From Kiritimatiella glycovorans (GTDB lineage: Bacteria > Verrucomicrobiota > Kiritimatiellia > Kiritimatiellales > Kiritimatiellaceae), in contig NZ_CP010904.1 in the NCBI RefSeq assembly GCF_001017655.1, positions 2,490,001 to 2,522,000 of the forward strand: DNA of 32,000 nucleotides, in the 5' to 3' direction. Both the position numbers and the translations under genes were made by a program. The notes below the pieces were generated by a model, which was not told where the DNA came from, ran no database searches, and saw nothing but the letters and a program-made list of their open reading frames with translations. This document shows positions 1 to 32,000 of the stretch, piece by piece. Positions within the stretch are counted from its first letter, which is position 1, and every line of letters begins with the position of its first letter.

Positions 1-456
1 CAATACGAACGCAGATTTCTTGTGGAGCGGCTGCCCGACCTCGCGGGGACGGCGGGCGAGCGCGTGGTGCAGGGATATTTCTATTTCGACCGCGGCGTCG
101 GGCGGGTACGGCTGGCGGGCGGCGACCGGGCGTACCTGGCGCTGAAGTGTCCGGGAGAGGCGGGCACGCATCATGAATTCGAATACCCGCTGCCGCCGGA
201 CGACGCGCGGGAGATGCTGGAACGGCTCTGCGAGACGCCGTGGATCGATAAGACGCGCTACCGCCTGCCTCACGCGGGCAGGATCATCGAATTGGACTGC
301 TTTCACGGCGCTTACGAGGGACTCATGATCGCGGAACTGGAGACGAGGCCCGGCGAGGAGGCCGTCGGGTCCCTTCCGGCGTGGGTCGGCGAGGAGATCA
401 CCGGCCAGCACCGCTGGTCGAACGCCGGCCTCGTACGTGCGGGGCAGCGCGCATGA
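1..456 (+). CDS. CYTH-domain protein (triphosphate tunnel metalloenzyme family); N-terminus cut by window edge
   Basis: The frame is open from nt 1 (QYERRFLVERLPDL...). This is the CYTH N-terminal strand that normally carries the ExExK motif. Size (~150 aa) and alternating beta-strand pattern (RVRLAG..AYLALK, HEFEYPL, IIELDCF...GLMIAELE) fit the family. The TGA stop at 454-456 overlaps the tilS ATG (ATGA). Confidence 0.65.
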   Translation, partial: QYERRFLVERLPDLAGTAGERVVQGYFYFDRGVGRVRLAGGDRAYLALKCPGEAGTHHEFEYPLPPDDAREMLERLCETPWIDKTRYRLPHAGRIIELDCFHGAYEGLMIAELETRPGEEAVGSLPAWVGEEITGQHRWSNAGLVRAGQRA

Positions 457-1877
457 AGGTCTTCGATCAGGTGCGCGCCTCCCTGAAGCAGAGCGGTTTT
501 GCGGGGCGCGGGGCCACGATCGCGCTGGCCGTATCGGGCGGAGCGGACTCGGTCTTCCTTCTCCACGCCCTCCATTTTCTGGCCGCGCCGCTCGACCTGC
601 GCCTCTGCACGCTGCACCTCCATCACGGTATCCGGCCGCGCGGGGCGGAACAGGATCTCCGCCTGGTCCGGGCGCTCTCCTGGCGGCTCGGCATCCCCTG
701 CTTCAGCGCGCGGCGCGACGTCCCCGCCCTTGCGGAATCCGAAAACCTTTCCATCGAGATGGCCGCACGGCGGGCGCGGCGGGATTTCTTCACCGACGCC
801 GGCCGGCGGCTGGAGATCGACGCCGTCGCACTCGGGCATACCGCCGACGACCGGGTGGAATCGGTGCTGCTGAAACTGAGCCGCGGGACCGGACTGCGCG
901 GGCTGGCGGGCATGCGGCCCGTACACCGCGAGGATGCGCTTACGCTGCTCCGCCCGCTGCTCGACGTCCGGCGCGAGGAACTGGTCGCCGTCCTGCACGC
1001 ACACCGCATCCCGTGGCGCGAGGATACCACCAACCGCGATCGGAAGATTCCGCGCAACATGGTTCGCCACCGCATCCTGCCCGAGATCGAGCAACGGCTC
1101 CATCCGGCCTTCCGGGAAAACGTCCTGCGCAGTCTCGACATCCTCCGCGAAGAAGAGGCCTGGCTCTCCGACATGGCGCTCGGGCTCATGAAATCCGTCA
1201 CCGCACCGCGCCGCGGACAGCTCCTGGCCGAACGCCTGCGCGCCTACCCGGTCGCCGCCCGCCGCCGCATGCTGCAGGCCTGGCTGCACGAATGTGAAGT
1301 CGAAGTGGACGCACTGTCCTTCGAGACCCTCGAGCGCATCGATGCGCTCTGCGCCCACGACCGCGGCACGCGCTCCGTCCCGCTCAGAGGGACGCTGCGG
1401 GTCGTCAACCAGTACGGCAAACTGCGCGTCGCGCGTCGCGGGGAGCGCCGCAGGGCCGGGTTCCGGACGGAGATCCAGGTGGAGGGGGAGACCTGGCTGC
1501 CCGGTCCCGGGCTGCATGTGGCGGCGCGTTTCGGGCGCGGCATTCAGCGCGACCGCGCCCGACGCATCGGCGAATTCCCCGCGCGGGCCTCGATCAGCCG
1601 CAAGGCGGTGGGCGGGCACCCTCTGACCGTCCGCTCCTTCCGTGAAGGCGACCGCATGCGCCCGCTCGGCTCGGGCGGCACGCGCAAGCTCCAGGACATC
1701 TTCACCGACGCCAGGGTCCCGCGCGAGGAGCGGACGCAGATCCCGCTCGTCGAATGCCGCGGCGAAATCGTATGGATCCCGGGCTTTCGCATCGCCGAAA
1801 ACTGGAAACTACACGACCCGCGCCAGAAAGCCGTGTGGCTCTCCATCGACCGCAAAGGGCCGGAAGAGGACGGCTGA
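453..1877 (+). CDS. tilS: tRNA(Ile)-lysidine synthetase
   Basis: PP-loop ATPase motif SGGADS (IALAVSGGADSVFLLH), then LGHTADD. C-terminal TilS substrate-binding domain (REGDRMRPLGSGGTRKLQDIFTDARVPREERTQIPLV...IVWIPG). I chose the ATG at 453, not 381, because it gives the usual distance to the PP-loop and a 4-nt overlap with the upstream stop. Confidence 0.93.
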   Translation: MKVFDQVRASLKQSGFAGRGATIALAVSGGADSVFLLHALHFLAAPLDLRLCTLHLHHGIRPRGAEQDLRLVRALSWRLGIPCFSARRDVPALAESENLSIEMAARRARRDFFTDAGRRLEIDAVALGHTADDRVESVLLKLSRGTGLRGLAGMRPVHREDALTLLRPLLDVRREELVAVLHAHRIPWREDTTNRDRKIPRNMVRHRILPEIEQRLHPAFRENVLRSLDILREEEAWLSDMALGLMKSVTAPRRGQLLAERLRAYPVAARRRMLQAWLHECEVEVDALSFETLERIDALCAHDRGTRSVPLRGTLRVVNQYGKLRVARRGERRRAGFRTEIQVEGETWLPGPGLHVAARFGRGIQRDRARRIGEFPARASISRKAVGGHPLTVRSFREGDRMRPLGSGGTRKLQDIFTDARVPREERTQIPLVECRGEIVWIPGFRIAENWKLHDPRQKAVWLSIDRKGPEEDG

Positions 1878-1891
1878 GGAAAGAGAATGCT

Positions 1892-1920
1892 TTGTCAAAC
1901 CCCCGCCCTGTTGCTAGTCT
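1892..1920 (+). promoter_or_regulatory. possible sigma70-type promoter upstream of ftsH
   Basis: TTGTCA (1892-1897), 17 nt, TAGTCT (1915-1920). The -10 element is weak. A GGAG lies about 5 nt before the ftsH ATG. Pattern match only. Confidence 0.2.
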
Positions 1921-1953
1921 GGCCCGATTATTCAGCGATGGAAACGGAGTGTC

Positions 1954-3966
1954 ATGAACAATAATCCCGACAAAAAGACCCCGGCTCCGGAAGGCGGAGG
2001 CGGCGGAGGAAACAAGAAGAAGGCGGGGCCCCGCAGCCCGTTCAAGGGTTTTGCGGTCTGGTTCCTGCTGCTCGCGATGTTCCTGATGCTCTTCCAGGTC
2101 TTTTCGAAGGGGTTTGAAGAAGCCGAGCGGCTCTCGTATTACCCGGACTTCGTCAGGATGGTGGAAGACGGGGAGATTGCCCGCTGCGTCATCGTACAGG
2201 AGGTCTCCGGGCAGGAATACATCCGCGGCGAACTGACGCGTACCGACCCGGACACGGGCAAGCCGGAGCGCTTCCGCGTCGATGTGATCGTCGCCGAAAA
2301 CGTGCCCGACCCCGCATGGCTGCGCGAGAACGGGGTGGAATTCCGCTACGAGCAGCAGAACCCGCTGATCTTCCAGATCCTGACCGGCGTCCTGCCGTTT
2401 ATCCTCGTCCTCGGCCTGCTCTACTTCCTCTTCGCCCGCCAGGTCAAGATGGCCGGCAAAGGCGCCATGAGCTTCGGGAAGAGCAAGGCCAAGATGCTGG
2501 GGCGCGAGCGGGTCAGCATCACCTTCGATAATGTCGCCGGCGTGGACGAGGCCAAGGAGGAACTCAAGGAGGTCATCGACTTCCTCCGTGCGCCGAAGAA
2601 ATTCCAGAAGCTCGGCGGCAAGATTCCCAAGGGCGTGCTGCTCTCCGGACCGCCCGGTACGGGCAAGACCCTGCTCGCGAAGGCCGTCGCCGGCGAGGCC
2701 GAGGTGCCTTTCTTCTCGATCAGCGGCTCCGACTTCGTCGAGATGTTCGTCGGCGTGGGGGCCTCGCGGGTCCGCGACATGTTCGAGCAGGGCAAGGGCA
2801 ACGCCCCGTGTATCATCTTCATCGACGAGATCGATGCGGTCGGGCGCAGCCGGTTCTCCGGGATCGGCGGCGGGCACGACGAGCGCGAACAGACGCTGAA
2901 CGCGCTGCTGGCCGAGATGGACGGCTTCGACACCCAGGAGGGCGTGATCATCATCGCCGCCACCAACCGGCCGGACGTGCTCGACCCCGCCCTGCTCCGT
3001 CCGGGCCGCTTCGACCGGCAGGTGGTGGTCGATCTGCCCAAGCTCGAGGGGCGCACCAAGGTGCTCGCCATTCATACGCAGAAAATCAATCTCTCCCCGG
3101 ACGTCGATCTGCGGCTCGTCGCGCGCGGAACCCCGGGGTTCTCCGGCGCAGACCTCGCCAACCTGGTGAACGAGGCCGCCCTGCTGGCGGCCCGCCGGGA
3201 CGCGGAGGCGGTCGAGATGCAGGACATGGAGGAGGCCCGCGACAAGGTATGCTGGGGGCGCGAGCGGCGCAGTCACGTGTTCGACGAAGAGGAGAAGCGG
3301 CTGACCGCCTACCATGAAGCCGGCCATGCGATCGTGCTCTACCGCACCGACCAGACGGAGCCGCTGCACAAGGTCACCATCCTGCCGCGCGGGCGCGCGC
3401 TGGGCGCGACGATGCAGCTCCCGGAGAAAGACCGCTACACGGAGAGCCGCAAGCGCCTGCTGGGTATGCTCACCGGCCTGATGGGCGGACGGGCGGCGGA
3501 GGAAATCGTGTTCGGCGAAGTGACCACCGGCGGGCAGAACGACATCGCGCGCGCGACGCAGCTCGCCCGGGCGATGGTCTGTGAATTCGGCATGAGTTCG
3601 ACGCTCGGCCCCCGCAATTTCGGCGCCAACGAGGAGGTGCTCTTCCTCGGGCGCGAGATCAACCGCAGCCAGAACTACAGCGAAAAGACCGCCCGGGAGA
3701 TCGACGCCGAGATCTCGCGCATCCTGAACGAGGCACAGCAGCGCGCGATCGATATCCTCACCGCGGAGCGCGAGAAACTCTCCACGCTCGCGGAGACGCT
3801 GATCGAGCGTGAGACGCTGGACGGCCAGACGGTCGAGACGCTGATCGAAAAGGGCGAGCTGCCGGCGGAGGAGCCTTCGGACGAAGAGACGCAGCCCGTC
3901 GAGGAGCCCGGGGAGCCCTCGACGTCCGAGGACCCGGACAAGCCCGGGGACGGGCATCCCGGGTAA
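1954..3966 (+). CDS. ftsH: ATP-dependent zinc metalloprotease FtsH
   Basis: N-terminal TM segments, Walker A GPPGTGKT, Walker [11 protein letters not shown], the AAA second region of homology, and the zinc motif HEAGHA. An acidic C-terminal tail follows. Confidence 0.97.
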
Positions 3967-3991
3967 TGCGCCCTTTTTCAAGGAGGGCCCC

Positions 3992-4846
3992 ATGACCCCC
4001 CCCGCTGAATGGATCTGCCGCGGTCGCCGGGTGCGGACGGACGGTCCGCCGCTGGTGATGGGCGTGCTCAATGTCACGCCCGACTCCTTTTCCGACGGCG
4101 GACGCTATCTCGACCCGGACGCGGCGGTGGAGCATGCGCTGCGAATGGCGGCGGACGGCGCGGAGATCATCGACTGCGGCGCCGAATCGACGCGGCCGGG
4201 CGCGCGGGAGGTCCCGGCCGATGAGCAGATCCGCCGCGCCCTGCCGGTACTCCGTTCCCTGGCGCGCGCGACGGACGCCCTGATCTCCATCGACACGCGG
4301 TCCGCGGTGGTCGCCCGAGAGGCACTCGGCGCGGGCGCGCACATCGTCAACGACGTCTCCGCGCTGCGGCACGATCCCGCCATGGCCGCAACGGCGGCGG
4401 AGTTCGAGGCCGGGGTCGTGCTGATGCACATGCGCGGCACGCCGGAGACGATGCAGCGCGAAACCGGCTACACGGACGTGGCGGGGGAGGTGTGTGCGCA
4501 TCTCGAGCGGCGCGTTCACGCTGCGCGCGAAGCCGGCATTGCCGAGACGCGAATCGCCGTCGACCCCGGAATCGGATTCGGAAAGACCGCGGAACAGAAC
4601 GTCACGCTGCTGCGCGCCCTGCCCCGGCTGGTCGAGTCCGGGCGGCCGGTGCTCGTCGGCGCGTCGCGCAAGAGCTTCATCGGCCGCCTGCTCGACCGCC
4701 CCGCCGGCGAGCGCATGGCGGGCGGTCTCGCGGTCGCGCTGCATGCCGCGGCCCGCGGCGCCCGCATTATCCGCACGCACGACGTCAGGGAAACTTGCGA
4801 TGCGCTCCGCATATGGGCTACACTGGCCCGCGAGGGCAAGGAGTAA
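3992..4846 (+). CDS. folP: dihydropteroate synthase
   Basis: Pterin-binding signature VMGVLNVTPDSFSDGG, plus DCGAESTRPG, DPGIGFGK and GASRKSFIG. A Shine-Dalgarno sequence AAGGAGG sits 5-12 nt upstream of the ATG. Confidence 0.95.
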   Translation: MTPPAEWICRGRRVRTDGPPLVMGVLNVTPDSFSDGGRYLDPDAAVEHALRMAADGAEIIDCGAESTRPGAREVPADEQIRRALPVLRSLARATDALISIDTRSAVVAREALGAGAHIVNDVSALRHDPAMAATAAEFEAGVVLMHMRGTPETMQRETGYTDVAGEVCAHLERRVHAAREAGIAETRIAVDPGIGFGKTAEQNVTLLRALPRLVESGRPVLVGASRKSFIGRLLDRPAGERMAGGLAVALHAAARGARIIRTHDVRETCDALRIWATLAREGKE

Positions 4847-4891
4847 GTCCCGCCGCGGCGGGACAGGCGAAACAGGAAACCGGGGCGAAAG

Positions 4892-5725
4892 GTGCTGGAG
4901 AATCTGCAGTGGCCGGAGTGGGTCGGGATCGTGGAAATCCTGATCCTCGCCGCAGCCATTTATTATATACTCTTTTTTTTCCGGGGTACGCGCGGAGCGG
5001 CGGTGCTCTCCGGTCTCGTCATCTTCTTCGTCGCCACGATCTTCCTGACGCGCCTGTTCGATCTCGACGTGCTCAACTGGCTGGTGCAGCGCATGCTGGT
5101 CTATCTGGCCGTGGCCCTGGTGGTCATCTTTCAGCCCGAGATCCGCCGCGCGCTGGCGCAGCTCGGCCGCCGGTCCGCCTTTATGAACACGGGCTCGAAC
5201 CGCGAGGTCGTGGACACCGTGATCCAGGCGGCGGCCATGCTCTCGGACCGCAAGATCGGCGCCCTGATGGCGATTGAGCGCGAGATCGGGACGCGGGCGA
5301 TCCAGGAGACCGGCATCCGCATGGATGCGCATCTGACCCCTGAGCTGCTGGCCTCGATCTTTTTCCCGCAGACCCCGCTGCACGACGGCGGAGTGGTGAT
5401 CGCCGAACGGCGGCTGGCGGCCGCGGCCTGCCTGTTCCCGCTCTCCCAGCGCGAGGAGATCAGCCGCAAGCTGGGCACGCGCCATCGGGCGGCGATCGGA
5501 CTGACGGAGGAGACCGACACCGTGGTGCTCGTGGTCTCCGAGGAGACGGGCGTGATCTCCGTGGCGTACAACGGCCGGCTGCGCAGGGGACTGGAGGAAC
5601 CGCAGCTTCGCAGGGTGCTGAACTCGCTGCTGCGCCAGCGGCGCAGGGCCGGATTCCGCGCGAGCGCCGCGTCGGATCTCGCGTTTGATGAGGATGAGGA
5701 GGAAACGGGATTCAGCACGGAGTGA
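4892..5725 (+). CDS. cdaA: diadenylate cyclase CdaA (membrane-anchored DAC domain)
   Basis: Three N-terminal hydrophobic helices, then a DAC domain with TPLHDGGVVI and GTRHRAAIGLTEETD (the RHR motif). GTG start at 4892. Confidence 0.92.
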   Translation: MLENLQWPEWVGIVEILILAAAIYYILFFFRGTRGAAVLSGLVIFFVATIFLTRLFDLDVLNWLVQRMLVYLAVALVVIFQPEIRRALAQLGRRSAFMNTGSNREVVDTVIQAAAMLSDRKIGALMAIEREIGTRAIQETGIRMDAHLTPELLASIFFPQTPLHDGGVVIAERRLAAAACLFPLSQREEISRKLGTRHRAAIGLTEETDTVVLVVSEETGVISVAYNGRLRRGLEEPQLRRVLNSLLRQRRRAGFRASAASDLAFDEDEEETGFSTE

Positions 5726-6702
5726 ATCCCGGCGCACCGATGAAAGAACGCCTTAAAAAATTGCGCCGTCTGAGGATCCCCCACTTCGGACTGAAGCTGG
5801 TCTCGCTGCTGCTGGCGTTTTTGGCATGGCAGGGCGTCCGGGAGGCCACCAGTTACGAGACGAGGGTGTCGGACGTTCCGATCCGGATCGAGGTCCCGCC
5901 GGGGTGGTCGGTGCTGCGCCGCTCCTCGGAAACGGCGGACATCCGGTTCCGCGGTTCGCGTTCCGACATTCGCGAGCTGTCGGGGGGATTCGTGGAGGTG
6001 CGCTTCAGGCTGCAGAAAGTCCCCGAAGACCTGAGCGCCGAACTCGAAATTACACCGGACCAGATCGTCACCACCTCCGACGCCCGCCCCGTACAGGTCA
6101 GACCCGGACGGGTCAGCGTCGAGTTCGATCACGAGATCACGCGCCAGCTCCCGATCAAGCCCCGGCTGAAGGGCGACCTGCCCGAGGGACTCTCGGTCGA
6201 ACAGACCGTCTGCCGACCCGCCTCGGCCACGGTGCGCGGCCCCCGCTCGCGGCTCGACCAGGTCGAATACCTCCGCACTGAACCGATTGAACTGGGAGGG
6301 CACGTCAGCTCCTTCGCGACCGATGTGCCGGTCGTCCTGCCGGGACGACTGTGGGATGCCGAACTGGAACCCGCCCGGGCGCGCGTCCAGATCACCATTG
6401 CCAACCGGATCATGACCCGCACGTTCGAACGGATTCCGATCTATATTCTGCACGGCGGCGACGGCCGCTTCACGTTCAGCGTACACCCCTCCACGGCACG
6501 TCTGTCGGTGCGCGGGTCCGGGGGGCGTATCGAGAGCCTCAACTCCGAACGCATGCGACTCTACGTCGACTGTTCCGGCATCGACGAAGCGGCCACCTAT
6601 GAATTACCCATTGAAACCGACCTTCCCGCGGGGATAGAAAAGGTCGAAACCGTGCCGGATGCCGTCCGGGTCATCTGCGAAACCGGGAAGACAAAACCAT
6701 GA
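5722..6702 (+). CDS. cdaR: CdaR-like YbbR-domain protein (CdaA regulator)
   Basis: A single N-terminal TM (LKLVSLLLAFLAWQGV) followed by repeated YbbR-like beta modules (V.V.P..V.V.GP...L). It lies directly after cdaA with a GTGA overlap. An alternative ATG start is at 5740. Confidence 0.78.
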   Translation: MNPGAPMKERLKKLRRLRIPHFGLKLVSLLLAFLAWQGVREATSYETRVSDVPIRIEVPPGWSVLRRSSETADIRFRGSRSDIRELSGGFVEVRFRLQKVPEDLSAELEITPDQIVTTSDARPVQVRPGRVSVEFDHEITRQLPIKPRLKGDLPEGLSVEQTVCRPASATVRGPRSRLDQVEYLRTEPIELGGHVSSFATDVPVVLPGRLWDAELEPARARVQITIANRIMTRTFERIPIYILHGGDGRFTFSVHPSTARLSVRGSGGRIESLNSERMRLYVDCSGIDEAATYELPIETDLPAGIEKVETVPDAVRVICETGKTKP

Positions 6703-7601
6703 ATCTCTACAGCCGAATTTTTGCCGCGCTGCTGCTCGCCGCCGTGTTTACGGTGTACGCCCGGGACGCTGAAACAGAAGTACTGAACGAGGTGGATGCG
6801 CCCCTCGGGTCGGAAGAAGAGCCGGCTGAGCCCGATCTGCAAGTGGAACCGCGCGCCGGACTGCTTGAAGACCGGGAGACGCCGGAAAGTTCAGCCGAAG
6901 AGTCCCTGCCCGCCGGCCCGATGATCGAACCCGGGGAGGAGGAAACCGACGCTGACACGGACACGGACGCCGCACCCGCCCCGGAAGGGGAAGAGGAATT
7001 CGAGCCCGTACTGAGTCCGTTCCAGATCAAGCTCCGCGTAGGCCATCGGTATCGGTCGGGCGGGGAAAATGAGAAAGCCGTGGAGGCGTATCGCGCGGCG
7101 CTCGAACTCCAGCCCGACAGTTTCAGCGCGCGGTTCGGACTTGCCACCGTATACGCCGAAACGGGGGAATACGAGAAAGCGGAGCGCATGTTCCGCGAAC
7201 TGCTCGCCGAGCGGCCGCACGACTACCGCCTGATGAACAATCTCGGGTGGATCTACGCCACGGCCGAAGATCCTGAGGTCCGCGACGGGGATCGCGCCGT
7301 CCGTTACGGGCTGAAGGCACTGATGGAGGCGCCCGACGACTTCCACGTCTGGAGCACGCTCGCGGAGGCGCGCCTGATGAAGGGGGAATACACAAAGGCC
7401 GTGGCCAGCGCCCGCCAAGCCTTCACCCTCGCCCGGATGCAGACCAAAGACGAGGAACAGATCAAGTACTACTACAGTCAACTCCAGAAATGCCGCCACG
7501 CACTGAACGCCAAGGAATTCCTGGAACAGCCCGGGGATGCAAACCCGGAACCGGAAATCGACGCCGAGCCCGAAACGGCACCACAAACCGTATTGCCGTA
7601 A
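6699..7601 (+). CDS. secreted TPR-repeat protein with acidic low-complexity linker
   Basis: Signal peptide MNLYSRIFAALLLAAVFTVYA, an E/D/P-rich stretch, then TPR-like helices (GENEKAVEAYRAALELQPD, GEYEKAERMFRELLAERPHD, GEYTKAVASARQAF). Its ATG overlaps the cdaR stop (ATGA). Confidence 0.7.
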   Translation: MNLYSRIFAALLLAAVFTVYARDAETEVLNEVDAPLGSEEEPAEPDLQVEPRAGLLEDRETPESSAEESLPAGPMIEPGEEETDADTDTDAAPAPEGEEEFEPVLSPFQIKLRVGHRYRSGGENEKAVEAYRAALELQPDSFSARFGLATVYAETGEYEKAERMFRELLAERPHDYRLMNNLGWIYATAEDPEVRDGDRAVRYGLKALMEAPDDFHVWSTLAEARLMKGEYTKAVASARQAFTLARMQTKDEEQIKYYYSQLQKCRHALNAKEFLEQPGDANPEPEIDAEPETAPQTVLP

Positions 7602-7756
7602 GAGGCGGATCCTGCGGGGTTCTTATCGGGTTCGCCGTCGACATCGAGCTCGGATGCGACCCGACAGCGATCTTTCACAACATCTTACTCATCATTACCA
7701 CATCCGGGATCTTTTCACCTTATGCTAACCCGGCGCTGACTTACTTCTAACCGTTC

Positions 7757-10279
7757 ATGTTCCAGATAATACCCATGCCGCCATATATGGGGGAAGGGAG
7801 CATGAACGCTACACAACCGGCCAGCCGCGCCGATCTCCACGTGCACAGCCGTTACTCCGATCGTCCGAGCGAGTGGTTTCTGCGACGAATCGGGGCTCCG
7901 GAGAGTTTTTCCGAGCCGCGGACGGTGTACGACCGCTGCCGTGCGGCGGGGATGGACTTTGTCACCCTCACCGACCATAACTGCATCCGCGGCGCGCTGG
8001 AGATCGCCGACCTCCCGGGCACCTTTCTTTCGAGCGAGATCACGACCTATTTCCCGGAAAACGAATGTAAGATTCACATGGTCGTATCGGGCATTACCGA
8101 GCGGGATTTCGGCGAGATCCGGGAACTGCGCGCCAACATCTACGAGCTTCGCGATTTCCTGCGGCACAAAAACATAGTGCATACGGTCGCCCACCCGCTC
8201 TTCCGGGTAAACGACAAGCTGGACGTAGAGCTGTTCGAGAAGCTGATCCTGCTGTTCGACCGTTTCGAGACGATCAACGGCTCGCGCGACCCCCGCGCCT
8301 GCGATCTGGCCGCGGCGATCCTGCGCGCTCTGACCCCCGCCGACATGGAAGCCATGGCGGACCGGCACGGCATCACGCCCGTCGGGCTGGAACCGTGGAA
8401 CAAGGTCTTCACCGGCGGCAGCGACGACCACAGCGGGCTCTATATCGCCGGCGCGCACACGGTCACGCCGCATGCGTCCAACGTCTTCGATTTTCTTCAG
8501 TTTCTGCGTGAAGGGCAGCACGAACCCGGAGGGCGCGGCGGATCGAGCATCCGGCTGGCGAACAGCCTCTACAAGATCGCCTACTCGTACTACCGCTCGC
8601 GCTTCATGCCGGACCGCGGCGACGACCACTCGGTGGTCGGCAGCGTGCTGCGCCGGCTCTCCGGCGAGGCCCCTCCGCCGCCCGTCGCGGGCGGGGGCTG
8701 GAAGCAGGTCGCCGCCGCCCGGGTTACGCGCTTCTTCACCCGCCGCCGTCGCCGGCAGCTCGGGGAGGTCGAGCGGCTTATCGTGGACGAGTTCACCCGC
8801 GTACTCGAAGACCGGTCCTCGGCGGACGGGCTGGGCGGGGGGCGGCGCCACGAGGACAATGTTCACTTCTACGCCGTCTGCGAGATCAGCCAGCAGCTCG
8901 CCTTCCGGTTTATGACCAAGTTCGCGGACAAGATCCGGCAGGGCAACCTGATCGACAGCCTGCAGTCGCTCTCCTCGCTCGGGCCCGTGCTGCTCGGACT
9001 GGCCCCCTACTTCACCGCCTTCTCCTCGCAGCACAAGGACGAAGGCTTTCTGCGCGCCGTCGCCGATCGTTTCTCCGTCACCGACCCGGCCCGCGCACAG
9101 GGAGCACGCAGGGCTTGGGTCACCGATACGTTCGCCGACGTGAACGGCGTCAGCCACACCATCCGCACCCTCGCCGATCTCGCCTGCCGGCAGGACGAAT
9201 CGCTGACCGTGGTGACCTGCCTCGCCGATCCGCCGGATGCGGCCTTCCCGGTGAAGAACTTCAAGCCGGTCGGGGCCGTCGATCTCCCGGAATACGAATC
9301 GCAGTCCGTCAGCTTTCCGCCGTTCCTCGAATGTCTCGCGTGGTTCGAAGAGCAGCGCTTCGACGAAGTCATCATCTCCACGCCCGGAACGCTGGGCCTG
9401 TGCGCCCTGTGGGCCGCGGGCCTGCTCGGCATCCCGGTGCGCGGCATCTACCACACGGACTTCCCCCAGTACGTGCGGAACATGACCGAGGACGACGCGC
9501 TGGGCGAGATCACCTGGAAGTACATGCGCTGGTTCTACGGCGGGATGACCGCTGTCTACGCGCCCACGCACCAGTACCGTCGATCCCTGATGGAGGGCGG
9601 CTTCGAGGCCGACCGGCTCAAGGTGCTGCCCCGCGGCGTCAATCTGCACGATTTCAACCCGGAACGCCGCGACCCGGATTTCTGGCGGGAATGGGACACC
9701 GGCGACCGGTTCACTTTTCTCTACGTGGGACGCGTTTCCAGGGAGAAGAATCTGGATGTCATGCTGGAGGCCTTCCGCATGCTCTGCGACGAGGGCGCGG
9801 ACGCCGACCTGGCCGTCGTCGGCGACGGCCCCTTCGCCGGGGAACTGCGCCGGCGCTACCATGACTCCCGCATCGTCTTCACCGGCACGCTCACCGGCGA
9901 CCGGCTCTCCGCCGCCTACGCGAGCGCCGACGCCTTTGTGTTCCCCAGCCGCACCGACACCTTCGGCAACGCCGTGCTCGAAGCCCACGCCTCCGGGCTG
10001 CCCGCGATCGTATCCGACTGCGGCGGGCCGCAGGAGATCGTCGGCTCGCACCACTCCGGGATCATTGTCGACACCCACACCCCGGACGCCCTCGCGCAAT
10101 CCATGCGCACCCTGCTCCGCGATCGCGAGCTTTACGAAACGCTCCGCTCCGGCGCCCTCGCCCGCGCCCGCGACAGCCGGTGGGAACAGGCCCTGAGCCT
10201 GCTACTCGAACGGGATGCAGAGAACCCTGCGAAACGGCCGGAATCGAGACCACAGCCGTCCTGCGCGAAATTCGGGTGA
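7757..10279 (+). CDS. PHP-domain phosphoesterase fused to GT4-family (GT-B) glycosyltransferase
   Basis: The N-terminus, ADLHVHSRYSDRPSEW...FVTLTDHN...HMVV, resembles a PHP metal-binding domain. The C-terminal ~380 aa is a glycosyl transferase group 1 domain (FTFLYVGRVSREKNLD, FVFPSRTDTFGNAVLEAHASGLPAIVSDCGGPQEIV, with the E-x7-E motif). Alternative starts are at 7787 and 7802; the latter is preceded by GAAGGGAG. Confidence 0.75.
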   Translation: MFQIIPMPPYMGEGSMNATQPASRADLHVHSRYSDRPSEWFLRRIGAPESFSEPRTVYDRCRAAGMDFVTLTDHNCIRGALEIADLPGTFLSSEITTYFPENECKIHMVVSGITERDFGEIRELRANIYELRDFLRHKNIVHTVAHPLFRVNDKLDVELFEKLILLFDRFETINGSRDPRACDLAAAILRALTPADMEAMADRHGITPVGLEPWNKVFTGGSDDHSGLYIAGAHTVTPHASNVFDFLQFLREGQHEPGGRGGSSIRLANSLYKIAYSYYRSRFMPDRGDDHSVVGSVLRRLSGEAPPPPVAGGGWKQVAAARVTRFFTRRRRRQLGEVERLIVDEFTRVLEDRSSADGLGGGRRHEDNVHFYAVCEISQQLAFRFMTKFADKIRQGNLIDSLQSLSSLGPVLLGLAPYFTAFSSQHKDEGFLRAVADRFSVTDPARAQGARRAWVTDTFADVNGVSHTIRTLADLACRQDESLTVVTCLADPPDAAFPVKNFKPVGAVDLPEYESQSVSFPPFLECLAWFEEQRFDEVIISTPGTLGLCALWAAGLLGIPVRGIYHTDFPQYVRNMTEDDALGEITWKYMRWFYGGMTAVYAPTHQYRRSLMEGGFEADRLKVLPRGVNLHDFNPERRDPDFWREWDTGDRFTFLYVGRVSREKNLDVMLEAFRMLCDEGADADLAVVGDGPFAGELRRRYHDSRIVFTGTLTGDRLSAAYASADAFVFPSRTDTFGNAVLEAHASGLPAIVSDCGGPQEIVGSHHSGIIVDTHTPDALAQSMRTLLRDRELYETLRSGALARARDSRWEQALSLLLERDAENPAKRPESRPQPSCAKFG

Positions 10280-10380
10280 TCGGGGAAATCGGGGGAGATC
10301 GTGGCAGTCGGGGAAAACCGTGGCAATCGGGGGGAAATCGTGGCAACGGCCCAAGGGCCTCGTGGCAGTCGGGGGGAAGG

Positions 10381-10784
10381 TCGTGGCAATCGGGGGAAAT
10401 GTCGTTTCCTCGAGCGCAGCGTTTCCTCGAGGCCGAAGGCCGTTTCCACGAGCGCAGCGTTGTCCCGAGGCCGAAGGCCGTTTCCACGTTCCCTCGAGGC
10501 CGAAGGCCGTTTCCTCGAGGCGCGTAGCGCCGTTTTCACGTTCCCCCGAGGCGCGCAGCGCCGTTGGCACGAGCGGAGAAATTCGTGGCAATCGGGGGGA
10601 AACCGTGGCAACGGCCCTTACGGGCCTCGTGGCAATCGGGGGGAAGGTCGTTGCCCCGAGCGTAGCGTTTCCCCGAGGCGCGCAGCGCCGTTTCCACGTT
10701 CCCTCGAGCGTAGCGTGGAAGATCGTGGCAATCGGGGGAGATCGTGGCAACGGCCCAAGGGCCTCGTGGCAGTCGGGAGGAGAG
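10381..10784. repeat. higher-order repeat copy 1 (404 bp)
   Basis: Manual base-by-base alignment with 10785-11188 gives 402/404 identical. The differences are at 10711 (T, versus C at 11115) and 10719 (A, versus G at 11123). Confidence 0.95.
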
Positions 10785-11188
10785 TCGTGGCAATCGGGGG
10801 AAATGTCGTTTCCTCGAGCGCAGCGTTTCCTCGAGGCCGAAGGCCGTTTCCACGAGCGCAGCGTTGTCCCGAGGCCGAAGGCCGTTTCCACGTTCCCTCG
10901 AGGCCGAAGGCCGTTTCCTCGAGGCGCGTAGCGCCGTTTTCACGTTCCCCCGAGGCGCGCAGCGCCGTTGGCACGAGCGGAGAAATTCGTGGCAATCGGG
11001 GGGAAACCGTGGCAACGGCCCTTACGGGCCTCGTGGCAATCGGGGGGAAGGTCGTTGCCCCGAGCGTAGCGTTTCCCCGAGGCGCGCAGCGCCGTTTCCA
11101 CGTTCCCTCGAGCGCAGCGTGGGAGATCGTGGCAATCGGGGGAGATCGTGGCAACGGCCCAAGGGCCTCGTGGCAGTCGGGAGGAGAG
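10785..11188. repeat. higher-order repeat copy 2 (404 bp)
   Basis: See copy 1. The period is exactly 404 bp. Confidence 0.95.
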
Positions 11189-11364
11189 TCGTGGCAATCG
11201 GGGGAAATGTCGTTTCCTCGAGCGCAGCGTTTCCTCGAGGCCGAAGGCCGTTTCCTCGAGGCCGAAGGCCGTTTCCACGAGCGCAGCGTTGTCCCGAGGC
11301 CGAAGGCCGTTTCCACGTTCCCTCGAGGCCGAAGGCCGTTTCCTCGAGGCGCGTAGCGCCGTTT
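11189..11364. repeat. higher-order repeat copy 3 (partial, rearranged)
   Basis: It starts identically to copies 1 and 2. It carries one extra 21-bp unit (TCGAGGCCGAAGGCCGTTTCC) and stays colinear to about 11364. Beyond that the same unit types appear in a different order up to about 11780. Confidence 0.85.
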
Positions 11365-11835
11365 CCACGAGCGCAGCGTTCTTCTCATCGTGGCAACGGC
11401 CCAAGGGCCTCGTGGCAGGCGGGGGGAATGTCGTTCCCTCGAGCGTAGCGTTTCCTCGAGGCCGAAGGCCGTTTCCTCGAGGCGCGTAGCGCCGTTGCCC
11501 CGAGGCGCGCAGCGCCGTTTCCACGTTCCCTCGAGCGCAGCGTGGAAGATCGTGGCAATCGGGGGAGATCGTGGCAACGGCCCTTACGGGCCTCGTGGCA
11601 ATCGGGGGAAATGTCGTTTCCTCGAGCGCAGCGTTTCCTCGAGGCGCGCAGCGCCGTTTTCACGTTCCCCCGAGGCCGAAGGCCGTTTCCCCCGAGGCGC
11701 GCAGCGCCGTTGGCACGAGCGAAGCGTTGCCACGTCCCCCTCCCCCGAGGCGCGCAGCGCCGTTTTCACGTTCCCCCTCTCCCCCCGACCCAAAAACGCT
11801 TCCCCGCCTCTACGCAATCCTTCATACTTCCGGCC

Positions 11836-13104
11836 ATGAACCTCAACGTCGGATTCGTGTCCACCCGCTTCGCCGGCACCGACGGCGTTTCGCTCGAGAG
11901 CGCCAAGTGGGCGCGTGTGCTCGAATCCTACGGCCACCGGATCTTCTGGTACGCGGGACGGATCGACCGCGAGCCGGCGGTCAGCCACTGCGTGCCCGAG
12001 GCGCACTTCGAGCACCCGGAGACGGTCTGGTTCGAGCCGAGGCTCTGGGGACACACCGAACGTGATCCGCTGGTCAGTGAACGGCTGCGCGACGCGGCCG
12101 CCTATCTCAAAGCCACGCTCTACGACTTCCGGCGACGATTCGATCTTCAGGTCCTGATCGCGGAGAACGCGCTTACCATACCCATGCACGTGCCGCTGGG
12201 TATCGCACTCACGGAATTTCTCGCCGAGACGCGCATGCCCGCCGTCGCCCACCACCACGACTTCTACTGGGAACGGATGCGCTTCTCGGTCAACTGCATC
12301 TCCGACTACCTCGATTCCGTCTTCCCTCCGCGCGACCCCCAGATCCAGCATGTCGTGATCAATCAGGCCGCGCGCGAAGAGCTTTCGTGGCGGCGCGGTC
12401 TTTCTTCGCAGCTCATCCCGAACGTCTTCGACTTCGAGCGTCCGCCCCCCGAACCCGACGAGTTCACGCAGAACGTCCGGCAGGACCTCGGGTTTTCGGA
12501 CGAGGACATCCTTATCCTGCAGCCGACGCGCATCGTCCCGCGCAAGGGCATCGAACACGCCATCCAGCTCGTCGAGCAGCTCGGAGATCCGCGCTGCAAA
12601 CTGATCATCTCGCACGAAGCCGGCGACGAGGGCTTCGAGTACCGTCATATTCTTGCCGAGATGGCGCACGAAGCGGGCGTCGACCTGCACTTCATCTCGA
12701 CCCGCATCAGCGAGATGCGTCATGTCACGGAGGAGGGCAAGAAGGTCTACACGCTCTGGGACCTCTATCCGCACGTCGAGTTCGTCACCTACCCCAGCCT
12801 CTACGAAGGGTTCGGCAACGCCTTCCTCGAAGCCGTCTATTTCAAACTCCCGATCCTGATCAACCGCTACGCGATCTTCGCGCGCGATATCGAGCCCAAG
12901 GGGTTTCGCGTCCCGACCATGGAGGGCTACCTGACGCGGCATGTACTGCGCGAAGTTAAGCGGCTTCTCGAGGATCTCGACTACCGCCGGCAGGTCGTCG
13001 AACACAACTACGCCGTCGCCCGGCGATTCTTCAGCTACGCCGAACTGCGCCGCTGTCTGCGGATGCTGATCACCAACATCACCGGCACGGAGGACGACGC
13101 ATGA
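11836..13104 (+). CDS. GT4-like (GT-B fold) glycosyltransferase
   Basis: The track ORF 11542-13104 begins inside the repeat array. The first ATG past the array is 11836 (MNLNVGFVSTRFAGTDGVSLESAKW...). The C-terminal half has a retaining GT-B signature (ILILQPTRIVPRKGIEHAI..., FVTYPSLYEGFGNAFLEAVYFKLPILINRY, with E-x7-E). The stop overlaps the next gene's ATG. Confidence 0.72.
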   Translation: MNLNVGFVSTRFAGTDGVSLESAKWARVLESYGHRIFWYAGRIDREPAVSHCVPEAHFEHPETVWFEPRLWGHTERDPLVSERLRDAAAYLKATLYDFRRRFDLQVLIAENALTIPMHVPLGIALTEFLAETRMPAVAHHHDFYWERMRFSVNCISDYLDSVFPPRDPQIQHVVINQAAREELSWRRGLSSQLIPNVFDFERPPPEPDEFTQNVRQDLGFSDEDILILQPTRIVPRKGIEHAIQLVEQLGDPRCKLIISHEAGDEGFEYRHILAEMAHEAGVDLHFISTRISEMRHVTEEGKKVYTLWDLYPHVEFVTYPSLYEGFGNAFLEAVYFKLPILINRYAIFARDIEPKGFRVPTMEGYLTRHVLREVKRLLEDLDYRRQVVEHNYAVARRFFSYAELRRCLRMLITNITGTEDDA

Positions 13105-14846
13105 TCAAGTCACTGTGCACCGCGACCATGCTGCGCATGCGGCAGCGATTCAACCGCCTCTACGGGCCGGCGCGCGCCGACCACTGTCTGGAGCGTATCG
13201 CGGCGATGGTCGGGCGTTACGGCGTGGGCTACGGCATCCCCCCGGCCTCCCGGGAGCGCTGGAGCGAACGCACGAGCGTGCTGATCACGTACGCCGACAC
13301 GGTGCGGCGCGCCGACGAAGCCCCGCTGAAAACGCTGAAGCACTTTCTCGACCGCCACCTGCGGGAAGCGATCGACACCGTACACGTCCTCCCGTTCTTT
13401 CCCTATTCCTCCGACGACGGCTTTTCGATCACCGATTACCGCGCGGTCCACCGCGATCACGGGGACTGGGGAGACCTCCGCGCCCTGGGCCGCGACTACG
13501 GACTGATGTTCGATCTGGTGCTCAACCACGTATCACGGAAGAGCGAGTGGTTCCGCGACTACCGCAACGGGGTGGCGCCCCTTCGCGAGTTCTTCATCGA
13601 GAGCGATCCGGACGCCGACCTGAGCGCCGTGGTCCGCCCGCGCAGCAAGCCCCTGCTGCACCCGGTAAAGACCGTGGACGGAGAAAAGCATGTCTGGACC
13701 ACCTTCAGCGAAGACCAGATCGACCTCGACTTCTCCAACCCCGACGTCCTGTTCGAATTCCTCGACCTCGTGCTCTTCTACCTCTCGCAGGGCGCGCGCA
13801 TCCTGCGCCTGGACGCGATCGCCTACCTCTGGAAAGTGCCCGGCACGCCCTGCATCCATCTCCCGCAGACGCACGCGACCGTCAAACTGATCCGGGACCT
13901 GCTCGACATGGTCGCACCGGAAGCGCTGATCCTCACGGAGACGAACGTCCCGCACGAGGAGAACCTCTCGTATTTCGGGGACGGCGACGAGGCGCACATG
14001 GTCTACCAGTTCAGCCTCCCGCCGCTCCTGCTCCACGCCCTCCGCCGCGAGACGGGGAAACACCTCACCGCCTGGGCGGCGGGTCTGCCCGAGCTGCCGG
14101 AGGGACAGACGTTCTTCAATTTCACGGCGTCGCACGACGGAATCGGCCTCCGCCCGCTGCAGGGGCTGCTCGACGACGCCGAACTCGCGTTGCTGGTCGA
14201 CGACATCCGCCGGCTGGGCGGCCACGTATCCACCCGCCGACGGGAGGACGGTACGGACAGCCCCTACGAACTGAACATCGCGCTCTACGACGCGCTCGGC
14301 GACCCGGACCGGCCCGACGAAGAGGCCCAGATCCGGGCCTTTCTCTGTGCGCAGACCCTCCCGCTCGCCCTGCGCGGCGTGCCGGCCCTCTATTTCCACA
14401 GCTTCACCGCCACCCGCAACTATACCGAAGGCGTCGAAGCCACCGGGCGCGCGCGCACCATCAACCGCTATCGCTGGGACGAGGACGATCTCACCGAACG
14501 GCTTGCCGACCCGCGTTCACGCACCACGCGCGTGCTCGATGAACTGCGCCGTCGCCTCAAGCTGCGCGCCCGCCAGCCCGCCTTCCACCCCGACTCGCCG
14601 CAGCGCGTCGTGGATCTGGGCCCCGAATGCTTCGCACTCGTGCGCGGTCCCTTCGGGAAGGGCCCGCCCGTCGCCGCCCTGTCCAACCTCACCGCCCGGA
14701 CGATTACCGTGCGGCTCGATCCCGCCGTCCCGGAACTCAACGGCCCCCGGCCCTGCGTCGATCTGCTCAGCGGAACCCGCTTCAGCGGCAGTGCCAAAGA
14801 AATCGAACTCGCCCCGCGCCAGACCGTCTGGCTCGCCCGCAGGTAA
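13101..14846 (+). CDS. GH13_18 sucrose-phosphorylase-family glycoside phosphorylase (exact glucoside specificity unknown)
   Basis: Family signatures are present: VHVLPFFPYSSDDGFSITDY, MFDLVLNHVS, ARILRLDAIAYLWK (nucleophile Asp), LILTETNVPHEEN (acid/base Glu) and FTASHDGIGLRP. The N-terminal helical extension is typical of the non-sucrose members of this subfamily. Confidence 0.85.
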   Translation: MIKSLCTATMLRMRQRFNRLYGPARADHCLERIAAMVGRYGVGYGIPPASRERWSERTSVLITYADTVRRADEAPLKTLKHFLDRHLREAIDTVHVLPFFPYSSDDGFSITDYRAVHRDHGDWGDLRALGRDYGLMFDLVLNHVSRKSEWFRDYRNGVAPLREFFIESDPDADLSAVVRPRSKPLLHPVKTVDGEKHVWTTFSEDQIDLDFSNPDVLFEFLDLVLFYLSQGARILRLDAIAYLWKVPGTPCIHLPQTHATVKLIRDLLDMVAPEALILTETNVPHEENLSYFGDGDEAHMVYQFSLPPLLLHALRRETGKHLTAWAAGLPELPEGQTFFNFTASHDGIGLRPLQGLLDDAELALLVDDIRRLGGHVSTRRREDGTDSPYELNIALYDALGDPDRPDEEAQIRAFLCAQTLPLALRGVPALYFHSFTATRNYTEGVEATGRARTINRYRWDEDDLTERLADPRSRTTRVLDELRRRLKLRARQPAFHPDSPQRVVDLGPECFALVRGPFGKGPPVAALSNLTARTITVRLDPAVPELNGPRPCVDLLSGTRFSGSAKEIELAPRQTVWLARR

Positions 14847-14908
14847 CCCCGACGCAAAAAGCGGGAGCCGGCGTTCCAGCCGCTCTGCCGGGGACAACAT
14901 GCCCCCCG

Positions 14909-17900
14909 TCACTCCGGTTCGATCTGCTCGATTCCGGCGGTTTCCTTCATCATTTCCTCGATCGTCTGCGGCCCCGTCGCGGGAGCGGATCCCGGGGCTT
15001 CGCGTGCGCGGAAAAAGAGGTTGCGCGTATCGGTCACGTGCGCGGGCACCCGGGCGGACAGATCACCCGGATGGACGCGAAACCGCACGCGGCGTGTGGC
15101 GAGCCCTTCTGCGGCGACCGTCAGCACGGCTTCGGCATCTTCCCCGCCGTCGTGGACCCGGCTGCGGAGGATGACCTGTGCACAGCCGTGAAAGGCGCGG
15201 CAACGCGGAATCTGGTCGGAGGCGTGGCGTGTCGGGTCGCCGTTGCCGACGCCGATCAGCTCGATCGGTCCCGAGGTCTCGAAAAACAACTCGTGATCGG
15301 CTCGCGGCACCACCGTTCCGGCCTCATCGAAAATCCGCAGCTCGACGACCACGGCATCCCGGCCATCGCCCGCAAGATTGAGTTTTGAAGCGCGCGCATT
15401 GATCTTTGTCGCCTCCCCCGCCGTCGATACGCGCTCGCGCCGCACTTCTTCTCCATCCCGGTACCCGACCGCCTCCAGCACGCCGGGGGCGTAGGCGACC
15501 TCCCATTCGGGATAACCGTACCGCGGCACAGCTCTCCGGCCGCAGGACTCGCCGTTGACGAAAAGTTCGACCTCTTCGGAATTCGAGTAGGCGCAAACGC
15601 GAATCGGCTCCCCTTCGCGGCCCGGCCACGTCCAGTGCGGCAGCAGATGCAGCACGGGTTCGTCATCCCACCAGGCTTTATACAGGTAAAAGGCGTCCTT
15701 GGGGAATCCGCACAGATCCATCACGCCGAACGAAGAGCTGACATTCGGCCAGCCGAACGGGGTCGGTTCGCCCCGGTAATCGAGTCCGGTCCAGATGAAC
15801 GTACCGCCGGCAAACGGATGGCTCATGGCAAACTCGATCACGCGCTGCGAGGAGTCGCCCCAGGCCACCCCCTTGCGGTCGTACGAGGCCAGAAGCCCGC
15901 GCTCGCGGTCGTCGGCATAGACGCCGCGCGTCGCTACGGCGCTGCCGCTCTCCGCGGAAAGCACCGGTTGCCCGTCACGTTCGTACGCGGCCATCTGATC
16001 GAAGAAATAGTTGAATCCGGCGATATCCACGAGCCGGAACGACGGCCAGTCGAACCCGCCGTTGTTGCGCGCTACGATCACCGGCCTATACGGATCGTGG
16101 CGGTCGATCTCGAACATCAGCTCCTTCAGAATCCGCTGCGGAAAGAGGTCCGTTCCGAAAGGCCGGTTTTCCTCGTTGCCGACGCACCAGAGCAGGACGC
16201 TCGGGTGATTGCGCAGGGTGCGGACCAGCACGGCCAGATCGTGGCGATACTGCGAAGCCGAGCTGAGAATGCGGTTTTCCGCGTACAGGAACATCCCCAT
16301 CTCGTCGGCCAGTTCGGCGACATCCGGCGGCGGGTAGTGATGGATTCGCACGGCGTTACAGCCCATCGACTGCAGCCGTTCGAGCCGATAGCGCCACACT
16401 GCGCGGTCGACGGCGATTCCGATCCCGGCGTGATCCTGGTGCAGGCAGGCGCCTTTGAGTTTGACCGGGCGGCCGTTGAGAAAACACCCGCGCTCGGCGT
16501 CGAACCGGATATCGCGCACCCCGAATCGTGTACGCACCTTATCCAGCACACGCCCCTTCGCATCGTGGATCGAGGTGATCAGCGTATAGCGCCGCGGGTC
16601 GCGCAGATCCCAGAGCACCGGAGCATGTAATTCCGTTTTCGCGACTTTCTCCGCGTCTCCCCCCGCCGGCACCACAACGGCGCCCTCCACGATTCCGGCT
16701 TCGGCACCGGCGGGATCGAGAATGCGCCAGCGCACGGCGACCTCCGCGTCCTCATGCCGCCGGCTGGCGACTTCGGTGCGGAGGTCCAGGGCCCAGGTAT
16801 CGTCTTCCTCAGGCGTCGCATGGACGAAAATCCCGCCCATCGGGATGTGGACCGGATCGGTTTCGATCAGGTGCACGTCGCGGTAGATTCCGCCGCCCTC
16901 GTACCACCATCCCTCGTTTACCGACGCATCAGCGCGCACGAGCACGGCATTGGTCCCGCCGAAGAAGACGAAATCGCTGATGTCGACCTCGAAGGGCGTG
17001 TAGCCGCTGAATTCCTCATGCACGCGAAAGCCGTTGACGAAGATCTGGGCGTTGCGGTAGACGCCGTCGAAGCGAAGTGCGATCCGGCGTCCTTCAGCCT
17101 CCGCCGGAAGAACCCACGTCCGGCGGTAATAGCCCACTCCGTAAGGGAGCCCGCCGCGGACGAAATTGTGTTCGGCTCCGATCCTGCCCTCCACGACGAA
17201 ATCGTGCGGGAGGTCCAGTGCGCGCCAGTCCGAATCGTCGTAGCCGACATCCGCGGAGGTCCCCTTGAACCGGCGGGCTTTGACGTAACGGCTGAGCACA
17301 TCCGTTTCCGGACCCTCGCCGTAGGTGAACGTCCATCCGCGATTCAGGAGGCGTTCCCGGCGGGGCGCTGACCCCGAAACATCGGGCGACGGCTTCGGTA
17401 CGGGCGTGCACCCCATGACCGGCACCGACTCGCCCTGTTCCGGATCGAAGGCGGGATCGGGCGTCGGCATCTGTGCGCCGACCTCTTCACGCCACGCCGC
17501 GAGGCGGCGATGGAGCGCTTCGGCCTTCTCCGCGTGCGAGCGCGCCAGGTTGTGTTCCTCGCCCGGATCGTTCTCGAGGTCGTAGAGCTCGAGCGCGTTG
17601 TCCTCCAGATACTCAATCAGCTTCCACCGCCCGCGAAGAATGACGCTGTAGGGGGGGCTGTAGGGGTGATAGTGCGGGAAGTGCCAGTGCAGGGATTCAC
17701 GTGCAAGCCCGCCGGTCCCGCGCAGGAGGGGGGTCAGATCCAAGCCGTCGATTTCATGGCCCTTCGCATCCTCCAGACCCGCCAGGCCGAGCAGGGTCGG
17801 ATAGAGATCGTGGGTAATGACGGGTTCGTCGCAGACGGTCCCGGGACGAACCGTCCCCGGCGCGCGAAATATGAGCGGGATGCGCAGGCCGCCCTCGTAG

Positions 17901-18820
17901 GCGGTCGCCTTGCCGGCGCGCAACGGGGCGTTGCTCGTGGCGAGATGCAGACCGCCGTTGTCGGAGGTGAAGACGACCACGGTTTTTTCCGCGAGGCCCA
18001 GCTCACCGAGCTTCGCCAGCACGCGCGCAAGACTTTCGTCCACGCTCTCGATCATCGCGGCATAACGGGCGGTCCGGTCGCCCGCGCGCTGATCGAGACG
18101 CGGCTTGGCGTAGTACTTCCTCTCCAGTTCCGGTTTACCCTGCAGGGGAGCATGGACGGCGAAATGCGACAGATGGAGGAAGAACGGCTCCTGCGCGTGA
18201 GCGTCCATGAACGCCAGGGCCTCGTCGGTGAGGCGATCGGTCAGGTATTCACCCGCCGGCCCGTCGGGCAGCATCGGATTCCGGTAAGGCGAGAAATACG
18301 TGTAGGGACGTCCGCCGCCGCCCGGCTCCCAGTACCCGCCGACGTTGACCTCGAACCCATGGTGATCGGCGGTCCGCGCAGCGCCGTCGCCGAGGTGCCA
18401 CTTGCCGATGTGGCCGGTCGCGTAGCCGTGCGCATGAAAGACCTCGGCCAGGGTGGTTTCGTCGAGCTTGAGAAAAGGCGTCCAATCGGGTTCGCGGAGC
18501 GGAAGCGCGCGCCCGGCATTCCAGCCGGGAATCCAGTTGGTGAGGTGGAGGCGCGCAGGGTTCCGGCCCGTCATCAGCGCTGCACGGGTGGGACTGCACA
18601 TCGCCGCCGCCGCATAGGCGCGGGTAAACCGCACCCCCTCTTCCGCGAGGCGGTCAATGGTCGGGGTCTCGTAATAGCGGCTCCCGTACGCACCGGTATC
18701 CCTCCATCCGAGATCGTCGACGACAAACAGGACCATGTTCGGCCGCTCCGGCCTGGGCGCGGCATGACACTGAAGTGCAAGCCAGGCGCCGGCTAGGGTA
18801 GCGATCATGCGTCTGTTCAT
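14909..18820 (-). CDS. secreted S1 sulfatase fused to GH2 glycoside hydrolase (single ORF, ~1303 aa)
   Basis: The start is set at ATG 18820: GGAG lies upstream and a signal peptide MNRRMIATLAGAWLALQCHAA follows. The track ORF extends to 19465 only as an antisense shadow of the malic enzyme gene. Sulfatase motifs: VVDDLGW and the formylglycine motif CSPTRAALMTGR. A Pro-rich linker spans about 17366-17473. The GH2 part includes LNRGWTFTYG, WRALDLPHDF, GVGYYRRTW...LRFDGVYRNAQIFVNG, NHPSVLLWCVGNEE and GGTFIWTGLDYRGEP. No stop codon lies between the two halves. Confidence 0.85.
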   Translation of the reverse strand: MNRRMIATLAGAWLALQCHAAPRPERPNMVLFVVDDLGWRDTGAYGSRYYETPTIDRLAEEGVRFTRAYAAAAMCSPTRAALMTGRNPARLHLTNWIPGWNAGRALPLREPDWTPFLKLDETTLAEVFHAHGYATGHIGKWHLGDGAARTADHHGFEVNVGGYWEPGGGGRPYTYFSPYRNPMLPDGPAGEYLTDRLTDEALAFMDAHAQEPFFLHLSHFAVHAPLQGKPELERKYYAKPRLDQRAGDRTARYAAMIESVDESLARVLAKLGELGLAEKTVVVFTSDNGGLHLATSNAPLRAGKATAYEGGLRIPLIFRAPGTVRPGTVCDEPVITHDLYPTLLGLAGLEDAKGHEIDGLDLTPLLRGTGGLARESLHWHFPHYHPYSPPYSVILRGRWKLIEYLEDNALELYDLENDPGEEHNLARSHAEKAEALHRRLAAWREEVGAQMPTPDPAFDPEQGESVPVMGCTPVPKPSPDVSGSAPRRERLLNRGWTFTYGEGPETDVLSRYVKARRFKGTSADVGYDDSDWRALDLPHDFVVEGRIGAEHNFVRGGLPYGVGYYRRTWVLPAEAEGRRIALRFDGVYRNAQIFVNGFRVHEEFSGYTPFEVDISDFVFFGGTNAVLVRADASVNEGWWYEGGGIYRDVHLIETDPVHIPMGGIFVHATPEEDDTWALDLRTEVASRRHEDAEVAVRWRILDPAGAEAGIVEGAVVVPAGGDAEKVAKTELHAPVLWDLRDPRRYTLITSIHDAKGRVLDKVRTRFGVRDIRFDAERGCFLNGRPVKLKGACLHQDHAGIGIAVDRAVWRYRLERLQSMGCNAVRIHHYPPPDVAELADEMGMFLYAENRILSSASQYRHDLAVLVRTLRNHPSVLLWCVGNEENRPFGTDLFPQRILKELMFEIDRHDPYRPVIVARNNGGFDWPSFRLVDIAGFNYFFDQMAAYERDGQPVLSAESGSAVATRGVYADDRERGLLASYDRKGVAWGDSSQRVIEFAMSHPFAGGTFIWTGLDYRGEPTPFGWPNVSSSFGVMDLCGFPKDAFYLYKAWWDDEPVLHLLPHWTWPGREGEPIRVCAYSNSEEVELFVNGESCGRRAVPRYGYPEWEVAYAPGVLEAVGYRDGEEVRRERVSTAGEATKINARASKLNLAGDGRDAVVVELRIFDEAGTVVPRADHELFFETSGPIELIGVGNGDPTRHASDQIPRCRAFHGCAQVILRSRVHDGGEDAEAVLTVAAEGLATRRVRFRVHPGDLSARVPAHVTDTRNLFFRAREAPGSAPATGPQTIEEMMKETAGIEQIEPE

Positions 18821-18952
18821 AGATGCCCTCCGTTTCATGTAAGCTGATGAAGCCTCTGTACCACTGAGATCCGAATTTCGCAGGAGGCATTTGTCAGCAC
18901 AAGCCAATCCGTATAGGCTGAGTGTTTTAATTGTGATTTGACTGGAGTCATC

Positions 18953-20290
18953 ATGAAGCAGGATCAGAACCGTTGCGACAGCCTGGAGTACCATTCCGAA
19001 CCGCGGCCCGGGAAGCTCGAGGTACGTTCGACCAAACCGTGCGCGACCCAGCGGGACCTCTCGCTCGCGTACAGCCCCCATGTGGCGTGGCCCTGCCGCG
19101 AGATCGAGGCCGACCCCGAAGCCGTCTACCGCTATACCGGCAAGGCGAATACGGTGGCCGTGGTCAGCGACGGCACGGCCGTCCTCGGCCTCGGCCGCAT
19201 CGGCCCGCATGCGGGTCTGCCCGTCATGGAGGGCAAGGCCGTCCTCTTCAAGCGGTTCGCCGATATCGACGCGCTGCCGATCTGTCTCTCGGGCGTGCAC
19301 CGCGGCGACCGCACCGATCCCGACCGGCTGATTGAGACGGTCGAACGGCTGGAGCCGACCTTCGGCGGGATCAACCTCGAGGACATCGGCGCGCCGGCCT
19401 GCTTCGAGGTCGAACGGCAGCTCAAAAAGACGATGCCGATCCCCGTTTTCCACGACGACCAGCACGGCACGGCGATCATCTGCATGGCGGGCATCTTTAA
19501 CAGCCTAGAACTCACGGGCCGCAGAATCGAGGAGACTCGCTTCGTCGTGAACGGCGCGGGCGCCGCGGGCGTGGCCTGCATCGATCTCTGCATTTCCGCG
19601 GGCGCGCGCCGCGAAAACGTCGTCCTCTGCGACTCGAAGGGTGTGATCTACCGGGGACGCGAAGAAGGAATGACGCCGGAGAAGGAACGGCTGGCGGCGG
19701 AAACGGACGCGCGCACGCTGGCGGATGCGTTGAAGGACGCCGACATTTTCATGGGCCTCTCCGTCGCGGACTGCGTCGACCGGGACATGATCCGGTCGAT
19801 GAACGACGAGCCGATCGTCTTCGCGATGGCCAACCCGGACCCCGAGATCACGCCGGACGCGGCCTGGGAGGCCGGGGCCGCGGTGGTCGGCACCGGGCGC
19901 TCGGACTACCCGAACCAGGTGAACAACGTACTGGGCTTCCCGGGCATCTTCCGCGGCGCACTCGACGTCCGCGCCTCGGCGATCAATGAGGAGATGAAGA
20001 GGGCGGCGGCCCGCGCCCTCGCGGATCTGGCCCGCGCGGAAGTCCCCGGAGACGTCCGCGAAGAACTCGCGGCCGTCTACCCGGAAGACGCGGCCGCCGG
20101 TATGTTCGACGGCGACGCGCCGCTCGGCAGCCGCTACGTGATCCCCAAACCCTTCGATCCGCGCGTCGTGCCCGCCGTCGCACGCGGCGTCGCCGAAGCC
20201 GCCGTCCGCAGCGGCGTCGCACGCCTCCCCGCGCTCGACTGGGACGCCTACGAGCGCGAAGTCACCGCCCGGCTTGCGGGCAGGGGATAA
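18953..20290 (+). CDS. NAD(P)-dependent malic enzyme (short form, no PTA domain)
   Basis: [74 protein letters not shown], the Rossmann motif [11 protein letters not shown], and [10 protein letters not shown]. The ATG at 18953 is preceded by GGAG. The track start at 18938 is a TTG. Confidence 0.93.
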
Positions 20291-20336
20291 AGAAGACACC
20301 GGGACCCGGCGGGGTATAAGCACGGATCATTCGGAT

Positions 20337-20363
20337 GGCGCGGACACCCGTTTCCGCGCCTTT
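20337..20363 (+). terminator. possible intrinsic terminator after malic enzyme gene
   Basis: GGCGCGGA (20337-20344), an 8-nt loop, TCCGCGCC (20353-20360), then TTT. The stem is a perfect 8 bp but the T-tract is short. A second CCGCGG-N7-CCGCGG hairpin lies at about 20382-20400. Confidence 0.3.
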
Positions 20364-20430
20364 CCGGGTGTTCCGCAGTTTCCGCGGAGCGGGACCGCGG
20401 CCCCTTCCACGAACCGCCGACCTCCGGAAC

Positions 20431-22824
20431 TCAGCGATCGAGTTCCGGCTCCTCCCTGAACACGGCGATCTCGGAAAACCCGCTGTTCTGCGTGCGCGGG
20501 CCGACGCGGGTAATGATCACCTCCATCCACGTGATCGTCTTTTCGGGGAAGTTGAGCTTGTACGGCGCGGAGGCGTCGTTGGGCAGTTCCTCAACCAGCT
20601 TGCTCGACCCGTCGCTGAAATTGATCCACGCATTTTTGACATGGTCCGCGACGTTCGGCCGGTCGAAGAGCCAGACGTTTTCGACGACCACGGGGTCCTC
20701 CCAGATCAGCACCACCTTTTCGCCCGTTGTCCCGTGCTTGCTCGCCCATTCCGCTTCGCGGTTCTGCGGCCAGCCTTCGGCAACCCCGTCAACCAGCGCT
20801 TCAGGGGCATGGCCCGCAGCAAGGGATGAAACCTTCACACGCGCCCGCTGCGCCAGGTTACCCTCGCTCTGCAGCATGCGGATCGGAGCCATATCGGTGA
20901 ACGCCGTGCGGCGCAGCCGCGTGCACCCGAAGGGCACTAGATCGACTGTTTCGATGCGTTCGGTCTCGCGGTTGAGCAGTTTCCCCCGGAGGGCGACGGA
21001 GGCTGTCTTCCAGGGATTGGCCTCGCCGGTCACGGCGCGGGGTGCAAACGTGAATCCGCCGCATCCCTCATCGACGGCGTAATTCCAGTGCCCCCCCTCG
21101 GCGGGGTGCACGTCGTAGTCGGCGAATCCTTCGACGTCGTACTGTTTGGTCACGACCCTATCCCCGACGGGAATCTCGAGCGCGTAGACCAGCGGGCCGC
21201 GGCGCCAGTAGATCTCGCCGTTGGGCATGGTGTGACGCTCCACGTCCGGATGGAATCGGAGCGCGACGCGGTCGCCCGCTTTCCACGTCCGCGTCAGGGC
21301 GAGATACCCGTGTTCGCGTGCGATGCGCGTGCCCTGCGGCGCGTCGACTTCGGTGTCCTTCGACCAGCCGGGATCGCGAAAACGAAGTGTGAGTTCCGCG
21401 GCGCGTTTGGGCGTGATCGTGAAGCGCACGGTGTCTTCGAACGGGTAACCCGTCTCCTGACGGATCGTCACCGGCACTCCGTCGACGTCCGTAGTCAGAA
21501 TCGACGGGCCATAGGCAATCGCGACGGGCCCGCCGTCGTTTGCGTCCTTCATCCAGAGCCGGTCGACATAGTACGCAAAGAATTTGGTCGCGTTCGGCAC
21601 GCAGCAGACCGCCACGTCCTCGTGCGTCGGTGAGAATTTGAAACGTCCGCCGTGACCGCGCCCGGCCGTAGCCTCGTGCTGGTTGTCCGTAGACAGGTAC
21701 TGAATGGCGCTTCCGTCCGGGAGCCGCGCACCCTCGGCGGCGTTGAACGCGAGGGTCTCGATGCGGTCGCCGTATTCCGCGATGCCCGTTTTCTGGATCA
21801 TCGACTGCAAACTGCCGAGCAGTTCCTGCATCGTGCAGTACTCGCAGCCGATGTAGGGGCTGGCCATGCGCTGCAGGATGTCTTCGTCGCCGATGCACGC
21901 GCCGGCGGCGGTGATGTGGCGGTCTGTTTTGGGCATATAGTTCTCGACGGCGACACGGTACCGCTCATCGCCGGTCGCGTAATAAAGAAAGAACGGCACG
22001 CGGATGTGCTCCATCACATGGGCACCGTGCCCGTTAAAGAGCTGATCCATGTCGGCGAGGTTGCGGAGCAGAACGTCGTATTCAAACACATCCTCGCGTT
22101 CGTTGTAGCTATCGTAGAGGAACTGAGCGAACTTGACGTACGCGCGATCGCCGGTATGGCGATAGAGTTCCTCGCAGAGATCCACGAACATCAGGCTGTG
22201 GGCGTGGCCCCCGCGCCCGATCGCTTTGTTCCACAACGGGCGGTCGGGACCGTACTGCACCATCGAAAGGCGCACCGCCCTCTCGACCGCCCGGAAGACG
22301 TCCTCGCGTCCCGTCAGCTCATGATAGGCCAGCAGACCGCGGAGCAGACAGGTCTGCGCCCAGAGCTCGCCGTAGTGCCCGCGGATCGGCGAAGGATACC
22401 GCTGATGTGGCGGATAACAGCAGAGATACCCGTCCTCCTCCTGCATGGCGAGGATCGATTCGACATAGCGCTCCGCGCGGGCCATGGCCTCCGGATTCTC
22501 CGAGAGCCACGCCATGCGGATGAAGCCCTCCAGCCAGTTGCCCGTCGTCTCCGCATTCCACCACGGGGCACCGATTTTCGGCTTATCCAGTGAATCGCGT
22601 GCATCGCTGTCGAAGGTCTCCAGCTCGAAGCGATCGGTCAGGGCATCCATATGTCCGGCGAACCCGGATTCCACATCGCGCACGATCTGGGCTTTTAACC
22701 AGCCGGAGGGCCTCACCGACCCCGCCGGAAGGCGTTCAAAGGCGGCCTCCTGCGCGCGAGCCGGTGTTCCGGGCGCAAGGACGGCGAGGATGAAAGCGAA
22801 GGACAGAAGGCCTGAAATGCGCAT
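20431..22824 (-). CDS. GH127/GH146-like (DUF1680) glycoside hydrolase with C-terminal F5/8 type C (discoidin/CBM32-like) domain
   Basis: Signal peptide MRISGLLSFAFILAVLAPGTPARA. The N-terminus SGWLKAQI... and the alpha/alpha-barrel-like region fit the family. E-Y-C (IGCEYCTMQE) and C-C (VAVCCVPN) lie 77 residues apart, matching the Glu/Cys/Cys-Cys zinc and catalytic-Cys arrangement of GH127 beta-L-arabinofuranosidases. The C-terminal ~150 aa resembles a galactose-binding-like domain (KVSS...ALVDG.....W...., SGFSEIAVF). Confidence 0.72.
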   Translation of the reverse strand: MRISGLLSFAFILAVLAPGTPARAQEAAFERLPAGSVRPSGWLKAQIVRDVESGFAGHMDALTDRFELETFDSDARDSLDKPKIGAPWWNAETTGNWLEGFIRMAWLSENPEAMARAERYVESILAMQEEDGYLCCYPPHQRYPSPIRGHYGELWAQTCLLRGLLAYHELTGREDVFRAVERAVRLSMVQYGPDRPLWNKAIGRGGHAHSLMFVDLCEELYRHTGDRAYVKFAQFLYDSYNEREDVFEYDVLLRNLADMDQLFNGHGAHVMEHIRVPFFLYYATGDERYRVAVENYMPKTDRHITAAGACIGDEDILQRMASPYIGCEYCTMQELLGSLQSMIQKTGIAEYGDRIETLAFNAAEGARLPDGSAIQYLSTDNQHEATAGRGHGGRFKFSPTHEDVAVCCVPNATKFFAYYVDRLWMKDANDGGPVAIAYGPSILTTDVDGVPVTIRQETGYPFEDTVRFTITPKRAAELTLRFRDPGWSKDTEVDAPQGTRIAREHGYLALTRTWKAGDRVALRFHPDVERHTMPNGEIYWRRGPLVYALEIPVGDRVVTKQYDVEGFADYDVHPAEGGHWNYAVDEGCGGFTFAPRAVTGEANPWKTASVALRGKLLNRETERIETVDLVPFGCTRLRRTAFTDMAPIRMLQSEGNLAQRARVKVSSLAAGHAPEALVDGVAEGWPQNREAEWASKHGTTGEKVVLIWEDPVVVENVWLFDRPNVADHVKNAWINFSDGSSKLVEELPNDASAPYKLNFPEKTITWMEVIITRVGPRTQNSGFSEIAVFREEPELDR

Positions 22825-23090
22825 GATCTCTCCCTGGTCAATGGCTGCGTCAACTCAACGACATGCAGGGAGACTGAATCAGTCGCGCCCCGGACTCAAC
22901 GGAATCCCGCCCCAATTTCCCCGCGAGGTTCACATATCCGGAATCATGAAGGGGCGGGGCGTCGCTTTTCGGACGGCTGGGCGGACGGCTCGGAGAGCCG
23001 TCCCTACCTTCCTTCACGTGTGAGCCTGTCCTGCGTTCCCGGGTAGGGCGCGATCTCCGAGCGCGCCGCTCTCCCTCTGTCCCGCCTGAC

Positions 23091-25235
23091 TCAATCGGAG
23101 GGCCGGCCGGCGGCGCCAACCGTATCGGTCGGGCCGGTATAGCCCGGGCCGCTCCCGGCGAGAAATCCGTCGCTGCGTCCGCCGTCATCCGGACTGACCC
23201 AGAAGGCGTAGAGCGCGCCGTCCGTCACGGTGAACCGGAAGCGCACGGCCTGGCCCCGCAGGGCGCGAAAATCTTCCGCTCCGGCCCACGTCATTTCGCG
23301 CAGGGTCTCATCTCCCCGGAACGCCTCACTATTTGCAAGCGTAAACGGCGGGATGGGCTCTCCGCCGGCGTCCAGGATTTCGGCGCGCACATCACCCTCC
23401 GGCACGTCGGCGTTCACGAACAGACGGCATCCCTCATCGAACCGCACCGGTCGCGTGGTCAGGGTGGCCGGGACCTCCCCGGCGTCCATCGAGACAAACC
23501 CGTCGCGGCGCAGCTTCGCGATCCCCATCGCCCCGTTATCGTACATGCCGCCCTCCCCGGCGCGATCCTCGTTGCCCGCGAACCCGGTGTAGTAGAACCA
23601 GAGTTCATCGCCGCGCACCACGCAGATATTCCCGAGCGACTGGACATACCCTCGATCCCAGTTTCCCGCCTCGCGTTCGGCCCTGATGGCGGTCGTACGG
23701 TCGGGCCGGTGCCAATGAAATCCATCGCGGCTGTAGGCGAAGTTCAACTCGGTGATCTTCGGAGCGCCTTCACACTGATGATTATGCGGGCCGCGCCAGA
23801 TCTGGAAGAACCCGAGCATGAGGCTCTCGTAAGCCACGGCATCCAGATTATAGAGCTGGGGGGTCATGCCGACCTCCGGGTCGGGTGGATCGAGCCGGTC
23901 CGCGCCGGCCCACACCACCGGCTGTCCCGGCTGCCAGTTGAGTCCGGTGCGGTACTCCGCCTGATCCCAGTCGTTCCCCTCGATGAACCGGTCCGCCTCC
24001 CAGTAGTGCCGCGACCGACCGCGGAAGGCGGAACGTATACTGAAGACCCATTTTTTACGGAAGGGATTGTAGAACATCGTGCTGCGATCCCCGGTCGGAC
24101 CGCTGCGATCGAACTCGCCCCAATGAATCCCGTCGGGCGAGGTAAAACACATCGCACCCAGCTCCATCCCGCCGCCGGGTTCACGGACAAAGATCTTGTA
24201 GCGCGCGTCCGGGTCGTCCGTCCACCAGTCGCGCACCACCGTCCATGAATCCGGCCTGAGTCCCATCGGAATCACCTGATTATAGCCGGGCAGGATGTCC
24301 AGCTCCGGCCGGTGCCAGTCGATCCCGTTCGTACTGGTCGCGTAACAGACCGTGCCCAGCCAGCCCGCCTCGTACCACAGTTCAAAGATCTCCCGTTCCG
24401 GGTTCCACCACAGCCCGCCGCTCTTCGGAGAGGCCACGGCGAGACCGTTCCCCGGCCCGGCCTCGAGGTCGTTCTGCGGCTCGAGCACGGGATTACCGGC
24501 ATACTTTTCCGGATAGTGGAAGGTGCGTTCGAGATCGGTATCCTCGATCAGGAAATCGTCGACGAACAACTGGCGGCCGAGATCGATGGCTACGACCGCG
24601 GGCGGATGATCCAGGTACGGCACCGGCATGGGATCGGTCGATCTCGGATCGACATACGAAGGCGGCCACTCCTCCGGAAGGCGGATGCCGTTGTAGAGCA
24701 TTTCGCCGCGGTTGTCCTCCCACGAGGGCCGCTGCCAGGCTACGGCGCTCCGGAATCCGAGCAGCACCGTCCATTTGGAGAAATCATAGCGTTCGCCGAC
24801 CTTCACCGCCTTCCGGTAAATGCGCACCCGATTGGCGCTCATGTCGCCGAACAGCTGGAAGAGTCCGGGATTCTCCACTCGGGCAAATCCCCGCGCCTCC
24901 AGTTCTTCGTATCGCGCGCTGTTGTACGCATCGGACTCGGGGGTCAGGGCAAAGAGGAGACCGTCTTCCGCCACCACGATCGAATCGCTGCTGATCGGAT
25001 TGCGCAGAAATTTCAGTCCCCGCAGCCTGTCCGGACACTCGGCGACCGTGTAGTTGCGGTCGGTGAAAATCACGGCCCCGGGCTCAAAGACCGCGACGCC
25101 GGTCGCCGGATCGAAATCCCCCCGCACCTCGATGACCGCACCCGGCGCCCCGGTCAGCGCCGCCCCGAAGGCCGCCGCCCCCGGCACGGCCGCGAGCAGG
25201 ACTCCTGTTATAAGCAACGATATCCTCATCAGCAT
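23091..25235 (-). CDS. secreted beta-propeller glycoside-hydrolase-like protein (GH32/43/130-type fold), family unassigned
   Basis: Start at ATG 25235 (GGGAG upstream) with signal peptide MLMRISLLITGVLLAAVPGAAA. Three S/T-x-[DN]-G-x-x-W blade motifs are present (TSTNGIDWHRP, TSPDGIHWGEF, YSRDGFHWHRP). The C-terminal beta-sandwich-like tail (LTTRPVRF..LFVNADV..G.VRAEILD..G.PI) resembles GH32/43 accessory domains. The N-terminal ~200 aa has no motif I recognise. Confidence 0.45.
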   Translation of the reverse strand: MLMRISLLITGVLLAAVPGAAAFGAALTGAPGAVIEVRGDFDPATGVAVFEPGAVIFTDRNYTVAECPDRLRGLKFLRNPISSDSIVVAEDGLLFALTPESDAYNSARYEELEARGFARVENPGLFQLFGDMSANRVRIYRKAVKVGERYDFSKWTVLLGFRSAVAWQRPSWEDNRGEMLYNGIRLPEEWPPSYVDPRSTDPMPVPYLDHPPAVVAIDLGRQLFVDDFLIEDTDLERTFHYPEKYAGNPVLEPQNDLEAGPGNGLAVASPKSGGLWWNPEREIFELWYEAGWLGTVCYATSTNGIDWHRPELDILPGYNQVIPMGLRPDSWTVVRDWWTDDPDARYKIFVREPGGGMELGAMCFTSPDGIHWGEFDRSGPTGDRSTMFYNPFRKKWVFSIRSAFRGRSRHYWEADRFIEGNDWDQAEYRTGLNWQPGQPVVWAGADRLDPPDPEVGMTPQLYNLDAVAYESLMLGFFQIWRGPHNHQCEGAPKITELNFAYSRDGFHWHRPDRTTAIRAEREAGNWDRGYVQSLGNICVVRGDELWFYYTGFAGNEDRAGEGGMYDNGAMGIAKLRRDGFVSMDAGEVPATLTTRPVRFDEGCRLFVNADVPEGDVRAEILDAGGEPIPPFTLANSEAFRGDETLREMTWAGAEDFRALRGQAVRFRFTVTDGALYAFWVSPDDGGRSDGFLAGSGPGYTGPTDTVGAAGRPSD

Positions 25236-25432
25236 AACATCACACTCCCTGCCTTTAGCGAATCTCACTCAACCGTCACCCGAAAAAAAGCCCGCCGATG
25301 GTTCTCCATATACGGGGACCAGTCCATCGTCTCCCGCCCCGTCCCGCTGCGCCTGAGCACGGACCAACCGGTATCCGCCCAGTTCACGAGATCGGTCGAG
25401 ACCGCCACGCGGTATTCGATCCCGTCGAGGGC

Positions 25433-27160
25433 TTACCATGATCCAGTCGAGGCGGAGTCGCGCCGGATCCGCAGCCGATCATCCGGATCGGCGGGATCCG
25501 TGCCCGTGCGGTATTCTTCGCCGTCCGTCACGCCGTCGCCATCGAAATCGGCCTCGGGGCTCAGCCCGGCCGTCCCGGGCGCAAAGCCGTGTTCCCAGGC
25601 GTCGGGCAGTCCGTCGCCGTCCGTGTCGATCCCGCTCGTGGCGACGATCGCCGCGCCCAGGTCGCGACCGATCTGCAGCAGGGCTCCGCTCGTAAAATGC
25701 AGTTTCCCCTCATCGTATCCGGCGGAGACGGAGTAGACCGCCCCCGTCGTCGACGTCGCTGCAGCGTTGGGGTCGGCGGCGGTGACGGACTCCTGCGCGG
25801 CGAGGACAAGGTCCCACTGCGCCAGGCGGTTGGTATCCGTACTGCCCGCGACCTGGTTGGGCGAGAGTTTGGAGAGCGCGAAGGTCACGTCGGATCCAAA
25901 GGTGGCGCGCACATCGGCAATGAAGTCGGTCAGGTGCTGCGCATACTCCTGGCCCCGGTTCTCCAGCGCGTCGGATTCCCCCTGGACCCAGCCCATGCCG
26001 AGGACCTCGACGTCGTGCCGCGGATAGGTGTGACGCAGCGCGGCAATCGCCCGCCAGGCGGTCTCCTGAAAGATGCGGTAGATGTTGCCGTCGGCGGAAC
26101 GATCGGCCGTCCCGTCCGCCTTCCAGTCGTCCGGATCGTAGAGGCTGGTTCCACCGTGCGCGAACTTGGTCACCGCCACCTCGACACCGGGAATCGAAAT
26201 CCGGTCGCGCACCTCGCGGCCGAGGCTCAACTCGGGTCCGAACCGGCAGATGGGGGTGTTGGTCAATTCGGGATAGTGGCCGTGGGGTTTGACGACGGTG
26301 TTCGCCGTGCCCGACTGGAGTTTGATGAGGTGGTTTTCGGGCAGGTATCCGGTCCCGGCAATATCGTAGAGCAGATAGACATCGTTCTGGACCTCCGCGA
26401 GCGGATCGCCGCGATCGAGCAGGTACTGGTGATAACCCCATCCGAGGGCATTCGACTGTCCGCCGAAGAGCACGAGATAGACCGTCCGGTTGCGCAGCGG
26501 GGCGACGTCCGCATCGTAGAGTCCGATATCCTCCCAGTCCTCATAGGTCTCGTCACCGCTGATCCTTGTGAACCGGTCCCCCTCCGGATCATAGGTGTAG
26601 AGCCCCGGCATCCCTCCCCCGGCATCCGTACGCTGGAAGACAAGCGTCTCGCCGTCGGTTCCCACATCGCTCCAGACCGATTCGGGAAAAGTCTGCTTCG
26701 TACAGATACGCACGCAGGTCCGGCCCGCGTCGGCGGGATCGCAGAAGATATAGAGCCCGGGCCCTTCGAGACTCGAGCCGTGATAGAGGCCGTAGTACAC
26801 CCCGTGGGCATACCCGATCCCGTGCCAGTCACTGTAGGTGTCCGTCCCGCTGATCAGCGGGAGTGACGTCGCCCCGTCGTACTCGTGCAGCCCCGTCCCG
26901 CCGAAGCTCGTGCCGCGATTGATCACGAAGTAGTGATCGCCATCGAATCCGAGGCCCTGCCAGCTCACCCCGGGGAACGGCCATTCACCCACCCGCTTCG
27001 AGGTCTCGAACGGGTGCTCCGGATCGGTAAAGGTGTAGATCCCCTCCGGGGCCTCGCCGCCGCGGTAGAAACCCGCGAACACGGCGTCCGCCCTTACACT
27101 TTCAACGGCGGTCGCCAGGAGCAGGAGTCCGAGCCCGCCCGCTGAAATACTGCGCTTCAT
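25433..27160 (-). CDS. secreted SASA-domain (sialate O-acetylesterase-like, SGNH-related) carbohydrate esterase with N-terminal repeat module and C-terminal Ca-binding-type repeats
   Basis: Start at ATG 27160 with signal peptide MKRSISAGGLGLLLLATAVESVRA. SASA signatures are VYLVLFGGQSNALGWG and GMGWVQGESDA. Four ~45-aa repeats lie N-terminal to the esterase. The C-terminus has DTDGDGLPDAWE and DFDGDGVTDGEEYRTGTDPADPDD (thrombospondin type 3-like). Confidence 0.72.
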   Translation of the reverse strand: MKRSISAGGLGLLLLATAVESVRADAVFAGFYRGGEAPEGIYTFTDPEHPFETSKRVGEWPFPGVSWQGLGFDGDHYFVINRGTSFGGTGLHEYDGATSLPLISGTDTYSDWHGIGYAHGVYYGLYHGSSLEGPGLYIFCDPADAGRTCVRICTKQTFPESVWSDVGTDGETLVFQRTDAGGGMPGLYTYDPEGDRFTRISGDETYEDWEDIGLYDADVAPLRNRTVYLVLFGGQSNALGWGYHQYLLDRGDPLAEVQNDVYLLYDIAGTGYLPENHLIKLQSGTANTVVKPHGHYPELTNTPICRFGPELSLGREVRDRISIPGVEVAVTKFAHGGTSLYDPDDWKADGTADRSADGNIYRIFQETAWRAIAALRHTYPRHDVEVLGMGWVQGESDALENRGQEYAQHLTDFIADVRATFGSDVTFALSKLSPNQVAGSTDTNRLAQWDLVLAAQESVTAADPNAAATSTTGAVYSVSAGYDEGKLHFTSGALLQIGRDLGAAIVATSGIDTDGDGLPDAWEHGFAPGTAGLSPEADFDGDGVTDGEEYRTGTDPADPDDRLRIRRDSASTGSW

Positions 27161-27250
27161 ACCGGAAATCCTTTTTTGCAGTGCGCTCTGCGCGCATAGT
27201 ATATGGATGCTCACAATCCGCGCTTTCCTGAGAGGAAGTGCGGGTTTTAT

Positions 27251-27269
27251 ATTTGCATTTTATGCAAAT
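27251..27269. promoter_or_regulatory. perfect palindrome in AT-rich divergent control region (candidate IclR/AraC operator)
   Basis: ATTTGCAT-TTT-ATGCAAAT is a perfect inverted repeat with 8-bp arms. An adjacent CTATATAG palindrome lies at 27276-27283. Both sit in the only strongly AT-rich stretch of the 27161-27390 gap, between the esterase gene (-) and the iclR-like gene (+). Confidence 0.4.
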
Positions 27270-27390
27270 GCTGAACTATATAGTGAAACCTTTATAGATT
27301 GGTTCAGGTGGGATCACAAGGCAAAACGGATTAGGTTGCGGGCATTCGTCCTGAAAGGTGCCTGAAAACATCGGATGGTAAGGGAGTGAC

Positions 27391-28170
27391 ATGAGAATAC
27401 TGCCCTCGTTTCTGAAGGGAATACGTATTCTGGAGTGCATCGCTGCGGAACCGCGCGGCGTGAGGCTGAAGGATATCGCGGACCGGCTTGAGCTTCCGGC
27501 CTCGAACGTGACGCTCTATCTCAACACGCTGGTGGCATCCGGGGTCGCCTTGCGCGATCCGGTCAACAAACGCTACTGCATCGCGCCCGAGGCGATCGAA
27601 CAGTTTAGAACCGCGGGCGAAGGCCTCGTGCACCGGCTCGTCCCGTGCGCGGAGGAGCCGATGAAAAAGCTGCACGCCCGGTTCAACGAGAACGTGTTGC
27701 TCGGCTATCCGAAGGCGCACTCGGTCATCTTCATCAAACACCTGACCTCGCGTCACGTGATGCGGATCGGGATCGAACCTGTCCCGGAATTCCCGATGCA
27801 CGTGACCGCCGCCGGACGCGCCATCCTGGCCTATCTGCCGCAACGCGAACTGGATCGCTATTTAGACCAGGCTTCCTTCCGCAAGATCACGTCCAGAACC
27901 GTGACCTCGAAAAAGACGCTGCAGGCGATCTTTGAAGAGGTGCGCGAGCGGGGATTCGCCTTTAATCCGGGCGAGTTCGAGGAGGACGTGATGGCGCTCG
28001 CGGCCCCGATCCGCGTCGCCGGACGCGCGATCGCTTCACTGACGGTTCAGTATCCGACCATCCGACATACGCAGGACGAAGTCCTGACCTACGGCCCGGC
28101 GGTGGTCGAACAGGCGGCGGCGGTTGAGCGAGCGCTGAACGCGAGGACAGAGGCTCCCTCTCCGGGTTGA
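27391..28170 (+). CDS. IclR-family transcriptional regulator
   Basis: N-terminal winged HTH (LKGIRILECIAAEPRGVRLKDIADRLELPASNVTLYLNTLVASG) and a C-terminal IclR effector domain (MHVTAAGRAILAYLP, GFAFNPGEFEEDVMALAAPI). A Shine-Dalgarno sequence AAGGGAG lies upstream. Confidence 0.9.
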   Translation: MRILPSFLKGIRILECIAAEPRGVRLKDIADRLELPASNVTLYLNTLVASGVALRDPVNKRYCIAPEAIEQFRTAGEGLVHRLVPCAEEPMKKLHARFNENVLLGYPKAHSVIFIKHLTSRHVMRIGIEPVPEFPMHVTAAGRAILAYLPQRELDRYLDQASFRKITSRTVTSKKTLQAIFEEVRERGFAFNPGEFEEDVMALAAPIRVAGRAIASLTVQYPTIRHTQDEVLTYGPAVVEQAAAVERALNARTEAPSPG

Positions 28171-28958
28171 GGATGGCCATGCCCGATCCACTCCGCGATC
28201 TGGAATACATCAACGTCGGGATATCCACAGACCGCGAGTGGACCCCGGGGGTCAAAATCCCGCTGCACAGCGGATTCCATTACATTCTGGAGGGATCGTA
28301 CGCCGTGCGCGCGGAGTGTTTCGGCGCACGCACGCTGAAGCGCGGTGATCTGCTGGCGGTGTTCGCGGATCGTCTGTTCATGCTCGAGGGTCGCTTCCGC
28401 TATCTCTTTCTCTCGATTCGCGGCGACGGATGTGTTCCCTTCCTGCGCGCCTGCGGGTTCACGCCGGAAGCACCCTTCTGCCCGGGGGCGCCGGAGGAGA
28501 TCTACTACCCGATGCATGAGCTGCTCTCCGGTATGCACGGGGGTCGGCGCGATCACCCCTTCTTCTTCGCCGCACGCCTGATGCGGATCGGGGAGATCCT
28601 GCGTGACCGGATGATGCCTGCGGATGAACGGCGATCCACTCCCCCCTACGCCGAACAGGTGCGGCGCGTCATGGAAGAGACCGAGTACCGCTGCGAAGGG
28701 GTGACGGAGGCCGCCGCGCATCTCGCGGTCAGCCCCGACACGCTGCGCAGGGCCTGTCGACGCGAGATGGGCGTGTCGGCGATCGAATACCTCACCCGCC
28801 TCCGGCTCGAACGCGCCTGTAAGCTGCTGCGCAAGACCTCGTATAAGATCGCCTTCATCGCCTCCGCCTGCGGCTACCGAAGCGAAAAGTATTTCATCAC
28901 CGCTTTCCGCCGTCGCGTGGGCACGACCCCGGCCCGGTGGAGGGAAAGACATCGGTGA
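28167..28958 (+). CDS. AraC/XylS-family transcriptional regulator
   Basis: N-terminal cupin-like sensor region and a C-terminal double HTH (VTEAAAHLAVSPDTLRRACRREMGVSAIEYLTRLRLERACKLLRKTSYKIAFIASACGYRSEKYFITAFRRRVGTTPARWR). The start is ambiguous: TTG 28167 overlaps the iclR stop, and ATGs lie at 28173 and 28179. Confidence 0.9.
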   Translation: MRMAMPDPLRDLEYINVGISTDREWTPGVKIPLHSGFHYILEGSYAVRAECFGARTLKRGDLLAVFADRLFMLEGRFRYLFLSIRGDGCVPFLRACGFTPEAPFCPGAPEEIYYPMHELLSGMHGGRRDHPFFFAARLMRIGEILRDRMMPADERRSTPPYAEQVRRVMEETEYRCEGVTEAAAHLAVSPDTLRRACRREMGVSAIEYLTRLRLERACKLLRKTSYKIAFIASACGYRSEKYFITAFRRRVGTTPARWRERHR

Positions 28959-29090
28959 GAAGAACGGAGGGATGCGTGCTCTCCGAGCGCGCCGCAAATT
29001 CGAAATCTATTTTTCGACCAGTAGAGTAGAGAGGGAGCCACGGGATGAGAGGCTTAGAGCCAATGACCGCGGACTGCCCTCCCCCTCGTC

Positions 29091-29123
29091 GAACCGGACA
29101 TGCGGATTTCCCGCATCCGGCTC
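29091..29123 (-). ncRNA. group II intron domain V (catalytic hairpin)
   Basis: The reverse complement reads GAGCCGGAUGCGGGAAAUCCGCAUGUCCGGUUC. It has the canonical AGC triad, a GAAA-type loop and a 2-nt bulge geometry. It lies 26 nt downstream of the IEP stop. Confidence 0.9.
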
Positions 29124-29149
29124 TCGCGGAAGGCATTTGTTGGATGGTT

Positions 29150-30481
29150 TCACAGGTAGATCAGTCCCATGTTCTTGAAATGCGCGTAGTAGCTCATACC
29201 TTCAGGGGGCCAGTAGCCGCGCTGACTGCGTCGTTTCGCATGTCGCGTGAGACGCTGTCGCACGTATCCATTGACGTGGCGGAATGCCACACGCGGATAA
29301 CCCAGCGAAAAGTAGTTTGCCCATCCTCGCATTTGCATGTTGAGTTCGTCGATCACCGTCGGCAGAGGTTTGAAGCATTGTTCCGGTCCGGTCATCTCCC
29401 GAAGCCGATCACGTTCCCGTTGGAGCGCTTTCCGCGACGGTGTCAGGTTCCAGTACCGGCACGGGCGTCCGCCGAGGTCCCGGTCATAGCGGAAGCTATA
29501 TCCGAGAAAGTCCAGCGTCTGCCCCGGTTCCCGAGCATCGAGTATCCGGGTTTTCTCCCGGTTAATCTTCAGCCCGAGCCACCCTTCTATCTTGGCTTCG
29601 ATGAACGCTTCGAGTTGCGGACCGATATACCGGGCGAGGACCACGAAGTCATCGGCGTACCTCACCAGTTTGGCCTTCGCCCACCGTGCCGGTCCGTCTT
29701 TGCGGTAAAACACCGCATCGAACCAGTGCAGATAGATGTTGGCCAGAAGCGGCGAAATGACCCCGCCTTGCGGCGTGCCCTTGTCGTTGCGCTTCACGGT
29801 CGGCGGTTTGCCTTTCTCCGTTTCCTCTACCGGCGCTTTCAGCCACATTCGGATCAGCTTCAGCACGGACCGGTCGGTGACACGCATCTGCACACAAGCG
29901 ATGAGCTTGTCGTGTGGAATACTGTCGAAATAGCCGGCCAGATCCGCATCATACACCGCACACCGCCCTTGCCGGAGCTCCTGTCCAATCGCCTTCAACG
30001 CATCATGCGCCGAGCGCTCAGGCCGGAACCCATGGGAGCAGTCCTTGAAGTCAGCTTCAAAGATCGGTTCCAATATCAGAACCGTAGCGGTCTGCACGAC
30101 CCGATCCCGCACCGAGGGTATTCCCAAGGGACGGAGTTTCCCGTTCACCTTCTGGATGTAGACCCGCCGCACTTTTCCAGCACGGTAGGTTCGATCCTTC
30201 AGGCTGCGTTCAATATCCGCCAAGAAGGCTTCGACTCCTCCTTGACTCTGTTCGATGTCCTCGATGGTCACACCATCGGGGCCTTCTTTTCCGCCGTTAG
30301 CGCGTACATGTTTCCATGCCGCCAGCAGAGTGTCGGCCCGGCCAATGTGGCCATAGAGACTGTAGAAGCGAAACCGCTTCTCCTGTTTGGCCTTCTGACT
30401 CAGCTTCTGTCTCAGCGCGGCGAGTTTCGGCGGCAAGAGTCTGTCGTCAATGCGATAGTACTCCGTCGCTTCTTCTGTCAT
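29150..30481 (-). CDS. group II intron reverse transcriptase/maturase (no endonuclease domain)
   Basis: RT domains 0-7 including [51 protein letters not shown] and [10 protein letters not shown] maturase X domain follows ([10 protein letters not shown]). The protein ends right after X with no HNH/En region. I prefer the ATG at 30481; the track uses TTG 30493. Confidence 0.95.
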
Positions 30482-31221
30482 AGGTTTCACCAATCAGTCC
30501 CCCGCGCTTCTTACTCAGCTCGTCTTCCGCCGAGACCCCTTCGCTCCACGGGCATTACCCCGCTTCATCACTACTACGAGCCTCTCCGACTCCCGCACGC
30601 GATCACCCCCGAGGTTATTGATTCCCCCACGGGCTTGTCGGCTTACCCGACATCACGGCGGGCCTCCCAAGTTCCTGGCTGTTCTTTCTGCGCGCGCCGT
30701 CTCTTGTTACCCCGGAGGGCCTTGCCGGTGCATATGACCGTTCCTTCCCGACAAGTGCTGGCTTCATCATATCCGATAGGCTGGCCGCCCTCGGCTTGTG
30801 TAACGAGGCTGAATCAAGTTCGCTTTCGCTACGGCTCGCGCGTTCGCCTTCCCAGGCTTCGACGCCGGGGTTACCCCCGATCACCGCTGGGTCGGCTACA
30901 TATGCAACGATCAATTCACACGACTGACTCCTTTCATTCAGTTAGAAACAGCCAAGCTTTGCTTGGCGCACCGGATGGCACCGATAGCACGGATATGTTT
31001 AAAATCACGATCGGGATCGGACTCGGGCTTCACCACAGGTCACAGAACACATGATTCGCGCTCGTACGCGCACTCGGAACGCCGCAGGCGCGATCCTTTT
31101 TCCAGTCCAGGAAATCGACTACGAGCACCGCTTCGCTGAGTACGAGTACGATTATGATATTTAGCCGGGGGTCCCGATGTTGAACTCAGGAAGACCTCGG
31201 TGAGAGGAACGGGAGACGCGC

Positions 31222-32000
31222 CTACTCGAACGCGTTGTCCGCAGTGGTGATCCGGAAGCAGGAACCGTCGATGTCGAGCGCCTGGCCCTCGGGCTCCACA
31301 AACCGGTTGTCCACGATCAGGGTGTCGTAACACCCGTTACGCATACGGATCATCGTGCGGTTCCCGTGGGTCGGGGTACCGAACACACAGTCGGAGATGA
31401 TGCCCCAGTAGGTTTCATCCATGTCGAGGTCGACGTACGGATACGCGCTGTTCCCGGTCATTCCGACAAACTGGCAGCTCGTAATCTGATAGAGCTTGCG
31501 GTGCTCCATGAGAATCCCGGTATCCCGGCACCGGAACCGGCAACCATCGATCATCAGCCCCGGTTCATGGCCTTTGTCGTAGATATGCAGTCCGATGCGA
31601 CAGCTCTCTACCGAACAGCCGATATACGTCCCGCCTTCCGGCGCGCCGGCGGGATCGGAATTGTCGCAGGAGATCCCGGTGTGCGCGGAGTAGACCTCAC
31701 AGTCCTGCATTGCGGGACCGTAACAGTTGTCGTAGACGATCCCCTTCTGCATCGCGAACAACGGCGAGCTGTCGGTGAGGTTGGTACTGACCCCGGGGCC
31801 GTAGGGGCCGGCGACATTCACTCCCTGAAGCAGCGGGCGCCAGACCCCGAAGGCATTGATCCCGATGTCGAAATAATCCTCGGACGGATCCGCACTGCGA
31901 ATATCGACGGCCTCCATGATCAGGGCACGGGCATGAACATTGCCGCCGGGTGCGGACCAGAAGTCGAACGCCGTCCCCGCGCCGGGGCGGTCGGCGAGTA
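31222..32000 (-). CDS. Cys-rich right-handed parallel beta-helix (pectate-lyase-fold) repeat protein; N-terminus outside window
   Basis: The frame stays open from the track start (31917) to the window edge (...AFDFWSAPGGNVHARALIMEAVDI...). There are periodic ~22-25 aa repeats with G/N/D turns and conserved Cys (CSVESCRIGLH, DGCRFRCRDTGI, ITSCQFVGM, ISDCVFG, LIVDNRF). Confidence 0.5.
   Translation of the reverse strand, partial: LADRPGAGTAFDFWSAPGGNVHARALIMEAVDIRSADPSEDYFDIGINAFGVWRPLLQGVNVAGPYGPGVSTNLTDSSPLFAMQKGIVYDNCYGPAMQDCEVYSAHTGISCDNSDPAGAPEGGTYIGCSVESCRIGLHIYDKGHEPGLMIDGCRFRCRDTGILMEHRKLYQITSCQFVGMTGNSAYPYVDLDMDETYWGIISDCVFGTPTHGNRTMIRMRNGCYDTLIVDNRFVEPEGQALDIDGSCFRITTADNAFE

What the first reader, a model, noticed from the sequence alone, without database searches (positions are those of the whole stretch)
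10272..11780. 1.5 kb array of abutting GNA-triloop mini-hairpin units fills the whole spacer between two glycosyltransferase genes
Seen directly in the sequence:
- The 1,556-bp gap between the PHP::GT4 stop (10279) and the next GT start (11836) is not ordinary intergenic DNA. It is tiled end to end by roughly 70 short units (estimated from array length divided by unit size, not counted).
- Most units share the layout GTTTCC (or GTTGCC/GTTGGC) + N + CGAG + a GC mini-palindrome. The palindrome core is always C-GNA-G: GGCC-GAA-GGCC, GGCGC-GCA-GCGCC, GGCGC-GTA-GCGCC, GC-GCA-GC, GC-GTA-GC, and one exact GCGAAGC near 11717.
- Variation between units concentrates on the N of the GNA loop and on stem length. 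This is what structure-preserving evolution would look like.
- A second unit class, CGTGGCA-ATCGGGGG-RAA, has a core TCGGGGGAA that is the exact reverse complement of the TTCCCCCGA found in class 1 units. Long-range pairing is therefore possible in addition to the local hairpins.

Established knowledge: d(GCGAAGC)-type GNA-loop mini-hairpins are known for unusually high thermal stability.

Inference: if the array is co-transcribed with the flanking same-strand genes, the RNA would be a chain of dozens of stable hairpins. If extruded in DNA, it would be a strong replication or transcription obstacle. It resembles a hypertrophied REP/BIME-like element, but I know of no described family with this unit structure or cluster size. 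No RAYT/IS200-like transposase lies nearby. Possible roles are operon decoupling or mRNA stabilisation, a protein-binding platform, a source of processed small RNAs, or a selfish expansion.
Basis: partly seen in the sequence, partly recalled or inferred. Interest (0 to 1): 0.85.

Follow-up and report, generated by a model that had tools for sequence, protein, structure and literature searches.

The report
Kiritimatiella mosaic mini-hairpin repeat array
The 1.5 kb between two sugar-transferase genes of Kiritimatiella glycovorans is a real, non-coding array of about 70 twenty-base units, most carrying a tiny GC hairpin, and it is one of at least seven such arrays in this genome: a REP/BIME-like repeat family with an unusual unit and very large clusters.

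Summary
Window 10272-11797 is tiled by about 70 short units (81 CGT-anchored pieces). There are 39 perfect C(GNA)G triloop hairpins on the + strand and none on the - strand, plus 7 tetraloop hairpins in a second unit class.

That second class is the first class in inverted orientation, so the array is a mosaic of seven forward and seven inverted blocks. A 404-bp higher-order block is repeated 2.3 times at 99% identity, and one 21-nt unit was recently duplicated, so the array grows by tandem duplication.

The organism is Kiritimatiella glycovorans. Its genome was closed with PacBio at 265x, so an assembly artefact is unlikely.

The array is not unique. A HMMER scan of 1.84 billion proteins with a spurious ORF of the array returned seven proteins, all from K. 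glycovorans. Six are by-product ORFs of other arrays, at four or more other loci. No other organism gave a hit.

There is no Rfam match, no terminator or promoter consensus, no GTAG/CGTC tag, and no Y1 transposase in the window.

Best reading: a lineage-specific REP/BIME-like repeat family built on DNA mini-hairpins and amplified in tandem. Any function is unproven. It is a new variant of a known kind, of moderate interest.

The parts
7757..10279 (+). Upstream gene: PHP-like N-terminal region fused to a GT4 glycosyltransferase (GenBank AKJ65359, annotated start about 7802)
   Evidence: Pfam Glycos_transf_1 and Glyco_transf_4. 100% identical to K. glycovorans P0001. Carries a C-terminal extension of about 22 aa that homologues lack.
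10272..11797 (.). The whole mosaic array: about 70 units, 46 mini-hairpins
10280..10402 (-). Inverted (class 2) block 1: CGTGGCAATCGGGGGAAAT-type units plus one GGCC-CAAG-GGCC hairpin unit
   Evidence: About 80% complementary to class 1 units.
10403..10583 (+). Forward (class 1) block 1: CGTTTCC-N-CGAG + C(GNA)G hairpin units of 17, 21 and 23 nt
10584..10648 (-). Inverted block 2, with the hairpin GGCCC-TTAC-GGGCC (GTAA on the - strand)
10649..10723 (+). Forward block 2
10724..10806 (-). Inverted block 3
10807..10987 (+). Forward block 3
10988..11052 (-). Inverted block 4
11053..11127 (+). Forward block 4
11128..11210 (-). Inverted block 5
11211..11388 (+). Forward block 5. It contains the duplicated 21-nt unit (11228-11248 and 11249-11269).
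11389..11431 (-). Inverted block 6
11432..11550 (+). Forward block 6
11551..11614 (-). Inverted block 7
11615..11768 (+). Forward block 7. It includes the single GCGAAGC at 11718-11724.
11769..11797 (+). C-rich terminal tail, ...CCCCCTCTCCCCCCGACCCAAAAAC. A near-identical tail ends the array of L21SP4_02319.
   Evidence: The window frame reads ...SPRPKN; P0123 ends ...SPAPKN then a stop codon.
10337..11255 (+). Higher-order repeat: 404-bp block, 2.3 copies, 99% identical. It continues at offset 425 after the extra 21-nt unit.
11836..13104 (+). Downstream gene: glycosyltransferase resembling mannosylglucosylglycerate synthase
   Evidence: NCBIfam NF041101, E = 1.8e-68, 231 bits, below the 640-bit cut-off. 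Pfam Glycos_transf_1.
13101..14846 (+). Next gene: GH13 enzyme resembling sucrose phosphorylase. Its start overlaps the GT stop by 4 nt.

Best explanation
The spacer is one array of a Kiritimatiella glycovorans-specific family of non-coding, REP/BIME-like mosaic repeats.

The unit. It is about 20 nt: a linear motif (CGTTTCC-N-CGAG) followed by a GC-only mini-hairpin capped by a G...A loop. The loops are C-GNA-G triloops in forward units, and GTAA or CTTG tetraloops on the opposite strand in inverted units.

The layout. Units sit head to tail in blocks, and blocks of opposite orientation alternate.

How arrays grow (shown). They grow by tandem duplication of single units and of whole 404-bp blocks, through unequal recombination or replication slippage.

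What drives this (inferred). These loop types form exceptionally stable hairpins in single-stranded DNA but not in RNA. The hairpins would form on single strands at the replication fork or during repair, resist SSB and nucleases, and so favour slipped intermediates and expansion. Alternatively they serve as recognition sites for an unidentified single-strand DNA enzyme of the HUH/RAYT type that seeds new loci.

Cost or benefit (inferred). The family is most likely selfish or neutral. Its local consequence here is a 1.5-kb structured insert that separates two same-strand glycosyltransferase genes. If transcribed, it would hinder read-through or protect upstream mRNA 3' ends, as REP/BIME elements do.
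For: Shown:
- Anatomy, unit counts and strand asymmetry: 39 GNA hairpins on the + strand against 0 on the - strand.
- Inverted relation of the two classes.
- Recent duplication of a 404-bp block (5 mismatches in 515 positions) and of one 21-nt unit.
- Multi-locus family. All 7 hits among 1.84e9 proteins are K. glycovorans: L21SP4_02129 (this array), _00612, _01247, _02319, _02323, _02326 and WP_160300773.
- Every one of those products carries the diagnostic peptides of the same hairpin types and of both unit classes.
- Non-coding. Unit lengths of 17, 19, 20, 21, 22, 23 and 24 nt and the 404-bp period mostly do not keep a reading frame. All six frames are almost stop-free: 1-4 stops against 11.6 expected. 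No Pfam family passes its cut-off.
- Genuine sequence: PacBio HGAP at 265x plus an Illumina check (PMC5148204).
- Folds beyond shuffled controls on both strands.

From the literature:
- GCGNAGC and GCGNNAGC DNA mini-hairpins are extraordinarily stable, their RNA versions are much weaker, and they bind SSB poorly (PMC13037366).
- REP families made mostly of tandem clusters, with stems as short as 5 bp, and REP-rich Verrucomicrobia are already known (PMC3733652).

Inferred:
- Overlaying two reading frames of the same unit type in P0121 gives GGCCCC-TGC-GGGGCC. That is a C(GCA)G triloop on the - strand of an inverted unit. In P0121, P0123 and P0124 the same method gives GGCCC-TCGC-GGGCC, which reads GCGA on the - strand.
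Against: - No transposase of the Y1/RAYT type lies in the window, and the rest of the genome could not be read.
- The unit lacks the GTAG or CGTC tag that defines the REP superfamilies.
- 15 of the 39 hairpins have only 2-bp stems.
- Head-to-tail tandem order is the rare arrangement for REPs (PMC3733652).
- No dispersed single copies were seen in the other 12 intergenic gaps of the window.
- Nearest-neighbour folding of single units is not better than shuffles. The special stability therefore rests on published measurements, not on a calculation made here.
- Nothing here shows hairpin extrusion, slippage bias or any effect on transcription.
Confidence: 0.6

Rival explanations
1. A functional cis-acting or trans-acting RNA. 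The array is co-transcribed with the flanking genes, or from its own promoter. It would act as an mRNA stabiliser or decoupler, as a protein sponge (many GGA/GGGGAA motifs between hairpins), or as a source of processed small RNAs.
For: - Both flanking genes are on the same strand.
- No terminator consensus interrupts the array.
- The RNA fold is well below shuffles.
- REP/BIME elements are known to stabilise upstream mRNA. This is established knowledge; the relevant papers appear in the reference list seen.
Against: - There is no Rfam match, even at E <= 1, and no promoter consensus.
- C(GNA)G triloops on 2-5-bp stems are weak in RNA but exceptionally stable in DNA (PMC13037366).
- Units occur in both orientations, so no single transcript carries all hairpins in their favoured strand sense.
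- Unit number changes by recent duplication, which is not what a defined RNA would show.
Confidence: 0.15
2. A DNA-level functional platform. The arrays would be binding or structural sites that organise the chromosome, pause replication or transcription, or recruit primase or another single-strand DNA enzyme. They might alternatively promote recombination of adjacent genes, as proposed for Neisseria NIME arrays.
For: - The motif and hairpin are regularly spaced at about 20 nt, with a strict strand asymmetry.
- There are several arrays per genome. Three lie within eight genes of each other (_02319, _02323, _02326), so they flank small gene groups.
- Mini-hairpins are used by primases and by N4 RNA polymerase on single-stranded DNA (PMC13037366).
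- The NIME precedent (PMC1797815).
Against: - No candidate protein is known, and there is no conservation outside one species.
- Synteny of the flanking genes is not conserved in relatives, and their loci carry no array.
- Rapid copy-number change suggests weak constraint.
Confidence: 0.12
3. A protein-coding gene. GenBank annotates L21SP4_02129 as a hypothetical protein here, and UniProt labels one sister ORF as a collagen repeat.
For: - A 338-351-aa ORF lies on the + strand.
- There is a weak Collagen Pfam hit for P0125, at 19.2 bits, below the 27.2-bit cut-off.
Against: - ORFs of at least 140 aa are open in five of the six frames, and all six frames are stop-poor.
- Unit lengths and the 404-bp period break the reading frame.
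- The six annotated sister ORFs resemble one another only through frame-shifted copies of the same DNA units.
- Only one of the seven products carries a RefSeq WP_ accession.
- There are no homologues outside this genome.
Confidence: 0.02
4. An assembly or sequencing artefact.
For: Mini-hairpins are known to disturb sequencing chemistry (PMC13037366; the review has a section on sequencing, glimpsed). Repeats can also be mis-assembled.
Against: - The genome was closed from more than 10-kb PacBio libraries at 265x and checked with Illumina reads (PMC5148204).
- Seven separate arrays with diverged units exist in the same assembly.
Confidence: 0.02

Closest known systems
REP sequences and BIME clusters (E. 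coli PU/REP; GTAG- and CGTC-tagged REP superfamilies, Di Nocera et al. 2013, PMC3733652)
   Same: - Short GC-rich extragenic palindromes with a conserved unpaired motif next to the stem.
- Found in both orientations and combined into mosaics between convergent or same-strand genes.
- Present at many loci of one genome and lineage-specific in sequence.
- Clusters grow by tandem reiteration.
   Different: - Units are 17-24 nt, against 20-40 nt for REPs.
- Stems are 2-5 bp, against 5-13 bp.
- Loops are strictly GNA.
- The flanking motif is CGAG / CGTT, not GTAG or CGTC.
- Units run head to tail in blocks, where REPs mostly form head-to-head or tail-to-tail dimers.
- One cluster holds about 70 units, far more than typical REP clusters.
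- No singletons were seen nearby, and no RAYT gene was found in the 32 kb.
Clustered 5-bp-stem GTAG-1 REPs of Thauera sp. MZ1T, whose arrays flank exopolysaccharide genes (PMC3733652)
   Same: - Very short stems.
- A family made mostly of tandem arrays.
- Arrays sit next to sugar-polymer or glycosyltransferase genes.
- First noticed as tandem repeats.
   Different: They carry the GTAG tag and belong to a superfamily shared by many Proteobacteria. The sequences are unrelated.
Neisserial intergenic mosaic elements (dRS3 + RS arrays; PMC1797815)
   Same: - Genus-restricted kilobase-scale intergenic arrays built from a 20-bp palindromic element.
- Several arrays per genome.
- Arrays vary in repeat number.
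- A role is proposed in recombination, not in coding or RNA.
   Different: NIME arrays have 50-150-bp RS spacers between dRS3 elements, and dRS3 is a known phage integration site. Here the units abut with no spacers.
DNA mini-hairpins d(GCGNAGC) / d(GCGNNAGC) (Hirao and co-workers; review PMC13037366)
   Same: The identical core: a C-G closing pair and a sheared G-A loop. GCGAAGC, GCGCAGC and GCGTAGC occur literally in the array.
   Different: Until now they were known as isolated motifs at phage single-strand origins, plasmid ssi sites and N4 promoters. They were not known as the repeating unit of chromosomal arrays.
CRISPR arrays
   Same: Regularly spaced short palindromic repeats at several loci.
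   Different: There are no unique spacers, units abut, both orientations occur in one array, and no cas genes lie in the window.

Membership tests
REP (GTAG/CGTC superfamilies) | A conserved GTAG or CGTC tetranucleotide, unpaired, directly flanking the stem | tested here: not met
   The stem is flanked by CGAG on the 5' side and CGTT on the 3' side in all forward units. GTAG occurs only as part of the loop plus stem in the 8 GTA-loop hairpins.
REP (GTAG/CGTC superfamilies) | Palindrome with a stem of 5-13 bp and a loop of 2-20 nt | tested here: inconclusive
   12 hairpins have 5-bp stems, 12 have 4-bp stems and 15 have 2-bp stems, all with 3-nt loops. The 7 inverted units have 4-5-bp stems with tetraloops.
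REP (GTAG/CGTC superfamilies) | Tens to thousands of copies dispersed in extragenic space of one genome | tested here: inconclusive
   At least 7 arrays at 5 or more loci, totalling at least 5.6 kb. No single units occur in the other 12 intergenic gaps of the window. The rest of the genome was not readable.
REP (GTAG/CGTC superfamilies) | An associated RAYT (Y1/HUH transposase) gene, usually flanked by REPs | not testable with these tools
   None is present among the window ORFs. K. glycovorans DNA outside the window could not be fetched.
BIME / mosaic element | Palindromic units in both orientations combined with conserved linker motifs into clusters | tested here: met
   Seven forward and seven inverted blocks alternate. 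Inverted units are about 80% complementary to forward units.
CRISPR | Repeats of 24-48 bp separated by unique spacers of similar length | tested here: not met
   Units abut, and no unique sequence lies between them.
Protein-coding repeat protein (annotated L21SP4_02129) | One reading frame maintained, repeat period a multiple of 3, homologues or domains | tested here: not met
   Most periods (17, 19, 20, 22, 23 and 404 nt) are not multiples of 3. All six frames are open. No Pfam family passes its cut-off. The only hits are sister arrays in the same genome.
Any Rfam RNA family | Covariance-model match | tested here: not met
   No hit at gathering score. At E <= 1 there was only a chance mir-638 hit, at 26.6 of the required 87 bits.
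Intrinsic terminator cluster | GC stem of at least 5 bp followed by a T-run | tested here: not met
   0 sites in 9800-12300, against 3.2 expected in shuffles.

The most novel reading that the evidence does not exclude
The arrays are the footprint of an undescribed single-strand-DNA repeat system. Its unit is the exceptionally stable DNA mini-hairpin C(GNA)G plus a CGAG/CGTT guide motif. An enzyme not yet linked to repeats (a divergent HUH/Y1 nuclease, a primase or a repair nuclease) would write the units head to tail. Alternatively, the host uses the arrays as programmed fork or transcription barriers that insulate small gene groups. On this reading it is a repeat class separate from the GTAG and CGTC REP superfamilies.
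Probability: 0.2. Interest if true: 0.75.

Novelty: new variant of a known kind. Interest (0 to 1): 0.55.

Why it matters
If the reading is right, K. glycovorans carries a third kind of tagged palindromic repeat, beside the GTAG and CGTC REPs. Its hairpin is the textbook DNA mini-hairpin, so this would be a natural case where that physical-chemistry curiosity is amplified dozens of times in a chromosome.

It gives a clean system for two questions: whether hairpin stability on single-stranded DNA drives tandem expansion in bacteria, as it does for triplet repeats in eukaryotes, and which enzyme seeds such arrays.

There is also a practical point. Six GenBank 'hypothetical proteins', one of which UniProt labels as collagen-like, and one RefSeq protein (P0127, about 75 N-terminal residues) are translation by-products of these arrays and should be re-annotated.

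Tried and rejected
- **Exact scan of 185,579 species genomes** for two adjacent forward units. It gave 13 loci. The three verrucomicrobial ones I read are two motif copies with no further units, two inside homologous sequence of two MAGs (apparently coding) and one between ORFs. The motif count shows two copies in most of the others and short 17- or 21-nt tandem runs in L002, L006 and L009. None of them was Kiritimatiella. The source genome is evidently not readable there, so this says nothing about the rest of its genome.
- **The same scan of metagenomes**. It gave 27 loci, mostly chance matches. L034, L035 and L020/L026 have small arrays of GTTTCC-N-CGAG-containing units without the GC hairpins. 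I treat these as unrelated, or at best uncertain.
- **Viral contigs**: 0 hits.
- **Fetching the K. glycovorans loci of the window genes and of a sister array** failed four times.
- **Word-indexed protein search with concatenated + and - strand array ORFs** found only one sister ORF and missed even the identical one. The full HMMER scan was needed.
- **Orthologous loci in Tichowtungia and the closest MAG**. The PHP-GT4 gene has different neighbours and no array, so no comparative test of the array was possible.
- **Locus tags in the literature**: none found. The genome paper does not mention the repeats, and its supplements are not held.
- **Motif readings checked by eye and rejected**: sigma-54 promoter (TGGCA/TTGC spacing is wrong), G-quadruplex (G-runs are about 20 nt apart), and spacer-less CRISPR-like repeat.

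Full report
**1. What is in the sequence**

The upstream ORF (7757-10279, +) is a PHP-like region fused to a GT4 glycosyltransferase. The next real gene starts at ATG 11836.

Positions 10272-11797 of the 1,556-bp gap are repeats. Cutting at CGT[TG] anchors gives 81 pieces. Eleven are 8-nt half-units (CGTTTCCA / CGTTTTCA) and a few are degenerate, which leaves about 70 full units of 17-24 nt.

*Forward (class 1) units* read CGTT[T/G/C]CC-N-CGAG followed by one of three perfect GC-only hairpins:
- GC-GNA-GC (17-nt unit)
- GGCC-GAA-GGCC (21-nt unit)
- GGCGC-GNA-GCGCC (23-nt unit)

I count 39 C(GNA)G hairpins on the + strand and none on the - strand. The loop N is A 13 times, C 18 times, T 8 times and never G.

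*Class 2 units* are CGTGGCAATCGGGGGAAAT and CGTGGCAAC-GGCC(C)-CAAG/TTAC-(G)GGCC-T. Seven of them carry a hairpin.

The motifs are hugely over-represented and, within the 32 kb, confined to this spacer.

**2. The two classes are one unit in two orientations**

A minus-strand self-comparison aligns class 2 hairpin units with class 1 units at about 80%. Read on the - strand, a class 2 unit is CGTTGCCACGAG-GCCC-GTAA-GGGC-CGTTGCCACGA. That is the class 1 layout with a G...A-capped (GTAA) or CTTG tetraloop.

The array is therefore a mosaic of seven forward and seven inverted blocks (see parts). This explains the long-range pairing in the predicted folds. It also explains why both strands fold far better than dinucleotide shuffles:

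| Molecule | + strand z | - strand z |
|---|---|---|
| RNA | -5.7 | -4.2 |
| DNA | -6.7 | -7.7 |

Single units are not significant with nearest-neighbour parameters. Their special stability is a literature fact, not something computed here.

**3. The array is dynamic**

A 404-bp block of about 20 units spans 10337-11255 in 2.3 copies, with 5 mismatches in 515 compared positions. One of those mismatches is a GTA to GCA loop change.

In the third copy a single 21-nt unit is duplicated (11228 and 11249). Identity then continues at offset 425. Growth by tandem duplication at both unit and block level is thus shown directly.

**4. It is not coding, not a known RNA and not an artefact**

- All six frames are nearly stop-free: 1-4 stops per 503 codons against 11.6 expected.
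- Most unit lengths, and the 404-bp period, are not multiples of three.
- No Pfam family passes its cut-off.
- Rfam gives nothing, even at E <= 1.
- No sigma-70 promoter or intrinsic-terminator consensus is present.
- The organism is Kiritimatiella glycovorans L21-Fru-AB: the flanking GT is 100% identical to AKJ65359.
- Its genome was closed from more than 10-kb PacBio libraries at 265x and checked with Illumina reads (PMC5148204).

**5. It is a family**

I used the array's spurious 351-aa + strand ORF as a probe against 1.84 billion representative proteins. There were seven hits, all from K. glycovorans:

| Protein | Locus or accession | Length (aa) | Note |
|---|---|---|---|
| P0122 | L21SP4_02129 | 338 | this array |
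| P0121 | L21SP4_01247 | 422 | sister array |
| P0123 | L21SP4_02319 | 344 | sister array |
| P0124 | L21SP4_02323 | 257 | sister array |
| P0126 | L21SP4_02326 | 222 | sister array |
| P0125 | L21SP4_00612 | 218 | sister array |
| P0127 | WP_160300773 | 130 | about 75 aa are repeat-derived |

- P0121 was checked directly and is not encoded in the window: its best tblastn identity is 35-37%. The other five are only 50-74% identical to the probe.
- All seven contain the diagnostic peptides of the three forward hairpin types and of class 2 units. Examples are EAEGR / RPKAV / GRRP, GAQRR / GAKRR / RRAAP / RREAP, RAKR / RAQR / SEA / SAA, SWQSG and GNGP.GPRG.
- The GGCC stem always carries GAA. The other two stems carry GAA, GCA or GTA.

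Overlaying two reading frames of the same unit type fixes the DNA of two inverted hairpins in sister arrays. One is GGCCCC-TGC-GGGGCC, which gives GCA on the - strand. The other is GGCCC-TCGC-GGGCC, which gives GCGA on the - strand. This is my inference.

The arrays also share polarity. The ORFs start in class 2 sequence and end in class 1 sequence. Array _02319 ends with almost the same C-rich ...CCCAAAAAC tail as this one.

At least 5.6 kb of the 2.95-Mb genome is therefore made of this family. Three arrays lie within eight genes of each other.

No other organism gave a hit. Exact scans for adjacent forward units in species genomes, metagenomes and viral contigs gave only chance matches, small unrelated arrays, or nothing.

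Two caveats apply. The nearest available relatives share only about 63% identity in the flanking protein, and their loci are not syntenic. 'Species-specific' therefore cannot be separated from 'genus-specific'. Short-read metagenome assemblies would also tend to lose such arrays.

**6. Mechanism**

Published work shows three things (PMC13037366):
- d(GCGNAGC) and d(GCGNNAGC) mini-hairpins melt around 80 degrees C.
- Their RNA counterparts are much weaker. r(GCGAAAGC) melts at 39 degrees C.
- They resist nucleases and bind SSB poorly.

All 39 GNA loops of the forward units, and three of the seven hairpins of inverted units here (GTAA on the - strand), are of these G...A-capped types. The four CAAG/CTTG hairpins are not. 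All forward units place the stable version on the same strand.

I therefore favour a single-strand-DNA reading. Hairpins that form at forks or during repair stabilise slipped intermediates and bias the arrays towards expansion. Alternatively, or in addition, they are the recognition structure of a single-strand DNA nuclease that seeds new loci, as RAYTs do for REPs (PMC3733652).

What is shown is tandem growth, presence at several loci, and strand asymmetry. What is inferred is the hairpin-driven mechanism and any enzyme.

The + strand of the window has a negative cumulative GC skew, and the locus lies at about 88% of the gene order counted from dnaA. That would put the GNA hairpins on the nascent lagging strand, which is the configuration that favours expansion in triplet-repeat models. 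This is weak inference only.

**7. Comparison with known families**

It works like a REP/BIME or NIME-type mosaic. It fails the defining REP tag test, since there is no GTAG or CGTC. Its stems are shorter, its loops are strictly GNA, its order is head to tail, and its clusters are far larger than usual.

Precedents for short-stem, mostly clustered REPs (Thauera) and for REP-rich Verrucomicrobia (Opitutus terrae) exist. I therefore file it as a new variant of a known kind, not as a REP member and not as something categorically new.

**8. Verdict**

Interest is moderate (0.55). It would be higher if the genome-wide census shows only long arrays and a new enzyme.

Noticed in passing
window 29021-31054 (- strand): A complete group II intron. 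Rfam finds domains D1-D4 at 30699-30931 and the D5-D6 core at 29021-29125. The reverse-transcriptase/maturase ORF lies at 29150-30493.
   Followed up: partly
window 10210-10279: The PHP-GT4 protein carries a C-terminal extension of about 22 aa (ERDAENPAKRPESRPQPSCAKFG) that all homologues lack; they end at ...SRWE.AL.LL. Its stop codon sits inside the first repeat bases, so the array may have displaced the original gene end.
   Followed up: partly
window 11836-14846: The downstream pair looks like a compatible-solute module of this halophile: a mannosylglucosylglycerate-synthase-like GT and a sucrose-phosphorylase-like GH13 with overlapping stop and start. Both score below the NCBIfam cut-offs.
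   Followed up: partly
GenBank proteins AKJ65360, AKJ64495, AKJ65545, AKJ65549, AKJ65552, AKJ63881; RefSeq WP_160300773: These annotated 'hypothetical proteins' are translation by-products of the repeat arrays. UniProt labels AKJ63881 'Collagen triple helix repeat'. Only the last one carries a RefSeq accession.
   Followed up: yes
L034 1-640 (metagenome contig Ga0123353_10645389): A high-GC contig with three different abutting tandem arrays upstream of a gene: about 17-nt GTTTCCCCGAG-ACCTCG units, ATTATTC heptamers, and CCGCCAAATCGAATTTCC-type units (about 24 nt). It shares only the GTTTCCCCGAG motif with the window array, so any relationship is unclear.
   Followed up: partly
L020 10320-10420 and L026 140-240 (metagenome contigs OHOR01000982 / OHDV01000690): Four tandem 21-nt GCGTTTCCGCGAGCAGAGAAA units sit directly upstream of a divergently oriented gene start. 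The sequence is identical in the two samples.
   Followed up: no
window 14909-19465 (-) versus 18938-20290 (+): The 1,518-aa sulfatase + GH2 fusion ORF overlaps the malic-enzyme ORF by 528 nt. Its sulfatase domain begins only at residue 242, so the true start is probably well downstream of the first GTG.
   Followed up: no
window 10272-11797: 21 of the 35 CTCGAG (XhoI-type) sites in the window, and 13 of the 15 CCTCGAGG octamer palindromes, lie in the array. If the strain has a restriction-modification system for this site, the arrays would be dense targets.
   Followed up: no
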